From IMG/VR virus record IMGVR_UViG_3300029258_002856: DNA of 64,000 nt; one strand, 5' to 3'. This document shows positions 1-64,000 of this stretch, piece after piece (the first letter of the stretch is position 1; each line of letters starts with the position of its first letter). The notes under the pieces were generated by a model. The model searched no databases and was not told where the DNA came from. It saw only the letters and a list, made by a program, of their open reading frames with translations. This stretch comes from a virus. The translations under genes were made by a program, and so were the position numbers.

Positions 1-2
1 AG

Positions 3-542
3 AAACCACGCTGCCTGGCGTTCCTGCCCCGCAAGAAACACAAGGACGGTGGCCGGTGCTGCCTGGACCGCGGCCATGACGGGGACCACCGCACCGACGG
101 CGTAGCGGAGTGGGTCACGTTCTCCGACGAACTGGCCGAGTACCACCATCCCAACACCGACGGGGCCAAGGACCGCGTGCTCCAGCTCGAGGAGGAACTC
201 CGTATCGTCAGCGGCGCGCTCACTGCCTGCGGATTCGCCGCGGACGGGGAACTAGCGTCCCACGACAACGCCATCGTGCGCAAGGTCGCCAAGCTGCGCC
301 AACGCTTCGAGGCCATGGAGCTCGCCGCCAACTCCCTCGCCGATGCCGTCAGCGACAACGTGGACTCGTTGCTCAGTGCAGAAGCCGACGACGACCTCAT
401 GGCGTGGGTCATCAGCCGCTGGGACGCCGAAGTCAAGAACCGCCCCACCAAGAACATCTACCGGCGCGTCTTGGATGACGCTCCGCTCGGATGTCGCCGC
501 CAACCACTACGCCCGCAAGTTTCTCGGGGGACTACGAGATGA
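3..542 (+). CDS. hypothetical phage protein (5' partial)
   Basis: Frame of the 177..542 ORF is open to the window edge; C-x-L-x-x-G-H-x-G-x-H motif near the N-terminus; C-terminus may be frameshifted near 478. Confidence 0.65.
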   Translation, partial: KPRCLAFLPRKKHKDGGRCCLDRGHDGDHRTDGVAEWVTFSDELAEYHHPNTDGAKDRVLQLEEELRIVSGALTACGFAADGELASHDNAIVRKVAKLRQRFEAMELAANSLADAVSDNVDSLLSAEADDDLMAWVISRWDAEVKNRPTKNIYRRVLDDAPLGCRRQPLRPQVSRGTTR

Positions 543-1023
543 ATTCTGTCGCATCGAGAGCACGGCGTTCCTGTGCCTCGGCGGCTTGGAAGGGAACATC
601 TGTGTCCGATGGTCGCGCGCCTGGGAGACCTCCGGGTGTGTGGGGCTCGTGGAGCACTGCGGCAATTGTCTCTCTGTGGTAGAGCCCTGGTTCGATTACG
701 GCGTACACTTCCTGCCCGACTACCGGTCACTACGCCCCCGCATCACTCTCGCCTTCAAGGCTCCATGCGTCGTGGAGTCGCTGCTCAGTCGTTCGGTTCC
801 GAAGCTGAATCTGGGCGACGCGGTGCACATTCTTCGGACGGGGGTCTGCCACTGCAAGCTGGAGGACCGGGGTTGCGGGATGCTCAGGGAGCTGGCCGTG
901 AAGGAGGGGCTGCTCGGGGAGTACTCTGCCAGGGCCTACAAGCGGGCCGAGGGCCATGAGTTCGACTCTCTGGAGGAGCAAATAAGTGGGAGGACGTGGG
1001 AGAATGTATTCAATCTGGATTGA
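475..1023 (+). CDS. hypothetical protein (possibly the frameshifted continuation of the upstream CDS)
   Basis: ATG at 475 in the 343..1023 frame; ends just before the non-coding region. Confidence 0.45.
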   Translation: MTLRSDVAANHYARKFLGGLRDEFCRIESTAFLCLGGLEGNICVRWSRAWETSGCVGLVEHCGNCLSVVEPWFDYGVHFLPDYRSLRPRITLAFKAPCVVESLLSRSVPKLNLGDAVHILRTGVCHCKLEDRGCGMLRELAVKEGLLGEYSARAYKRAEGHEFDSLEEQISGRTWENVFNLD

Positions 1024-2146
1024 TATACTGTAAAGTTACAATTCTGGTAGGGGAGTACTTAAATAAGAGGGGGGTGCAGGGAAAGGTGCCGTAAAGGTTC
1101 GGGTTTGGAGCAGAGGTGTTATTACGCGGATAACAATTGCGACAAACTCGGGTCTTCTACGGCACCGGCCCTGGAACCTATCGACTTTATTTCGGTTGTA
1201 AACGAAGTGCGATAGTCTAGGTAGAATAGAGGGCGAAAGAGTAGTCTGTAAAAAGGGGTTTGACGGCGTAAAACGTAAAGTATACAGGTAGTTGGGGTCT
1301 TGATAGGGTTAAGGGTGCGTAACCTTGCGGGTATCTGGAAACCTGAGAAAGTAGGGGTAGTTGGGAGAACGCCCGGACGTTTTCGGCGGCCGGTTAAACA
1401 CCCCTAACAGGGGTTAGAGGTGGTATAAAAGGGGTTGAAATAGAGTGTGGAAGTTTGCAGTTTTGGATTGGTTGACTATATTTTATTGTTCAATAGTTTA
1501 AAAGGTTTAGAAGAGTATCGGGCTTGTATAAGTTTCCTACCCTTCCTTAAACCTACTATTCTTATTAAGATAAATAATATAATAGGACACCTGTGCAAGT
1601 GAAATTTGTTTTATTTCGTGGACCGTAATTAGCCGTAATTGCTCATGTGGGTATATGTAAGGATCGGGCATGCGATGTAAGTATTGAATCGGGGTGTGAA
1701 GAGTAGGTGGTTTTTTGGGTGCAAGAGGGGGGCTAAAGACCCTTGATTAGACTCCATCTTCATCTACGGAATGTAGAGAAGCTCAATGAAAACCTGCGGT
1801 TAGCCGTTTTGAGATATATAGTTCGTATTTAATGCAAGGGCACGATATACCTGGTCGAAAGGCCGGTGCTGTTAGGGTATAAGTTACAGCAATGATTGAG
1901 GAAACTGTTCAAGCAGCATACCTCATACGTTTTCTTCTCGGTGAGGCTCTAAGGTGCCGAGAACATTGGCCGATGGGCCGGTGACGATGCGTTGCACCGC
2001 AGTTGCCGCCTCTACGGTGAGATTTCGGACCTTGTATGTTCTTAGTAAATGGAGTATAGTACTGGGCACTTACGTTTACGCAGACCTTGAGAGTAGTGGT
2101 TTCGGACGTTCCGCATCGGGTTTCGGTGCAACAAGTGAGGGTGGCG
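1024..2146. other. long non-coding AT-rich, G-skewed region (origin/terminus/control region candidate)
   Basis: No credible ORF; AT-rich core ~1470-1620; short repeats TAAAAGGGGTT (x2) and CCGTAATT (x2). Confidence 0.5.
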
Positions 2147-4054
2147 ATGCACAATGTTACGGTAAAATTACGGCTAGCTCCGAATACCCTGGACGAGCTG
2201 GTCCTCAGCAACTGGAAGCCGCTCGTCAGGTCGGCCGCCACAGAGATTCTGAACACAATGACGCGCTACAGGAGGAAGAAGCAGTACGCCCCGACCATAG
2301 AGCAGGTACCCGAGGGCCGGTTGTTCGACGCGCTGTCAGCGCACGGCTATCTCATCATCGGCCAGTGGCAATATCCGAACATGCTCCGTGAGGACCAGGA
2401 ACAGGCGGTCCTTCTGCATTGGCCTTCCATGGCCAGGCTCTTCCCCTTCTACATGCACGCTGGTCCGGGCTACGAAGCACTGGCCTATGTCTTCTGGGGA
2501 ATGGCGGACATCATCAAGCGTAGGTCTCCTCTCCTGCACGAGCTTTTACACCGTAAATTCGTACACGGCTTCTCTACTTCTTGGGAGCCGGATGAACACC
2601 AAACAGCGGTCGACTGGACGGGAGTGCCTCCGCTCACAGAATACGAGGAGTCTCTTCTCGCTAAGCTTCAGGCTAATGCCCGTAGGGATGAGGAGTTGTG
2701 GAAAGCCTTCAGTTCTGTCTTCATGCGCACGCTGGGAGCCTGTACGAAAGCTACCCCTCTCCTACGGCAGCAGTTCTATCACCGGGTGAAGAAGGAGCAT
2801 CGCCACGAGTTCAGCTTCTTTCGTATCGGCAAGTACCGCAAGATGCGCAGTTACACGGCGACGGCTCCTCGGGTGGACAAGTTGTCGGAGCGGCTCTTCG
2901 CTGCCAGCAAGGTCGGCCCTGAGCTCCGGGAGTTGATGGTCATGCGGCACCTCCCCCGGGACGAACAGGGAGAGACGGGCCTTCGGCTCGATGACGTGGT
3001 GTATCCGGAGCGGCAGATGCGTGTGGTCAACATGGCGCGCTACTCGACCTTCAGAACTCGAGCCGGAGCGGACTTGTACGAGAAGCTGGTGCGCCAGCTC
3101 GGAGAGCGCAGCAGCCTGGAGCTGGTCGGTAATCACGCAGCAGAGTTCGTGCACCACTTCGAGTCTCGCTACCCTGAGTTGAAGCTTCCTCCCGGTGCTT
3201 ACGGGGAGTACGCTGAATTCATCGAGGAGCATTGGCCTGGAACCCGGACCTACGACCACTTCCTCTTCTTCCCGGCCAATGTTCTCCCCAAGCGATTGGC
3301 GTGGACCCGGCGCATGGAGAAGGTGCGCAAGAGCGGCGGCACCAAGACCATCAGCATGCCCCGCACCAAGCCTGCGCCCAAAGAGGTCTACATGCCCAGT
3401 CCTCCCATCGCTGAAGCGGAGGGAGAAGTCTTCGACATCTACGCTATCCGGCTGCGCACACGCGTTCTGTTTCGTGTCCCCTGGCTCGTTTCCCCGAAGG
3501 TAGGTTGCAAGCACGTGGGAGATGACGGCGATGTCGTCACCGACAACCCCATCCCAGCTAAAGGAGTGCACGTCCACATCGAGACAGGACGTTGGTACTA
3601 CCCGTATCACATCCTCTACAGCGATACGAAAAGCCCGCTGCGCTCTCTCCCGGCTTTGGACAGTTGGCTCAAGGCTCACAAGAGCTTGACGCGCGCACAG
3701 TTCAATCAGCTCCGCAAACGCGTGAAGAACGAGCGTGTCAACCCGCAGGAACGGATTGATGCCCACCGTGAGAAAGGCACGCTGCGTGGTATGAGATATA
3801 AGGATGAAGAGGACGACGTGATTCGTCGTCTTTATCGTCCTCACATGTCCGACAAGGACAAGGCCACAATCATGCAGACGTGCATGGGTCGGGATTGGAA
3901 CAACATTCAGCGTAGGGCCGCGGTGCTCTGCGACAAGCTACTCGAGCAGGGCATCTACGACCTTCGTCAGTTGCCCCATCGCAACTACAACGCTACTTTA
4001 CGCCGTAAGGTGGAGAAGGCGATGAGAAAGGCGAAGAAAGATGCGCGTGGATAG
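2147..4054 (+). CDS. large hypothetical protein with possible C-terminal Myb/HTH-like DNA-binding region
   Basis: 635-codon ORF, ATG 2147 after GAGG; C-terminal YKDEEDDVIRRLY...GRDWNNIQRRA resembles a Myb-like repeat. Confidence 0.6.
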   Translation: MHNVTVKLRLAPNTLDELVLSNWKPLVRSAATEILNTMTRYRRKKQYAPTIEQVPEGRLFDALSAHGYLIIGQWQYPNMLREDQEQAVLLHWPSMARLFPFYMHAGPGYEALAYVFWGMADIIKRRSPLLHELLHRKFVHGFSTSWEPDEHQTAVDWTGVPPLTEYEESLLAKLQANARRDEELWKAFSSVFMRTLGACTKATPLLRQQFYHRVKKEHRHEFSFFRIGKYRKMRSYTATAPRVDKLSERLFAASKVGPELRELMVMRHLPRDEQGETGLRLDDVVYPERQMRVVNMARYSTFRTRAGADLYEKLVRQLGERSSLELVGNHAAEFVHHFESRYPELKLPPGAYGEYAEFIEEHWPGTRTYDHFLFFPANVLPKRLAWTRRMEKVRKSGGTKTISMPRTKPAPKEVYMPSPPIAEAEGEVFDIYAIRLRTRVLFRVPWLVSPKVGCKHVGDDGDVVTDNPIPAKGVHVHIETGRWYYPYHILYSDTKSPLRSLPALDSWLKAHKSLTRAQFNQLRKRVKNERVNPQERIDAHREKGTLRGMRYKDEEDDVIRRLYRPHMSDKDKATIMQTCMGRDWNNIQRRAAVLCDKLLEQGIYDLRQLPHRNYNATLRRKVEKAMRKAKKDARG

Positions 4055-4694
4055 GATCGGCGCGGACAGTGACGCCACTGTGTATTTCGACCCGCGAGAG
4101 GATTCGTTTCTCATCCGGGTTGCTCTGTGCGTGGATGACCTTTGGGGGTACGTAGAGCAGCACGCTGTTGGGCTGGACCCTTGGTTAGTGCTCGCTACTG
4201 ACGGGTGGAGGACGGTTACTCTCCCCTTTGCGGCGTTGGAGCAGAGCATCATTATCGAGATACACGATGTGCCGAAAACTTTCGTAAAGGAGATTCTCTT
4301 TCCATATGCCATGGAATGTGGCGCAAAGCACGGCGTAACTATTCACCGAGTGTGTGGTTGGTTTCGAACGCATCCCTCTGCCGGAGTGTTACAGAACCCG
4401 GAGTGGAACGGGATGGTGGACAGCGCTATCACCGAGCCGTTACGTTGTGCGATTCTGAGCATTGCTCTTCCGGAATCGGACCTCAACAACCTCATAATGT
4501 TGCTGCAAATGATGCCTGCGGTAAAGCCGTCCTTATTTCTCGCGGGGCATGGGGCGTGTGGGGGTAAACGCAAGATTGTACCGGAGTATGTGACGGAGCT
4601 GGCACGAATGATGCGCAGCGCGGGCATGCGCGCACCGCATGAAGTGGATGATTTATTCCGGCGGCTGCGCCGGGAGGATGAAAAAGATGGCTGA
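4041..4694 (+). CDS. hypothetical protein
   Basis: ORF overlapping the upstream stop; coupled array. Confidence 0.75.
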   Translation: MRVDRIGADSDATVYFDPREDSFLIRVALCVDDLWGYVEQHAVGLDPWLVLATDGWRTVTLPFAALEQSIIIEIHDVPKTFVKEILFPYAMECGAKHGVTIHRVCGWFRTHPSAGVLQNPEWNGMVDSAITEPLRCAILSIALPESDLNNLIMLLQMMPAVKPSLFLAGHGACGGKRKIVPEYVTELARMMRSAGMRAPHEVDDLFRRLRREDEKDG

Positions 4695-5250
4695 CGACTA
4701 CGACGAAATAGACCGAATGCTCGCTAAGGTGGATAAGAAGCGAAAAGACTTTATGCACAATGTGGACTACACCGCTGACCGAGCTGCTCACGATGTGCAC
4801 CGGCAAAAGTTCCGGGTTGCTATCGATGCAGTGAACGAGTTGGTTACGTGTCTCCAGGAGCGGGGGCTCGATACCTACGCCGTCATGTGGTGGACAACGC
4901 GGGAGTATCGGGATGAAGACCTGGTGTTCTTCCGGGTTGATGAGTTTGACCAGGACATGGTGCATGACCTCTTGGAGACTGCACTCGAAGGGATAGCAGA
5001 CAAGCATGAGTTGAAAATCTATCCGTGGGACCATCCCCGGATGGAAGGGAACTATATCTTCATCGCTGAAATACCCAAAGGGTTGGCCCAAGCCTTCATG
5101 CCTATAGGCTCCGAGAAGTCCAATGAGTTTGATGTATCCAAAGTAGGTGCGTTCACGTTGGTTCGGATACTCTCCAATGGGATGCCGATGGGCCAGGTGT
5201 CCTACGACAAGAAGATGAGAAATCCTCAATACGAGAAAGTAGGTGTGTGA
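4687..5250 (+). CDS. hypothetical protein (weak EKG-family member, LQERG)
   Basis: ATG 4687 overlapping upstream stop. Confidence 0.8.
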   Translation: MADDYDEIDRMLAKVDKKRKDFMHNVDYTADRAAHDVHRQKFRVAIDAVNELVTCLQERGLDTYAVMWWTTREYRDEDLVFFRVDEFDQDMVHDLLETALEGIADKHELKIYPWDHPRMEGNYIFIAEIPKGLAQAFMPIGSEKSNEFDVSKVGAFTLVRILSNGMPMGQVSYDKKMRNPQYEKVGV

Positions 5251-5855
5251 TGGAGATTGAACTGAGGACGTCGGAGGATGTGGAGCTGTTGCAGGAGGGG
5301 GTCATCGAGTCCGATATTGCTGAGGTTAAAGTGTGTATCCCGGGGAGCCGTCGTCCGCTTATGCGTTTGGTGTTTGACGACGATAACGCGCCGCACATCA
5401 TTGTGAACATCCACTCACTCTACCATCTCATTCCGTCGAAGAAGACGGAGATGAACGTGACAGATGAGACGGTGATGGCGCTTCATCGGGACGTGCGCAT
5501 GTCACAGCTGGCCGATGCGCTCACATCGAAGGAGATGTACCGGGAAGAAGCGCTCGTAGCTAACCGCGTGCTCAAATCGTTGGGCATCAAGATGGCTCCG
5601 CACCAAACACGCCGCTTTCAAATCTACACTACCCCTCCCGGGGAAGAGCGCGGACCGATGGGATGGTACGGCGTGCACGTTTCGGAGATTGTCACGGGCC
5701 AACGTTTCCGTATGTTCGAGACGGATGGAGAACCGGTGCGAGATGACAAAGGGCGTACGGACTCTATCGCGCAGTCGGATGCGTATCTCCAGGCCTCTGA
5801 GAAAGGGCATGTGTGGACCGTGGAGAGCAAGGCGTGTGACGAGGATTTGCCGTGA
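5247..5855 (+). CDS. hypothetical protein
   Basis: GTGA/ATG coupling with the upstream gene. Confidence 0.8.
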   Translation: MMEIELRTSEDVELLQEGVIESDIAEVKVCIPGSRRPLMRLVFDDDNAPHIIVNIHSLYHLIPSKKTEMNVTDETVMALHRDVRMSQLADALTSKEMYREEALVANRVLKSLGIKMAPHQTRRFQIYTTPPGEERGPMGWYGVHVSEIVTGQRFRMFETDGEPVRDDKGRTDSIAQSDAYLQASEKGHVWTVESKACDEDLP

Positions 5856-6229
5856 TAAATGACGAACCCCGCCGACTTGTGGAGGACTATCTTACCGAGA
5901 AGGGTGTTACGGCGTGGACACGGGAGATTGGTCCCACGGTTAAGCTATTAAGGGACGAGCGTATACAGTTCAGAAACTGCGGTCTTCACATCGAGATAGA
6001 GCAGCCGCTCGGGAAGATGGAGGAAGTCATCCTCGACCACTTTCGCTGGCTGTGTCAGCGTCAGAGTTGGGAGATGCATTTAATCGGGCGTAGGCGTGTT
6101 CGGATGAAAGACATCTACTGCGGGGACCTAAAACGTACCGTCTCGGACTGGGACCACACCGTCCTCGAAGTCGAACTGCTGTGGGTAACTCCCGAGGAAC
6201 AACGCAATGAAGTCTACCGATTCTCTTAG
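5852..6229 (+). CDS. hypothetical protein, EKG paralog family
   Basis: YLTEKG motif; strong similarity to 6207..6539 (PLG-M-x-EV...F-x-WL). Confidence 0.8.
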   Translation: MINDEPRRLVEDYLTEKGVTAWTREIGPTVKLLRDERIQFRNCGLHIEIEQPLGKMEEVILDHFRWLCQRQSWEMHLIGRRRVRMKDIYCGDLKRTVSDWDHTVLEVELLWVTPEEQRNEVYRFS

Positions 6230-6539
6230 AATGCTAGCGGCCTACGTCAATGAGAAAGGCGTTGAGGCGTGGTTCGAGCGGTTGGGAGCAACGTACGTGC
6301 CCGCAGTTTACAACGAAGACCTGACGGGGGACGCTTGGGGGGTGGACGTTTACGTCGCTCGGCCGCTGGGCGCGATGGCAGAAGTGCTCATTGACTACTT
6401 CGAGTGGTTGGCGGGGGAGCAGGGATGGACGTTCAAGATTCTGGCGCATCGCCGAGACGTACTATACCGGGGAACACGCCGCCTAGCCCTTGTGGTGCGA
6501 TTCCTCTGGTTGGATAGACAGGGTGAGCCATGTCACTAA
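6207..6539 (+). CDS. hypothetical protein, EKG paralog family
   Basis: YVNEKG motif; tandem paralog of 5852..6229. Confidence 0.8.
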   Translation: MKSTDSLRMLAAYVNEKGVEAWFERLGATYVPAVYNEDLTGDAWGVDVYVARPLGAMAEVLIDYFEWLAGEQGWTFKILAHRRDVLYRGTRRLALVVRFLWLDRQGEPCH

Positions 6540-6919
6540 GACTTATCAACACCGGACTCACAGAAGAAATAGCTCGGTACCTTGAAGAGAAGGGTCTCGA
6601 GTACGTGGTCGAACCAATCGGCATTCCGCGGTTCGTCGGACCGATTGGACAGAACGTTTCGTGGGTCGGGGCCAAAGTACGCGTGCTCGACCCTCCTCCC
6701 GAGGCGCTGGCGCTCGTTATTCCTTGGTTTCGACAGCTGGCGTCTGACCGAGGGATGGAGTGCAAGTTCCTGGGCAAAAGGCCGTGTGCGCGGTTCGACG
6801 TAACGCAGCCTACAGAAAGCATTGTGTCTTATGTCTTCGAAATCGAACGACGACATGACGATTCTGCAAACGCAGATGTTCATCAACAACCTGGCGAAAA
6901 CAATCCCGGAGGCGGATAG
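6530..6919 (+). CDS. hypothetical protein, EKG paralog family
   Basis: YLEEKG motif. Confidence 0.8.
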   Translation: MSLRLINTGLTEEIARYLEEKGLEYVVEPIGIPRFVGPIGQNVSWVGAKVRVLDPPPEALALVIPWFRQLASDRGMECKFLGKRPCARFDVTQPTESIVSYVFEIERRHDDSANADVHQQPGENNPGGG

Positions 6920-7469
6920 AATGGTCCCGCCGACGAACAACAACGAGGCGGTGTTCCTCCCGGCCCCCATTGCTGAGTCATATTTCAAGTTTTGGAATCG
7001 CGTGGAAGACCACATTAATGCGTACCCGGGGTTTGTTGATGAGCGTAAGGAATTGCATTACAGCTACTGCCGTGCGCACATCGTTCCAGACTGGACAAAG
7101 CGCGAAGAAACGATTGCTCGGGGGGTGCTCACGGTCTCGGGTATCTGCGGTTGTTTGAACTCGATGATGGTTCTCCTCGACGAGAAGTGCGTGGACTATT
7201 ACTGCTACGCGCATTCCATGTGGACAGCACACATGGTCATTTGGGACTTGCCCGCAGAGGTGCTTCTCGAGATTATCTACCCGGGTCTCGTTGACGTTCT
7301 GCATGACTACCAAAAGCGCTGTGCGTCGTGGATACGTTTGGGATTCAACGACGCGTACGAAACCGACCCCGGGCTCTTCGTCACTCGGGTTACCATAACC
7401 ATGGGCTCCATGGATGAATCACTCGTGGAGCAGGAGCCGGACATCATCTGGTTCAAGGAGGAAGAATGA
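6855..7469 (+). CDS. hypothetical protein (weak EKG-family member, LLDEKC)
   Basis: ORF in coupled array. Confidence 0.75.
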   Translation: MTILQTQMFINNLAKTIPEADRMVPPTNNNEAVFLPAPIAESYFKFWNRVEDHINAYPGFVDERKELHYSYCRAHIVPDWTKREETIARGVLTVSGICGCLNSMMVLLDEKCVDYYCYAHSMWTAHMVIWDLPAEVLLEIIYPGLVDVLHDYQKRCASWIRLGFNDAYETDPGLFVTRVTITMGSMDESLVEQEPDIIWFKEEE

Positions 7470-7996
7470 TTATCTTCGATGTAGAAACCTCTGGGCTCGT
7501 CCCGGGCCAACACCAACTCCTCAGCATCGGCGCAGTGCTCTTCGAAGGCTCCGCGGAGTTCTACCAGGAGGCTTGTGTCCCGGAAGAGTTTCGCACGGAG
7601 GAGCACATCAATGCGGAAGCCCTTGAGTACAACGGCTTCGCGATGCAGGACATCACCGACCCCGACAAGCCCTCGCCACAGACGATGGCGCACAACTTCG
7701 TTCAGTGGTGCCGGGAGCTGGGCATCCACGGGAAGTCCCTCCACCTTGGAGGCTGGAACGTTCATTTCGACATCAACTTTCTGAAAGCCAATCTCCATGA
7801 CGAAACCAATTGGCCCTTCGGCTATCGCTACATGGACGTCGGTGCGTTGGCGTGGGCGTTCCACGGGGCACCTATTGGGTCCAGCAAGATTGCTGACCGA
7901 TTGCTCATCCCCCGAGAGCCCATGCCCCACACGGCCTTGAACGGAGCGAAGCAAGCGCGCAAAGTGCTCTACGCTCTGATGGCGAGGTTGAGGTGA
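7466..7996 (+). CDS. DEDDh-family 3'-5' exonuclease
   Basis: IIFDVETSGL (ExoI), NVHFDINFL (ExoII), PHTALNGA (ExoIII with atypical last acidic position). Confidence 0.8.
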   Translation: MIIFDVETSGLVPGQHQLLSIGAVLFEGSAEFYQEACVPEEFRTEEHINAEALEYNGFAMQDITDPDKPSPQTMAHNFVQWCRELGIHGKSLHLGGWNVHFDINFLKANLHDETNWPFGYRYMDVGALAWAFHGAPIGSSKIADRLLIPREPMPHTALNGAKQARKVLYALMARLR

Positions 7997-8328
7997 TAGA
8001 GTGGACTGATTGGGATGCCCGCAAGGCACAGGCGATAGCAACGGCGGGGCTCCATCTTGGCTACGTACGAGTTGAACGCATCAATCGATTTCTGGGGGAA
8101 CTGCGCATGTACCTGGAAGAGAAGATGTTGTTGCGGGACTGTGAATTCCGGATTTCTGCGTCCAGTAAAGAGGGGAGGCTTGCGTTCACTTTCACGTTCT
8201 ATTCTCTTCCTCGTGCGTTAGCCAAGCTTGTTGTGGCGGAGTTCCGGCACTTAACTCAGAAGTACGAAACTGTTGGAAAGTGTTCCCTTGGTCCGCCGCT
8301 CGTCTGCACGGCCGAATACTTTTACTAA
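7993..8328 (+). CDS. hypothetical protein, EKG paralog family
   Basis: YLEEKM motif; ends at terminator. Confidence 0.75.
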   Translation: MIEWTDWDARKAQAIATAGLHLGYVRVERINRFLGELRMYLEEKMLLRDCEFRISASSKEGRLAFTFTFYSLPRALAKLVVAEFRHLTQKYETVGKCSLGPPLVCTAEYFY

Positions 8329-8329
8329 C

Positions 8330-8357
8330 AAGAACGCCACCTTCGCGCGTTCTTTTT
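8330..8357 (+). terminator. intrinsic terminator
   Basis: AAGAACGC/GCGTTCTT stem followed by T-tract right after TAA 8328. Confidence 0.75.
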
Positions 8358-8365
8358 GGTATCAG
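8357..8365 (+). promoter_or_regulatory. TGGTATCAG putative promoter element
   Basis: Recurrent intergenic motif (also 14516, 18883, 21174, 21624, 30802, and 52602 on the - strand), usually upstream of an SD. Confidence 0.55.
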
Positions 8366-8387
8366 AGCGCAAACAAGGAGGTGTGCT

Positions 8388-8609
8388 ATCGGCCGTAAAA
8401 TCAAAAAGAAGAGCGGGGTGTGTGCCGTCTGCGGTACCCGCATAATCGAGAAGCTGCTCAAATCTGTTCAGGGAATCACTCTGAACGGTAAACCGGTTTT
8501 GGCGTGCTTCCAATGCCGGAGCACCAGCGATGAGAAACATGCAGAAATCTTCAGCCGCGAGTTCCGTGAGTTTTACGGCGTAGAACTCGCAGAGGTGTGG
8601 GGAGTGTGA
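8388..8609 (+). CDS. small zinc-finger-like protein (probable ATC start)
   Basis: AGGAGG 8376-8381 six nt before in-frame ATC; CAVC...CFQC. Confidence 0.65.
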   Translation: MGRKIKKKSGVCAVCGTRIIEKLLKSVQGITLNGKPVLACFQCRSTSDEKHAEIFSREFREFYGVELAEVWGV

Positions 8610-8809
8610 TGAAAATTATTGCGTGGCTGGAGCTGGATGTTCCAGGTTACCCGTATCGTATGGAGCGGGAGTTAACAATCCCGGATGAGGCTCTTGTGGG
8701 CGTAGCAGGCGGAGATATTAGCGTGGCCATTGACCGCCGGGTACGGAAACTCGTGCAGGACTACGTTAAAACCGGTTGGAAAGTAGTCGAGGAGTACCTC
8801 AATGGTTGA
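8609..8809 (+). CDS. hypothetical protein
   Basis: Coupled short ORF. Confidence 0.7.
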   Translation: MKIIAWLELDVPGYPYRMERELTIPDEALVGVAGGDISVAIDRRVRKLVQDYVKTGWKVVEEYLNG

Positions 8810-9083
8810 AGAAGTAACCATAACGCGTTATCGCTGTGAGTGCTGCCGAAAAGTTTGGGATACCAAGATTGACGCAGAACTTTGCTGCGCTGCACCCAAG
8901 ATGCTCCCCGATGAGCACCAGGACATTAACTCTCTCCGCGATTTTGCGCAGCAGCACATCGACACTATTGTCGAGGGCGGTAGCACCAAGGACGAAGAGC
9001 ACTACGCGTACGAAGTCTTGATGATAGCTTTTTTCGGGAAGAATATCTTCCAGTGGATAAACAAACATCGGGAGGATTACTGA
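8802..9083 (+). CDS. hypothetical Cys-rich protein
   Basis: CECC...CC motif; coupled ORF. Confidence 0.75.
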   Translation: MVEEVTITRYRCECCRKVWDTKIDAELCCAAPKMLPDEHQDINSLRDFAQQHIDTIVEGGSTKDEEHYAYEVLMIAFFGKNIFQWINKHREDY

Positions 9084-9084
9084 G

Positions 9085-9336
9085 ATGCCCCGTTTCTGGA
9101 GATACACATTCTTCGCCGTTGAGGGGTTGCTGTTCGGTTGGATGACCGCAGCGCTCTTCGTGTGGCTTGCGCTAGGTGTGCGCGCGTGCCTGTGGGCGTT
9201 CTTGGGTAGCCTCTTCGGATTCATCCTGGCCGGGAACCAGCTGGCTATATTGGCGGGAAAAGAGAGTCGCAGTGAGCGTTGGCGCGAAGAACTCACAAAA
9301 GAAGAAGTGCTCGACTACGAGTTTGAGGAGGAGTGA
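9085..9336 (+). CDS. small membrane protein
   Basis: Two hydrophobic segments; coupled ORF. Confidence 0.7.
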   Translation: MPRFWRYTFFAVEGLLFGWMTAALFVWLALGVRACLWAFLGSLFGFILAGNQLAILAGKESRSERWREELTKEEVLDYEFEEE

Positions 9337-9548
9337 TGCGCAAGCTCAACAAAACAACTATCGTCATCTGGTCTGACCCGGACCTCACCCATCCCGAAGA
9401 GTATGAACTCGAGGACCTCGCACGGGAAGCGGAATCTGGCCTCGCGTACTGCTCGAGCTGCACGACAGAAACTGTCTTGGACCCGGAGAAAGACCCGCAC
9501 TGGGACGGCACGGAGTTCTTCGATGACTTCGAGAGTGAGGAGGAATAA
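9333..9548 (+). CDS. acidic hypothetical protein
   Basis: GTGA coupling; phage-like composition. Confidence 0.75.
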   Translation: MMRKLNKTTIVIWSDPDLTHPEEYELEDLAREAESGLAYCSSCTTETVLDPEKDPHWDGTEFFDDFESEEE

Positions 9549-9551
9549 CCC

Positions 9552-9965
9552 ATGGTCCAATGTGTCCAGAAATATGTGTGCCCTGCTTGCGGGGAGCTGC
9601 ACGACGACGATGAGGAAGCGTTTTCGTGCTGTACTGACCCGGAGGAGTTGTCCCCGAGGGCGTGGTTGAAGGAGTTCCTGACGGCGGTGAACACGCAAGA
9701 CAACCGTGCGACGGCTACGCCGTACTACTATGACTTACGCTTCAACTACCAGGAGTCGGGACACCAAGACCATTACTGCCCGGTACCGCACCACGGAACC
9801 ATCTTCTTCACTGAGGAAGCGGCCAACGCGTACATCAAGGCCAACCAGCACAACCTCCCGAAAGGGACTTACGCCTATCTGAACTGGGGCGGTCGCAATC
9901 CGGAGTTGCAGAAGCTGTTGGAGTCCATCGGGCTCGTGGTGGGGGTGCCCTACGAGAGGAAGTGA
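9552..9965 (+). CDS. hypothetical protein with N-terminal CPAC zinc ribbon
   Basis: SD GGAGG; CPAC...CC. Confidence 0.75.
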   Translation: MVQCVQKYVCPACGELHDDDEEAFSCCTDPEELSPRAWLKEFLTAVNTQDNRATATPYYYDLRFNYQESGHQDHYCPVPHHGTIFFTEEAANAYIKANQHNLPKGTYAYLNWGGRNPELQKLLESIGLVVGVPYERK

Positions 9966-10189
9966 TGCCCAACTCTAGAAAGCAGAGAAAAAAGGCTGCG
10001 TGGAGCGGATGGCTGGCAGCAGTAAATTCAACAAGTAATGGCCCCCCTCTTTCTGGAGTAGAGGACAACGAGCTACGTCACATTGTTCGGAAGTTTTACA
10101 AGGCGGGACTCGCTGCGGTGAAGAAACACCACCGGATGATTAGGTGTTACGAAGACGTGAGGGATGAGGAGGGAGCAGGGAACAGATGA
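9962..10189 (+). CDS. hypothetical protein
   Basis: Coupled ORF. Confidence 0.65.
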   Translation: MMPNSRKQRKKAAWSGWLAAVNSTSNGPPLSGVEDNELRHIVRKFYKAGLAAVKKHHRMIRCYEDVRDEEGAGNR

Positions 10190-10419
10190 GTGAGAATGAG
10201 AATTGCATTTTCTTCCACATTCCCGACTACGAGGACGGGAAGGAGCCGCTTGTACAGCTCGGGCCAAAAGATGAGATTTACGTGCGCGGTAAATTAATCG
10301 AGCACGACGAGGAACTCGTCGAAGGTCTACGTGCTTTTCTCCAGGGTGTCATCGACGAACGTCTGGAGCGCTACGCCAAGTTCGTTATCATGACCTCGAA
10401 GAACCCGGTGAAGGCGTGA
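10186..10419 (+). CDS. hypothetical protein
   Basis: ATGA coupling. Confidence 0.75.
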   Translation: MSENENCIFFHIPDYEDGKEPLVQLGPKDEIYVRGKLIEHDEELVEGLRAFLQGVIDERLERYAKFVIMTSKNPVKA

Positions 10420-10664
10420 AAAAGAAAGCCACGGAGTTCCTCTACCCCTTCCACATGCTTTGCCCGTTCTGCGGTGAGCACTGTGACCGGACGGCCAGTC
10501 TCACCTGGTGCTCAGGATGCTATGTCGAGTGGTATAAGAGCCGAAACGGAGACTTCGTGTTTGACACAAAGCGCAAGACTGAGCGCTTCGCTTTTGCCAA
10601 GGCACTGTGCAAGAGCGGCGGTGCGAAGATAGGAGGAACAGATGAAGAGACAAATCGCAGTTGA
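10416..10664 (+). CDS. zinc-ribbon protein
   Basis: CPFC...CSGC; GTGA coupling. Confidence 0.75.
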   Translation: MKKKATEFLYPFHMLCPFCGEHCDRTASLTWCSGCYVEWYKSRNGDFVFDTKRKTERFAFAKALCKSGGAKIGGTDEETNRS

Positions 10665-10878
10665 AGACCCCTTTCAGGAGACGACTCTCGTATGTGATTC
10701 TTGCGTGCAGGAGCACCAGTACTCGACGGACCCTCGGGAGGAGTTGGCAGTAGGCCCGGGACCACTCTCACAGTTTGCATTTTGTTCAAGCTGCCACCAA
10801 CACTTGCCGCCGGGAACGCGGGTGCATTGGGTTCCTACTAGCGAGGTGGACAGATGTTCGCGTTTGCAGGGTTCGTAG
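10642..10878 (+). CDS. zinc-finger-like protein
   Basis: CDSC...CSSC; SD AGGAGG. Confidence 0.7.
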   Translation: MKRQIAVEDPFQETTLVCDSCVQEHQYSTDPREELAVGPGPLSQFAFCSSCHQHLPPGTRVHWVPTSEVDRCSRLQGS

Positions 10879-11126
10879 AGGTAGAGGCGCGGGACGCTTA
10901 CGACTTCAACGCGGTCTTGGAGCCGAGATTGATAGCGGTAGCTGAGGTACGAGAGGTTGTTCATATTCCGGACTATATTGTTTCTCCTCCGCGTACCGCG
11001 GCTCCCAATGATTGTTGGGTGGATACGGCTATGGGGCGTCTCTATGTAGCGGAGACTTACGCGGATATGTGTCGGCTGTTGACCGAGACTGCGCGCAAAA
11101 CTTTACTGGGAGGAACGGATGAGTGA
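10854..11126 (+). CDS. hypothetical protein
   Basis: Coupled ORF with GAGG SD. Confidence 0.65.
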   Translation: MFAFAGFVEVEARDAYDFNAVLEPRLIAVAEVREVVHIPDYIVSPPRTAAPNDCWVDTAMGRLYVAETYADMCRLLTETARKTLLGGTDE

Positions 11127-11346
11127 CGAAAGCAAAGACCTCCTTGCGCGTCTCGACCAGATGCTCAAGGACTCCAAGGCCATGAAACCGGCCGACCGGT
11201 ACGGGATGAAGCGGCACGGGACTCTGCGGGTTCTGCTCCGAGACCTGGGCTCGTACAAGAACGTCATCCTGGACCAGCTCGTGACCGTTCGCCAGATGGA
11301 GCGCGCACTTGACGGCGAAATCAAACTCGTGGAGAGGATGCGATGA
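11119..11346 (+). CDS. hypothetical protein
   Basis: SD GGAGG; coupled. Confidence 0.75.
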   Translation: MSDESKDLLARLDQMLKDSKAMKPADRYGMKRHGTLRVLLRDLGSYKNVILDQLVTVRQMERALDGEIKLVERMR

Positions 11347-11594
11347 AACTCAGAGTCAATTTGGGGGCGCTTACGCGCATGGAGCACACGAGCATCATTG
11401 AGGTTCCTGATAACGTGCCCGAAGAACGCTGGTCCGAGATAGCTCGAGTGATGTACGAGCACACGGAGGCCGAGGACTTCACCGAGGATACGGAGTTCTG
11501 GGAGCGGGGCGAGTGTTGGTGTGAGAAAGTGGACGACGCCACGGAGACGACTTCGAATTACCCTCATCCCGAGGATTGGGAAGAGGAAACCTAA
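11343..11594 (+). CDS. acidic hypothetical protein
   Basis: ATGA coupling. Confidence 0.75.
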   Translation: MKLRVNLGALTRMEHTSIIEVPDNVPEERWSEIARVMYEHTEAEDFTEDTEFWERGECWCEKVDDATETTSNYPHPEDWEEET

Positions 11595-11596
11595 AT

Positions 11597-12352
11597 TTAG
11601 CCGCGCCCCATGAAGCGGTCCAACGCGGGGTTGGTCATACCGGACATCATTTCTGCGGGGTTAGAGCTGAAAATACCCTGTCCGGGCTGCATGGGTTGTC
11701 GGGGACCTACTGGACCTGTGGCTTGTCCCATCACCCGAGGTCCTGGTGTTCTTGAGGGGATGCCGCGCATGGGGTTTGTGACCCCCCGCATGATGTCTGC
11801 TGGGTTAGAGCCCCCGAGGCCGGGACCCATGGGCATTGCGGTGCCCCCCACTCCCCGCGCAACTGTTTTAGCCCCCCGACCGACCCCCCGAACTGCGGTG
11901 CTCACGGGTTTTTGTAGTTTGGTCGCCATCCGGGCAAGAAACCCGGCGCTCACGCCGATTTTGCGGAGGTGCCCTTCGGAGTCCGCGGCTGCAACTTTAC
12001 GGAGTACAGCATTAGCGATTTCTTCGGCGGTCTTCTTCATGGTTATTGTTCCTCGACGTTTCCCGCTGGCGTAGGCCAGGGTGGCGGCTTGTAGCTCGGG
12101 GGTTAGTTGTTGTGGGGATGGCCGTCCGGTTGGTGTAGGAATTTGTGGAGTAGCGGAAGGAGCTTTAAACGCCTCTATCGCCCCCCGCATTCCGTACACT
12201 CCCTTTCCCCCCGGTTGCATTTGCTCTCGGAAAAGTTTCTGTTGGGCGTTTTGTGCGTAAGTCGCGGCGGATTGGGGGTCCCATCCTGCATCTCGGTACT
12301 TCTGTACCAAGGCGCGGCGGTTGGCAGCAGAACCAGAATCTAAACGTACCAT
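11597..12352 (-). CDS. Gly/Pro/Met-rich putative virion-internal protein carrying the KTAEEIANAVLRKVA motif
   Basis: Lone - strand ORF; start uncertain (12352, or SD-preceded ATG at 12040); internal NPA-x-MM-x-G-x-TNP repeat. Confidence 0.65.
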   Translation of the reverse strand: MVRLDSGSAANRRALVQKYRDAGWDPQSAATYAQNAQQKLFREQMQPGGKGVYGMRGAIEAFKAPSATPQIPTPTGRPSPQQLTPELQAATLAYASGKRRGTITMKKTAEEIANAVLRKVAAADSEGHLRKIGVSAGFLARMATKLQKPVSTAVRGVGRGAKTVARGVGGTAMPMGPGLGGSNPADIMRGVTNPMRGIPSRTPGPRVMGQATGPVGPRQPMQPGQGIFSSNPAEMMSGMTNPALDRFMGRG

Positions 12353-12379
12353 GTGGTAAATATAGGAGAAGATTTTACA

Positions 12380-12604
12380 ATGCACAAACTAGTTTTACAT
12401 GCTTACTGCGGCATGCCGGTCTACCTTCACGAAGGCAGTGAAGAAGAGTGCCGGGACGCCGCGGCGAGGCAAATCCAGCGGCACCGTAAATCCGAGCGCG
12501 GTGTGGCCATCCTCGAGCCCGGGAAAGAGTGGGAGATGCTCGAAGCAGAGGATGGCTTCATGGTGGCCGACGACGAAGGAGTCATGCGGCTCAAGGAGGT
12601 GTAG
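12380..12604 (+). CDS. hypothetical protein
   Basis: SD AGGAG before ATG 12380. Confidence 0.7.
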   Translation: MHKLVLHAYCGMPVYLHEGSEEECRDAAARQIQRHRKSERGVAILEPGKEWEMLEAEDGFMVADDEGVMRLKEV

Positions 12605-12605
12605 T

Positions 12606-12914
12606 ATGGCTATTCGGCTGCGAGTCGTAGACGGACACTTAGTGGCGCTGTGCGCGGCTGCAACGAAGGAACAGCTAGGTGACCGGTATCTGGACGATAC
12701 GGTGCATCATGCCTTGGCCACGAAGTTTGCGTTGGATTTCGAGTCCGAAGGGCTCTGTGCTGATTGTGCAGCCGACCCGGTGTTGGCGGAGATTACTCGA
12801 CGGGAAGAGGCTCGAGAGGCCGGGTACTGTCCCAATTGTAACCGCAGGATGGGAGCAGAGCCCCTCCCGACTGTTTGCGATTGCGGCTGGTCGGGAGGAC
12901 CTGAAGATGCCTGA
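12606..12914 (+). CDS. zinc-ribbon protein
   Basis: CADC, CPNC, CDC motifs. Confidence 0.7.
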   Translation: MAIRLRVVDGHLVALCAAATKEQLGDRYLDDTVHHALATKFALDFESEGLCADCAADPVLAEITRREEAREAGYCPNCNRRMGAEPLPTVCDCGWSGGPEDA

Positions 12915-13215
12915 CGATACTGGACGCCGAAAAACCCTCCCCCTCCTCGACCAAACGGACCAACGCATCGATATTCTCTGTCGCACCAATGAGGACTGGT
13001 ATCCCAACTGGCCCGGGGCTACGGTGCGAGTCACGCTCTTCCACCGGGGCACAACGAACAAAGGTCACGGCGTTTTCGTTTGGGGCATGGATGACACCGG
13101 CATGGAGTTCTTCACTGACGACTTCGCCAAAGCGGCCGGGAAATTCAGGCTCATTCTGGGCTGGGACTATGTGACCCGGAAGCAGCTGGAGAAGATAGGG
13201 TTCAGGAGGGCCTGA
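12907..13215 (+). CDS. hypothetical protein
   Basis: SD GGAGG before ATG 12907. Confidence 0.75.
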   Translation: MPDDTGRRKTLPLLDQTDQRIDILCRTNEDWYPNWPGATVRVTLFHRGTTNKGHGVFVWGMDDTGMEFFTDDFAKAAGKFRLILGWDYVTRKQLEKIGFRRA

Positions 13216-13550
13216 TGACCCATCATACCTTTTTCGCTGCGGTGCGCGGGTACCTCGAAGAGAAGGGGATGGAGCTGGGGTCGAGTTATTACCTGGGTGG
13301 CGGCACTGGAGGAGTTATCAAGCTCCAGGCTGTACAGAAGGCCATCTTCTACGAACTCTTGTTACCCGAAGTCACTCGCCTTGCTTGGAAATACCGCCAG
13401 ATGTTCCGCTACGTGTGGGTGGGCGTGCCGCGGGTGCTGAACATGGAATCGGACGCTTACGCCAATATGGAGCTGCATTTCGGGAATAGTTACCCGGGAG
13501 GCATTGATATCCACGAGGTGAGCGAAGTAGTCCGAAAGGAGGACCTGTAA
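13215..13550 (+). CDS. hypothetical protein, EKG paralog family
   Basis: YLEEKG motif; TGATG coupling. Confidence 0.8.
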   Translation: MTHHTFFAAVRGYLEEKGMELGSSYYLGGGTGGVIKLQAVQKAIFYELLLPEVTRLAWKYRQMFRYVWVGVPRVLNMESDAYANMELHFGNSYPGGIDIHEVSEVVRKEDL

Positions 13551-13873
13551 TGCGAAGCAATGTCATAGGGTATCTGCTTGCTGTTTTTCTGGGAGCGAGC
13601 TGCATGGTACTAATCCTGTGGTACCCTCGCACGGTGAAGCAACCGCCGGTTTGCCCCGCACCTGACTGGCAGCTCTCTTGTGAAGAAGAAATCGACAACT
13701 ACGTCAGCACGGGGGAGGACACTCACTGTCTCGGAGCGCTTACTGACATGTACGAGTGGGTTGATGAGCTCGACGATGAAGGCAAGAAATGGCACGACGC
13801 ATTCCGGCGTTGTGAACGGGAACTCCGCGTGTGCAAAGTAGCTGTTGAACTGAAAGTAAAGGATGGACGATGA
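13550..13873 (+). CDS. membrane-anchored hypothetical protein
   Basis: N-terminal hydrophobic helix; TAATG coupling. Confidence 0.7.
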   Translation: MRSNVIGYLLAVFLGASCMVLILWYPRTVKQPPVCPAPDWQLSCEEEIDNYVSTGEDTHCLGALTDMYEWVDELDDEGKKWHDAFRRCERELRVCKVAVELKVKDGR

Positions 13874-14109
13874 GAACCGCAATTGTTCCTTCGACAGTTC
13901 TCGGTAATGACTGGCGCGCAGAGACGCATTGCCCTGTCGCCGAGGGTGACCTTCAAGCTGCTCGACGTGCGGGATGGAACTCCGGTGCGCTGGGTACTCA
14001 GGTACCCCGCAGCAAGTACGCTACGCACGGTCGGCGTGAGATACGAGAGGCGTTCGGAGAAGCTTTCGTGGCCGGAATGCGAGCGCGTAACAAGTTCTTC
14101 AAGGAGTGA
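13870..14109 (+). CDS. hypothetical protein
   Basis: ATGA coupling. Confidence 0.7.
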   Translation: MRTAIVPSTVLGNDWRAETHCPVAEGDLQAARRAGWNSGALGTQVPRSKYATHGRREIREAFGEAFVAGMRARNKFFKE

Positions 14110-14112
14110 GCG

Positions 14113-14466
14113 ATGGGATTCTTCCACGGTAATGTCCCAGAAAAGCCGATTGACTTCGAAAAAGTGAATTGGCTCCCTGCCCGGTGTGTTCAGCGGCATG
14201 GGTATCCGTCGCCCGCACAAGAGGGGGATTGTTTTCTCGACAAGACTACCCAGCGGGTGCACGCATTTGACGGTCGACGTTGGATTGAGTTTCAAACTAG
14301 TCATCATGGGGCGCAGAGACGTATCGGCGAGCCAGTGACTAGCGGACGTGCCCACATGTTGGGAGCGATGACTACTGCGGATTTCTGGTTCGAGATGGAT
14401 GGGGAAGCCCCGGAATTTGTGACCCAGGTATATAACGCTCTTCGGCACGTGGTTCGGTCGCGGTAG
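14113..14466 (+). CDS. hypothetical protein
   Basis: SD AAGGAG; ends before terminator. Confidence 0.75.
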   Translation: MGFFHGNVPEKPIDFEKVNWLPARCVQRHGYPSPAQEGDCFLDKTTQRVHAFDGRRWIEFQTSHHGAQRRIGEPVTSGRAHMLGAMTTADFWFEMDGEAPEFVTQVYNALRHVVRSR

Positions 14467-14476
14467 TTTACCACGT

Positions 14477-14513
14477 AAAGAGAACTGCAATGCGCAAGTA
14501 GTTCTCTTTTTTT
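14477..14513 (+). terminator. intrinsic terminator
   Basis: AAAGAGAACTGC/GTAGTTCTCTTT stem plus T-tract; homologous to 18849 copy. Confidence 0.8.
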
Positions 14514-14515
14514 GT

Positions 14516-14524
14516 TGGTACAAG
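14516..14524 (+). promoter_or_regulatory. TGGTACAAG putative promoter element
   Basis: Follows terminator, precedes AAGGAGG and ATG 14548. Confidence 0.5.
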
Positions 14525-14547
14525 AATCGGCAAGAAAGGAGGAGTGC

Positions 14548-14817
14548 ATGCTTTCTACAAGAGGACAGAGAATACGAGAAGGTCACTTCATTCTCGGTGT
14601 TGTCTGTGCGCTGGGGTTCTCTATGGGATTCCAGGACTGGTACGGTCTCGAGGGTTACCTCGAGTACGTACAGACACATTGGACGGAGTTGCCCTGGTGG
14701 CTTGGTGCGTTGGTAGCTACGACGTGCTATCTCACAAATCGTTGGCTCGTTTACAGACAAGGACGCGACGACCGAAGACGGGAGAAAGCACATGCCGAGA
14801 ATTACCCGGTCCATTAA
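14548..14817 (+). CDS. small membrane protein
   Basis: Strong SD; two hydrophobic segments. Confidence 0.7.
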   Translation: MLSTRGQRIREGHFILGVVCALGFSMGFQDWYGLEGYLEYVQTHWTELPWWLGALVATTCYLTNRWLVYRQGRDDRRREKAHAENYPVH

Positions 14818-14907
14818 GCCGAGATGATGCGTCAGGGTGGTACCGTTAAGCAAAAGTTTTCTATCCCTCCGGCACCTAGCCCCATACGCCGTAAAAGAAA
14901 GTCAGCC

Positions 14908-15453
14908 ATGAAAACATATCTGAGTATCGACTTGGACTATTGGAATGAGCAGTCGCATGCGCGTGCGGTAGATGACCTTGATTATTTGATTGATGAGATT
15001 TGTGGGCGTGAGCTGCCGTTCAAGGTTGTCTTTGACCACGAGAAGTTATTATCACATCTTCGACAGTTTGATTTCCGGCGTCTCATTAACGTCGACTTTC
15101 ACTCAGACGTGGCGAACATTGACACGTGCAGCGAACTGCAACTGAATTGCGGCACGTGGGTCAACTTTGTTCCGCACTGCCGTTCCCGGGAGTATCTCTG
15201 GGTGCACCCGGGGAGTCTTGCTTTTGGGCGTTGCGATCAGCGCACAAATGTTCGGTTTCCGGACATCTACACCGGATGGGGAGACGTGGAAGAAACCAAC
15301 AAGGATTGGCGCAAGCTTCTCGATTGGAAAGACGTAGTAGCTGTGGGTATTTCGTTGAGTCCAGACTTCACCGCAGAGCAAGTGTTGGCAGACTTCATCG
15401 TGAAGTTGCATGCATACGGACGCTTCAAGTACGTGGTCGTGGACTCGCCGTAG
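14908..15453 (+). CDS. UPF0489-like (arginase/deacetylase-fold) protein
   Basis: LSIDLDYW, INVDFHSD, CGTWV, ISLSPDF motifs. Confidence 0.55.
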   Translation: MKTYLSIDLDYWNEQSHARAVDDLDYLIDEICGRELPFKVVFDHEKLLSHLRQFDFRRLINVDFHSDVANIDTCSELQLNCGTWVNFVPHCRSREYLWVHPGSLAFGRCDQRTNVRFPDIYTGWGDVEETNKDWRKLLDWKDVVAVGISLSPDFTAEQVLADFIVKLHAYGRFKYVVVDSP

Positions 15454-15462
15454 GAGGCCAGG

Positions 15463-15966
15463 ATGTCTAAACCAAAAGGGTGCGGGGGAGCCTGTTGCAA
15501 ACGCTTCATTCTTCCTTATTCTCCGGAACAACTCGAAGAACAGTACCGAGCATGGCTTGTTGGGTCTCGTAATGGCACCGGGTTTCCCGTTCTACAGAAG
15601 CGTGGAACTATCCCGGAGGACAAAGGGTTCGGGTTACCTCGCAACTATAACGAGGAACATATTGCGGTGGACCCTGAAATTTACCTCCTCTACCCGATGC
15701 TCGTGTACCTCGGAGAACATCATTTTGAGCCCTGCCGCCCGCGGAAGAGGACTAAAGCTAAGGCGCACCACTATACGTGTAAGCATTGGGACCAAAAGAC
15801 AAAGCTTTGTACTATCTACGAGCACCGCCCATTGATGTGTCGGCGTTTTCCTAATGGAGAAGCGTGCCCTTACCCGGGCTGCCAGTTGCCAGGGAATACG
15901 AAGAAGTTGAAGCAGCAACAGTCCCCATCTCGAGGGCTAATACAGGAGCGCAAATGCACATCATAG
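15463..15966 (+). CDS. YkgJ-family cysteine-cluster (Zn/Fe-S) protein
   Basis: CGGACCK...CKHWD..TKLCTIYEHRPLMCRRFP. Confidence 0.75.
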   Translation: MSKPKGCGGACCKRFILPYSPEQLEEQYRAWLVGSRNGTGFPVLQKRGTIPEDKGFGLPRNYNEEHIAVDPEIYLLYPMLVYLGEHHFEPCRPRKRTKAKAHHYTCKHWDQKTKLCTIYEHRPLMCRRFPNGEACPYPGCQLPGNTKKLKQQQSPSRGLIQERKCTS

Positions 15967-16181
15967 AAACGGTAAAAGACGGAGAGGTCGTGGCGATTCG
16001 TTTCGAGCTTTCGGGGGCCGAGTACCGGAACATCCTGGCGGAGGCGGTCAACAAGGGAAAGCTCACGGTGAAGCAGAAGGAAACCCTGGGTAAGATGGAC
16101 ATCCGGAAGGTCGTCTCTCACGGGAAGAAGAACGAGTTCCCGTCCAAGGTTGATGTGTTCATTGACTACAAGGAGGAGTGA
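15954..16181 (+). CDS. hypothetical protein
   Basis: SD AGGAG before ATG 15954. Confidence 0.7.
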   Translation: MHIIETVKDGEVVAIRFELSGAEYRNILAEAVNKGKLTVKQKETLGKMDIRKVVSHGKKNEFPSKVDVFIDYKEE

Positions 16182-16414
16182 TGGCGCTCAAGGACGCAAT
16201 CCGAACCGAGCTGGTCGAGAATTCCCTCATTACGCCGTATTGTGCAACGCAGGACCGGCACAACTACCCGTGCCCCATGCTGCTGGACGCCTGGCAGGGG
16301 ACAGACCGCGTGTTCAACTGTAGGCTTTTGGGGCCTCTGCGTACGGTAATCAAGGACAATAAGTATCACGCTGCGCGCCATCGGGCGTGCTTCGAGATTT
16401 GTGGGGAGAGATGA
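16181..16414 (+). CDS. hypothetical protein
   Basis: SD AGGAGGAG; coupled. Confidence 0.7.
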   Translation: MALKDAIRTELVENSLITPYCATQDRHNYPCPMLLDAWQGTDRVFNCRLLGPLRTVIKDNKYHAARHRACFEICGER

Positions 16415-16803
16415 AGTACCTACTCTGGTTACAACCTAAAATCAAAGACACTGGCGGCCAAGACCCTCCTCTCATCTGCGAGGAACACGAAGCTCCTACT
16501 GTCAAGAAAATCACGAAGAAGAATGCGGACCGTTTTGCTGCGCATCTGGTTTACGAAGAGAGTGATTTCCTCAAGCGAGCTCTTAACACGGGCCACTATA
16601 TCTTCTGCGGCAAATCCAAGGTGCTCAAGAGCATTCGTTGTCCGCACTGCAAGCTCAACCTGGTAAAGGAATTCCCGGACCTCTTTACCCGGATGGTTGA
16701 GGGGTTGGCACGTACCAAAGAGCCCATTATTGTCCGCTGCCGGAAGTGTGATGAGTTCTACACGGTCGCTAACGTCAAGGATGGATTCAAAATGGAGTGG
16801 TGA
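16411..16803 (+). CDS. zinc-ribbon protein
   Basis: CPHC...CRKC; ATGA coupling. Confidence 0.75.
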   Translation: MKYLLWLQPKIKDTGGQDPPLICEEHEAPTVKKITKKNADRFAAHLVYEESDFLKRALNTGHYIFCGKSKVLKSIRCPHCKLNLVKEFPDLFTRMVEGLARTKEPIIVRCRKCDEFYTVANVKDGFKMEW

Positions 16804-16804
16804 G

Positions 16805-17026
16805 ATGCGCGGCTTTTACGTGAGCCTCTCTGGCTGGCCCGGATGTGTTCATGAACTGCGTGATGGGGACTATCCGTTGTGCGGAGCCGGGGCCACAGCT
16901 AAACAGCCGGTCATCCGCACTGAGAATCCTGTCTCTTGCGGCAGTTGTCTGCGTTGCTTGAGTACGCAGGAACTCGAGGAAAATAGCCAGCGGCGGCGTA
17001 TTCGGCGTGGGCGGTATCCATACTGA
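16805..17026 (+). CDS. small Cys-rich hypothetical protein
   Basis: H...LCG...CGSC pattern. Confidence 0.65.
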   Translation: MRGFYVSLSGWPGCVHELRDGDYPLCGAGATAKQPVIRTENPVSCGSCLRCLSTQELEENSQRRRIRRGRYPY

Positions 17027-17040
17027 CAGGAGAAACAATC

Positions 17041-17265
17041 GTGAAGACCGCAATAACCGAGGAAGGTGTGCGCTTAGTGTTGGACAACGGCAATGTCATT
17101 ACTAGCGGGGGCCTCAACTTTCAAGCTGGAGCGGACGTGCATATACACGACCCGGACGGGAATGAGTTGGGGGTGTGGGACTGTGAGGAGTGGCGCGATG
17201 ACCCGGAATTAGTCATGGGGGCGATTTTACGCATGGCAGCAGGCGCTGAGCCGGAGGGAGTGTGA
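17041..17265 (+). CDS. hypothetical protein
   Basis: SD AGGAG, GTG start. Confidence 0.75.
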   Translation: MKTAITEEGVRLVLDNGNVITSGGLNFQAGADVHIHDPDGNELGVWDCEEWRDDPELVMGAILRMAAGAEPEGV

Positions 17266-17489
17266 TGGCAGAAGTAATTCCATTGCGTCCTGGGATTGAA
17301 AAGTATCGAGAAGAAAATCATGTTGAGTTCTACGCTTTCTGCCTCGGACAGAGTTCGAATTGCAAGTTCGCGGTCATGGAGAACGACAATGAGTGTGCTT
17401 ACGCACGAGAGCAGTTCTTGGCTAAGCCGCTCTGTGTCAATCGTTCAGCGCACATGGATGCGCTCAAGAAGATAGTGGAGGGCAAGTAA
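17262..17489 (+). CDS. hypothetical Cys-containing protein
   Basis: Coupled ORF. Confidence 0.7.
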   Translation: MMAEVIPLRPGIEKYREENHVEFYAFCLGQSSNCKFAVMENDNECAYAREQFLAKPLCVNRSAHMDALKKIVEGK

Positions 17490-17707
17490 TGGCCAAAGCG
17501 AAAACGAAAACCCTCAATGTTTACATGGAGGGAGAGGGTGGGAGGCCTCTGCTCAAGGAAGATATGATTGCTGTGATGGCGGAACTGCGCCGCTGCAAAC
17601 CAGTCTTGTCTCTCTGGATAGAAGAAGACCACCTCGTGGCGAATATCAAAGTAGCGGATGTGCTGGCTCCGTGGGTGCGTCAAGATGATGAGGAGGTACC
17701 CAAGTGA
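17489..17707 (+). CDS. hypothetical protein
   Basis: TAATG coupling. Confidence 0.7.
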   Translation: MAKAKTKTLNVYMEGEGGRPLLKEDMIAVMAELRRCKPVLSLWIEEDHLVANIKVADVLAPWVRQDDEEVPK

Positions 17708-18090
17708 CCAAGAAATTCATCGTCCAGGTACATGCCAACGCGGAGTACGCCCACGACTTCGCTCCTGAGTTTGCGAGCATCGAAGTCAGCGACGAGTTGG
17801 CCAAGAAGATTCGCAAGATGCAGACGGCGGTAAAGAAGCTCGGAGTGTACTGCATGGAGGACTTCGACTACACGCCGACGTTCCATCTTGTGGAGGAGTT
17901 TCCCGAAGATGGTGTGCCCAAGAGGGAAGAGCTATTGCCGTGGGATGGAAAAGCCGAAATCGAAACCTTGCGTGTCACTGACAAGGAGTTCCAGTGGACG
18001 GCTCAGGTGAAGCACACGTCCATCATGTTCGAGACGGAGCCCATCGACATCGAGGAGTTGCCGAATGACGTACATCGTAGTCGACGTTGA
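17704..18090 (+). CDS. hypothetical protein
   Basis: GTGA coupling. Confidence 0.75.
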   Translation: MTKKFIVQVHANAEYAHDFAPEFASIEVSDELAKKIRKMQTAVKKLGVYCMEDFDYTPTFHLVEEFPEDGVPKREELLPWDGKAEIETLRVTDKEFQWTAQVKHTSIMFETEPIDIEELPNDVHRSRR

Positions 18091-18592
18091 AGCTGACGGC
18101 CCTTGTCCGGGCATTTACTCCATGGTTTGCTTCGGCGCTGTCGTGGTGAAGCCATTGCTACAAGACACGTTCTACGGAGAGACTGCTCCGCTTCCCGATA
18201 GTGGTTGGGACCCGGCAGCTTTAGAGATTAGTGGAGTCACCCGCGGACAGCACGCTTCTTTTCAACCTCCGGATATCGCAATGCATGCGTTCGCTGCGTG
18301 GCTGGAGTCTGTTCGCAAGGGAAAACTCACATTTATTTCGGATAACCCTGCATTCGATTGGCAGTTTATTAACTACTATTTTTGGAGGTTTGTAGGTGCG
18401 AACCCTTTCGGCTTCTCGGCTCGTCGCATCGGTGACCTTTACTGCGGGATGAAGATGCACGCCGGGAAGAATAGCGAGTGGAAGAAGAAGCTCCGCAAGA
18501 CCGCGCACACTCACAACCCCGTCGATGATGCCATGGGCAACGCAGAAGCGTTGCTTGCCATGCAGAAGATGGGGCTGAATATCAAGTTCTGA
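18065..18592 (+). CDS. 3'-5' exoribonuclease, DEDDh (RNase AS/Rv2179c-like) family
   Basis: VVDVEADGP, SDNPAFDWQF, HTHNPVDDA motifs. Confidence 0.85.
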   Translation: MTYIVVDVEADGPCPGIYSMVCFGAVVVKPLLQDTFYGETAPLPDSGWDPAALEISGVTRGQHASFQPPDIAMHAFAAWLESVRKGKLTFISDNPAFDWQFINYYFWRFVGANPFGFSARRIGDLYCGMKMHAGKNSEWKKKLRKTAHTHNPVDDAMGNAEALLAMQKMGLNIKF

Positions 18593-18846
18593 TGCCTTTC
18601 TGGGACCATCTTGAAACTTATCTAGAGGAGAAGGGCGTCGAATACAACTTTCGGATGGGAGGTGAGCAGTACGATACTGCTTGGGTCGTAGAACTGGACA
18701 ACGTGCCGAGACGTGTAGTGGATGACTTACTTGTTCCTGCCATTCGAATAATGGCGAGGGAGGATTTTTTCTATGTGAATAATGTCGTGTATAACGACCC
18801 TCGTACAACCATTTACATATCCTTCGGCACCAAGAAGTGGAAGTAG
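18592..18846 (+). CDS. hypothetical protein, EKG paralog family
   Basis: YLEEKG motif; TGATG coupling. Confidence 0.8.
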   Translation: MPFWDHLETYLEEKGVEYNFRMGGEQYDTAWVVELDNVPRRVVDDLLVPAIRIMAREDFFYVNNVVYNDPRTTIYISFGTKKWK

Positions 18847-18848
18847 AG

Positions 18849-18883
18849 AAGAGAACCGCAACGCGCGAGTGGTTCTCTTTTTT
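18849..18883 (+). terminator. intrinsic terminator
   Basis: AAGAGAACCGC/GTGGTTCTCTT stem plus T-tract. Confidence 0.8.
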
Positions 18884-18891
18884 GGTATCAG
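18883..18891 (+). promoter_or_regulatory. TGGTATCAG putative promoter element
   Basis: Abuts terminator T-tract; upstream of AAGGAGG and ATG 18928. Confidence 0.55.
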
Positions 18892-18927
18892 GGCATGTGA
18901 AAGTTTTACTGCGTAAAGGAGGAGCGT

Positions 18928-19374
18928 ATGGGCGTCTCAACAAATGGAATTCTCTATTTCGGCATCGAGCTAGGCGACGAGGAAGATGTCTGCTTCCCTT
19001 GGGATGATTTCGTGGACGAGGAGAACGATGTCTACGTAGAAGACTACGTAGCTCACAAGCTCGGAGTCGACGAACCGGATGTTCCCTACGAAGGGAATGA
19101 GGCGCTGTACAGCAAGTGCTGGGAGGAGAAGTGCAACGCCATAAAGGCGACTGGCTGTGAAGTGGACTACCATGGGAGCAGCGCCTGCATGATGTACTAC
19201 ATTACGCTTACCGCGAAGCACTTCACTGCGCGGCGCGGGTATCCGACAGAGATAAGGCCGAAGGACCTGGAAGTCACGGAGGAGCAGAAGGAGCAGCTCA
19301 AGAAGTTCTGCGAGATTATCGGGGTGGAGTGGAAAGAGCCCAAGTGGATGCTCGCTAGCTATTGGAGTGAGTGA
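18928..19374 (+). CDS. hypothetical protein
   Basis: Strong SD; acidic. Confidence 0.8.
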   Translation: MGVSTNGILYFGIELGDEEDVCFPWDDFVDEENDVYVEDYVAHKLGVDEPDVPYEGNEALYSKCWEEKCNAIKATGCEVDYHGSSACMMYYITLTAKHFTARRGYPTEIRPKDLEVTEEQKEQLKKFCEIIGVEWKEPKWMLASYWSE

Positions 19375-19637
19375 TGACCCTCGCTGAACTCAAAGCCGAA
19401 ATCGATGCGCTCTACCACCAAGGTTGTCGTCCCGAGTTCGAAGTGCAAATCAGCGCCATGACGGGACGTCTCTCCAACAACTCCAACATCGGAATCAACA
19501 GTATCGGCCGCGGTATTGACTGGGACGGTAACCGTATCATCATCCAACCCTCCGAATCGCTCGTGGAGGCGGAGTTCGCCAAGCGGTACTTCGCGGGCCA
19601 CCGTAAAGACGACCAGAAAGTGAGACTAGGCAGATGA
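19371..19637 (+). CDS. hypothetical protein
   Basis: Coupled ORF. Confidence 0.7.
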   Translation: MMTLAELKAEIDALYHQGCRPEFEVQISAMTGRLSNNSNIGINSIGRGIDWDGNRIIIQPSESLVEAEFAKRYFAGHRKDDQKVRLGR

Positions 19638-20083
19638 GTCAATTAGATGAAGCAATCGTGTTCGCTACTCGAGCGCACGAGAAACAAGTCGACAAGGGTG
19701 GCCAGCCCTATATCCTTCACCCGCTCTCGGTGATGCTCTCGGTCTTTCCTGATGAGGACGCCATGGTCGTAGCGGTCTTGCACGACGTAATCGAGGACAC
19801 GCCGTTCGCGTTGGAGGAAGTAACGAAGCTCCTGGACCTGGACGAAGAACAGTCCAAGGCTCTTGGACTGCTCTCCCGTGAGCCCGCAGGAACTCCCGAC
19901 CGTCCCACGTACCGAGAGCACATTGCGCGTCTCGCACCTAACAACCTGGCGCGAACAGTGAAGATGGCGGACCTCCGCCACAACATGAATCCAGTGCGGA
20001 TGGCGGGATTGGCTCCCGAAGAGAAGGGGCTGATACATCGCTATGAGTTGGCGATGGAGGATTTGATGCGATACGAGGAATGA
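19634..20083 (+). CDS. HD-domain small alarmone hydrolase-like protein (SpoT/Mesh1-type HD)
   Basis: H..Q.DKGGQPYILHP, AVLHDVIEDT, VKMADLRHN motifs. Confidence 0.8.
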   Translation: MSQLDEAIVFATRAHEKQVDKGGQPYILHPLSVMLSVFPDEDAMVVAVLHDVIEDTPFALEEVTKLLDLDEEQSKALGLLSREPAGTPDRPTYREHIARLAPNNLARTVKMADLRHNMNPVRMAGLAPEEKGLIHRYELAMEDLMRYEE

Positions 20084-20409
20084 ATATGACAAGAAAAGAG
20101 GAACTAGCTAGAGACCTCTTCCTCGCCATGCAGTGTGACGGTACCTTCTTCCGTGCCCATCTTTACCGGTTGTTCAACAAAGCCGACGGCGAGAACCAGA
20201 TGCGGATGTCTGCCGTCTACCCCGAAGAGTACGGACTCTGGCGGGAATGGCATGCCAGCCGCAACGACTTTGCGTTCTACCGGCGTTACAACGTAAAGGT
20301 GAACCTCCAGGAAGAGAGTCGGGCGCGAAGAGTGTACGAGCATCTCGAGAGTCGAGAGAAGAAAGACAGCCCGGAGGTGAAGGTGCTTCTGAGGGAGGAA
20401 GAACGATGA
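20080..20409 (+). CDS. hypothetical protein
   Basis: ATGA coupling. Confidence 0.75.
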   Translation: MNMTRKEELARDLFLAMQCDGTFFRAHLYRLFNKADGENQMRMSAVYPEEYGLWREWHASRNDFAFYRRYNVKVNLQEESRARRVYEHLESREKKDSPEVKVLLREEER

Positions 20410-20714
20410 TTGACACGCCGGAGTGTGACAAAATCACAGCTAACCGAGAAGAGTCCCGCATCCTCACAGACTTCTACGATTGGCTCGGGGAGCACGGATT
20501 GGAAATCTGTGCGTACGACGAAAAGTCCTATGGAGGTGAGTGGCTCCCCGATTCTCGTCGGCCGGAACAGCTCTTCGCGGACTACTTTGGGATAGACATG
20601 AACAAAGTGGAGGAAGAGCGGCGAGCAATCCTCGAACTCCAGCGCGAGTTGAACTACACACACGACATCCTGGACGCTCTGTCCTCGGGGGAGGTGGATG
20701 ATTGCTATGGCTAA
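20406..20714 (+). CDS. hypothetical protein
   Basis: SD GGAGG before ATG 20406. Confidence 0.75.
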   Translation: MIDTPECDKITANREESRILTDFYDWLGEHGLEICAYDEKSYGGEWLPDSRRPEQLFADYFGIDMNKVEEERRAILELQRELNYTHDILDALSSGEVDDCYG

Positions 20715-21006
20715 GGTACGTCTGATTCTGAAGTTGGAGTTGGGGGAGCTGAAGAAGCTGGAAGATGCGGTAGAAGAACTCATTGCGGAGGCGCTTACCC
20801 GCAAGGAAGAATTCGGGAAGGAGGCCATCAACTGGGGGGACTTGCATTGTACCGAGTGCAAGGCTACGTTGGACGAGCGGGGAGGGCTCGGCTGGTATGT
20901 GCTCATCGAAGAGTTGGACCCGAGCTGCCCCAACTTCAAACGCTTCATCTTCGAAGGACTCAAGAAGATGGGATACGAAAACGTGGACGTAATCCTGGAG
21001 TGGTAA
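20698..21006 (+). CDS. hypothetical protein
   Basis: Coupled ORF (ATG 20698 or 20707). Confidence 0.75.
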   Translation: MIAMAKVRLILKLELGELKKLEDAVEELIAEALTRKEEFGKEAINWGDLHCTECKATLDERGGLGWYVLIEELDPSCPNFKRFIFEGLKKMGYENVDVILEW

Positions 21007-21007
21007 G

Positions 21008-21169
21008 ATGCCGCTACTTTACGAAGACGAAGAAGATTCCTGGGGGGTCATAGACTCCGTTGAGTGTCCCCGTTGCGACAGCACCAATGTCGTGTCCATT
21101 GAAGAGACGCTGCACGGCGTAATCTACATGTGCCGCGACTGCGATAACGAGTGGGAAGAATACGGCTGA
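21008..21169 (+). CDS. small zinc-ribbon protein (53 aa)
   Basis: MPLLYED...CPRC...CRDC...YG stop; below ORF-track cutoff. Confidence 0.7.
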   Translation: MPLLYEDEEDSWGVIDSVECPRCDSTNVVSIEETLHGVIYMCRDCDNEWEEYG

Positions 21170-21173
21170 AACT

Positions 21174-21217
21174 TGGTATCAGGCTATGTGTACACACAAA
21201 CGTTTGTAGCTACAAAC
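21174..21217 (+). promoter_or_regulatory. TGGTATCAG element plus two palindromic operator candidates
   Basis: TGTGTACACA (21187-21196) and GTTTGTAGCTACAAAC (21202-21217) are perfect palindromes between the motif and the SD. Confidence 0.55.
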
Positions 21218-21227
21218 AGGAGGACAC

Positions 21228-21593
21228 ATGGCCAAACCAAAATTGCAGAAGTTTCCGGTGTTCACTGCGCCTGAAGAACCCCTCTTCACCGACAAACAAG
21301 TGATGGAACTCATCCGAAAACGTGATTCGGGGATGTCCATCCAGAACATCTCCTACACGAGTGGCATCAAAGGTGGGGACATCAGTCGTGCAACGGCAAA
21401 GCTCTCCATGCACATTGCCGCGGAAGAGTTTGATGCGCTGCTCGTGCTCACCGCCGTGGACGGTTCGAAGACGGTGGGGGAGTTCATTCGGAAAGCCGTC
21501 AACACTCATATCCAGAAAAACAAGCTTCTGAACAAGAAGCTCCCGTCGGAACGTCAACTCCAGCTCATCCGAGCGAAGATTTCCAAGCGATAA
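21228..21593 (+). CDS. putative transcriptional regulator (HTH-like plus ribbon-helix-helix-like)
   Basis: GMSIQNISYTSGI..GDIS (HTH-like); TAKLSMHI..EEFDAL...SKTVGEFIRKAV (CopG/RHH-like). Confidence 0.5.
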   Translation: MAKPKLQKFPVFTAPEEPLFTDKQVMELIRKRDSGMSIQNISYTSGIKGGDISRATAKLSMHIAAEEFDALLVLTAVDGSKTVGEFIRKAVNTHIQKNKLLNKKLPSERQLQLIRAKISKR

Positions 21594-21624
21594 AAGAACG
21601 CTCGCCCATGAGGCGTTCTTTTTT
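21593..21624 (+). terminator. intrinsic terminator
   Basis: AAGAACGC/GCGTTCTT stem plus T-tract; same stem as the 8330 copy. Confidence 0.8.
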
Positions 21625-21632
21625 GGTATCAG
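21624..21632 (+). promoter_or_regulatory. TGGTATCAG putative promoter element
   Basis: Abuts terminator; upstream of AGGAGG and ATG 21654. Confidence 0.55.
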
Positions 21633-21653
21633 AGTCCTAGTAGGAGGGAGTCC

Positions 21654-22052
21654 ATGTCCGACGAGATGGTCTACGTCATCATTCATCCGAAAACAGGGAA
21701 GGTCCACGCTTGCTGGTACGGAGGGAGAATTTCTTGCTGCGGGATGGCTAAGTCCAAGGAGCTGGCGCTAGAGAAAAGGAGTGTTGCCGAAGTCGAATGT
21801 AGTAGGTGCAGGAGTTTGTTGCTCCAGGACCTGGAGCGAGATAAGGACGAGCCCATGAAGGCAGAACGTATGCGTCAGCGCTATCTAGTGTTTCTCGAAG
21901 GATTCAAGTCCGGGGTTGCAACGAAAGACGGAGCACTTGTTACAGACCCGGAGCTCAGGCGCATTTATGAGAGAGGACGCATAGAAGGGGAGGCAGCACA
22001 GACCCGGGCAGTTGCAATGGCCCGGAGAAATTTTGGAGTGAAAGATGGCTGA
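21654..22052 (+). CDS. hypothetical protein
   Basis: Strong SD; H..W...CCG...CSRC. Confidence 0.75.
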   Translation: MSDEMVYVIIHPKTGKVHACWYGGRISCCGMAKSKELALEKRSVAEVECSRCRSLLLQDLERDKDEPMKAERMRQRYLVFLEGFKSGVATKDGALVTDPELRRIYERGRIEGEAAQTRAVAMARRNFGVKDG

Positions 22053-22509
22053 AGAGAAGAGGACCGAGGTCCAGGTGGTCTACGCTGGACGCCGGTTTCT
22101 GTTGGATGAGAGGAAGCTCGGGCATCTCTACTACTTCACAGATGATGAGGAGTACGAGCAGCGGTTGATATTCAGTCGCCCTCTCGGCACCAAGTCCAAG
22201 CGCGGGAAAGACGTCATCGGCGGCATGTACGCTGGTGAGATGTGCGAGAAGAAATCCACGGCTTTCGGGGTTGGTGGTTGGGAGTTTCTCGGTCGCAGCA
22301 TGGACGAGGATGCCGTTACGCGCTGGCACACTGCGGATGTGGGCGCTCTCGGGGAAATGGACAAAGAGCGTAAGCTGAAAAAAGCCCAGCGGCAGAACCC
22401 GATGTACGAACGGCTTCAGCCTATTCGGGACGCGTACTGGCAGGCTCCTACGTCTGTCGGCCGCCGCGCAATTCTCACTGAGGTGCTGGAGTTCATTACC
22501 AAGCACTGA
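22045..22509 (+). CDS. hypothetical protein
   Basis: Coupled ORF. Confidence 0.8.
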   Translation: MAEEKRTEVQVVYAGRRFLLDERKLGHLYYFTDDEEYEQRLIFSRPLGTKSKRGKDVIGGMYAGEMCEKKSTAFGVGGWEFLGRSMDEDAVTRWHTADVGALGEMDKERKLKKAQRQNPMYERLQPIRDAYWQAPTSVGRRAILTEVLEFITKH

Positions 22510-22524
22510 TTTACGGGGTAAACA

Positions 22525-22977
22525 ATGGGGCGACGCAGCCAGACGAAAAGAAAACGCTCGTTAGCCCGTCGTCTGTCAGAGGAGCGGTCACGACTGGTCT
22601 ACGAGATGCGTGTGCGTAATGCGGTCACGTTCAACCATGTGCGGGGCAGAACCCAGGTCAGTCACCACTTCTACGTCCTTGTAAACAGTTACATCACGGA
22701 GAAGGGGTGTTATGAATTCATGGTTCAAGGAAGTCAGGACGACCCGGTGACGACCGTTGTGATTGAGAACATTCCTGTGTCGTATTACCGAGGTCTTATT
22801 CGTCCCGGTCTTCGGGATTTGGCACAGCGGAGAGACCAGCTTCTTCGGGACTACGACTTCACGGTCAAACAAGGGGAAGACGGAAAGGCGTGGATTCACC
22901 GTGTGGGACTGTTGTATATCCATCGCCCTCGGTTCAACCCGGTCATTCCTCGTGGTTTCAAATTGGAGGAATTGTAA
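22525..22977 (+). CDS. hypothetical protein
   Basis: ORF in array. Confidence 0.7.
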   Translation: MGRRSQTKRKRSLARRLSEERSRLVYEMRVRNAVTFNHVRGRTQVSHHFYVLVNSYITEKGCYEFMVQGSQDDPVTTVVIENIPVSYYRGLIRPGLRDLAQRRDQLLRDYDFTVKQGEDGKAWIHRVGLLYIHRPRFNPVIPRGFKLEEL

Positions 22978-23222
22978 TGGCGTCTAGTCAGGATATCGCT
23001 ACGGAAGTCATCGGCGTTCTGCGGGACGCGGAAGCGCAGTTTATCAACACTATAGAGGAGACCGTATCCCAACAGGTAAAGAACATAGAGGAGATAATGG
23101 GGTTGAAACCGGAAGACGCCAAAATGCTTGAGGATAACTATTGGCGCGCTATCATGGTCAAATGCCTCGAAAAGCTAGGAGATAAAGCATGTCCATCCTC
23201 GACGAACGGTACCCCGCCGTAA
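22977..23222 (+). CDS. hypothetical protein
   Basis: SD GGAGG, TAATG coupling. Confidence 0.7.
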   Translation: MASSQDIATEVIGVLRDAEAQFINTIEETVSQQVKNIEEIMGLKPEDAKMLEDNYWRAIMVKCLEKLGDKACPSSTNGTPP

Positions 23223-23833
23223 CCAAATCCATGCTGACGTGGTTCATCGCCCCCGCCATCGTGGGCATCATCGTGGCGCTGGCTTTGGTGCTGGGAGTGG
23301 ATGCGCCCCCGGCGGCATTGGTTTTGGCTTCGGTAGTGGGGGTGGTGCTCTCCGGTATTTGTGTTGCGGGATTTTTGGTGCAGTATCGGGCGCGGCAAAA
23401 GGTGCGCAACAGCGTCATCTCCTGTGACTACGATGTGGCGATCTGCTACGGAATGGTTGCCACCTCGGAGATGAGAGCTTGGGCCAAGTGGTTCCTCATC
23501 AATGAACCGTTTACCGCGATTACCGATGCTATACGGGAGCTGCACACTAAGACAAAACTCGGTACCATCCCGTTTACCTTCATCACGCTCAGAGCTCCTG
23601 GGAAGGTCCTCTGGAAGTGGAACGGCATGGAGAAGCGGGCTCGAGGTACCCAAAAAGGTAACTGGTGTGAAATTGAGTGGTCGCAGGACAAGCCCGATAT
23701 CACTACGTCTCTTGCGCTCCATAAGCTTGCCCACGTTGTCCTCATGTTCAATAACCCCGGGATGTCAGAGAGTACGCAGCACAACATCATGGTAGCTGCG
23801 GACATCAACTCCCCGGAGCTACTCAATGACTGA
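23189..23833 (+). CDS. membrane protein with degenerate zincin motif (HKLAH)
   Basis: Two N-terminal TM segments; LHKLAHV at 23717-23737. Confidence 0.6.
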   Translation: MSILDERYPAVTKSMLTWFIAPAIVGIIVALALVLGVDAPPAALVLASVVGVVLSGICVAGFLVQYRARQKVRNSVISCDYDVAICYGMVATSEMRAWAKWFLINEPFTAITDAIRELHTKTKLGTIPFTFITLRAPGKVLWKWNGMEKRARGTQKGNWCEIEWSQDKPDITTSLALHKLAHVVLMFNNPGMSESTQHNIMVAADINSPELLND

Positions 23834-24050
23834 AATACATTGGTTTGTGCGGCGTTCCCCGGGCAAGAAAAAGAAGGTTGCAGCGCATGGCTTCGAAGTC
23901 ATCGGGGTCAATCTTCGTTTTTTCTCTCCGGTTCTGTCTGCGACGTCCCTTTGCGGAAAACAAGCGCTGTATCCGAATGACGGTAGTTGGGCGGTAGCCC
24001 CCGAAAAGATTGGCCGCTGTAAGACGTGTCAGAAGAAGGCGAAGAAATGA
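23826..24050 (+). CDS. small hypothetical protein
   Basis: H...LCG...CKTC. Confidence 0.65.
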   Translation: MTEIHWFVRRSPGKKKKVAAHGFEVIGVNLRFFSPVLSATSLCGKQALYPNDGSWAVAPEKIGRCKTCQKKAKK

Positions 24051-25027
24051 AACGCATCAAATTCAAGAAATACGCGGGGCTCAAGATTGTCGGCAAGGTT
24101 GCCCAGCAACCGGTCAATTTTGAGAGTTCGCACCTGGACCGTGCGTCGTGGCTGACCGCAGAAGTTGAGTCGGGCGGTAAGTTCGGCACCGTCATGAACT
24201 TCGACGGGACGGGAATGACAGCCGGTCTCCACCAGGCCATCGCCGTTTACCCCCGGTATCTCGACGACGAGAAAATCAACAACGACCAGGGGCCGCTGTG
24301 GAAGCTCCTCAACCGCATGCGTCTGCTGGCGTATGACTCCATCACGCTCTTGCGTATCTTCGACCGCCTCTACGACTTTGGCTGGTACCTGGCCGAAGAT
24401 GCGACTCTTCGTTACACCGGCAACGGTGACATTGTGGACGGGAAGGGCATCCGCGACCGCCTCACTGGTTCTCGTGACGGGGTGATGCCGCTCAAGGGCA
24501 ACGACCGGGCCATCGCCGAGGAAGTCATCAAGCTCTTCCACGAAGCGTTCAGTGACCATAAGACTTTCGAAGCGCAGATTGCCTTCGGCAAGGAGCACTT
24601 CATCAAGCGCGCAGAGCGCACGAATCTACGGTTCTGCAAGAAGACCACGCACAAGCGCTATCGCATCATGGATGTGCTCTACGACCCGGAGTTCCATATG
24701 ACTCATCCCGAGAGTCTCCCGTGGGACTGCAAGGAGATGGACCTCGCCGATGCGATGTTCTGGTCCAACACAGTCAACGCTCCGGGCGCGGCCCTCAAGG
24801 TCCTATGCAAGGTCGTGGATGCTGGTGGTCGGCCGAAGGACTTTTACACCGTACGGAAGTTCGCCAAGGAATTGATTCACGCCCTTGGTACAAGCTCGTA
24901 CGGGCGCTGGGACGATGACATCAAGAACGGCAGGTACCAGCGTACGCGAAAAGCGGCCATGCAAGTGTGGCCGAAGGAGTTCTTCACCGGCCCATCGGCG
25001 ATTATGCCTAAAGACCTGGAGGGGTAA
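24047..25027 (+). CDS. putative lysozyme-fold peptidoglycan hydrolase
   Basis: EVESGG..G.VMNFDGTGMTAGLHQ resembles the catalytic Glu/Asp beta-hairpin segment of lysozyme-like enzymes. Confidence 0.45.
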   Translation: MKRIKFKKYAGLKIVGKVAQQPVNFESSHLDRASWLTAEVESGGKFGTVMNFDGTGMTAGLHQAIAVYPRYLDDEKINNDQGPLWKLLNRMRLLAYDSITLLRIFDRLYDFGWYLAEDATLRYTGNGDIVDGKGIRDRLTGSRDGVMPLKGNDRAIAEEVIKLFHEAFSDHKTFEAQIAFGKEHFIKRAERTNLRFCKKTTHKRYRIMDVLYDPEFHMTHPESLPWDCKEMDLADAMFWSNTVNAPGAALKVLCKVVDAGGRPKDFYTVRKFAKELIHALGTSSYGRWDDDIKNGRYQRTRKAAMQVWPKEFFTGPSAIMPKDLEG

Positions 25028-25317
25028 TGTTCGACAACGAAAAATTTGACGCGTGCTCTTTCTCCGATGCGGACCTGTGTGCAAAGCATCTGGAGTTCAT
25101 GGCTGCGAAGGTGCGTAAGCTCGGGGTTATTAGCTTCGGGTCGAGTGAAGAACGACCCCTGCGCGTTGCTGAGTACGACGCAGAGGGTAATCCGATTCGT
25201 TTCGAAGAAGATGGAGACCACACGCTGTGCCTACGCATCGTCTTTGCGCCACGGGAGAGGAAATGGCCGATTTCAAACGAGAACAAATCATCACCCTCTT
25301 CAACACCTACCAGATAA
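25027..25317 (+). CDS. hypothetical protein
   Basis: TAATG coupling. Confidence 0.65.
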   Translation: MFDNEKFDACSFSDADLCAKHLEFMAAKVRKLGVISFGSSEERPLRVAEYDAEGNPIRFEEDGDHTLCLRIVFAPRERKWPISNENKSSPSSTPTR

Positions 25318-25544
25318 CAGTTGCCCAGGAGTCGTCGCTGGCGCGGTGGACGGCACGCATCGAAACGCAGCTGAGCGACGTTCAGTTTAGAATCGAACAG
25401 ACGGGCAAAGACAAACACGAAGCTATCTGTAAGGTGCTGGAGAAGATGTTGCTCCTCCGCGCGGACATCGAGAACGTGATGGATGAGCTTTCCGAGATAG
25501 GCATCCCGGGCTGGAAGGAGCGCCACGTGGTGCAGAGAGGATGA
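25263..25544 (+). CDS. coiled-coil hypothetical protein
   Basis: SD GAGAGG before ATG 25263. Confidence 0.7.
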   Translation: MADFKREQIITLFNTYQITVAQESSLARWTARIETQLSDVQFRIEQTGKDKHEAICKVLEKMLLLRADIENVMDELSEIGIPGWKERHVVQRG

Positions 25545-25547
25545 GCC

Positions 25548-25952
25548 ATGGAATGGATATCTGGGCTCTTCGGCCTTGTAGGGGGGTTCTTTGTGGGAGG
25601 TGCGATAGCCTGGGCGGTTTTATCGGCTTTGAAGAGACGGCACAATGCTGAGGGAGCAACTCCTGTAGCGTCAGGACCTTTTGAGTTAGAATGGCATCCT
25701 AAGTATTTGTGCACGCCTGCGTGTTATGCCCCCCACCACATAGTGGACCAGAATCGAGTTATTCCGGGAGTCTGGTGGTGCGGCGTGCACCGCGAGTATG
25801 AGCTATGTCCGGGATGCAGCATGGTAGAGGGAGAAGGTCGCGGAGCCTATGGCAAATATGGCTCTGGGTGTGCGCACCTACAGTTGGAGACTGGAACTTG
25901 TTTGTTGGCTGGGAGGGCCACGACATGGGAAGAAATAATGGAAGGAACATGA
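25548..25952 (+). CDS. membrane-anchored Cys-rich hypothetical protein
   Basis: N-terminal TM helix. Confidence 0.6.
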   Translation: MEWISGLFGLVGGFFVGGAIAWAVLSALKRRHNAEGATPVASGPFELEWHPKYLCTPACYAPHHIVDQNRVIPGVWWCGVHREYELCPGCSMVEGEGRGAYGKYGSGCAHLQLETGTCLLAGRATTWEEIMEGT

Positions 25953-25953
25953 G

Positions 25954-26379
25954 ATGGGAGACGTAATTCTGTACGCAGCCGTCATACTCTTCTTCCTTGT
26001 CGTGCTGTACCTCACGGTCGACATGTTTCGCAACAACCGTCAGCACCGGTCTCTCGTCCTTGAAATCCAACGGAAAGTGGATGAAGGGAACGCCATCCTT
26101 GTTCGGGAGCCCGTCGCCTGGTTCGTTCGAGAGATGGAGAAGAAGCTCCGCAAATACGACCACCGGGGTGGCTGGGATGATTGTACTCCTGGCTATCTGC
26201 TGGGTCGTTTACGAGAAGAGGTTGAGGAGCTCCAGGAAGAACGGGCGCGCGTGCCCGGGGACTTCAACGCAGAAATCAGCGAGTGCTGTGACGTAGCAAA
26301 CTTCGCCATGATGCTGGCGGACAAAGCGAGGAAAGTGAGAGATGCTAACAATCAAGCGTACGCAGAAAGAAATCGATGA
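25954..26379 (+). CDS. MazG-like nucleotide pyrophosphohydrolase domain protein with N-terminal TM helix
   Basis: LREEVEEL...SECCDVANFAMMLAD (EXXE...EXXD pattern). Confidence 0.6.
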   Translation: MGDVILYAAVILFFLVVLYLTVDMFRNNRQHRSLVLEIQRKVDEGNAILVREPVAWFVREMEKKLRKYDHRGGWDDCTPGYLLGRLREEVEELQEERARVPGDFNAEISECCDVANFAMMLADKARKVRDANNQAYAERNR

Positions 26380-26512
26380 ACTCCACAACTGGGCCAATGA
26401 AGGTCAGGACGAGGGAAGCCACTACCCGGGGATGTCGTACGAAGATGGCATCGATGCGACCATTCGCTGGATAATGGGGCACGATGATGTCCGACCCGAC
26501 CAAGATGAATAG
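26342..26512 (+). CDS. small hypothetical protein (56 aa)
   Basis: MLTIKRTQKEIDELHNW...YPGMSYEDG..ATIRWI; below ORF-track cutoff. Confidence 0.65.
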   Translation: MLTIKRTQKEIDELHNWANEGQDEGSHYPGMSYEDGIDATIRWIMGHDDVRPDQDE

Positions 26513-26549
26513 ACGCTGTTAGAGAATTAGTAAGTCGCATAGAGGAGAG

Positions 26550-26741
26550 ATGATGGACATCCACGACGCCAAGTGTATTCGAGAGAGCGATAAAGCCATC
26601 CTGGTGGAAGCCTCGGACTTCGATGAGCCGCAGTGGATACCGAAGAGCCAGGTTACTGACGAGAGCGAGGTTTACAAACCCGGCACCGACGGGGTGCTCA
26701 TCATCACCGATTGGTGGGCGGAGAAACAAGGATGGCTGTAA
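26550..26741 (+). CDS. small conserved phage protein
   Basis: ESDKAILV...WIPKSQ...W.AEKQG pattern; SD GAGGAG. Confidence 0.75.
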   Translation: MMDIHDAKCIRESDKAILVEASDFDEPQWIPKSQVTDESEVYKPGTDGVLIITDWWAEKQGWL

Positions 26742-27019
26742 ACGTCAGACACGCCCGCGCACTCGCTGACGACCTGATGCGGATAACGCTGCACGGGCCG
26801 CCTCCGTTAGAGACTGTGATGCTCCTGGCGGAAGCAGTTATCGCGCTCTCGGACCGGTTGGAGGAAATCAACATCGCGCTCGAAGCGCATCCAGACTCGG
26901 AGCTGGGGGAGCTCGCCGAGGTCCTGAACAAGAACAACGTGGACATCATGCAGGAGAACGAGATGCTGCGCTTGCGCCTCTCGATTCTGGCAGGAAAAAT
27001 GAAAGGATTAGGAGGATGA
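26732..27019 (+). CDS. hypothetical protein
   Basis: ATG 26732 overlapping upstream stop. Confidence 0.7.
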   Translation: MAVNVRHARALADDLMRITLHGPPPLETVMLLAEAVIALSDRLEEINIALEAHPDSELGELAEVLNKNNVDIMQENEMLRLRLSILAGKMKGLGG

Positions 27020-28380
27020 CAGACTATCACCCCGACAAGAGCCTCGCGCGTTCAGGTGGGGAGTACGAGAAGCTCCGTGCCTGGTGGGATGAGGCACGGG
27101 GTGCGCTGGACGTTGATGTTCCGAAGAACTTCTCCATTGCCATGAACAACTATCTCCAGCGCGTCCAGCCATACCTGGATGAGCTGCGCGTGGAACAAGC
27201 GTCTTTCCTGGCCAAGCACGCCGAGAAGGACCTCGACGAGATTTACGATTTGCTGGGGCCGACGAAGCTGCACCAGGCAATGCAGGTTCTGCTCGCGGTG
27301 TTCCAGGTAGTTTCGGACTACCTCATCGAGACGTATGAGCATCCGAGCTATGCACTGCTCGCGGTGGACAAGCGCTACCACGCGCTCTGCGACTACGAGT
27401 ATACGAAGTTCAAGGAGTCGCTTGATTGGAGTTCGGAGCATTGCAACACGGAGTTCATCGTTCGTCACGCCATGAAGGTTTACAAGATGTGCGGGGAGAA
27501 GATGTACTTCGTTTCTCCAGGCCTCGAGTGGGAGTTGCGCAATACCGAGCTTCGGAAGATGCCGGAAGAGTTCCTTCGCCTTCCTTATCCGAGCATCTAC
27601 ATCGTTCTTCCTACGAAGGAGCCGTTCAAGGTCTTCAATGACCAGACGGGCTGGCACGACGTCGAGGGCATTTATCTGGTAGAGGACGAGTACACCAAGC
27701 CGCGGGTGTGGCGGGTCATCCTCACGGGAAAACCCAACGAGAACTCCAAACACAAGTTCGACGACGCGCTCTACCACTGGACCATCTACTTCCATCCGGG
27801 GAGCACCGTCGAAGAGTGCATTGATTTCTCGACCAAGGTGGGCATGTCCCAAATCGAGGAGGCGAAGCGGGAAGTCGTCGGTCCTGACGGTTCCATTTGC
27901 GAAGTCCTCAATCGGGTAGACCCCGCCAGCGAAGTAGCCAAGATTTTCAAGATGATGCGGGAGCCGCTGCTGGAGTCGTTCCGGTACGTCATGAACGTGG
28001 TGCTCTATGCGTCCCACCCGGACGCCGAGGTGCACGGGTTCAACTCCAACCCGGAGTACGACAAGCTCCGGCAACGTGCGATGAAGGCCCCCAAGGGGAA
28101 GAAGCGTGCGCGGCTGTTCGAGCGGTCTCGAAGTTTACGCGGTAAAGACCGGCTGCTGCTCGGAGGCTCTGTAGTGGTGAACCGCAAGGAGGCCGAGGCC
28201 GCAAAGAGTGAGGGTTCTGGGGTAAAAGGAAAGCAGAAGGTGCGTACTTATGTTGCTGGTCACTGGCAGCACTACTGGGTCGGCGAGGGACGGACGAAGC
28301 GTATCTACAAGCGCAAGCGTCCGTTCTGGCGTGGCCCGGAGGACGCACCGGTAACCCAGAAGACTCACAAGCTCACATAA
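27016..28380 (+). CDS. large hypothetical phage protein
   Basis: 454 aa; C-terminal V.GHWQ.YW.G.GR...KR..PFWRG motif typical of uncharacterised phage proteins. Confidence 0.85.
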   Translation: MTDYHPDKSLARSGGEYEKLRAWWDEARGALDVDVPKNFSIAMNNYLQRVQPYLDELRVEQASFLAKHAEKDLDEIYDLLGPTKLHQAMQVLLAVFQVVSDYLIETYEHPSYALLAVDKRYHALCDYEYTKFKESLDWSSEHCNTEFIVRHAMKVYKMCGEKMYFVSPGLEWELRNTELRKMPEEFLRLPYPSIYIVLPTKEPFKVFNDQTGWHDVEGIYLVEDEYTKPRVWRVILTGKPNENSKHKFDDALYHWTIYFHPGSTVEECIDFSTKVGMSQIEEAKREVVGPDGSICEVLNRVDPASEVAKIFKMMREPLLESFRYVMNVVLYASHPDAEVHGFNSNPEYDKLRQRAMKAPKGKKRARLFERSRSLRGKDRLLLGGSVVVNRKEAEAAKSEGSGVKGKQKVRTYVAGHWQHYWVGEGRTKRIYKRKRPFWRGPEDAPVTQKTHKLT

Positions 28381-28382
28381 GC

Positions 28383-28411
28383 AAAGAGGGCAGACTGCGG
28401 CCCTCTTTTTT
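28383..28411 (+). terminator. intrinsic terminator
   Basis: AAAGAGGGC/GCCCTCTTT stem plus T-tract. Confidence 0.8.
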
Positions 28412-28426
28412 CATCGGAGGAAAGAG

Positions 28427-28726
28427 ATGGCCGTAGCAAGGAAGAAAAAGAAGAAGTTCAAGTACCTGTTGATTACGGGAGAATTCGATGACCTCCACTA
28501 CTGTCACAACTTTGCGGACGTCAACCAGGTGATGGAAAGTATTGACCGTTTTGACCGTGTTGAGGGTGGTCCGAAAGTGGGGAAGCATGAAATCGATTTG
28601 ATAGGGTCGGAAGAGACGTCCACTACTGGTCTCATATTGGAGATTGCAGAGGACGGGAACATCCGGCCTGTGCCGCTCACGGCAGAACAGACCACGGTGT
28701 TCGACCGTGATTACAGTAAGAAGTAA
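28427..28726 (+). CDS. hypothetical protein
   Basis: SD GGAGG. Confidence 0.75.
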   Translation: MAVARKKKKKFKYLLITGEFDDLHYCHNFADVNQVMESIDRFDRVEGGPKVGKHEIDLIGSEETSTTGLILEIAEDGNIRPVPLTAEQTTVFDRDYSKK

Positions 28727-28730
28727 TCCC

Positions 28731-28874
28731 ATGACTACAATATTCAAATGGCTCTGGGGCTTGTTCTTTGGGAAGGACACTCGAAACTCTCCTACCGCCC
28801 ATCGCGTGAAGACCTATACACGTTCCCAAGGTGGCAGGAGAGTTCGAGTGCGAGGATACAGGAGAGGCGTATGA
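28731..28874 (+). CDS. small basic protein
   Basis: MTTIFKWLW...HRVKTYTRSQGGRRVRVRGYRRGV. Confidence 0.55.
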   Translation: MTTIFKWLWGLFFGKDTRNSPTAHRVKTYTRSQGGRRVRVRGYRRGV

Positions 28875-29563
28875 AGGTGAAAATCACGGACGTGATTCCT
28901 TCGGTGCGTCTCCCGGCGGGAAGGGTCGGCAAATATACCATCGACCAGTTCGAAGTCAACGAGATGGATGCGGTGACGTACAACCTCAAGCAGCACCTGC
29001 ATGATACCCCGGAGATGGGGATGATACCGGGGACGTATACTCGGCTTTGGCGGCAGGACGAGACACCCGTCGTCATGATGTCGGATACGCTCTCGGAGCG
29101 CCGTGACCACGTGGATTTTGTGCTCAGCGCGTGGGGAGACGTGCTGATAAACGGGCTCGGACTTGGGATGTGCATCGACCCGCTCATGGAGCAGGAGGAG
29201 GTGTGTCGAGTCACGGTCGTGGAGAAGCAGCAGGAAATCATCGACCTTGTAGCCCCGACCTACTGCCGCAGATACCCGAAGCGGTTTCGCATCGTGCACG
29301 CGGACGCATTCCTTTACGAACCCGAGGAGTGTCCCGACGTTGTGTGGAACGACATCTGGGACACCATCAGCGATTTGAACGTGCCGGAGATGGACACGTT
29401 GGAGGCCAAGTACGAAGAGGCAGCTTGGGTAGACTCCTGGGCGCGGGAGCGCTGCGAGAACTTTGTTGATTTCGTTAAGGCGCGCATCGAGAAGTGGGAC
29501 CAGATTGCGAAGAACCTGCGCCTGTTGCAGGAGAATGGGCGGTTTGTAGACTCGAGCGATTGA
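28871..29563 (+). CDS. class I SAM-dependent methyltransferase, spermidine-synthase-like
   Basis: VLINGLGLG (motif I), VTVVEK..EII, IVHADAF, DVVWNDIW. Confidence 0.75.
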   Translation: MKVKITDVIPSVRLPAGRVGKYTIDQFEVNEMDAVTYNLKQHLHDTPEMGMIPGTYTRLWRQDETPVVMMSDTLSERRDHVDFVLSAWGDVLINGLGLGMCIDPLMEQEEVCRVTVVEKQQEIIDLVAPTYCRRYPKRFRIVHADAFLYEPEECPDVVWNDIWDTISDLNVPEMDTLEAKYEEAAWVDSWARERCENFVDFVKARIEKWDQIAKNLRLLQENGRFVDSSD

Positions 29564-29591
29564 GCTATCATTGAGGACAGGAGGGAAGGAC

Positions 29592-29714
29592 ATGAACAGC
29601 ATTCGCGTAGCGATGGAAACGGACAGGAAATTGACCTTGGTCGAGCTTGCCGTTGCCGTCCCGCTGCTGTCCCTGGCAGTGGGGCTCATTGTTTGTGGCC
29701 TAGTCTACTTCTAG
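29592..29714 (+). CDS. small membrane protein (40 aa)
   Basis: SD GGAGG/AAGGA; single TM helix. Confidence 0.55.
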   Translation: MNSIRVAMETDRKLTLVELAVAVPLLSLAVGLIVCGLVYF

Positions 29715-29755
29715 TTCCTTTTCCCATACGACATTAAGCACAGTGGAGGTGTGTC

Positions 29756-30241
29756 ATGCGCCTGACGCAGGACATTATCGATTTGGTGGTAAAGCACCTG
29801 AGGGACGAGTTGTTCGAAAAGAAGCATGACGGGGCAGACTGCCCAATCTGCACCCGCAAGGTGAAGATGTACAAACGGAAGCTCAACAAGGACATGGCGA
29901 AGTTCCTGGTGATGCTCGTTAGCAAGTTCCGAGAGGAGCGCCGCTTTTACGCGACGAACGAAATCATTCAGGGCGGTAATAAGAATGCGACGGACGGGAT
30001 TTACCTGGTACACTGGGGCCTGATTGAAAAATCCGATGATACGAACCGTGGAACTCAGGGGTTGGGACTTTTCCGTCCGACGCAGGATGGCATCAGCTTT
30101 GCGCTTAACGAGACGGTGGTGCCTACGCATGCGCACATTTTCTTGGGCGAGAAAGTAGGTGAGAGTTTTGACAGATGCTACATTGCGGACGTTCTTGGAA
30201 AGAATGACTATTCAGTTCTTAGAGGACATTGGTTATCCTGA
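29756..30241 (+). CDS. hypothetical protein with CPIC motif
   Basis: SD GGAGG. Confidence 0.75.
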   Translation: MRLTQDIIDLVVKHLRDELFEKKHDGADCPICTRKVKMYKRKLNKDMAKFLVMLVSKFREERRFYATNEIIQGGNKNATDGIYLVHWGLIEKSDDTNRGTQGLGLFRPTQDGISFALNETVVPTHAHIFLGEKVGESFDRCYIADVLGKNDYSVLRGHWLS

Positions 30242-30446
30242 GTACGCGCCGCGGTTTCGTATCGAGGACATTGAATACTGCCCGGCGTGTGGCGCACCAT
30301 GGAAAGGCACCAAGAGGTACGGTACTCGGGTAATCGCGCTCGAAGACCCGAACATTTACGACGGAACGTGTTACTGGATATGTCCGGATTGCAACGCATG
30401 CTGGGATGCTTTCACCGGGGAAATGACGAAGGAACCCGATGAGTGA
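30204..30446 (+). CDS. zinc-ribbon protein
   Basis: CPAC...CPDC. Confidence 0.7.
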   Translation: MTIQFLEDIGYPEYAPRFRIEDIEYCPACGAPWKGTKRYGTRVIALEDPNIYDGTCYWICPDCNACWDAFTGEMTKEPDE

Positions 30447-30798
30447 TGAGACCAAAAACATAGGGCGGCACATCACCGTAGTGATTACGGAGAGGTTGAC
30501 GAGAGACGTAGACCTGGACGCGGATGAGCCGGTCTCGTTGCAGATACAAGGGCGACGTCTCGTTGCACCCGGGATGAAGCCCTATCCCCAGCTTGCTCCG
30601 AATGAGCTTGTCCAAATCCTGGTCGATTCCATTGCCGCGGTGGCACAGGAATACTTGGGGGACTCTGTGGACCTCGAAGCGTTTGCGGATGATGTTGCCG
30701 AGGATGTCCTCTTCCATCTCGAGTGTATGGAGAAGGTTCCCGACCAGGATGAGATTCATGTTGCCACTGCGCAATCTGGTTTGAAAAATATTCACTAG
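30439..30798 (+). CDS. acidic hypothetical protein
   Basis: Coupled ORF. Confidence 0.7.
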   Translation: MSDETKNIGRHITVVITERLTRDVDLDADEPVSLQIQGRRLVAPGMKPYPQLAPNELVQILVDSIAAVAQEYLGDSVDLEAFADDVAEDVLFHLECMEKVPDQDEIHVATAQSGLKNIH

Positions 30799-30810
30799 CT
30801 GTGGTACAAA
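30781..30810 (+). promoter_or_regulatory. sigma70-like promoter
   Basis: TTGAAA-N18-TACAAA with TG extension (TGGTACAAA). Confidence 0.55.
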
Positions 30811-31207
30811 GATGTGTCATGCGGCGTGTCTATGTTTTCACGCCGCACTATGCATGTGCCGCTTCGGCGGCAGCTACGGGGACTGTCGGGACAGTCCCAA
30901 CACAGACGGTTGTAGACCCATGAGTGAAAGGAGGGACCCAAATTGCCTGACTGAAACTCACAAGTTTCACAACCAATTAATGTTAAGGGTCGCAGCGTTT
31001 CTACGGGAAGCCTGCTGCCAGAATGTCCCGGGCTAAATTATGCCGACGTGGGGCTGGCAGTCGGTTCGCAGGACTATGGTTGAGCCGATTCCCGTGCACA
31101 AGTTGAGTGGCAGCGCCCTTCGGGGACTGTGACGACCACGGGCATAAACCCAACGTGAACGAGGACGAGCCCCAGCCTGATACGCTGGCAGCTCGTCCTT
31201 TCTTTTT
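30811..31207 (+). ncRNA. candidate structured ncRNA of unknown family (~390 nt)
   Basis: Promoter upstream, terminator downstream, no credible ORF, many perfect stems including two C(UUCG)G loops. Confidence 0.6.
31162..31207 (+). terminator. intrinsic terminator
   Basis: AGGACGAGC/GCTCGTCCT stem plus TTTCTTTTT. Confidence 0.75.
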
Positions 31208-31274
31208 GGTCCGAGAACATCCGCCTATACTTTACCTGATGTTCACGCGGTAACTACATTTACGGAGTAATGGT

Positions 31275-31907
31275 GTGTACACGGTTTCGGTAGAAAACAT
31301 CAGCGGGGGAGTCATTGTTATCCAGGACCCGTACCCTACAGAGGGGCGGTTGACGATGCCGGTTGCCCCGGGAGAGACTGAAGTCCAGGAGATGATGGAC
31401 TCGCAGTACGACCGCATCAAGCCCCAACTCGACTGGCACCAGATAGAAGGGCGCATCCTCTATACGGCCTTCAATGGTCCGGCCAGCAAAATTATTAACG
31501 ACTCCAGTGTTCCCGGGCAGAGCGTAAAAGACGCGCTCGAAAACATTGTGGCCGGGTACACGCTTGACGTTTTTGCTTTGGCGGCTGGGCGTCAGGGCGC
31601 TGACATCACCGACGTGTATTTGCGGGGGCCGGGAGGGGTCCCAACAAATTTGGCGGGCTACGTCATGGCGTTCGACGCCAGGATTGTTGCTATTAGCCTA
31701 GCGACCACCGGAGCTGAAACCTGGACGTTGGAGATTCGAAAGAACAACAGCGCAACGGTGATTGCGTCGCTGTCTTCCGGGGGTGCGGACAAGGCGTATG
31801 ACGATACGATTGCCGTGGACGTTGACGCGGGGGACGAGCTCCAGTTCTACTGTAACGGGACGGCTATTTCTGCGCCCAGCGGTACGATTATCTTGAGGAG
31901 GCGATAA
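31275..31907 (+). CDS. putative virion structural protein
   Basis: GTG start after GGAG; beta-rich C-terminal domain; first gene of structural-like operon. Confidence 0.65.
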   Translation: MYTVSVENISGGVIVIQDPYPTEGRLTMPVAPGETEVQEMMDSQYDRIKPQLDWHQIEGRILYTAFNGPASKIINDSSVPGQSVKDALENIVAGYTLDVFALAAGRQGADITDVYLRGPGGVPTNLAGYVMAFDARIVAISLATTGAETWTLEIRKNNSATVIASLSSGGADKAYDDTIAVDVDAGDELQFYCNGTAISAPSGTIILRRR

Positions 31908-33715
31908 TGGGTCTCTACCTCACAACGACTGGCACCCTCGACCCTGTGATAGTTGATGACCTGGGAGCGCGGTCCTTCCCGCATCCTACTGTGGACTTTG
32001 ACCTCATGGATGAGTTCACGGAGGACGAGGTTCAATCGTCACGTGACCTTCAAGCGCTCATCGATGCGGGGCATATCATCATCAAAGATGACGAAGGTGA
32101 CCTAGTTCCTATCGTCCAGGAGGCTGGGCCACACAAGCACCCGATAGGGGATTTACTCGACCTCACGCAGTTTGCGGATATGAGTGAGCCCACGGGATTT
32201 CCTACACGTGACGATAGTGTGATTTCCTTCGTTGACGGGAGTCGCACGTTTACCATCGAACCCGCGGTGAGTGAGTTCAGCTATTACATTTCCGGTGTAA
32301 AGCACGTAAAGTCTTCCTCGCAGACGAAGGTGATCTCTATAGACGAGGGGCTGCATTACCTCTATTTTGATGGGGACACACTCACTGAAACCACGACTTT
32401 CGACATCAATCTGCTTTACGAAAAAGCATTAGTGGCAATCGTTTACTGGGACGCGTCTAACTCCAAGCAAATCTATTTCGCGGATGAGCGCCATGGTTGC
32501 ACCATGGACGGGCAGACGCACGCACTCTTGCACCTGGTTAGAGGTACGGCCTGGATAACAGGATTGGCGATTGATGGACTGCTAACGGACCAAGACGGGT
32601 CACTCGATACTCACGCGCAGGCGGGATACACGGCGGGGGTAATCCGGGATGAGGACCTCACGTTTGATATAGCAGCGGACACAGCTCCTGCGCAGATACC
32701 TGTTTATTACAAGGACGGGGCTACTCCGGTTTGGAGGCAGTTCACGGCAACGAACTTTCCCGTAAGACAGTATCTAGGAAATCCGGCGAATCGATTAGCG
32801 TACAACCAGTTCACCGGAGGTTCGTGGCAGCAGACGCAAGTCACTGATGGTGACTACGTGCTGGCACATTTGTTTGCTACCAATGACGCTGCTCGCCCTG
32901 TTATCGCTATTCAGGGGCAGAACGAATACGGGAATTTGCCACAAGCGCGCGTGGGTGCTTCGGTAGAATTGTCTAATTTGGTATTGGGCGGTTTTCCGAC
33001 GGTAGAGATAACCCCTCTAGGTACTATCATCTTTCAGACAAAGGCGACATACACCAATTCGGTCAAGGCGCGCACGGTGTCGAGTCTTAGTGCTGACTAC
33101 GTAGATCACCGTACGTTCACTGCGGCGAGTACCGGTAGCGTCAATGACCACGGTAATCTTTCTGGTCTTAATGATGACGACCATCTCCAGTACATGGCCA
33201 TGGCACGTGTCGGGGATGTTACAGGTCTTATAAATGAAGCCGCTCCTGGAGGGACCGACGTGCTTTTGATGGAGCGGGCGTCAGATGGCGCAAAAAGAAA
33301 AGTTCCTGTCAGTGCGGTAGGCGGGGGGAGCAGCGGACCGCCGACAGTTATTCAAGGGTCAGAAGATACGCAAGATAGCACTACGTCAGGGTCTTGGGTA
33401 CTAGCGTGGCGTTTTTCTCCCACACTCGAAGTTGCCAAGTACGTGCTTTGGTTTTCTTCTGAGATTGTATCCGGTAACGGTACCGATAAAGTGCACGCGA
33501 AACTCGAACTCGACGACACAACGGTCATATCCCAAGTAGCGCACGAACCTGAAGACCTGGAAAACAATGAGTGGCAGACCTTTGCGGGGGTTTATTTTCT
33601 GAATAATACAGTTGCAGGTTCTCATAATTTTGACTTTGATATTTTTAGTCAGAATGGCGGGAATACTGCGTACATTCGGCGTAAACGCATCGTACTCATG
33701 AAGGTGGAGGAGTAA
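31907..33715 (+). CDS. putative tail fibre/virion accessory protein
   Basis: 602 aa beta-rich; DHGNLSGLNDDDHLQY motif typical of phage fibre proteins. Confidence 0.65.
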   Translation: MGLYLTTTGTLDPVIVDDLGARSFPHPTVDFDLMDEFTEDEVQSSRDLQALIDAGHIIIKDDEGDLVPIVQEAGPHKHPIGDLLDLTQFADMSEPTGFPTRDDSVISFVDGSRTFTIEPAVSEFSYYISGVKHVKSSSQTKVISIDEGLHYLYFDGDTLTETTTFDINLLYEKALVAIVYWDASNSKQIYFADERHGCTMDGQTHALLHLVRGTAWITGLAIDGLLTDQDGSLDTHAQAGYTAGVIRDEDLTFDIAADTAPAQIPVYYKDGATPVWRQFTATNFPVRQYLGNPANRLAYNQFTGGSWQQTQVTDGDYVLAHLFATNDAARPVIAIQGQNEYGNLPQARVGASVELSNLVLGGFPTVEITPLGTIIFQTKATYTNSVKARTVSSLSADYVDHRTFTAASTGSVNDHGNLSGLNDDDHLQYMAMARVGDVTGLINEAAPGGTDVLLMERASDGAKRKVPVSAVGGGSSGPPTVIQGSEDTQDSTTSGSWVLAWRFSPTLEVAKYVLWFSSEIVSGNGTDKVHAKLELDDTTVISQVAHEPEDLENNEWQTFAGVYFLNNTVAGSHNFDFDIFSQNGGNTAYIRRKRIVLMKVEE

Positions 33716-33716
33716 T

Positions 33717-34337
33717 ATGGCCGCCACTAAGTACTCGTATTCGGTTTCGGGGGACTTCCCAAACCAAAAAGTGAATCCCACATCTCTCAAAAATGAGATT
33801 GAGGCCAGTTCAATAGCCATAACGTTTGGGTATGTGTTCGTAAAGGGAGATGTTTGTGACCTTTGGTTTGATGATGTCCTCTCCACCGAAGACCAGTTGA
33901 CGTTAGACGGCGTAGTGGCGGCACACCAAGCTACGCCCCCCTACATATTCGTCTTTAAGGCGTCGTCGAAAGTGGTGGGGAGTGACCCTAAAAGTATTAC
34001 TAATCCTTCAGAATGGGAAGAGGCGGGTGGGGCCGTTACAAACATAAGTTTTTTCCTTCCGGACGTCACTAAGGCATGGGGACGATTTAGTGTGGATGTT
34101 AAGACGAACGGCGCTGGCGCGAAACTTCGAGTTATTCGTCAAAGTGACGGCGCGGTTTGTACTGCGGCAGACATCGATATCCCGGATACTGGAGGGACGT
34201 GGCAAATCGTATCGTTTTGGGCTAATCAGAATCAACCCCCTGGACCAGACCGGTTTGTGTTGCAAGGATTCCTCAATGGAGCCACCGATTTCCAAGTTCG
34301 GGACTGTGCGGTGTCCTTGATGGCGTGCAACCAGTAA
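33717..34337 (+). CDS. putative virion structural protein
   Basis: Beta-rich; in operon with 31907..33715. Confidence 0.6.
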   Translation: MAATKYSYSVSGDFPNQKVNPTSLKNEIEASSIAITFGYVFVKGDVCDLWFDDVLSTEDQLTLDGVVAAHQATPPYIFVFKASSKVVGSDPKSITNPSEWEEAGGAVTNISFFLPDVTKAWGRFSVDVKTNGAGAKLRVIRQSDGAVCTAADIDIPDTGGTWQIVSFWANQNQPPGPDRFVLQGFLNGATDFQVRDCAVSLMACNQ

Positions 34338-34338
34338 C

Positions 34339-34893
34339 ATGTCTGGAAAAGTTCTTATCGCTCTTTCCGCTTCGAACGCCTTCTACGGAAAATTACTCCG
34401 TAAAGCCCTGTATGAGCATTCGAAGACACCCAAGGACGAGCAAGTCAATCATGCCTTCATCGTCTACAAGTCCAGTGACTGGCAGGACTGGCGCGCGGTG
34501 GACATTCAGGAGAAGGGCGTGCAGCCCACTCTTCCGGTCAAGCACCTGAAACGGGTGGACTACGTGGAGTGTTATGAGTTGCCCGATGTAGACCTCTGGA
34601 AAGGTCTACGCAGTTGCAAGAATGACCTCTACAAGAAGTACGATTGGATAGGTCTTATTTTTGGTTTTGTACGCCTGCTCTTAGCGCTTGTTGGCTGGAA
34701 GCTCAAAAATCCCATTCATGCCCACAACCGTCTCTTCTGTAGTGAGTACGTGGCGAAGGTCCTGAAGAAGTCAGGGGCTCCTGCGGTGGACCACTGGGCA
34801 CCCGCCAATGTTTCACCGAAAGACTTGCAAGACTACCTGCACCATTACGGGAAGAAGGCTCCCCCACCTACTGCACTCATTGAGGCTATGTGA
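34339..34893 (+). CDS. permuted papain-like (YaeF/YiiX, C92-type NlpC/P60) enzyme
   Basis: N-terminal NHAFIV His, KYDWIG, C-terminal LFCSEYVA Cys. Confidence 0.75.
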   Translation: MSGKVLIALSASNAFYGKLLRKALYEHSKTPKDEQVNHAFIVYKSSDWQDWRAVDIQEKGVQPTLPVKHLKRVDYVECYELPDVDLWKGLRSCKNDLYKKYDWIGLIFGFVRLLLALVGWKLKNPIHAHNRLFCSEYVAKVLKKSGAPAVDHWAPANVSPKDLQDYLHHYGKKAPPPTALIEAM

Positions 34894-35243
34894 TGTACGA
34901 ATACCGAGGCAAAGTCATCAAGGTTGTGGATGCGGACACGTTGGACATCGCGCTTGACCTGGGGTTCAGCCATACCTGGGAAGTTCGTTTCCGGCTGGCC
35001 AACATCGATGCCTGGGAAGTGCGGGGGGAAGAACGAGAACAGGGACTCGTTGCCAAGGAGTACGTCATCGAGCGGCTCGCCAACATGGAAGGCGAGTACG
35101 TGGTGGTGAAGACGTACAAGGACAAGACCGGTAAGTACGGTCGTTACCTGGCGGATATCTTCATCCCTGAAAAGACCGGCGAGCTCGTAAATCTTAACGA
35201 GGAGCTGGTCAAGCTCGGTCACGCCAAGTGGGCGAGTTACTAG
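34893..35243 (+). CDS. thermonuclease (SNase-like) family protein
   Basis: YEY.GKVIKVVDADTLD...DLGF...RFRLANIDA.E, KYGRYLA. Confidence 0.85.
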   Translation: MYEYRGKVIKVVDADTLDIALDLGFSHTWEVRFRLANIDAWEVRGEEREQGLVAKEYVIERLANMEGEYVVVKTYKDKTGKYGRYLADIFIPEKTGELVNLNEELVKLGHAKWASY

Positions 35244-35268
35244 TAACCTCCTACAAAGGAGTTGTGAT

Positions 35269-35502
35269 ATGCAACGGCTCATTCGTGTTTTGAGCGTGTT
35301 GGCGTTTATTGTCGCCATCGCGTTTCTCTTTTTTTGGGCAACGACGCTCTGTAGTTGTATGCCAGAAGCCGAAAAGTATGTGCGCCTACGGTATCCGCAT
35401 TGTGACGTAAAATTAGTGGAAAAGACTTCGAAGGACTCGAAGTTCTTGATATCCTGTCCGGGACAGGAACCGTTCGAAAGGTCGTACCGGGAGATGCGGT
35501 AA
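35269..35502 (+). CDS. small secreted/membrane protein
   Basis: N-terminal hydrophobic helix followed by Cys. Confidence 0.65.
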   Translation: MQRLIRVLSVLAFIVAIAFLFFWATTLCSCMPEAEKYVRLRYPHCDVKLVEKTSKDSKFLISCPGQEPFERSYREMR

Positions 35503-36053
35503 TGCCATTCAAGAGCAAAGCGCAGCAGCGATGGATGTTCGCTGCGGAGGAGCGGGGGGAAGTTCCCAAGGGGACTGCCAAGCGTTGGGCGGACCATACC
35601 CCGAATATTAAAAAGCTACCGGAGGAAAAGAAGATGCGCAAATCAGCAGAACAAATCGCCCATGCGGTGCTCGTGAAGGTGGCGACGGGTAGTTGCGCCA
35701 CTCCGGGTAAGAAAATCAAGAGCAAAGGGAAGGGTCAGGGGAAAGCTCGGGGGAAGGGTAAGGGTCCTCTCGGAATTCCTCGGGACATGAAAACCGCGGA
35801 ACAAATTGCCCATGCGGTGCTCGTGAAGGTGGCGGAGGAAGAGGGGAAGGCCCCCATCACCATCGGTGGACGTATTGGCGGTTCCATCATCGGTGCACAG
35901 TTGGGCGCAATTCTCGCCTCTCTTGCGAGCAGAGGTAATACCCCCATGGGCATTGCGGGTGCCCTCTTGGGTGCTGGGGGCGGTTACGGTGTCGGTACCG
36001 CTATTGACCGTGCTCGCCAGCGTTCTATCAAAAAGCAGATGGGCATTGAGTAG
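35502..36053 (+). CDS. putative virion-internal protein with two AEQIAHAVLVKVA motifs
   Basis: N-terminal MPFKSKAQQRWMFA module; duplicated motif; Gly-rich hydrophobic C-terminus. Confidence 0.7.
   Translation: MPFKSKAQQRWMFAAEERGEVPKGTAKRWADHTPNIKKLPEEKKMRKSAEQIAHAVLVKVATGSCATPGKKIKSKGKGQGKARGKGKGPLGIPRDMKTAEQIAHAVLVKVAEEEGKAPITIGGRIGGSIIGAQLGAILASLASRGNTPMGIAGALLGAGGGYGVGTAIDRARQRSIKKQMGIE
35649..35834 (+). repeat. 36-bp direct repeat pair (35649-35684 and 35799-35834)
   Basis: GAACAAAT(C/T)GCCCATGCGGTGCTCGTGAAGGTGGCG, one mismatch, 150 bp apart, in frame. Confidence 0.9.
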
Positions 36054-36925
36054 TGCCTCGAGTTGACCCAGAGACGGAGCTTCCGCTCTACCAGGCGGAA
36101 GACTTCTATGCTCGTACCCTCCCGGCGCTAGGTGGCGCTGCTACTGGCGGTAGGATGATGGGTAAAGCGTACTGGGATGTTTTACGTCCTCGGTGGGGGC
36201 AGACTCAGGGTCTTCTCAACAAGCTGAAAGCGGTCACTGTCGGATTGCCGAAAAAGACGCACCTCGGTATCCTGGGAAGGGGTTTCAAGGGTAGCGTTCT
36301 TGGTGCGCTCACAGGTTTAGGTACGGGACTCGCAGTAGATGCGATGCGAAGACAGGCGCGGGAGTCTTACGCAGCAAAGGCGCAGGGTGAAGGGATGAAA
36401 ACGGCAAAAGAAATCGCGGCGGCTGTGCTCTCCACGGAAGCCCGGGACGACCTCAGCAAGAAGCAATTCGCATTGCCCAAGCAGAAGAAGTATCCCATCC
36501 CGGATAAGACCCATGGGGAGAACGCCTTATCCCGAGTTTCCCAATTCGGCACTCCGGCGCAGCGAGAAACTGTACGGAGTAAAGTTTACAGCAAGTTCCC
36601 GGGTCTCAAGGAACGCTTCAAGAAGCGGGAAGGGGAGTCTCCTACTTCCAAGGAGAACATCCGCAAGGAGAAGCTCGGGGCAGAGCGGATTGCGTTCCGG
36701 GTCCTGGCGAAGACCGCAGCGCTCCAGTCCGGCGCAGAATCGGGCACCAGCGGGGGCCTCGGCATGAATGACCCAACAGGCGCGACCCTTCTCTCTGCGG
36801 CGACGGCGAAGGCGCAGAACCAGCAGAATATGCCGCCCAAGACTGCGCCGACCAAGCAGATGGCGCAGAACACAGGTGGCCCAAAGAAGGCCTCTGTCCT
36901 TCGTTTCTTCAATCGAGAGTGTTGA
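36053..36925 (+). CDS. putative virion-internal protein with DUF6582-like segment
   Basis: FALP..KKYPIPDK.HGENALSRVSQFG segment; MKTAKEIAAAVL and AERIAFRVLAKTA motifs. Confidence 0.6.
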   Translation: MPRVDPETELPLYQAEDFYARTLPALGGAATGGRMMGKAYWDVLRPRWGQTQGLLNKLKAVTVGLPKKTHLGILGRGFKGSVLGALTGLGTGLAVDAMRRQARESYAAKAQGEGMKTAKEIAAAVLSTEARDDLSKKQFALPKQKKYPIPDKTHGENALSRVSQFGTPAQRETVRSKVYSKFPGLKERFKKREGESPTSKENIRKEKLGAERIAFRVLAKTAALQSGAESGTSGGLGMNDPTGATLLSAATAKAQNQQNMPPKTAPTKQMAQNTGGPKKASVLRFFNREC

Positions 36926-36926
36926 T

Positions 36927-38972
36927 ATGCGAGCGAGTCCCGGCAAGAATACGTCCTCCATTCCTTTCCGGTTCAACGGGAAGAACGAGCCCGACGTCAA
37001 TGACGGTGCGGACGGTACCGCCAACGACATGAATGTCATTGATGTCAACTCCGGTCCGGAGGGTGTGCGCTTCGATAACACGCACAACTTTCCGACAGAG
37101 AATGTCACGGAGCACGGGACTACCATGGAGGAGATGATTCCGATGGTAGGTGAACTCCCGAATCCGTATCGGGACCGCTACGAGGTAGCCAAGATAGGTG
37201 GTGTTACGTTGTTCGACCAACTTCTCATCAAACATGGGCTAACGGAAGAAGAGGAAGAGGCGGAAGAGGCTGCTGGGAATCCGGTGACTATTGAAGAGGT
37301 AGCCGAGTTTCTGCGCACCAATCCTAATCCGGAGGACTACGAGCTTCACCAGTGGGCAGAGGCTCGAGGGGTGAGTCCGCATGCGGCTGAAGAGTTGATT
37401 TATCAACTGGCGGCGCAACAGGTGACAGGGAAGCCTCCGGAGGACGTTGTGGAAGGTGGGGATCAGGAGAAGGCGGGTGCGCTCGCCAAGTGGGCCAAGG
37501 GCGTGATCCCCGGAGGTCTTGCTGCGGGAAAACCGGACTCAAAGTATAACAAGCACCAGTTGCAGATGGGGATTGAAGTCGAAAAAGAGCATACTCCTGA
37601 TTCGCAGAAGTCCAAGGAAATAGCCAAGGACCACTTGGAGGAGCACCCGCGTTACTACACAGCGTTGGATGAGATGGAAAAGCGTCTGGAAGAGAAGAAG
37701 GCAGTTCAGCTTCCGCGAATTTTTCGGGCGGTGAAACCTCTGGCTAAGCCGAGAGCAGTGAAAAAAACGCTTTCAATTGGTTCTACGTTGATGGGTCCCA
37801 AGGCTCCTGAGGAGGACAAAAAGAAGTCAGCCCCCTTTATTCGCACTAAACTCTCGTTCTTTGAGGACCTACTTCGTAAGCATGGTCAAGGTGACGAGAT
37901 GGGTGGCGGGCTTGTCAACGAAATTCAGATGATGAAGGCGCGTCAGTCCGAGGAGTCGCACGAGCAGGATATGCGCCATAAGGAGGAGCTTCACCAGCTC
38001 AAGGTAGAGCAACAAGTACAGCAGATGGAGGAGCGGCAGCAGGCGGTCCAGAACAAGCAGATGCAGGACCAGCTTGCTACGCAACAGCCGACCATGGAAC
38101 CGATGCCTGCTCCTGAGCCTCCGGACCCGGAACAAGCACAGGCTGCTATCCAGGGAGCCGACGCACAGAGGAAGAACCGGCCGACGCAGATTGGACCGCT
38201 GGATGCGGAAAAGATTGCGGACGCGGTGCTTCGTCTGGCGGATACTTCCAGTACTTATGACCCGGAAAAAACAGAGCGGGGAATCGGGAAGGTAGTTAAC
38301 GCTCCCCTCAATTGGATTGCGGGGAAAGGGAATCCGGAGACGGAAACTGCTGAACTGCGAGATGCACTCGTTCAACGCTTGGTCGAGACCGCCGGAGAAG
38401 ACCCCGCGAACTACATGGTGCGAGATGAAGACCGGGGGATTTTTGGAATCACCACGGGTCCCGCGGAACAAGACAGTACATGGCTAGGACGTAAGATATA
38501 CGGTAAGGGTCACCACTATCATGTTCCCAAAGGTATGCAGGCCATCTACTCGGACCCAGGACGTGACCCATCCGTCATCGCACATGAGGTGGGACACTCT
38601 CTTCCTGGTACAAATGTCGGGGGCAAAGCCGTGCGGGCACTGGGAGGGGGCACTGGACGTTTCGTCGGAGGCAAAGTGGGACCGGTCTTGGCATTTGCAG
38701 GACATCACGCTGGTTCTTTCCCGGTGAAAGTCACGGGGCTCGGCATTACCGCGGGTACCGGGTTAGCGACGCTCTTGGAAGAGATTCGTGCGAGTCGTCG
38801 TGGGCGTCAGCTTTTGCGGGAAACCGGATATGACATCCCGGGTAAGGAAACCGCTCGGATAACCGCCGCAGGCGGCACGTACGCTCTTTCCCTGGCTCAA
38901 GCAGTGGCGCAGATGATGAATGAGATTCAAAAGCAGAAAGAACTTGATGCTGTAATGTCACAATACGGTTGA
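36927..38972 (+). CDS. multidomain protein: DUF5661-like domain plus C-terminal zincin metallopeptidase
   Basis: QLQMGIEVEKEHT...KEIAKDHLEEHPRYYTAL; IAHEVGH...LEEIRASRRG. Confidence 0.65.
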   Translation: MRASPGKNTSSIPFRFNGKNEPDVNDGADGTANDMNVIDVNSGPEGVRFDNTHNFPTENVTEHGTTMEEMIPMVGELPNPYRDRYEVAKIGGVTLFDQLLIKHGLTEEEEEAEEAAGNPVTIEEVAEFLRTNPNPEDYELHQWAEARGVSPHAAEELIYQLAAQQVTGKPPEDVVEGGDQEKAGALAKWAKGVIPGGLAAGKPDSKYNKHQLQMGIEVEKEHTPDSQKSKEIAKDHLEEHPRYYTALDEMEKRLEEKKAVQLPRIFRAVKPLAKPRAVKKTLSIGSTLMGPKAPEEDKKKSAPFIRTKLSFFEDLLRKHGQGDEMGGGLVNEIQMMKARQSEESHEQDMRHKEELHQLKVEQQVQQMEERQQAVQNKQMQDQLATQQPTMEPMPAPEPPDPEQAQAAIQGADAQRKNRPTQIGPLDAEKIADAVLRLADTSSTYDPEKTERGIGKVVNAPLNWIAGKGNPETETAELRDALVQRLVETAGEDPANYMVRDEDRGIFGITTGPAEQDSTWLGRKIYGKGHHYHVPKGMQAIYSDPGRDPSVIAHEVGHSLPGTNVGGKAVRALGGGTGRFVGGKVGPVLAFAGHHAGSFPVKVTGLGITAGTGLATLLEEIRASRRGRQLLRETGYDIPGKETARITAAGGTYALSLAQAVAQMMNEIQKQKELDAVMSQYG

Positions 38973-38996
38973 CATTCTCCCTTTACTCCGTAAACT
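38969..38996 (+). promoter_or_regulatory. sigma70-like promoter
   Basis: TTGACA-N16-TAAACT. Confidence 0.5.
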
Positions 38997-39098
38997 CGTA
39001 AACGTCACACCTCCTCGGCCGCTGCCGGTTCGGCAATGAAACCTGGGCACATAGGATTTCATCTGGCGCGGTCGTCTGTCTTCTGTTAACGTCCGTTT

Positions 39099-39380
39099 AT
39101 GCCTAGCCCCTTTGAAGGAGTGACGAAAGTCGAGTTCGAACACATTCCGGCTTTCATCCTGGATTTCGTCAAGAACAAGGCAGAGCTGTACGTTGAGCAC
39201 GAGCCAGAAGCTGCACGTACGCTCCGTGTTCCCGAGCTAATAGACGATATTCTTTTTGTTATTGAAGAGATAGAGGACCCGGAGGACAAGATATCACAAC
39301 TCTTTGTCGTCTGGACGAATCTCATCTCGGCGCTCGCGCGTATCGACGTGTTGTCCGCAGCGCGCAAACATCAGGGGTAG
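39099..39380 (+). CDS. hypothetical protein
   Basis: ORF downstream of promoter; no clear SD. Confidence 0.65.
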   Translation: MPSPFEGVTKVEFEHIPAFILDFVKNKAELYVEHEPEAARTLRVPELIDDILFVIEEIEDPEDKISQLFVVWTNLISALARIDVLSAARKHQG

Positions 39381-39416
39381 GCTTGGTACAAGTCTCCAAC
39401 GACAGGAGGTTTTACC

Positions 39417-39932
39417 ATGGCATCGACAAAGACGAGGACGATAGGGCGAGAGGCAGCTGGCTGCATTGCCCTCATCGACTACATCGACGACAAAGTGTTC
39501 GGAGATTTCTTCCCTCTCGTGGAGGGCAACGGAATCTTCCGTATCTACCTCACGGTTCCGTCCAAGGAGATGATGTGGAAGGTCATCTTCCCCGGCTGCC
39601 GTGACATCGGGTTGGACTACGGCCTCAAGGTCCGAGGCCGTTCCGCAGGACGGTTCGACCCCCGTAAAGGGGCCAAAGACCCGCACTTCCGGTTTCGATT
39701 GGACGTCAAGTTGTCGGCGGCCATGCGCAGCTGCCAGCAGCACCAGACGGTCTGTTCGATGCTTTTTCGGGCTCGCTCGGATGCATCGGATGAATCGACA
39801 TTCTGGTCGGCTCAGCGTCAGTATCTTACTAAGCACTTTTCCCAACTGTCGCGGAAGTGGCGAGAGCGGAATAACGTCATCGACGCGGAGTTCGAAGACT
39901 ACTCGTACTCGTATAACGCGGAGGAGTGGTAG
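39417..39932 (+). CDS. hypothetical protein
   Basis: SD AGGAGG. Confidence 0.8.
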   Translation: MASTKTRTIGREAAGCIALIDYIDDKVFGDFFPLVEGNGIFRIYLTVPSKEMMWKVIFPGCRDIGLDYGLKVRGRSAGRFDPRKGAKDPHFRFRLDVKLSAAMRSCQQHQTVCSMLFRARSDASDESTFWSAQRQYLTKHFSQLSRKWRERNNVIDAEFEDYSYSYNAEEW

Positions 39933-40417
39933 CCATGCCGATAGACCAATTCTATGGGATGCTCCCTACCCGCGCTCACAAGATGGCGACCCTCGTGCTG
40001 GAGATGATGGGGTTCCTCGAAGAGAAGTTTCCGGGGGTGATGGAGTGGGATACACGTACTCCGGTCAATCGCTCTAAAGCGCAAATAGTGTTCACCATTA
40101 ACCCCGCACCCAACTCTGTGACAGCGCCGTACATCGCGCAAGAATTGGAAGACATTGTTGACAAGTACGACGCGCTGGCAGATATCGAGACGGTCGGGGA
40201 GGAATTGCGGATAGCCCTGTACGTCGAGCCAGAGTTCGAACATGTAGTTTCGAGCCGTGCCGCGATTGCGGGCGTGGACCCGACAACTGCGTTGATTAGT
40301 TCATTACAGGCGGTGAAGGCGCTCACGGAGGGAAAGACATGCCTCGAGACGGAGGAAAAAAGTCCGGAAGACGTGTTCGACGAGCTATGGCGGGAAAGAA
40401 AAAGAAGAAGCCCCTGA
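39926..40417 (+). CDS. hypothetical protein (distant EKG-family member, FLEEKF)
   Basis: Coupled ORF. Confidence 0.75.
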   Translation: MVAMPIDQFYGMLPTRAHKMATLVLEMMGFLEEKFPGVMEWDTRTPVNRSKAQIVFTINPAPNSVTAPYIAQELEDIVDKYDALADIETVGEELRIALYVEPEFEHVVSSRAAIAGVDPTTALISSLQAVKALTEGKTCLETEEKSPEDVFDELWRERKRRSP

Positions 40418-40764
40418 AGCTCACGCGGAATGAGTTGTCGAAAGCGGCGCAGGCAGTCGAAGGCCTCCAGGTGACCATCCCGCAGTTGCTGGAGATGATT
40501 CAGCAGCAGGCCATCACCAACATGCAGCTCAAGGCGCTCAACGACGCGGTAATAAACGAGATGGTCAAGTTCTTCGACGTTATTTACTCCCGGCTATGCG
40601 ACATCGAAGACAAAGTTTTCGGGGAGAACAAAGGGAAGCTCGAATTGCCGGACGGATACCTGGAAGCTATCCGGTTGACCAAGGAACAAGCTGACGAGCT
40701 CAAGGCCAAAATCGAGAGTGCCATAGGAGAGAAGGATGAGGAGGAACCAGAACCAGCTGGATAA
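40387..40764 (+). CDS. hypothetical protein
   Basis: ATG 40387, MAGKKKKK; coiled-coil like. Confidence 0.7.
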   Translation: MAGKKKKKPLKLTRNELSKAAQAVEGLQVTIPQLLEMIQQQAITNMQLKALNDAVINEMVKFFDVIYSRLCDIEDKVFGENKGKLELPDGYLEAIRLTKEQADELKAKIESAIGEKDEEEPEPAG

Positions 40765-41080
40765 CCTGCGGTGCCCTCAATGCGGTAGCTTCGGGCCGTT
40801 CTACATTACCGTAATTGGAACTGCGGAAGTCGTAGATGAAGGATACGATTCGGGAGATGTGACGGACCTCGATTGGGACAGTAGCTCCTCTTGTGCGTGC
40901 AAGAACTGTACGTTTTCCGACATGGTTAATGGTTTCGAGGACCAGGCGCTTGGCCACTATAACCACCTCAACAGTGACTCAGATGCAAAGGAGAGTGACG
41001 AATGTATCGCTGCGGCTTTTGCCGAGGTTTATCAAATCCTGGAGAGTCGAGACTACTCGTCCCCGACTATCGTGTCGTAA
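40736..41080 (+). CDS. zinc-ribbon protein
   Basis: CPQC...CKNC. Confidence 0.65.
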   Translation: MRRNQNQLDNLRCPQCGSFGPFYITVIGTAEVVDEGYDSGDVTDLDWDSSSSCACKNCTFSDMVNGFEDQALGHYNHLNSDSDAKESDECIAAAFAEVYQILESRDYSSPTIVS

Positions 41081-41175
41081 TCGACAAGAAAACCGACCGG
41101 GAGCGCAAAGAGATTGCCAAGGAGACTCCGGCGTGTGTAGTATGCTACCCGAAGGAGATGAAAAAGCGGGAATAG
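41002..41175 (+). CDS. small zinc-finger protein (57 aa)
   Basis: SD AAGGAG; MYRCGFC...CVVCYP; below ORF-track cutoff. Confidence 0.65.
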   Translation: MYRCGFCRGLSNPGESRLLVPDYRVVIDKKTDRERKEIAKETPACVVCYPKEMKKRE

Positions 41176-41202
41176 GCTATACTTCTCTTCGGGAGGCCGA
41201 CG

Positions 41203-41538
41203 ATGACTAGAGCTGAAATAATTGCTGCTGGACTTGCGGATTTGGAGAAACGGGCGCAGGAGTATCTTTCTGCGGAGCCAGAGCCGGGAGAACATCCTGT
41301 CTTGTCCGAATACCGCAATATCGTGCGTCGCGGAGAACTGGGGGGTACCGGGCTGGGAGCTTTGGCCGGAGGGGGTCTGGGGATGCTCGGACGCAAAGCG
41401 TTCGGGAAGGGGATGTTGCTGCCTGCCGCGGGAGCCCTCGGGGGTGGCTTACTTGGGAAGTATTTCGGGCGTCAGGCCGGAGAAGAAGCGGGAGCCAAGT
41501 CCCTGGAGCAAGCTACGGGCATCCCGTGGGAAGCCTAG
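41203..41538 (+). CDS. Gly-rich putative virion-internal protein
   Basis: N-terminal MTRAEIIAAGLADLEKRA; glycine-zipper-like helices. Confidence 0.7.
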   Translation: MTRAEIIAAGLADLEKRAQEYLSAEPEPGEHPVLSEYRNIVRRGELGGTGLGALAGGGLGMLGRKAFGKGMLLPAAGALGGGLLGKYFGRQAGEEAGAKSLEQATGIPWEA

Positions 41539-42071
41539 ACGTTCTTCAAGAACCATTTCTTCACTTGACCTCTCAGAACCCACGTCCATAGGTATTTCGG
41601 TCCGCTCAGCAAGTCGACAAATGTCATGATGTTGGGTTGAAGCCCAACTTCTTTTGCTGCGTGGTAAGACTCTAGATAGGCTTCGCGCTCGAAGAAGTAC
41701 CGGAACCAGGCAAACAAGACTGGGAGCGGCACAAACAGGTACAGAAAACCGAATACGATAATCCCCAGGATAGCGCATCCAAGACCGAACTGGAGGAAGC
41801 GGTAGACGTGTTTCAGCTCGTGGCGTAACGTAATGTAGTCTTCTTTGCTGATGTGCTTTCTCGACCACCCCAATGGCCAGTAGATGTCTCTACCTAACGT
41901 AGTGACAAATCCTGTGAGAAATGTCTTCATCTGGCCGAAAGACAAGACCAGGAGAATATAGTGGATGGTTTTCCATAGCCAGAGGTTGTCTCTCTTTGTA
42001 CGGATTCGGATTCCGTACTTGGCAACAGCCTCGCGCTCCAACTGTTCGAAAAGTTCTTTCGCGTCGCTCAT
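41535..42071 (-). CDS. membrane-associated HExxH metallopeptidase-like protein
   Basis: LRHELKHV...FEREAY; hydrophobic segments; SD GGAGG. Confidence 0.65.
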   Translation of the reverse strand: MSDAKELFEQLEREAVAKYGIRIRTKRDNLWLWKTIHYILLVLSFGQMKTFLTGFVTTLGRDIYWPLGWSRKHISKEDYITLRHELKHVYRFLQFGLGCAILGIIVFGFLYLFVPLPVLFAWFRYFFEREAYLESYHAAKEVGLQPNIMTFVDLLSGPKYLWTWVLRGQVKKWFLKNV

Positions 42072-42133
42072 GTAGCACCTCCGATAGAAATTATAGAGGT
42101 GATTTGGTAAAGGAAGCTAGAGGAGGAATTTCA

Positions 42134-42784
42134 ATGTCTGAAGAAGTAGCCGTAGTGCCGAGAGCCCTCGTTGAGCAGTGCTTTCCTGGGCAATTTCCGG
42201 GCTTCATGCGCTGGACTGGCGACACTCAGCAAGCTGCTGGGTTCAAGCGGGTCATCGACAATATCGTCTTCATGTCCCGAGAGCGGGCAGAGACGAATGA
42301 GAACTGGTTGCAGACGATTCCGTACTTGCTCTTGTGGGACCCGGACAGGTACCTGATGGCGACGTACTTCCGGTCCAAGAAGTCTGGGGAGGAGCGCTTA
42401 CGGCGTAAAGCTTCCGTGGGATTCGGCGGACACATGAATGAGCGCGATTTCTGGGCTGGACCCCAGGCCGCGTTCTACTTGGCTGCGTTTCGGGAGCTGC
42501 ATGAGGAGCTTTCCTTTGACCCGCCTCTCATGGTGACGGGTCCGCAGATGCATCTCCACGGTCTTATCGCTCTCGATGAGACGGTAGTGGACCGCGTACA
42601 TCTTGGCTTCGTCATCCAAGTCGATGTCACCAGCAAGATTTCGGCGAACGATGATGAGGTTGAGTGGCTAGAGTGGAAGCGACTTAATGGTGCGCTCTTA
42701 GAGCTGGATAATCTCGAGAAATGGTCCTACCATGTGATTAAAGAAGCCTTGGAAAACAGGATAGGTTCTTTGATATCTGAATGA
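42134..42784 (+). CDS. Nudix-like phosphoesterase (COG4112/YmaB-like)
   Basis: R..AE.NE.WLQ.IPY, E.RL....SVGFGGHMN, RELHEEL, VDRVHLG, LEKWS. Confidence 0.75.
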   Translation: MSEEVAVVPRALVEQCFPGQFPGFMRWTGDTQQAAGFKRVIDNIVFMSRERAETNENWLQTIPYLLLWDPDRYLMATYFRSKKSGEERLRRKASVGFGGHMNERDFWAGPQAAFYLAAFRELHEELSFDPPLMVTGPQMHLHGLIALDETVVDRVHLGFVIQVDVTSKISANDDEVEWLEWKRLNGALLELDNLEKWSYHVIKEALENRIGSLISE

Positions 42785-42785
42785 C

Positions 42786-43164
42786 GGGGGTGACTTGGTT
42801 TCGACGTTGATGAATGAAGTGTGCAATGCGTGCCCCGCTTGTGAGCCAGCGGATTAAAAAGACTCTCAACCACAACTGCCGACAACGTAGTTGAACTCTT
42901 CCCGAAGGTCGAGGCGGCTCCGGTCGCCAAGGCTGCTTGAGGGAATGTCCAACCGAGAAGTGCCTGTGTACTCGGAAGGGCATCATCTTAACAGGATAAG
43001 GCTGAGAGGTTGTTCCTCGCCCACCTCAGTACGAAAATCTAAGAGGTCCAATCTAGCCCGAGTTGGGCTCCGTGATGGAGGCTAGAGAGCAGAACGGGCT
43101 ACGCACGTAACGAGTTGTACATGACGCATTGGCGGACCTGGGTTCGATTCCCAGCGCCTCCACC
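42786..43164 (+). ncRNA. ssrA: tmRNA (transfer-messenger RNA)
   Basis: 5' GGGGGTG...TTTCGAC; acceptor stem with G3-U70 to CGCCTCC-A-CC; T-arm GGTTCGATTCC; tag ORF 42878-42940 encoding (A)ADNVVELFPKVEAAPVAKAA stop; terminal A of CCA not encoded. Confidence 0.95.
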
Positions 43165-43400
43165 CAGCGGTCTGAACGGAGACGTGACCAGCATGAGCCT
43201 GACGAGTGAAGGCGTTAACCGTAGCGAGGGTGGGTACCCAGAAGCCCTCACGCCACAACGAGGCAAGGAACAGTGCGAAACAGCGTCCGTGACTTAGAGA
43301 GGAGAGAATCTCCGAGCGGGTGAGAGGCCCGCATTCCAATTCACATAGTTTGGCAGCTGTGTGTGCCCTCTTCCGAGCGAGCGCTGTTAATAAGTCGGCC
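43165..43400 (+). ncRNA. candidate structured ncRNA immediately 3' of tmRNA
   Basis: No ORF; several hairpins and crossed long-range pairings (AACAGCG/CGCTGTT, GACTTA/TAAGTC). Confidence 0.45.
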
Positions 43401-43443
43401 GCGATGACCTCGGGAGGGGGCTTTGTTTTTCAAGGAGCACTTC

Positions 43444-44115
43444 ATGGATGAGCAGGTTATCCAGATACAGACGTACACATGCGCGGATTGTGACCACTTC
43501 ATGGATGACATTCGAGAGAGTGACATTACCGGAGTGCCCAACGGCATGCGTTACTGGTGCGGCAACGAGGAGCTGGACAAGAAATGGTTCAAAGTTACGC
43601 CTGACACTCCGGCGTGTCCCTACCACACGGCGCTCTATGAAGTCTGGCGTGAGCTGAACGAAGGTCTTAGTTTTGACTCGTTCAAAATATCTATGACGGA
43701 CCCCGCATCTTCGGGGATGAAAGGGGAGTTGGAGACTGCGTTTCAGTACCTACTTCGAGATATGATTTCAGCGGTCAAAGAGGTCTTAGACGACCCTACT
43801 CGGAATATGGGGTACTCTTCGGGTAAGTCTATAATGGACATCATACAGGAGGAATGGAATACCGCTGCGGGCGGGCACATGTTCAAGGATGCGTTAGCGC
43901 AGGCAATTACGGATAATCTTGAGATAGGGGTGGAGACGGGTTTGGGGAAACTTGTGTCCAATCTCCAACAACGCTATCGGGTCCTTGCCGCGGTTCTCAC
44001 GACCTACATGATGAACCATGCGGTCCTGGCGATGAAGGAGACGGCCAAACTCGAGCAGCGACTCAAAGAGCTGGAAACCAAATTGAGGAGAAAAGGAGTG
44101 TTGGACGAGGACTAG
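43444..44115 (+). CDS. hypothetical protein with N-terminal Cys cluster and C-terminal coiled coil
   Basis: SD AAGGAG before ATG 43444; CADC.H...YWC...ACP. Confidence 0.75.
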   Translation: MDEQVIQIQTYTCADCDHFMDDIRESDITGVPNGMRYWCGNEELDKKWFKVTPDTPACPYHTALYEVWRELNEGLSFDSFKISMTDPASSGMKGELETAFQYLLRDMISAVKEVLDDPTRNMGYSSGKSIMDIIQEEWNTAAGGHMFKDALAQAITDNLEIGVETGLGKLVSNLQQRYRVLAAVLTTYMMNHAVLAMKETAKLEQRLKELETKLRRKGVLDED

Positions 44116-44438
44116 CCGTCGGAGCTGCCAGAGAACTTGGCAGTCAAACTCTTGCCCATGAAGGCTGCGCCCCGAACGAACTTGTCGACGGCCGCTTGCG
44201 ACCCGATGAACCAGGCAGCGCAGAACCCCATCACGAAGACGATGCCTACCATGAAGGTTGCGAGCGGCCATCCTAGTTCCGGCTGCTTGAACAGCGCGAC
44301 GATGGCCATCGCGCACATGAAGACCTCGACGATGATGAAAGCGATGAACTTCTTACTCCGGTACCACGGCTTCTCCACCTTCTCCAGAGCCTTGTGGTTC
44401 GCTTCCAGAGTCTTCTCCAGCTTCTCCTGTTCCGTCAT
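44112..44438 (-). CDS. small two-TM membrane protein, holin-like
   Basis: KPWYRSKKF followed by two TM helices; SD GGAGG before ATG 44438. Confidence 0.5.
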   Translation of the reverse strand: MTEQEKLEKTLEANHKALEKVEKPWYRSKKFIAFIIVEVFMCAMAIVALFKQPELGWPLATFMVGIVFVMGFCAAWFIGSQAAVDKFVRGAAFMGKSLTAKFSGSSDG

Positions 44439-45108
44439 TGGAGTCCTCCCTTTTTTTGCCTTCGATGCGTAGCAGTCTCTCGGCAATCTCCTGCCGAGTC
44501 TTTCGTACAATTGTACGCGCTTTACACTCATTGCAGCGGAAATCGACTTGCTCTACGACGCCCTTCTCCTCGTTGATACGGTAAGAGCGTTGGTCAGGAT
44601 TAAGTCCGAACTTTTCTACAGAGAGACCCCAGCGCTCTGCGGTGAGTTCTCCCACCCGCCGCAGGGCTTCCGTAATCTCGACCTGCAAGCGCTGCACGGT
44701 ATCGTTTGCTTCTTTCAGTTCCGCGTTGACCTTTTGGAGCTCGTCATCTTCCTCGAAGATAGCAGCTGTGCGCACTGCCAGATGCCGGGAACACAGGGTA
44801 TCGGCGCGCATGCTACGAGCTGTCGCCTTTCCTACGAGTTCGAAGACTTCATCATCGAGGTCTTCCTCGGGCATTGCGAGGAGCTTGTCGACGAGTTCTC
44901 CTAATCGACCGCCCTCGACGGACAATTCGCAATCAGAGAGTCCCCGCAGAATCTTCAGTCCTTGAGGTCCCATCGGGAGGGGGTTGTATCTCGCCCGGGA
45001 TTTGTCCGCGGGAGGTTGCTCTCCCGGCGGCATCGGGGGACGCTGGGGCATCTCCCCGAAGGGCATTTGGGGCGGCATCATGGGAAGCGGCTGCGGCGCT
45101 TTCTTCAT
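44353..45108 (-). CDS. hypothetical protein (Pro-rich N-terminus, coiled coil)
   Basis: SD AAGGAG; 251 aa. Confidence 0.75.
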   Translation of the reverse strand: MKKAPQPLPMMPPQMPFGEMPQRPPMPPGEQPPADKSRARYNPLPMGPQGLKILRGLSDCELSVEGGRLGELVDKLLAMPEEDLDDEVFELVGKATARSMRADTLCSRHLAVRTAAIFEEDDELQKVNAELKEANDTVQRLQVEITEALRRVGELTAERWGLSVEKFGLNPDQRSYRINEEKGVVEQVDFRCNECKARTIVRKTRQEIAERLLRIEGKKREDSNDGTGEAGEDSGSEPQGSGEGGEAVVPE

Positions 45109-45111
45109 CGG

Positions 45112-45555
45112 TCACTCCTTGTTGGCGTAAAGCAGCACCCTTTCGTAGATGTGCTGTCCTTGAATTTCAGTCATTGGTACGACGTCTGTAACTAAAAAAG
45201 AGGCGTCCGCCAGGACTTCCTCTTCTCCATACTTGTACGGCACCCATGCATAGTAGTCGGCGTAGACCATGGAGAGAATTGGTTTCTGAAGTGCGAGGAC
45301 GTTTATCTCGTCTTCGGCTTTCAAAGGGACCACCGTGTGTGTGCGTCCGAGATGCCATCGACGGCTGACGTTTTCTATTTTGCCGGTCTCCATGGTCGAG
45401 CCGATACGTCTCCCGCCTTTGACGAGATAGATGACGTTGGAATAGCCGAGAACCGCGCCTTTCGGCGGCGTGTAGACTTCACCGGGGAGTGGGTCTACTG
45501 GCAGCGAGAAAGGTGTCTCTATCTGGCTCTTTAATGATTCGGTGGATGACGTCAT
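45112..45555 (-). CDS. hypothetical protein
   Basis: ORF in - strand operon. Confidence 0.7.
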   Translation of the reverse strand: MTSSTESLKSQIETPFSLPVDPLPGEVYTPPKGAVLGYSNVIYLVKGGRRIGSTMETGKIENVSRRWHLGRTHTVVPLKAEDEINVLALQKPILSMVYADYYAWVPYKYGEEEVLADASFLVTDVVPMTEIQGQHIYERVLLYANKE

Positions 45556-46120
45556 GGATTTTGGTCTTCAGTTCGTTCAAGGTACCATCGTTGATGATGG
45601 TGTCGAACAGTGAAGCGTCGGGTATTTGTTGCATCTCCGTTTCGCTCGGATGATTCCGTGTTCCGAGTTCGGCTTGTACGAGGTCGTAGCTCAAGGGACG
45701 AAGGAGCCGAATTAACTCACCTCCGCACATCTCAGTCACCATGGCTGCTTCGTTGAGAAAACGAACATCTGGAATGACGATGGGGCGGTTGCTGTGTGTA
45801 GTGTCGAAGAGCCCGAGACTATCTTTCCCCGTCTGCCGGAACCAGGAAATACGCCGTAAAGTATGGCGCACCCAGACTTGTTCGTCGTGAGCACGTGCGA
45901 CCTCGGTTCCGAAGGTTTGGAGGAGCTTACGCACTTCGGGAGTACGCTTTTCACTTGGACCCCATAGAGCTTCTTGAGTAACGGTTTCAGGGAATATTTG
46001 CAGGATATAACTCTTGAGAGGGTCGGCGAAGGACATTTTCACCGCGTTGTAATTCTCCTGGAGAATACCGGCGATGGTGTCTTTGCCGGAGTTGATTTGG
46101 CCTGTGATGCCGACAATCAT
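45479..46120 (-). CDS. deoxynucleoside monophosphate kinase
   Basis: IVGITGQINSGKDT P-loop, SFADPLK, LQTFGTE..R, IPDVRF.NE, H.SET. Confidence 0.9.
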   Translation of the reverse strand: MIVGITGQINSGKDTIAGILQENYNAVKMSFADPLKSYILQIFPETVTQEALWGPSEKRTPEVRKLLQTFGTEVARAHDEQVWVRHTLRRISWFRQTGKDSLGLFDTTHSNRPIVIPDVRFLNEAAMVTEMCGGELIRLLRPLSYDLVQAELGTRNHPSETEMQQIPDASLFDTIINDGTLNELKTKIHDVIHRIIKEPDRDTFLAASRPTPR

Positions 46121-46437
46121 TCCTGTTCCTCTTCGCCCTCTTCTTTTTCGGGTTCGGGCAGGTCCACCTCGTCTTCGGTTTCCACCTCGTCGGTATGTGC
46201 AAACGGCTCGATGTCGTCGATATTGATGAGAAGAACGCGCTTGCCTCCGACGAGTGCGCCGTACACAGGGATGCTGCCCGACTCGGGGAGTGCGAAGTCG
46301 AGGGAGATACGCTTCTCGTCAACGCGGGGAAGTTGGTCTTCCCAGATGCCATCGGCAATCAGGAGGCCCCCTGTTTGGGTGTCTACATACCCAATCAGCT
46401 TGCCTTCTTCGGTGAAAAGATTAGATGCGTCGTCCAT
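46117..46437 (-). CDS. acidic hypothetical protein
   Basis: SD AGGAG; coupled to kinase. Confidence 0.75.
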   Translation of the reverse strand: MDDASNLFTEEGKLIGYVDTQTGGLLIADGIWEDQLPRVDEKRISLDFALPESGSIPVYGALVGGKRVLLINIDDIEPFAHTDEVETEDEVDLPEPEKEEGEEEQE

Positions 46438-46497
46438 GCTTTAGCTCCTGTGGTGCGTTTACGAACGTTAACAGACTTTAACGCCTGACGGAAGAAC

Positions 46498-46525
46498 AAA
46501 AAAAGAGCCCGCGTTGCACGGGCTC
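46498..46525 (-). terminator. intrinsic terminator
   Basis: GAGCCCG/CGGGCTC stem plus T-tract on - strand. Confidence 0.8.
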
Positions 46526-46953
46526 GGTACTCACTTGCTGAGGGTAGAACAGGAAGAGAGACCGCTCGGCTTCTTTTGTACGAAGTACACTTCTCCGCCC
46601 CGGAGTTACTCCGGGAAAATTAGCAATTCCAAGTGAGTCATGGTTCCCGTATTGCTGAGAGGAGGGAGCTACCCGGCGGAGCGACGCTGTAAGCAGTTGG
46701 AATGCTTCATCTTCTCAGGCCGCCGCGGCCCGGACGCCTCGAACTGGAGCGCTGCTAAGCGCAGGCTCCGATTCCTGGAGTTACTCCAGGTGCCTACTGA
46801 GTTAAATAGGCTCCAATACGAGAGGGGGGTTTTTGCACTAGCTGGTTTTCCGGCCGGAGCACCAGGTCCTCGGCAGGCCGTCGGATCGATTGCGTCGAAG
46901 ACGCGAAGTGCCCTACCGTAGTTACTACGGTACTTGTTGCGGCTCCTAGTGCT
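46498..46953 (-). ncRNA. candidate structured ncRNA or hairpin control region with three G-UAA-C triloop stems
   Basis: No credible ORF; perfect hairpins at 46599-46615, 46774-46790, 46914-46932; ends in terminator. Confidence 0.45.
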
Positions 46954-47784
46954 TTACAGTGGACGCTCCAGCAGTCCTGGAAAGACCATCGAAGCCTTCC
47001 TGCTGATTTGATTCTTGTACCACGGACTTCTGCGAGAACCTGGCCAATACAAGGAAGGCCGCCGAGTGTTGTAGAACTCGCCGCGATAGGCCATTTCATC
47101 GAAGACTTTCTGTACTCCGGGTACGAGGGTAAGGAACTCCTTGATTTCCTTCCATGACATTTTCCAGACGGACTTCACGATTTGGGCTGGCCCCAAGTCG
47201 ACCTTGCGCTTTCCGAATTGGGGGTGCTGCACCATCTGTTTGATTTCATCGAGGGAGTGACTGATGGAGGCCGGGGGACGCTTGATGATTTTTCGTTTGT
47301 ACGCGAATGTGCGGGGGTTAGGACCGATGGCACATCTATCGAAGCGGGATTCGGAAATCATGATGCCAATGGCTTCGCGCTTGTCGACGCGTACGTAGGT
47401 GCCATTTCGCAACTGGTATTCGGTTTTTCTTGCGGCTTCGTTGATGGCTGCCGCCCACTCCAGTGCGGCCGGTTTGATGTCCTCCTTGGCGTATCTCTCG
47501 CCGCACTCGTGCCAAATGCCGTGGTCGTATTTAACCTTCCATTTGAATATCCGCTTGGCGAGCGCGACATCTTCCGGGTCGAATATTTCCTCCGGCGGAG
47601 GAGGAAGCGTGGTGATTTCCACGACTTCGAGGGATTGCTCTTCTTCGATGGAAGGTTCCTCTACGGGAACCATCTGTTCAACAACTGTGACTGGTTTGGG
47701 TTCTGCGTCAGCCGCGGTCTGGATGGGAGCTTGTTTGGCACAGCCAATAGCCAGGACCATGAAACATAGAATCGTCGTGCGCAT
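46954..47784 (-). CDS. lipoprotein with lytic-transglycosylase/lysozyme-like domain
   Basis: Lipobox LAIG-C at residue 15; IMISESRFDRCAIG and DLGPAQI motifs. Confidence 0.55.
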   Translation of the reverse strand: MRTTILCFMVLAIGCAKQAPIQTAADAEPKPVTVVEQMVPVEEPSIEEEQSLEVVEITTLPPPPEEIFDPEDVALAKRIFKWKVKYDHGIWHECGERYAKEDIKPAALEWAAAINEAARKTEYQLRNGTYVRVDKREAIGIMISESRFDRCAIGPNPRTFAYKRKIIKRPPASISHSLDEIKQMVQHPQFGKRKVDLGPAQIVKSVWKMSWKEIKEFLTLVPGVQKVFDEMAYRGEFYNTRRPSLYWPGSRRSPWYKNQISRKASMVFPGLLERPL

Positions 47785-47870
47785 GCAATTTGACCTCCTT
47801 CATCGAGCCCACAAGCGACTTTTCCCCCAGCTCGATGTATTTGGTGATTTCGGAAATTATAGGGGAAGAA

Positions 47871-48236
47871 TCAGGATTCGTTCTGCACGGCTTCTTTGAA
47901 GTAGTTCCAGACCTCTTGGGTTACTGCATCGAACCCTTCTTTGCCGCCCTTGTCTTCCGGGAAGTAGTACCGATTGTTGCAGTTCTCGAGGTATACGGCG
48001 GCGATTACTTCCTCGATTTCCAGCCCGTGGTCGCGGGCGTACATCTTGAGGTACTTGTTGAGCGCCTCGGTGCAACGGCCAACACGGATGAAGAAGTCCT
48101 TCTTCTGTGCGTCGGCCATTGCCTGCTGAGCTTTCTCGGGGTCCTGTTTCTGCCCCTCGAACTTGAGAGCGTCTACTTCCACCCAACCCCCCTTGCCGTC
48201 AGGCATTTGGGTTTTGGTCTTTTCACCTTCGGACAT
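47871..48236 (-). CDS. hypothetical protein
   Basis: ORF in - strand operon. Confidence 0.75.
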   Translation of the reverse strand: MSEGEKTKTQMPDGKGGWVEVDALKFEGQKQDPEKAQQAMADAQKKDFFIRVGRCTEALNKYLKMYARDHGLEIEEVIAAVYLENCNNRYYFPEDKGGKEGFDAVTQEVWNYFKEAVQNES

Positions 48237-48503
48237 TTAGGCCACCTGTTTTTTCAGTGCCCGGAAGTTCGGGCAGTTGGGCACCACCTGGTCCTTATGC
48301 ACGATGGTCGGGATTACCCGAGCTTGCGGGGTAGGCTCTACCTTGGCCCCCGGAGGATAGACATGTTTGCCCACCCGATTGGCCGGGAAGATGGTCTTCG
48401 CCAGGCAGTAGGCGCGGGTCAGCTTGATGACCTTCCCGCCTTTGATGCCTTTTTCCAGCGGCCAGAATCGCGCGCATTTTCCACAAGCTTTTTCGGCGGA
48501 CAT
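48237..48503 (-). CDS. small Cys-containing protein
   Basis: CGKCARF...YC...CPNF. Confidence 0.75.
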   Translation of the reverse strand: MSAEKACGKCARFWPLEKGIKGGKVIKLTRAYCLAKTIFPANRVGKHVYPPGAKVEPTPQARVIPTIVHKDQVVPNCPNFRALKKQVA

Positions 48504-48504
48504 T

Positions 48505-48960
48505 TTACCCTCTCCTGTAAACGCGGGTTTTGTATTTAGATAATAAATCTGTAATCGGGAGTTTCGTCAAGGCATAACCGATTCTCCGGAAGACAGCTTC
48601 TTCGTTTTTATCGTCATTTCCCACGTAAACACAGACACTTCCGTTTGACTGTTTAAGTACTAATTCATCTGCGGTAGGAGAGGCAGGCTCGTTTGGTGCA
48701 AAGATGCGAACCCCGTTTTTCTCGAGTTCCTCCTGGTGTTCACGGTTAACGGCGTAAAGCAGCGCTACGAGGTGCGGACCGATTTTTTTGGGGTCCTTGA
48801 TACCTCTGATTTCGATGACGTAGGTCTCGCCATCTAGCTGCGCGGTTGGCTCATTGATGCGCCCCGACTCAGTATCGATTTCGTCAAAGGCGGATTTGAA
48901 TTTCGGCTTTTTCTTTTTCTTCTTGGCGAAGGGGTTGAAGATACCCGGGGTTTTGGTCAT
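48505..48960 (-). CDS. hypothetical protein
   Basis: Coupled ORF. Confidence 0.75.
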   Translation of the reverse strand: MTKTPGIFNPFAKKKKKKPKFKSAFDEIDTESGRINEPTAQLDGETYVIEIRGIKDPKKIGPHLVALLYAVNREHQEELEKNGVRIFAPNEPASPTADELVLKQSNGSVCVYVGNDDKNEEAVFRRIGYALTKLPITDLLSKYKTRVYRRG

Positions 48961-49226
48961 GCGCCAACTCCCTTGACGACCTCTCGCAGGTAGGGGTCGG
49001 TACAGTCGTCATGGGCAAGCTCGAACTCTTTCATGAGGTACGACCCGACAGCCTGGAGGTTCATAGGGTGACGCCCGAGACGCTCTACGATGAAGACCAT
49101 ATGAACCCGGTGTCCTGGCTTGAGCTTTTGACGACAACGTACGCAGGTATCGCTTGTGGTCCGAGCGCCGAGTTCTTCTTTGGTTGCGGGGCGTGTGTCA
49201 GCCATGAATCTCGTTCCATTCTGCAA
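48957..49226 (-). CDS. zinc-finger-like protein
   Basis: CVRC...H..C. Confidence 0.7.
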   Translation of the reverse strand: MQNGTRFMADTRPATKEELGARTTSDTCVRCRQKLKPGHRVHMVFIVERLGRHPMNLQAVGSYLMKEFELAHDDCTDPYLREVVKGVGA

Positions 49227-49581
49227 GGGCGCGTTTTGCGCCAGTCAGGAGCCAGTGATTACGTTTGACCTCATGGGGATACTTGAACGTGAAGTCCTTG
49301 AAGCCAGGAGGAACGTACACCCGGATAGGAGGGTCCCCGTTGTCAGGGTTGGCAATCTTTTCTTTGAGGTAGAGTTTCTCTGCGACTCGAAAGAGGGCCG
49401 CATCCACGGTGGTTTCTACGTCTGGCCCCACCGTATGCACCAGCGCGAGAAGTTTCTCTCGCATGTGAGAAAGTGTCATCGCGTAGGTGCTGAAGTGAGG
49501 ACGAGTGCGCTGGTACCAGCACGTCGCTGCGACGGTTACCGGTTCGTCCTGTTTGATTGCCAGGCCAACTAGGAAACGCAC
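49198..49581 (-). CDS. hypothetical protein
   Basis: ORF in - strand operon. Confidence 0.7.
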   Translation of the reverse strand: MRFLVGLAIKQDEPVTVAATCWYQRTRPHFSTYAMTLSHMREKLLALVHTVGPDVETTVDAALFRVAEKLYLKEKIANPDNGDPPIRVYVPPGFKDFTFKYPHEVKRNHWLLTGAKRALAEWNEIHG

Positions 49582-49584
49582 GGC

Positions 49585-49740
49585 TTACAGCTTGCCAAGC
49601 TCCCGAAGGAGTTTCTTGGTCATGCGGAGTTCGGTCCCGCAGTATTTGCACTTGCCTTTGTCTCCAACCTTGGCAACGATTTTTCCGTTGCAGCGCTTCT
49701 TGGGGCAGGGAACAACTTTTGAACCGAGTGGACGTGCCAT
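49585..49740 (-). CDS. small basic zinc-ribbon protein (51 aa)
   Basis: SD GAGGAGG; MARPLGSK..PCP..RC...CKYC; below ORF-track cutoff. Confidence 0.7.
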   Translation of the reverse strand: MARPLGSKVVPCPKKRCNGKIVAKVGDKGKCKYCGTELRMTKKLLRELGKL

Positions 49741-49766
49741 GATGCTAACCTCCTCTAAACGCTTCT

Positions 49767-51983
49767 TTATGAGCGTAAACCCGTCTTAACAAAGGTTTGT
49801 ACTCGTGTAAAGTCGTCAGTGAGTCGGGTGTAGCCGGTGGCAAGGACAGCCTTCTTTCCGTACCCCATACTTTTTCGTTTTGTCGGGTCCGAAATAGCAG
49901 AGATATGTTCGATAATTTTCTGGTGCCGAGAGTCGTTGGAAGTTCCGGTCCAGATACGGGGGTCGAGGATTGCCACGACCCCGAAATCTTTCTTGGTGCG
50001 GATGAGCCTGCCAACCCCTTGCTTCAGGTCGAACACCATTCGTGGGATGTAGACTTCCGTGAACCAGTTGTCTCCTGCGCGTTCCTTGAGAGAGGAGATT
50101 ACGGGGTCGTTGACGTGTGGGAATGGGAACTTCGGGATGATGACGAGACGTAGCTTCTCTCCCACTACGTCAACGCCTTCCCAGAAGGTCTTCAGGCCAT
50201 AGAGGACGCTGTGGTCGTTTTCGCGGTAGCGGTCGAGTGCGTGGGACGCGTCTCCGTCTTGAACAACGAGGTGCACGTCTGGTTGTGCGAAGCGGGGGTC
50301 TGTACGCCGTAAAGCTAGCACTTCCTCCAGGTCGCTGCGCGCAGTGAAGAGTACGAAAGCGTCCCCTTTGGTGACATTCGTCAGGAAGACAATCTCTTCT
50401 GTGACACTTCGAATCCACTGCTCCCGGATGTCGGGGTCGGCCTTCATCTGCGCGGGAAGTGGGATGTGGCGAGGCATGTAGAGCATTGCTTGTCTGTGCA
50501 AGTCGAAGGGGCTCTCGTATATGCGTTCTGTTACCTCACCCTCCGGCAACCCAAGTTCTCCTCGGATGAACGAGAAGTCTTTTCCTAGCGCGAGGGTCGC
50601 GGACATGATGATTTTTTTGTGAACTGCTTCGAGTTGTGGCCCAACCAAGGTTCCAATCTCAATAGGTTGCAAAACGAATTTACCGGTTTCCACTGTGAGA
50701 ACATAGTTGGAAACTAAAGCCCCCTGCGGCTGGTCCAGGAGAGATGCGTTTTCCTGGCGGCTATCGGAAACGATCTCATTCATGTCTTTGGGTTTCAGAT
50801 GTCCTGCGGCGATGGCGAACTCCGCCATGTTTTGTATAACGTTTACGATTTGCCGCAGTTCGGAAAGACAGTAGTAAACTTCTCCGGGGTCTTGAATCAC
50901 CGCATCGTACTGCTCGTTCAGGATGTATACACGATGTAGCTGTCGCGTAGTGGCGATGAACTTGTTAAGGTTGTCCTTTGCTTGGAGCAAGATGGCGTTC
51001 ATCAGCGAATGCACGTGATTCCGGTCCTTGATAATGCCGGTATCGTTGTCGCGGTACTGGGCGGCCTGATTCTCCGCGGTGTCGTAGAACTTCTTGAGCT
51101 TCTTGAGTCGCTTTACCGCTTCTCGGGAAGACATGACGTCTGCGTCGTCGATGGCAACCTGAAGAAGCTCGTTGTTCTCGATACTCTTGATAGCGCGTTC
51201 GATACCTTTACGCCCCATGGTCTTCGTGAACGCTGACCGAAAAGCGGTGGGCGCTTTGTGCGCTTCGTCGATGATGAGTGTGTCGTAGTGCCCCAGTAAC
51301 CATCCAGGGGTTCTCGAGAGGTCAATGGCGAGTAGGTAGTGGTTGACGATAAGGAGCTGTGCCTTCTCCGGGTGGAGTCGGCAATCCTCGTAGTATCGGC
51401 AATTAGAGCCTGTGCAGTTCTTGACTGAAACTTTCGGCCACCACCAGGGGCGCGTTCCATCCCAGTCAGTGATATCGGCGGGAATACGCTTTTCCCGTGC
51501 GATGGCGATAAAGGTCTCAAACGCCTTCTTGTCCTCTTCCGGGACTTCCTTGGCTAACTTCCAGCATGCGTAATTGTCTGCGCCTTTATAGAGAAGTGCC
51601 GTAGCAGGACTCAGGCCCATTTTACGCAGTAAAGTATGCGTGTCCTTGTAGTAGAGCTGGTGCTGTAGTCCCTTAGTAGACGTCGAGATTACTATTCGGT
51701 GCCCTTGGAGACGAAGGAGAGAAGGGACCAAATAGGCAAAACTTTTGCCGATTCCGGTGCCTCCTTCAGCGAGAAGTGTTTGGTTACGCTTCGTGGTGAG
51801 AATCGCCTCTATGTCTTGCGCCATTCTAATTTGAGTGGGGCGTTTCTCTTTGGCGAGGTCGTATTTGCCGTGCTCAAAGACATCCGACACGGTGGCCTGC
51901 AAAGGCTGCCCGCAGACGGTGCACGCTGTTATTTCGGGTGCTTTGTCGTAGGGCAGAATGATTTCACATTCTGGGCAGTACAC
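49767..51983 (-). CDS. dinG: DinG/YoaA-family ATP-dependent helicase
   Basis: AEGGTGIGKS (Walker A), IIDEAH, SATL, FWEGVDV, QGVGRLIR; four Cys consistent with an Fe-S cluster. Confidence 0.92.
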   Translation of the reverse strand: MYCPECEIILPYDKAPEITACTVCGQPLQATVSDVFEHGKYDLAKEKRPTQIRMAQDIEAILTTKRNQTLLAEGGTGIGKSFAYLVPSLLRLQGHRIVISTSTKGLQHQLYYKDTHTLLRKMGLSPATALLYKGADNYACWKLAKEVPEEDKKAFETFIAIAREKRIPADITDWDGTRPWWWPKVSVKNCTGSNCRYYEDCRLHPEKAQLLIVNHYLLAIDLSRTPGWLLGHYDTLIIDEAHKAPTAFRSAFTKTMGRKGIERAIKSIENNELLQVAIDDADVMSSREAVKRLKKLKKFYDTAENQAAQYRDNDTGIIKDRNHVHSLMNAILLQAKDNLNKFIATTRQLHRVYILNEQYDAVIQDPGEVYYCLSELRQIVNVIQNMAEFAIAAGHLKPKDMNEIVSDSRQENASLLDQPQGALVSNYVLTVETGKFVLQPIEIGTLVGPQLEAVHKKIIMSATLALGKDFSFIRGELGLPEGEVTERIYESPFDLHRQAMLYMPRHIPLPAQMKADPDIREQWIRSVTEEIVFLTNVTKGDAFVLFTARSDLEEVLALRRTDPRFAQPDVHLVVQDGDASHALDRYRENDHSVLYGLKTFWEGVDVVGEKLRLVIIPKFPFPHVNDPVISSLKERAGDNWFTEVYIPRMVFDLKQGVGRLIRTKKDFGVVAILDPRIWTGTSNDSRHQKIIEHISAISDPTKRKSMGYGKKAVLATGYTRLTDDFTRVQTFVKTGLRS

Positions 51984-51985
51984 GG

Positions 51986-52564
51986 TTACAATCTCCTGGC
52001 GTATCTCTTGGCCTTCCGGAAGTGCGAGATGAAGGCGTCTTCAATTTCATTACCGCGGTTGCGCATGACAAACGCAGGGTGAAACGTGAGTAGCGCTACC
52101 ACGTCTTTCTTCTGTCCGTAGTCCCATCGGAAGTTGACGACTCTTCCGGCGTTCTTGGTAACGCCGATTTTGTAGGGGGGTTGATGCAAGGCGAACGCCT
52201 GTGCGTACTTCCCCAGGCACACGATGACTTTTGGCTTGATGACCTTCAGTTGGTGTAGCAGGAAGGGGCGGCAATTCTTGAGTTCCTCTAACGTGGGGTC
52301 TCGATTCTCGGGGGGACGACACTTCAGCATGTTGAGGATATGATAATCCCCGGCGCGGAGCCCACCGACGTAGGCGTCAGCACGCAATAATTGCCCGGAG
52401 GCACCACAGAAGGGACTCCCTTTCTCATCTTCTAGCCGTCCAGGGGCTTCTCCGAGGAAAACGATAGGGCATGGGATAGGTCCTTCCCCCGGGACTACTT
52501 GGGTCCGGGTGGCTGCTAACTCCAGACACGCATCACAGTTACGTAGCTTTTCGATAAACCGCAT
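51986..52564 (-). CDS. uracil-DNA glycosylase, family 4
   Basis: CDAC, GEAPG..ED..G.PF.G.SG, KCRPPENRDP, HPA motifs. Confidence 0.92.
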   Translation of the reverse strand: MRFIEKLRNCDACLELAATRTQVVPGEGPIPCPIVFLGEAPGRLEDEKGSPFCGASGQLLRADAYVGGLRAGDYHILNMLKCRPPENRDPTLEELKNCRPFLLHQLKVIKPKVIVCLGKYAQAFALHQPPYKIGVTKNAGRVVNFRWDYGQKKDVVALLTFHPAFVMRNRGNEIEDAFISHFRKAKRYARRL

Positions 52565-52593
52565 AGATACCCCTCGGGTCGGTTGTGGACTTT

Positions 52594-52602
52594 CTTATAC
52601 CA
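52594..52602 (-). promoter_or_regulatory. TGGTATAAG putative promoter element
   Basis: - strand copy of the recurrent motif upstream of UDG, in divergent intergenic region. Confidence 0.5.
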
Positions 52603-52646
52603 GCCTTTTTGTGTATAGTGTCCCGTAAACGCGCAAGGAGGACCTA

Positions 52647-53300
52647 ATGGCTGGAACAAGTGAGGATGGGCGTCCCCGGATTGGGGATGATTCGGACTTC
52701 TCTGGACCCCCCAATAATGAGCCGCGAACTCCGAAAGCTCCGGAGATGGAGGAGGGACAGGCGGAGAAAATTGAGGAATCGCTGGCGGAGATAGATGATG
52801 CCCTTGACGACATCGAAAACCCGAAACCCAAGAGTCCCCAAGAACTGGCGAAGCGGTATCGAGAGAATCTCGAAACTCTCGGGGTATCCAAGGATGAAGC
52901 GCTCCGAATTCAGGAGAGTGTCACCGTAGACGGGTACCACGAAGAGACCGTCTATATGGGCCGTATTCCGGTACGACTGCGTACGCGGCTCTACCTAGAT
53001 ACGCGTCGGGTTTACCAGGAGCTGGAGAACAAGCGGTTAGACCTTCCAGCATCTATCCAGGATTTCATTAGTCGCTACAACATGGTCGGGTCTCTGGTGT
53101 CTGTCGGGAAACGCAAATATCCCCATGTAGATGACCCGATGGAAGCCAGCGATGAAGAGATTGACAATGCGTTCGAGCAGCGCTTGAAGATGGTCGATAA
53201 GCTGAACGACACGGTTGTGGCTCGACTTATGGCGTTGGTTTTTGAGTTTGACGAGAAGATTCGCGCTGTCTTCGCGGAGGGTGCCCCGCAGGATTTTTAA
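52647..53300 (+). CDS. tail assembly chaperone (lambda gpG-like)
   Basis: SD AAGGAGG; lies two ORFs upstream of the tape measure gene; ends in slippery G GAT TTT TAA. Confidence 0.7.
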   Translation: MAGTSEDGRPRIGDDSDFSGPPNNEPRTPKAPEMEEGQAEKIEESLAEIDDALDDIENPKPKSPQELAKRYRENLETLGVSKDEALRIQESVTVDGYHEETVYMGRIPVRLRTRLYLDTRRVYQELENKRLDLPASIQDFISRYNMVGSLVSVGKRKYPHVDDPMEASDEEIDNAFEQRLKMVDKLNDTVVARLMALVFEFDEKIRAVFAEGAPQDF

Positions 53301-53355
53301 ATTCGGCAATGGGGCACACGCGGGCGTATGCCTACGTGCATAATGCTCCCTTGCC
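53291..53355 (+). promoter_or_regulatory. -1 programmed ribosomal frameshift signal
   Basis: Heptamer GGATTTT 53291-53297, 7-nt spacer, long stem-loop 53305-53355; -1 frame is continuous with 53309..53692. Confidence 0.8.
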
Positions 53356-53692
53356 TAAAGGCGGCTCGTTTCAGGAACAACTTCTGGCGGAGTCTATTCT
53401 CCGAGAGCGGAACGAGAAGTTCACGCTCGTGTCGCTCTTTGTCCGGATGCTGGGAGTCATCGCCGGACTCAAGAGTAAGGATATAGATGACCTCTTAGAA
53501 TCTTACAAAGAAGAGCTTTACCAGTTCAGGTATAATTTCGAGTACACCACTCGACGCGAACGTCGTAGTGCTGAGGAAGCCGCAGAGGCAATCAATATTG
53601 CACGCATGTTCAAGCGGTTAGAGGCTATGACGGTTGAAGACAAGGATATCCCTACTGGTGAAGATGATGAGGACGACGAGGACGAAGGCTGA
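53309..53692 (+). CDS. tail assembly chaperone C-terminal extension (gpT-like, read via frameshift)
   Basis: No SD before ATG 53309; in -1 frame of upstream gene; TGATG coupling to tape measure. Confidence 0.7.
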   Translation: MGHTRAYAYVHNAPLPKGGSFQEQLLAESILRERNEKFTLVSLFVRMLGVIAGLKSKDIDDLLESYKEELYQFRYNFEYTTRRERRSAEEAAEAINIARMFKRLEAMTVEDKDIPTGEDDEDDEDEG

Positions 53693-56600
53693 TGGCTAAT
53701 GGTTACAACCCTATGCAGGCGAACCTCGGGTTGATGCCAGGACAGCAGCCGCAGGTTTCTACCCCTTCGGACATCGCGGCTCGACTCTCCCAGCAAGCGA
53801 GTCAGCAACTTGCGGAAGCACAACATACGACCCCGGTAGCGTTGGGAGGTGGCTCTGCGTTTTCGTTTGGGCAACAGTTCCAACAACAGTTGCACCAGAT
53901 TCAGCAGCAGCAGTCCATGGGCGTCTATCAGGCAGCGATGATGGCCGGGACGATGCCGGGGGCGCAACAGTACGCAGGAGGAATGCTCCCTTCCCCGCTG
54001 ACGATGACACCACCTTCGACTGGAGTGTTCCGTCCTCCTGCACCTCCCCCTTCGATAGCGCCTATTGCTCCGATGCCTATCATGCCGATGGCGCAGACGC
54101 CCTTCACTCCGCGGCTTCCACAGCCAATGTTCCGTACGGCGTGGGAACAAGAGGCGATGCAGCGGGAGCAGCGGGCTGACCAGTTATTCTCATTCCAGGC
54201 TCAGATGCCTCAGGCGCTGGGCCAAGGTGCAGGTATCGGTCTCGGTGCATTGGCAGGAGGAATGTTGGGTGGTCGGTTTGGGCCTGCGGGACGGGCTATC
54301 GGGGCCGTTGCGGGTGCGGGTCTTGCGCAGATGACGGGAGCTGCCCCGGCCATGGGTGAGATGGCCATGATGCCCATGCGTCCGCAGATAGAGCAGCGCC
54401 AAATGGGAGCTGCGTTGCAGTCCTCGTCGCGTGATTGGGTAGTTTCTGGCCCACAACTCCATCCGTTAGGGCGTGGGTTAGCCCCAGAGGCCGCGCAGCA
54501 ATTGGCGGGCGGAATCCAGCGGATGGCGGGAGACGAAGGATTCCAGCGTGAGACCGGCAATATGTTCAACCGCCAGGACCTGATGCGCATCACGCAGATG
54601 TCGGGTCAGGCGGGTTTGATGGACATGGAGCAGGGTATCTCCGGAATTCAGAGTAACCTGCGCCGAGTCAGTCGTGTGGTTAGCCGCTTCATGCAGCTGA
54701 CCCAAGAACCCGACGTGGTGAATGTTGTTCGCCAGATGGGACAACTCCGACAGCTGGGATTCGACGTCAATGATATGGAGAACGCCGCGATGAACATGCG
54801 GATGTTCTCTCGGGCTGCGGGGACCTCTGTGCAAGGGCTTCAGCAGCAGTACGGAATGCCGGGGGCGATGACCTTCCAGCAAGCGGGACTCGCCCCTGCG
54901 GTTGGAATGAATTACGGCATGTTTGCCGGGGCTGCGGCACGACAAGGTGTTGCCGGGGGCACCTTCTCTCCGATGCAGCAGGCGCTTTTTGGCGGCGTAC
55001 AGGGGATTGCACAGCGCAATATGCAAGCTCAAGCTGCGATGCTCTCGATGCCGCTTTTCGGAGCGGGCGCGGGCCAGTACGGGCCTGGAGGCTGGGGCGT
55101 CAACTACGGTGCGCTCAACCAGATGATGGGTGGTCAGGGTGGTGCACAGGGAATGATTATGAACGCGGTGCAGAACATGGGAGCTGCGGTTCAGCAGGGT
55201 GGGGTAGGTGCTCTGGCAATGTTCCCGCTGCAACAGCGCATGATTCAGTCGCAAGCCGCGGCTGCGATGTCTCCTTTCCAGATGAACGCGATGCGCTTTC
55301 GTTCTGCGCAGGCTACCGGAGAGCGGTTGGGGTTACAGGGGGCTGGGGCATTCGCAGTTGGGGCACAAGCTATGTTCGGTCAGGAAATTGCCGAGCAGAT
55401 GATGGTTGAGGCTAGCGACCCCGTGTACTGGCGGAACCAACGCCAGATGATTGAGCGGCGCCAGGAAGAGCTTGCACGTGACCAACGCCAGCAAATTCGA
55501 GATGCGGCTCCAGGCGTTTTCGGGCAGTTGGCAGCAGCGGCCCTTCCTTCCGATGTCACAATGAAACAGTGGCAGGACCGGATGACGGGCTCTTTCACAC
55601 GCGTAACTGCGCCTGTCGGACGTGCTTGGGACGCGTTTACCGAATGGCGTGACCGTGAATCTGCGCGAGAAGAAGGTCGGATGTATCGCCGGACCCCAGA
55701 AGAATTCGTGGCAGGGACGCGACGAGAGCAACGTGCTCAGCGCACATGGGAGGAACGGGCTACGCTACGACAGTTCCAACGTGGAGGTGGGGGCGGTGGA
55801 CTGGGGGCGGAACATTACGACTACGGGCAATTCGGACGCGATGTGTACGGAGAACTGATGCGCGGGGGAGGCGTGGAGGGCGGAGCGGCTCGCGCAATGG
55901 ATGCCTTTGCCCCATTGGCAGGAGGAGTTCTTGACTGGGCTACCCCTGTGGGGATCGTTGGAGCTATTGGGGGTTTTGATTCTGAAGACCTTATCTGGAA
56001 TCGTGTAGGTGCGGGTCTGACGATGGCGGAGGATATCGGTACCGCGCTTGGGATTGAGGGCGCAGAAGGGATGACGGCGCGCTACCAAGGTCTCGCAGCA
56101 AAAGCGCGTAAACGAGAAGAGCCTACGCGGCAGATGTTCCGGAAAGCTCGGGGTATTTCTACGACAGGTAAGGCTGCCGGGAATATTTACGAGCAAGTTG
56201 AGAAAGCGTTTGGACTTTCTGCGGGAGAAGCGTTCCACGTTGTGGGAGGGAGCGGGGCTCGGATTGCTGCCCGAGCAAAAGAAGGGGCCTCGATTGTTGA
56301 TGCGTGGCAGACCCATATCACTGCGGGAGGGATGCGTAACGAGATAGTCAAGGAAATCGCGGCACGAACTGGTCGGAGCGAAGAAGAAGTTGTGGAAGAG
56401 TTTGAGACGCTTCCCACTGAAGTTAAGGACCAGATGATAGCGATGGCTTTGGGGACTGCTTCCCAGACGGGAGATGCCGCAGCGAAAGAGGCGTTAGCTC
56501 GGACGGAGGAGACTGTTCTCGGCTCCGAGATGGCGCGGGTCAATGCACTTACGGCGGGTGAGATGGAACGGGCGCAGGAACGTATGCGCAAGTTCGAAGG

Positions 56601-57420
56601 TCTCATGGGCATTCCAGAAGGGGGAGAATCCGAGGCGTTTCGTGAATTTTCCAAACGTGCTACCGGCAGTGACATGTTGATGTCGGCATTGGCGTTCGGC
56701 GGCGAAATGACGACGGAACAGCGACGAGATTTGGAGAAACGGTCGCGTCAAGAGTTCTACCGTGAAAAGGGACTAAAAGATTCCCCCGAGGCGCGAGCTC
56801 AGTACCGGCGAGCGCTTCAAAAAGTGCAGCGGGGATACGTGGGAGGCGAACAAGTTTCGGAAGACATCCGTGAGCGTTTTGGGGCCATGATGCAGCAAGA
56901 GGGAATGCAGGCTTATGGCGGCAGAGCGGCGGCCGCGGGCCTTCTGGCGTATCAGGATGTACAGCGTGGTGCGATTGCGATGACGCAGATGCGTGCCGGG
57001 ATGGAGCAGATACAGGGGATTACGGGAGGGGGCGTAGAGGTCGGACGTATTGGGAGTCTTACGGAACTGGGGGAAGCGGATTTACAGAAGCTCACCGCAG
57101 CGGGACATGGAGCCCTCGTCAAGCGCATCCAGGCTGCACGAGGCGGAGGAGAGCAGGAACGGCTTGGCTTGATGCGGGCTCTCAGTCGTATGGGTGAAGG
57201 TGCGGTTGCTGCCGAAGAGGAGAAGACTATCCGCGAGGCTACCGGCGCTGAGGCGGACAAGTTACGCGAATCCAAGAAGGCGGTCGGGGCCGCAGAGAGT
57301 GAGTTCGCAGAAGTGTTCAAGCATTTCAATGTAGAGACGGCGCAAACTTTCAAAGAGGGTGCTATGCTACTCAAGGAAGCCGGGATGGAAGCATGGCTCC
57401 GTAACAAACAGCAGGCATAG
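53692..57420 (+). CDS. tail tape measure protein
   Basis: 1242 aa Ala/Gly/Gln/Met-rich helical protein directly after the chaperone pair. Confidence 0.75.
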   Translation: MANGYNPMQANLGLMPGQQPQVSTPSDIAARLSQQASQQLAEAQHTTPVALGGGSAFSFGQQFQQQLHQIQQQQSMGVYQAAMMAGTMPGAQQYAGGMLPSPLTMTPPSTGVFRPPAPPPSIAPIAPMPIMPMAQTPFTPRLPQPMFRTAWEQEAMQREQRADQLFSFQAQMPQALGQGAGIGLGALAGGMLGGRFGPAGRAIGAVAGAGLAQMTGAAPAMGEMAMMPMRPQIEQRQMGAALQSSSRDWVVSGPQLHPLGRGLAPEAAQQLAGGIQRMAGDEGFQRETGNMFNRQDLMRITQMSGQAGLMDMEQGISGIQSNLRRVSRVVSRFMQLTQEPDVVNVVRQMGQLRQLGFDVNDMENAAMNMRMFSRAAGTSVQGLQQQYGMPGAMTFQQAGLAPAVGMNYGMFAGAAARQGVAGGTFSPMQQALFGGVQGIAQRNMQAQAAMLSMPLFGAGAGQYGPGGWGVNYGALNQMMGGQGGAQGMIMNAVQNMGAAVQQGGVGALAMFPLQQRMIQSQAAAAMSPFQMNAMRFRSAQATGERLGLQGAGAFAVGAQAMFGQEIAEQMMVEASDPVYWRNQRQMIERRQEELARDQRQQIRDAAPGVFGQLAAAALPSDVTMKQWQDRMTGSFTRVTAPVGRAWDAFTEWRDRESAREEGRMYRRTPEEFVAGTRREQRAQRTWEERATLRQFQRGGGGGGLGAEHYDYGQFGRDVYGELMRGGGVEGGAARAMDAFAPLAGGVLDWATPVGIVGAIGGFDSEDLIWNRVGAGLTMAEDIGTALGIEGAEGMTARYQGLAAKARKREEPTRQMFRKARGISTTGKAAGNIYEQVEKAFGLSAGEAFHVVGGSGARIAARAKEGASIVDAWQTHITAGGMRNEIVKEIAARTGRSEEEVVEEFETLPTEVKDQMIAMALGTASQTGDAAAKEALARTEETVLGSEMARVNALTAGEMERAQERMRKFEGLMGIPEGGESEAFREFSKRATGSDMLMSALAFGGEMTTEQRRDLEKRSRQEFYREKGLKDSPEARAQYRRALQKVQRGYVGGEQVSEDIRERFGAMMQQEGMQAYGGRAAAAGLLAYQDVQRGAIAMTQMRAGMEQIQGITGGGVEVGRIGSLTELGEADLQKLTAAGHGALVKRIQAARGGGEQERLGLMRALSRMGEGAVAAEEEKTIREATGAEADKLRESKKAVGAAESEFAEVFKHFNVETAQTFKEGAMLLKEAGMEAWLRNKQQA

Positions 57421-57422
57421 AC

Positions 57423-57656
57423 ATGGCCATCGAACCGCTCAAGACTTTACCGCGTAAAGCCGACCTTCCTCCACGAGGAGAAGCGTGGGTCAAGTACATC
57501 AATAACTCGCTGCTCCGAAACACGTCATTAGGTGGAGAGGAGACGTCGGTCATCCTTCCTCCGCTGGTGGAGCGGGCATACCTGTTGGTCAATGAGACCT
57601 CACCGATTACGGTTGAGGAGTACCCGGTGACCACTCCGTTCAGGGTTGAGCAGTAA
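57423..57656 (+). CDS. hypothetical tail-module protein
   Basis: Short ORF between tape measure and next gene; TAATG coupling. Confidence 0.7.
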   Translation: MAIEPLKTLPRKADLPPRGEAWVKYINNSLLRNTSLGGEETSVILPPLVERAYLLVNETSPITVEEYPVTTPFRVEQ

Positions 57657-58738
57657 TGCCGAAAAAAACGACAACCATCGTCCCGCTCTCTCGAGAAATC
57701 ACAGATGTTCTCGACCAGATAAATAGCGGAGCAACGGACGAGGCGTATCTTCAGCGCCTTCTTTCCGGCAACCAGTTTGCAGGCGCGGAGCCCTTCCTCG
57801 AGCAGCAATATCGACAGGGGGCTAACAAGGTTCAAGGGCGTGACCCCAATGCACAGGGAGTGTATGCGGCATGGCCTGCGTCTACCCCCAAGTACATGCG
57901 GCATCGCCAGGGTCGGCCCCATGAGTTCTTCGATTCGCTCGCTCGGATGTATGTGCGCATCCGCGGAAAGAACCCGGGACAGATACAGGCAAAGTACAAA
58001 CAAATATTGAATTCCTTCGCTGACGCAGAAACCCAAGACGTTGCACGGCAGCTCATCGGAAACGGGCGAGAAGTTGGAGGGATGGGGTACATCGACTTCT
58101 TGCTGCAACGGGTGGACCATCCCATCAACGAGAAGTTTCAGGTTGTTGAAACCCTTTCGGACAATTACGTAGCGTTTTTCTTCGGGCAGCAGGCACCGGT
58201 CTTCAGTTTTAGTGGCACGCTCATGAACACCTACCAGGATGATTGGGCGATGCGGATGTTCCGACTTTTCCGGGATATCGCACGGGGCACGCAGCTTGCT
58301 CGACGGGGGCTTCTCTTCTACATCCGCTATGACTCCATGATTGTGTCCGGGGCGATGTTGAATTTCAACTTCTCGCTCAACGCTGAGATGGAAATGGCGA
58401 TTCCATTTTCGTTTCAACTGCTTGTTAAAAAAGTGCACCTTGTTTATGGGGGACTTTCCCAGCCAACGGACCTTTCGACCACTAATGCCGGGACGTTTCT
58501 TCCTCCCGATTATCAATTGGTGGAGACCACCTACCAGAATATTCGTCCCAAGATGACGAAGCCGAGTGGAGAGCAGCAGACCGGAGGGACTGTCCCTACT
58601 CCGCAAGGTACGGCGTCTGCCCCGACATACGGTCCAGTGACCGAACAGACAGCTGAAGCAGGAGAGGATACGTACTCATACACGGACGCGTTGGAAGATT
58701 GGGAGATAGAACTGAACAAAGAGTTTGAGGCCACCTGA
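57656..58738 (+). CDS. putative baseplate/tail-tube-initiator protein
   Basis: Position after tape measure; beta-rich core EKFQVVETL..YV.FFFG..AP.FSFSG.L. Confidence 0.45.
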   Translation: MPKKTTTIVPLSREITDVLDQINSGATDEAYLQRLLSGNQFAGAEPFLEQQYRQGANKVQGRDPNAQGVYAAWPASTPKYMRHRQGRPHEFFDSLARMYVRIRGKNPGQIQAKYKQILNSFADAETQDVARQLIGNGREVGGMGYIDFLLQRVDHPINEKFQVVETLSDNYVAFFFGQQAPVFSFSGTLMNTYQDDWAMRMFRLFRDIARGTQLARRGLLFYIRYDSMIVSGAMLNFNFSLNAEMEMAIPFSFQLLVKKVHLVYGGLSQPTDLSTTNAGTFLPPDYQLVETTYQNIRPKMTKPSGEQQTGGTVPTPQGTASAPTYGPVTEQTAEAGEDTYSYTDALEDWEIELNKEFEAT

Positions 58739-58781
58739 TTGTTCCTATTATTAGAGAGACGTACAGGAGGCGAACAAGCAG

Positions 58782-60299
58782 ATGGCCAACGCTGCCGAAT
58801 TCAGGATTAATCAGCTCACCACGGGCACCTATGGGTTAGCCCGCCGAGATATCGCGCCGACGAGTATCGCAGGGGTCCCGGTTTCTCTTGAGGCAGAGAA
58901 CGGGGGGCTCACGTATCTTTGGGAAGTGATTCAACCTCCGGGGTCCGCGGTCCCGGTAGTAAATCCTACTTCACAAGTTGCGACGATAGCGGCAGAGGTG
59001 CGTGGGGGTTACATCGCCAAGCTGACAGTAAATGCCGGAATGCCCACAGAAGATGTGCGACTCCTTTTCTTCGGCATTGCGTTCTCCGTCAGCGGGCTCT
59101 GTGCCCCCGCGATGAACGAGACCATCGAGGACAACAGTCAGGGCACCCCTGAACTTGGGTGGGGCGAAAAGCTGCTGGCTTGGATGTCATGGGTGGAAGC
59201 CAACATCGGTGGCGGGGGTCCGGGCGGTGTCAACTGGAAGGTCTCCTTCCGAGCTGCGAACTACAACGTTACCGTCGCGGACAAGTACACGCTGTTCGTA
59301 ACGGGGACGGGTGCACCAGGACAGGTTCAATTCAGCCTCCCGACGCTGGCGAGTCTGCCTACTCCTGGCGATTCCTTCATGTTTGCGCACGGCGTTCTCC
59401 CGGGAGACAAGTATGCCCTGGTGTCAACGGTGGACGGCGTAATCCATATCGCGGGACGCCTTACGGCGTATAGCGCACCTACATGCATGACGACGGAACC
59501 CGGTTCGGTCTGCCGAGTGATGTACCTCGGACTCGAGGGAGGTGTGCCCCAATGGATGCTCATGCCCATGAGCGGGGAGTGGCACGAGGAACTTCAATAC
59601 GGGAACATTTACGACCCGGGCTATATCATCAATTCCAACGTCAACGACCCGCAGTATTTTGCTCGGGGCGGGGATAGTCCATTCATTCGAGGAGAGGGCG
59701 GCCCTACCGCGGTCCAGCTAGGGCACCTAAATGCTGTCGCCGCAGAAAAGTTCACATTTGCATTCGGAGATTTCTGCGTCGCAGACCAAGAATTTTCGAC
59801 TGCCACAGGTCGAGGGGCCAGAACTTTTTGGGACTTCTCGAAGGTACACGCTTCTGGTTACCGGGATGCGGGAGGTCCTCCGCTTACTGGTAGTCTCCAG
59901 ATTACGGACATTCACCTCTATGGAGATGCCCGGGATACGGATGGGGCACCCATCTATCTCACGAACTACGGGCGGCAAACAAGTTCGGCTCTCGTGTCTC
60001 TCGTGCTCGGGACCGAACGAGCATATATAGGTAGAGGATATCTAGTTGGCAAAGAAAAAGACGCGTTGACTCCGGCGGTAGCGGGGTACGCTCTCGACTT
60101 TGTAATCGATGACTATCGCCTCATCTCAAAGAACATCACTATAGTTGGGCGCGACCCGAACAGCCATATTGACAATTGGGATGTCGACATCAACATCGTC
60201 TCTGTGGACCGCTTGGGTATTTCGGTGGGGGTGCAGGATGGTATCGTCTGGTGGTCTTGTCGTCTCCTGCTGGCGGAACTCTACACGCTGGACCGTTAA
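58782..60299 (+). CDS. putative virion structural protein
   Basis: SD AGGAGG; Ig/PKD-like N-terminus (LTYLWEVIQPPGS), GGGGP linker. Confidence 0.6.
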   Translation: MANAAEFRINQLTTGTYGLARRDIAPTSIAGVPVSLEAENGGLTYLWEVIQPPGSAVPVVNPTSQVATIAAEVRGGYIAKLTVNAGMPTEDVRLLFFGIAFSVSGLCAPAMNETIEDNSQGTPELGWGEKLLAWMSWVEANIGGGGPGGVNWKVSFRAANYNVTVADKYTLFVTGTGAPGQVQFSLPTLASLPTPGDSFMFAHGVLPGDKYALVSTVDGVIHIAGRLTAYSAPTCMTTEPGSVCRVMYLGLEGGVPQWMLMPMSGEWHEELQYGNIYDPGYIINSNVNDPQYFARGGDSPFIRGEGGPTAVQLGHLNAVAAEKFTFAFGDFCVADQEFSTATGRGARTFWDFSKVHASGYRDAGGPPLTGSLQITDIHLYGDARDTDGAPIYLTNYGRQTSSALVSLVLGTERAYIGRGYLVGKEKDALTPAVAGYALDFVIDDYRLISKNITIVGRDPNSHIDNWDVDINIVSVDRLGISVGVQDGIVWWSCRLLLAELYTLDR

Positions 60300-60398
60300 A
60301 TTTACGGCGTAACTCCGTGCCTTGTGGCTGTAAAACAGCCCTCCTATACTTCATTCGGAACCTGAAGGTACGTACCTTGCCTACAAGGAGTTTGGGAA

Positions 60399-63300
60399 AT
60401 GGCGTTCAATTGGCAAACCGATGGTGATTTCAGTTTCAAAGACGGGTACATTGGCAGTAACTTTGGGGGCAATTTCGCGCTCGCCAACGATGCTTCCGAG
60501 TGGACCGATTTGGCTGGGGACACCAGCGAGACTTCTCTCGTCGGCATCCTGCACGAAATTTACTCCAGTGTGAGTAGCTCCACCCTCGCTGCGCTGACGG
60601 ATACCAACATCTCCGGGCTGGCGGACGGGAACATCCTTCAGTACCAGACTGGGGATAGCAAGTGGCACAACATTGTGCCGGACTACTACACCAAGACGGA
60701 ACTCGATGGGGGGCAGCTCGACAACCGGTACTACACTGAGACCGAGTTGGACGGCGGCCAGCTCGACAACCGGTACTACACCGAGACTGAACTGGATGGT
60801 GCAGCTGGGGGCGCGGGAGCCAAGATTGACAAGGTGGCGGGTGCCGTGGCGGGTAACCTTGCGGAAATGACTGCGGGAGGTGAGGTTGCCGATAGTGGAA
60901 TTGCGGCGGCGGATGTCATCCTCCGGGACGGCAGTGTCGATTTCACGTCCATCGTGCAGTACGACTCGGCCAAGACGTTCACGAATGCCCTGGACATCGT
61001 GAGCAAAGATTACGTCGATTCCGTTGCGCAGGGTCTCACCATCAAGGAGGCGTGCCGGGTTGCCACAGTCGCCGCTCTCCCAGCCAATACTAAAACAGGT
61101 TCCGGTGTAGGTGCGTACCTGGAGGCGGATGCGAACGGGTCCATTAACAGCGTCGGGATTGACGGGATTACCGACCTCGCGGTGGGTGAGCGCATTCTCG
61201 TGAAGAACGAGGGTGGCGGCGCATCCGACGCGGACAACGGCATCTACGAACTCACCGTGGTAGGTGATGCGGGCACCCCCTGGAAGATGACCCGTACCGC
61301 GGACTTCGATGGCTCCCCGGCTGGAGAAGTGCATGACGGTTGTTTCACCTTCATAGGGGAAGGTTCGAACCTCGCCGATACTGGTTGGGTGCTCATCACG
61401 AGCGGTACCATCACGGTCGACACGACTCCTCTCGAGTTCGCACAGTTCTCGGGTGCGGGGACCTATACGGCCGGTACGGGTCTCACGTTAAACGGTGACA
61501 CCTTCCACATCGGTGACGGCACTGTTGAGGCGCGAGGAGGTATCGACTTCCAGGCCAACGACATTGCTGTGAGCGTCGATGACGTGACCCTCGAGATTTC
61601 AGGAACTGATGTCGCCATCAAGGCCTGGGACCTCCAGGATGCGTACGATTCCGGGGCTAATGGGCTTCTCCAGTTGGACGCTGGGATTGGGGCCATTGTC
61701 ATTTATCCCTCGGGGAGTGTGGCATCCGACAATTGGACGTTCGCGGATGGAGACACCACGAGTGACCTCGACGTGACGGCCATCGTAGAAGACTTCACGG
61801 TTACGGGTAGCGGCACCATCGAGTTGACCGCGCCTACTGTCAATGTGCGTTCCACCGCTTCCACTATCAACATCGGCGATAACGCCGTTGCGCAAAGCAT
61901 CAACGTTGGTAATACGACTTCTGGTACGGCCGTGAGCATCGATGCGGCGGGAGCTTCGTACTTTACCGTCGACAGCGCTAACCTTACATTGTCCACGACG
62001 ACAAGCGGTAACATTCTTGTTACTGCCCCCACAGGAGTAGGTACTAAAATCGATATGGATGCAGATGACGTTTATGTCGATGTGAGTTCGGGGGGTGGGA
62101 TTTACCTGGGGAGTACTCCCGGCACCCAAAATGTACAGGTTGGTGCGTCTAGCGGCGGGAATTCGTTCACGATTCTGGGGAATGCACAGAGCACGATTGA
62201 AGTGACCGGCGCTAACTTAATTCTCGGTACAGCTACCAGTGGCATTATTGACATCGACTCGGCTGGCGCTATCGACATCGATGCGGGCGGCAACGTAACC
62301 ATCGATACGAGTAATGGCTCCATCACGTTGAACAATACAGACACAGCTCTCGGTCACATTAACTTCTATACGGTGGGTTCGGGCAACATCAACGGGTATT
62401 TGGCGGGCACCGGTGCTGTCAACTTCCAGACCGTGGACGGCCAGATTCAATTGTCGGCAAACGGTTCCGGAAACAATCTGGTTCTGACTTCTGGGTCGGG
62501 AATCGTGGATGTCAATGCCGGGAGTCATTTCGATGTTACGGCCCAAGGTCAATTTGATATCAAAGGTGCGAGTGACTCCATCCTCGGTGTTCTCCGAACG
62601 GACAACACGAACCCGGTCATCCTCGACATCTACGCGCAGAACAGCGGCTCAGCCGACGCCACTTTGAATGCGTACACAATCCCGCTGACCGGCACGACGG
62701 GGTACGTGAAGATTGGCGGTAACGCAGTCACTGGTGCGGACTTCAGTTACAGTATTGGTGAGCACACGGCTCAGGTTTCGACCTTGACGATTGGAGCCAC
62801 GTACACCACTTCTGATACGCTGGTTCAGGCTGGTTCCGGCGGGGTCAAGTTCTATGACGCGGGCAACAACGGCTCCAGTTGGGCGCAGGGTTATGTGCTT
62901 CTGAGTGACGGTACGAACGCGGAATGGAATACCTTCGAGACCGACTTCGGTGAGGTCTCCATCTTCAACGCTCTCGGGCAGCTCTATTCGGCTATCAGCG
63001 GTGAGAGCCTGTGGGACAAGGACGGAAGCGATAACCTGACTCCGCAGACCGCAGGCGATGGTCTTGACATCGACGCTGCGGGCACTGCGAGCGTGACCCT
63101 GGATTCCGTCAACAATTCCTGGCTGAAAGCGGCGGGTGCAAATCTGGACCTGGCGGTTTCTGGTGCGGGGGCTTATGTCCTGACTATCGAGTCTTCGGGA
63201 ACTGGTACGAACGCCATCGATGTGAACGCTACGGCGGGCGGTATTGACGTAGACGCGGCGGGAAAAATCGATGTCGCTTCTTCTTTGGCGGATGTCGCTA

Positions 63301-64000
63301 TCTCGTTTACCGCGAGTGATGGTGCCGGTGGTCTGGACTTCAACGCCGGTTCTCGGGGTTTTGATTTTGATGCTACTGGGTCTTTCGATGTCAACATTTC
63401 AAGTGGCAACTTTAGTTTCGATTCTACCGCGGCATCCAACGTTACCGTTGCAGGTGCGAACCTTACGCTCTCGACGACTACCAGTGGAGTGAACGGCGGT
63501 AACGTCCTTATCGATGCAGTTATTGGGTCATCAGCGACTGGCGGCGCAATCACAATGACCGCAGATGCGGATTCGGGATGGTCGGTTGCCGGTGGTAACT
63601 TGGCGTTTGCTACTGCTACGTCGGGAAATATCACCGCCAGTGCTGTGGACAATGCTGTTGTCACATTTGACAACGCATCCGCAGGCGGCAAGACATTCAC
63701 CATCAAAGAAGGTGCTGCGACTCTCGCCACTTTCGGCAGTGGGGATATCGCGTTCAACGCAAATGGAGGCTCTTCTGATTTTTATATTGGAAACATCTCT
63801 GCGGGGTTCCAGGGAGTGTACGCGCAGATTGATGTTTCCCACGCGACAGACGCCGCTACTTTTGGCGCTCAGGTGGATAACGCCAGTTCGGGGAATTCGG
63901 GGATTTCATTTTACAGCACGAATACTGGGAGTGGAGATTCGGACATTTTGCTCCGGGCGAGTGCTACGACGGGGAGTGGTAACGTAACTCTACGTGCCGA
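60399..64000 (+). CDS. long tail/head fibre protein (3' partial, at least 1200 aa)
   Basis: SD AAGGAG, ATG 60399; frame open where checked through to window end; KDYVD..AQGL..KE.CRVAT...ILVK..G...NGIY fibre domain; Gly/Ser/Thr/Ala-rich repeats. Confidence 0.85.
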   Translation, partial: MAFNWQTDGDFSFKDGYIGSNFGGNFALANDASEWTDLAGDTSETSLVGILHEIYSSVSSSTLAALTDTNISGLADGNILQYQTGDSKWHNIVPDYYTKTELDGGQLDNRYYTETELDGGQLDNRYYTETELDGAAGGAGAKIDKVAGAVAGNLAEMTAGGEVADSGIAAADVILRDGSVDFTSIVQYDSAKTFTNALDIVSKDYVDSVAQGLTIKEACRVATVAALPANTKTGSGVGAYLEADANGSINSVGIDGITDLAVGERILVKNEGGGASDADNGIYELTVVGDAGTPWKMTRTADFDGSPAGEVHDGCFTFIGEGSNLADTGWVLITSGTITVDTTPLEFAQFSGAGTYTAGTGLTLNGDTFHIGDGTVEARGGIDFQANDIAVSVDDVTLEISGTDVAIKAWDLQDAYDSGANGLLQLDAGIGAIVIYPSGSVASDNWTFADGDTTSDLDVTAIVEDFTVTGSGTIELTAPTVNVRSTASTINIGDNAVAQSINVGNTTSGTAVSIDAAGASYFTVDSANLTLSTTTSGNILVTAPTGVGTKIDMDADDVYVDVSSGGGIYLGSTPGTQNVQVGASSGGNSFTILGNAQSTIEVTGANLILGTATSGIIDIDSAGAIDIDAGGNVTIDTSNGSITLNNTDTALGHINFYTVGSGNINGYLAGTGAVNFQTVDGQIQLSANGSGNNLVLTSGSGIVDVNAGSHFDVTAQGQFDIKGASDSILGVLRTDNTNPVILDIYAQNSGSADATLNAYTIPLTGTTGYVKIGGNAVTGADFSYSIGEHTAQVSTLTIGATYTTSDTLVQAGSGGVKFYDAGNNGSSWAQGYVLLSDGTNAEWNTFETDFGEVSIFNALGQLYSAISGESLWDKDGSDNLTPQTAGDGLDIDAAGTASVTLDSVNNSWLKAAGANLDLAVSGAGAYVLTIESSGTGTNAIDVNATAGGIDVDAAGKIDVASSLADVAISFTASDGAGGLDFNAGSRGFDFDATGSFDVNISSGNFSFDSTAASNVTVAGANLTLSTTTSGVNGGNVLIDAVIGSSATGGAITMTADADSGWSVAGGNLAFATATSGNITASAVDNAVVTFDNASAGGKTFTIKEGAATLATFGSGDIAFNANGGSSDFYIGNISAGFQGVYAQIDVSHATDAATFGAQVDNASSGNSGISFYSTNTGSGDSDILLRASATTGSGNVTLRA
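60684..60800 (+). repeat. 45-bp in-frame tandem repeat (YYT-K/E-TELDGGQLDNR x2.6)
   Basis: Units start at 60684, 60729, 60774. Confidence 0.9.

Follow-up and report, generated by a model that had tools for sequence, protein, structure and literature searches.

The locus studied here lies in a 64,000-nt stretch of viral DNA (IMG/VR record IMGVR_UViG_3300029258_002856), which was analysed at its full length and is called the window below. The window is part of a jumbo-phage contig of ~180 kb, and a 180,788-nt ENA contig was identical to it over positions 28907-36715. A 476-nt gap (30799-31274) lies between the stop codon of a gene for a 119-aa protein (30798) and the GTG start of a gene for a 210-aa protein (31275). 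Upstream is an operon of a methyltransferase gene, a 161-aa gene and a Zn-ribbon gene, and downstream is a tail-fibre-like operon. The original prediction had located the stretch at a boundary between modules, and this held, with an accessory/DNA-modification operon on one side and tail-fibre-like genes on the other. We found 26 homologues of the 210-aa protein and many of a 602-aa protein, the other domains of the latter homologues being typical of tail fibres and spikes. The head of the upstream operon encodes a 271-aa protein (28748-29563, plus strand) that matched a PHROG methyltransferase family (E = 2e-31) and, weakly, PADLOC mads_2 (E = 2.5e-4).

The 119-aa gene is coding (codon log-odds +0.33). 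Among 1.84 billion representatives the only relative of its product was a 97% variant; no Pfam, PHROG or PADLOC match was obtained for it, and its AlphaFold model was unusable (pLDDT 54). The features of this gene, of the gap and of its downstream flank are as follows.

30439-30798, plus strand: gene for a 119-aa acidic ORFan, inserted along with the structured stretch relative to other lineages
30781-30810, plus strand: candidate sigma70-like promoter, TTGAAA-N18-TACAAA
30820-30898, plus strand: three tandem hairpins, pair probabilities 0.95-0.99, with perfect inverted repeats I7 and I8
30820-30847, plus strand: hairpin H1, TGCGGCGTG/CACGCCGCA, 9 bp
30857-30872, plus strand: hairpin H2, TGCCGC-TTCG-GCGGCA, with a cUUCGg tetraloop
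30879-30898, plus strand: hairpin H3, GGGACTGT/ACAGTCCC, 8 bp
30908-30974, plus strand: irregular long hairpin with a GGUUGU/ACAACC closing helix, helix probabilities 0.96-1.0
30927-30934, plus strand: Shine-Dalgarno (SD)-like AAAGGAGG, near the apex of the long hairpin
30943-30954, plus strand: mini-ORF TTG-CCT-GAC-TGA, near the apex of the same hairpin
30952-30969, plus strand: TGAAACT/AGTTTCA hairpin, which competes with the long hairpin
30987-31151, plus strand: predicted four-arm multiloop domain closed by GGGU/ACCC, helix probabilities 0.66-0.97
30992-31015, 31016-31059, 31060-31089 and 31091-31142, plus strand: the four arms, a single-sequence prediction
31091-31142, plus strand: CCCGTG/CACGGG, the fourth arm, which holds the second cUUCGg loop
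31116-31125, plus strand: CCC-TTCG-GGG, the second cUUCGg loop
31161-31207 (hairpin 31161-31200), plus strand only: intrinsic terminator, GAGGACGAGC...GCUCGUCCUU with an inner CCAGC/GCUGG helix, then UUUCUUUUU
31223-31274, plus strand: downstream promoter/leader of the 210-aa gene, CCTATACTTT ... TTTACGGAGTAAT; context, outside the RNA

Coding status of the gap

Codon log-odds were trained on 19 genes of the window. Per codon, real genes scored +0.13 to +0.40, with the small gene neighbouring the gap besides the 119-aa gene at +0.23, whereas ORFs of the gap scored -0.31 to +0.18. The sole gap ORF with a positive score passes through the terminator and the downstream promoter motif. None of the six gap ORFs (0/6) was called as a gene in a 15-billion-protein collection; the contig has been gene-called at least 7 times. 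The codon scores, the search of the protein collection and the recoding tests described below all agreed that the gap contains no credible ORF, as originally proposed, and the stretch is non-coding.

Candidate frames were rejected as follows. A Cys-rich 74-aa ORF (30812-31036) had a log-odds of -0.28, lacked an SD sequence and was never gene-called; the Cys codons in it arise from the GC-rich stems. Reading TGA as W opened a 116-codon frame from the SD-TTG, which crosses the conserved terminator and promoter motif and scored as non-coding (-0.06 per codon), and the neighbouring genes do end at TGA. Recoding the gap with TAG=Q or TAA=Q gave nothing credible.

We also considered that the gap might be what is left of one or more decayed accessory genes, with the start signal AAAGGAGG-N8-TTG surviving. 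The SD sequence is strong and correctly spaced to the TTG from which the 116-codon frame would begin if TGA were sense, and the same slot carries genes in other lineages (a 167-aa gene in lineage L046, for example). However, that frame has the non-coding score and the conflict with conserved signals and TGA usage given above, and the perfect stems and tetraloops would be left unexplained by decay. Moreover, blastx of the gap against all ORFs of related loci returned one match, antisense and at E = 0.01, to L045/L046; it would have made the stretch a relic of the 161-aa gene, and a profile HMM on the sense frames did not confirm it. A pseudogene origin is thus improbable.

Predicted fold of the stretch

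All of the stems, the SD-like site, the mini-ORF, the promoter-like hexamers and the terminator of the original prediction were present at the positions it had given. RNAalifold in model R1 yielded the same four-arm structure, which is a single-sequence prediction. The window contains 18 copies of the motif AAGGAGG, where 9.7 would be expected, and roughly one in two of them lies ahead of a gene. A pseudoknot that had been proposed from crossed pairing of GGTTG/CAACC with GACCC/GGGTC could be written, but its 5 bp per side are of chance size and GACCC has two alternative partners, and it was set aside. An internal duplication (30874-30886 versus 31118-31130, and 30841-30865 versus 31067-31091) was rejected as weak, the best local score being reached by 17 of 500 shuffles.

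When folded together with the terminator, the plus strand gave a minimum free energy of -164 kcal/mol (z = -3.95); without the terminator z was -2.68, and 1 of 100 shuffles equalled it. After G+C correction the stretch ranked 2 of 637 in stability among 400-nt windows, and its count of perfect short hairpins was the highest in the 64-kb window, at ~10 times the mean. The ensemble was well defined. Its diversity per nt was 0.129, against 0.141 for the phage's own tmRNA and 0.24 +/- 0.075 for random windows, and its positional entropy was 0.56, against 0.60 and 1.02 +/- 0.31, respectively; only 3-5% of random windows did as well. In addition, two of the hairpins bear the extra-stable cUUCGg tetraloop. 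The structure exceeds chance, and the strong, unusually well-defined fold that had been claimed was borne out at the level of the tmRNA.

This fold bears on two readings. The one we favour, at a little short of an even chance, is an accessory, moron-like insertion specifying a stable structured RNA. Nearly as likely, and itself a tentative proposal, is an inert structured 3′ untranslated tail that would have no function beyond, at most, slowing 3′-to-5′ decay; it would have arrived together with the 119-aa ORFan or built up in a slot prone to recombination, and no transcript other than the end of the upstream operon would include it. An inert tail has against it the two tetraloops, a hairpin density unmatched elsewhere in the 64 kb, and a fold that equals a real structured RNA of the same genome in how well it is defined. 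The modest z without the terminator argues for such a tail, as does the finding that the non-homologous spacers of L045 and L046, folded with their terminators, also lie below shuffles (z ~-3.1 to -3.5), a result that counts against an accessory RNA. The minus strand, which folds nearly as well (z = -3.94), counts against it too. The plus orientation is nevertheless indicated, because the terminator works in one direction only, the plus fold is ~8 kcal/mol better than the minus fold and it contains ~11 G-U pairs.

Known RNA families and homologues

As part of the original claim, the stretch was said to have no hallmarks of known RNA classes. A scan of the whole window with Rfam 15 at gathering thresholds agreed, reporting a tmRNA at 42786-43165 alone and no family for the stretch; thus no gathering-threshold match was found to RNase P, SRP, 6S, tmRNA, group I/II introns, ribozymes, ROOL, GOLLD, pRNA or riboswitches. 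At E<=10, a scan of 30600-31400 gave two chance matches, snoR30 (15 bits) and IRES_Bip (8.8 bits), which lie at the element's edge or beyond it. ARAGORN detected no tRNA- or tmRNA-like domain in the stretch, its sole match being the tmRNA (42786-43164). The phage tmRNA, on the plus strand, matched the full-length RF00023 model at 124 bits, and ARAGORN assigned it the tag peptide ADNVVELFPKVEAAPVAKAA.

Homologues were sought by several routes. Blastn against 50,697 phage records gave no match besides the element itself. The same was true when all fetched loci were searched with blastn and nhmmer, when BLAST and a covariance model built on the four-arm domain were applied to related IMG/VR records and to 215 kb of loci, and when IMG/VR was scanned twice for exact patterns. 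No paralogues were found within the window, and the route via the 210-aa, 602-aa, 161-aa and 119-aa proteins led to no intermediate relatives. Four copies of the locus (L001, L047, L048 and L049) were identical across the gap. No homologous sequence was obtained anywhere in these searches, which leaves the fold without covariation support or an estimate of constraint and counts against an accessory RNA. Within the window, no antisense target had complementarity of more than 12 nt, and the pairing possible with codons 2-7 of the 210-aa gene (I2; 13/17 complementary) is of a size expected by chance.

A variable slot before an ancestral terminator

We then compared the window with related loci. 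In the phage and in three other lineages (L004, L045 and L046) the order of elements is the same: the 161/153-aa gene, the Zn-ribbon gene, a slot, the terminator, two conserved blocks and the 210-aa gene. The 161/153-aa gene has 64% identity across lineages, and in 4/4 lineages it is followed by the Zn-ribbon ORF (CPxCG ... WWVCPDCxxxW), located as follows.

Zn-ribbon ORF: 30159/30204-30446 in the window; ~2098-2379 in L004; ~2507-2722 in L045; ~2100-2290 in L046

This ORF lies in the +1 frame and overlaps the end of the upstream gene. In the relatives no obvious start codon was seen near the upstream stop, and gene callers passed the ORF over; fusion by +1 frameshifting, or alternatively a long overlapping start, could explain this.

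The slot differs in every lineage. It measures ~20 nt between the Zn-ribbon gene and the terminator in L004 and ~180 nt in L045, holds a 167-aa gene plus ~110 nt in L046, and holds the 119-aa ORFan plus ~360 nt in the window, and these contents show no sequence likeness to one another. Comparing L004 with the window revealed a moron-type insertion between genes that are adjacent in the relative. Relatives at 57-67% identity do not have the structured stretch, which counts against an accessory RNA, and more distant relatives have only 9-96 nt ahead of the 210-aa gene. The conserved gene order around a variable slot shows that the terminator and the promoter/leader following it are ancestral and that the structured body is a lineage-specific insertion. 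An inert tail gains from both results, as the slot is hypervariable and the terminator is not the element's own.

In the nearest variant an uncalled, ORF-free gap of 499 nt lies at the same place. Three contigs represent this variant, one from ENA assembly ERZ23498365 (4663 nt), one from ERZ23498357 (3835 nt) and a Logan contig of SRR10072857 (1728 nt). The 119-aa protein is 97% identical in this variant and the 210-aa protein 93%, and a 603-aa protein is 78% identical to the window's 602-aa protein. The 499-nt gap indicates that the element was retained with a net length change of 23 nt, which is not a multiple of three. Such retention speaks for an accessory RNA. Judged by the sequences compared, the stretch appears to be limited to this phage and its nearest variant only.

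The terminator itself is real. Its interrupted stem of 14-15 bp followed by TTTCTTTTT had a free energy of -22.1 kcal/mol and pair probabilities of 0.98-1.0, and no intrinsic terminator found elsewhere in the window was stronger. On the minus strand no T-run follows the hairpin. A homologous terminator occupies the same position in L004, L045 and L046. Of the proposed promoter-to-terminator unit, the terminator was upheld, but it is not the RNA's own: it is ancestral, closes the upstream operon and is conserved also in relatives that do not have the RNA. Other plus-strand terminators of the window lie ~15-85 nt past stop codons, versus 360 nt for the one at 31161-31207, a distance that speaks against an inert tail. 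As a separate observation, the plus-strand terminators at 14470-14518 and 18840-18888 share a 38-nt sequence that is 87% identical, forming a repeated terminator cassette, AGAGAAC[C/T]GCAA[C/T]GCGC[A/G]AGT[A/G]GTTCTCTTTTTT.

Past the terminator follow the two blocks, CCTATA[A/C]TTT and CTTTACGGAGTAAT, which are conserved also in L004, L045 and L046. The TTTACGGAGTAAT block belongs to a near-palindromic motif class, TTTACGSCGTAAA, with 24 occurrences in the window (<=2 mismatches) versus 0.84 expected, and a motif of this type is absent upstream of the structured stretch. TTTACGSCGTAAA is probably the phage's own operon start signal, a candidate promoter or operator. Sites include 3997, 18905, 22510, 28134, 31259, 38982, 42397, 51621, 57446 and 60301; several are found directly after terminators or before gene starts, and one follows the terminator at 18879-18917.

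These signals also bear on whether the stretch could be a cis-acting leader or attenuator of the tail-fibre-like operon, in the manner of lambda PR′-6S RNA-tR′. Transcription from a constitutive promoter would then end at 31207, and the 210-aa and 602-aa genes would be reached only if the folded leader or an antiterminator allowed the polymerase past that point. A promoter-like site, a long structured leader and a strong terminator with structural genes 67 nt downstream would suit such a device, as would the two mutually exclusive foldings around 30908-30974. The short ORF-free layout from promoter-like site to terminator, immediately upstream of late structural genes, recalls that of lambda 6S RNA. 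However, in the relatives this terminator comes immediately behind a coding gene, with no leader between, and the promoter/leader motif is kept past it, which means that the late genes have their own start signal. Furthermore, no antiterminator gene was identified; unlike the lambda system, the locus offers no evidence of a Q-like antiterminator or a qut-type site, and the stretch is about twice as long as lambda 6S RNA and far more structured. We therefore give control of the downstream operon little weight.

Promoter candidate

The sequence at 30781-30810 can be written as TTGAAA-N18-TGgTACAAA, an extended -10 form with TG one base before the -10 element, and the stop codon of the 119-aa gene falls within it. 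It was the only match to TTGAMA-N15-19-TAHAAW in 64 kb, where 0.17 would be expected. The site sits exactly at the 5′ edge of the structured stretch, a position that disfavours an inert tail and speaks for an accessory RNA. A scan with the strict sigma70 consensus did not report 30781-30810. Sigma70-like promoters are not enriched in this phage, which counts against an accessory RNA. Of the sigma70-like promoter that had been predicted, then, the hexamers are present, and they make up a single imperfect match. From the sequence we infer that the site may function as a promoter.

Discussion

Phage morons are accessory insertions between conserved genes, with their own promoter and terminator, and have been described for lambdoid phages. 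The stretch resembles a moron in that it is present in one lineage and missing at the same junction in relatives, and in that a promoter-like site and a terminator flank it at the boundary of two conserved modules. It differs in that its cargo is apparently an RNA (plus the upstream 119-aa ORFan) and not a protein gene, in that the terminator is ancestral and was not brought with the insert, and in that the promoter is a candidate only.

We favour, with the reserve expressed above, an accessory structured RNA over the other readings; a small remainder of the probability falls to explanations beyond those considered here. The stretch would then be a lineage-specific, non-coding accessory insertion giving rise to a stable, highly folded RNA of ~350-390 nt from the plus strand. 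It would occupy the variable slot at the 3′ end of the methyltransferase/161-aa/Zn-ribbon operon, before the ancestral terminator, so that at the least the operon transcript should carry it as a tail. A discrete RNA would probably start from the TG-extended -10 promoter candidate at 30781-30810. Its predicted architecture would comprise the three 5′ hairpins, the long hairpin presenting the SD sequence and the start-stop mini-ORF, the four-arm junction and the terminator hairpin. The most likely action of such an RNA would be in trans, as a protein- or ribosome-binding decoy or sponge. An antisense regulator is not suggested, because no target in the window has complementarity longer than 12 nt. 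The original prediction had listed a ribozyme, an antitoxin and a virion RNA among possible roles, and nothing in the analysis points to any of these.

A more far-reaching version, which we consider rather unlikely, is that jumbo phages carry an undescribed class of large structured RNAs as accessory cargo and that the stretch, independently transcribed and ~390 nt long, is its first member. In that event the four-arm domain and the SD/start-stop hairpin might bind a host or phage factor, such as the ribosome, a defence sensor or a nuclease, and the stretch may be one of several such RNAs in the genome, another structured gap having been noted at 46.5 kb. The stretch as it stands is a candidate RNA and not a proven new RNA class.

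Known phage RNAs offer partial parallels. Like ROOL, GOLLD and phi29 pRNA, which are phage-encoded, ORF-free, multi-helix RNAs of hundreds of nt with unknown or structural roles, the stretch is ORF-free and built of many helices. Unlike them, it shows no similarity to these families by cmscan even at E<=10 and adjoins no tRNA genes, and it is smaller than ROOL and GOLLD and larger than pRNA. The tmRNA at 42786-43165 is a stand-alone structured RNA gene of the same genome with similar length and fold-definition statistics; it differs from the stretch in having a tag reading frame and the RF00023 match, whereas the stretch has neither a tRNA-like domain nor a family match.

The stretch matches nothing described, although phages with orphan structured RNAs between their genes are familiar. 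RNAs related to translation, such as the tmRNA of this phage, are carried by jumbo phages, which are increasingly suspected of using RNA against host defences. If the stretch is a stand-alone, ornate RNA in an accessory slot, it would be a concrete candidate for an anti-defence function, and a tractable one, with ~390 nt and clear boundaries. Its present value is that of a well-delimited candidate from a single lineage, together with evidence that the slot before the terminator is a hot spot for accessory cargo.

Two other regions of the window were noted in the course of this work. On the minus strand, 46502-46953 is a second long (~450 nt), ORF-poor and hairpin-rich stretch. It separates a gene stop (46954) from an intrinsic terminator that is strong (-19.8 kcal/mol, with its T-run at 46501), and it shares no sequence similarity with the structured stretch. 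On neither strand does the largest ORF-poor stretch of the window, 1024-1908 (~880 nt), have an ORF of at least 52 aa. Its A+T content is relatively high (0.47 over 1001-1400), copies of the TATACTTT and TTTAC motifs occur in it, and it could possibly be a regulatory region, an origin or a further RNA locus.
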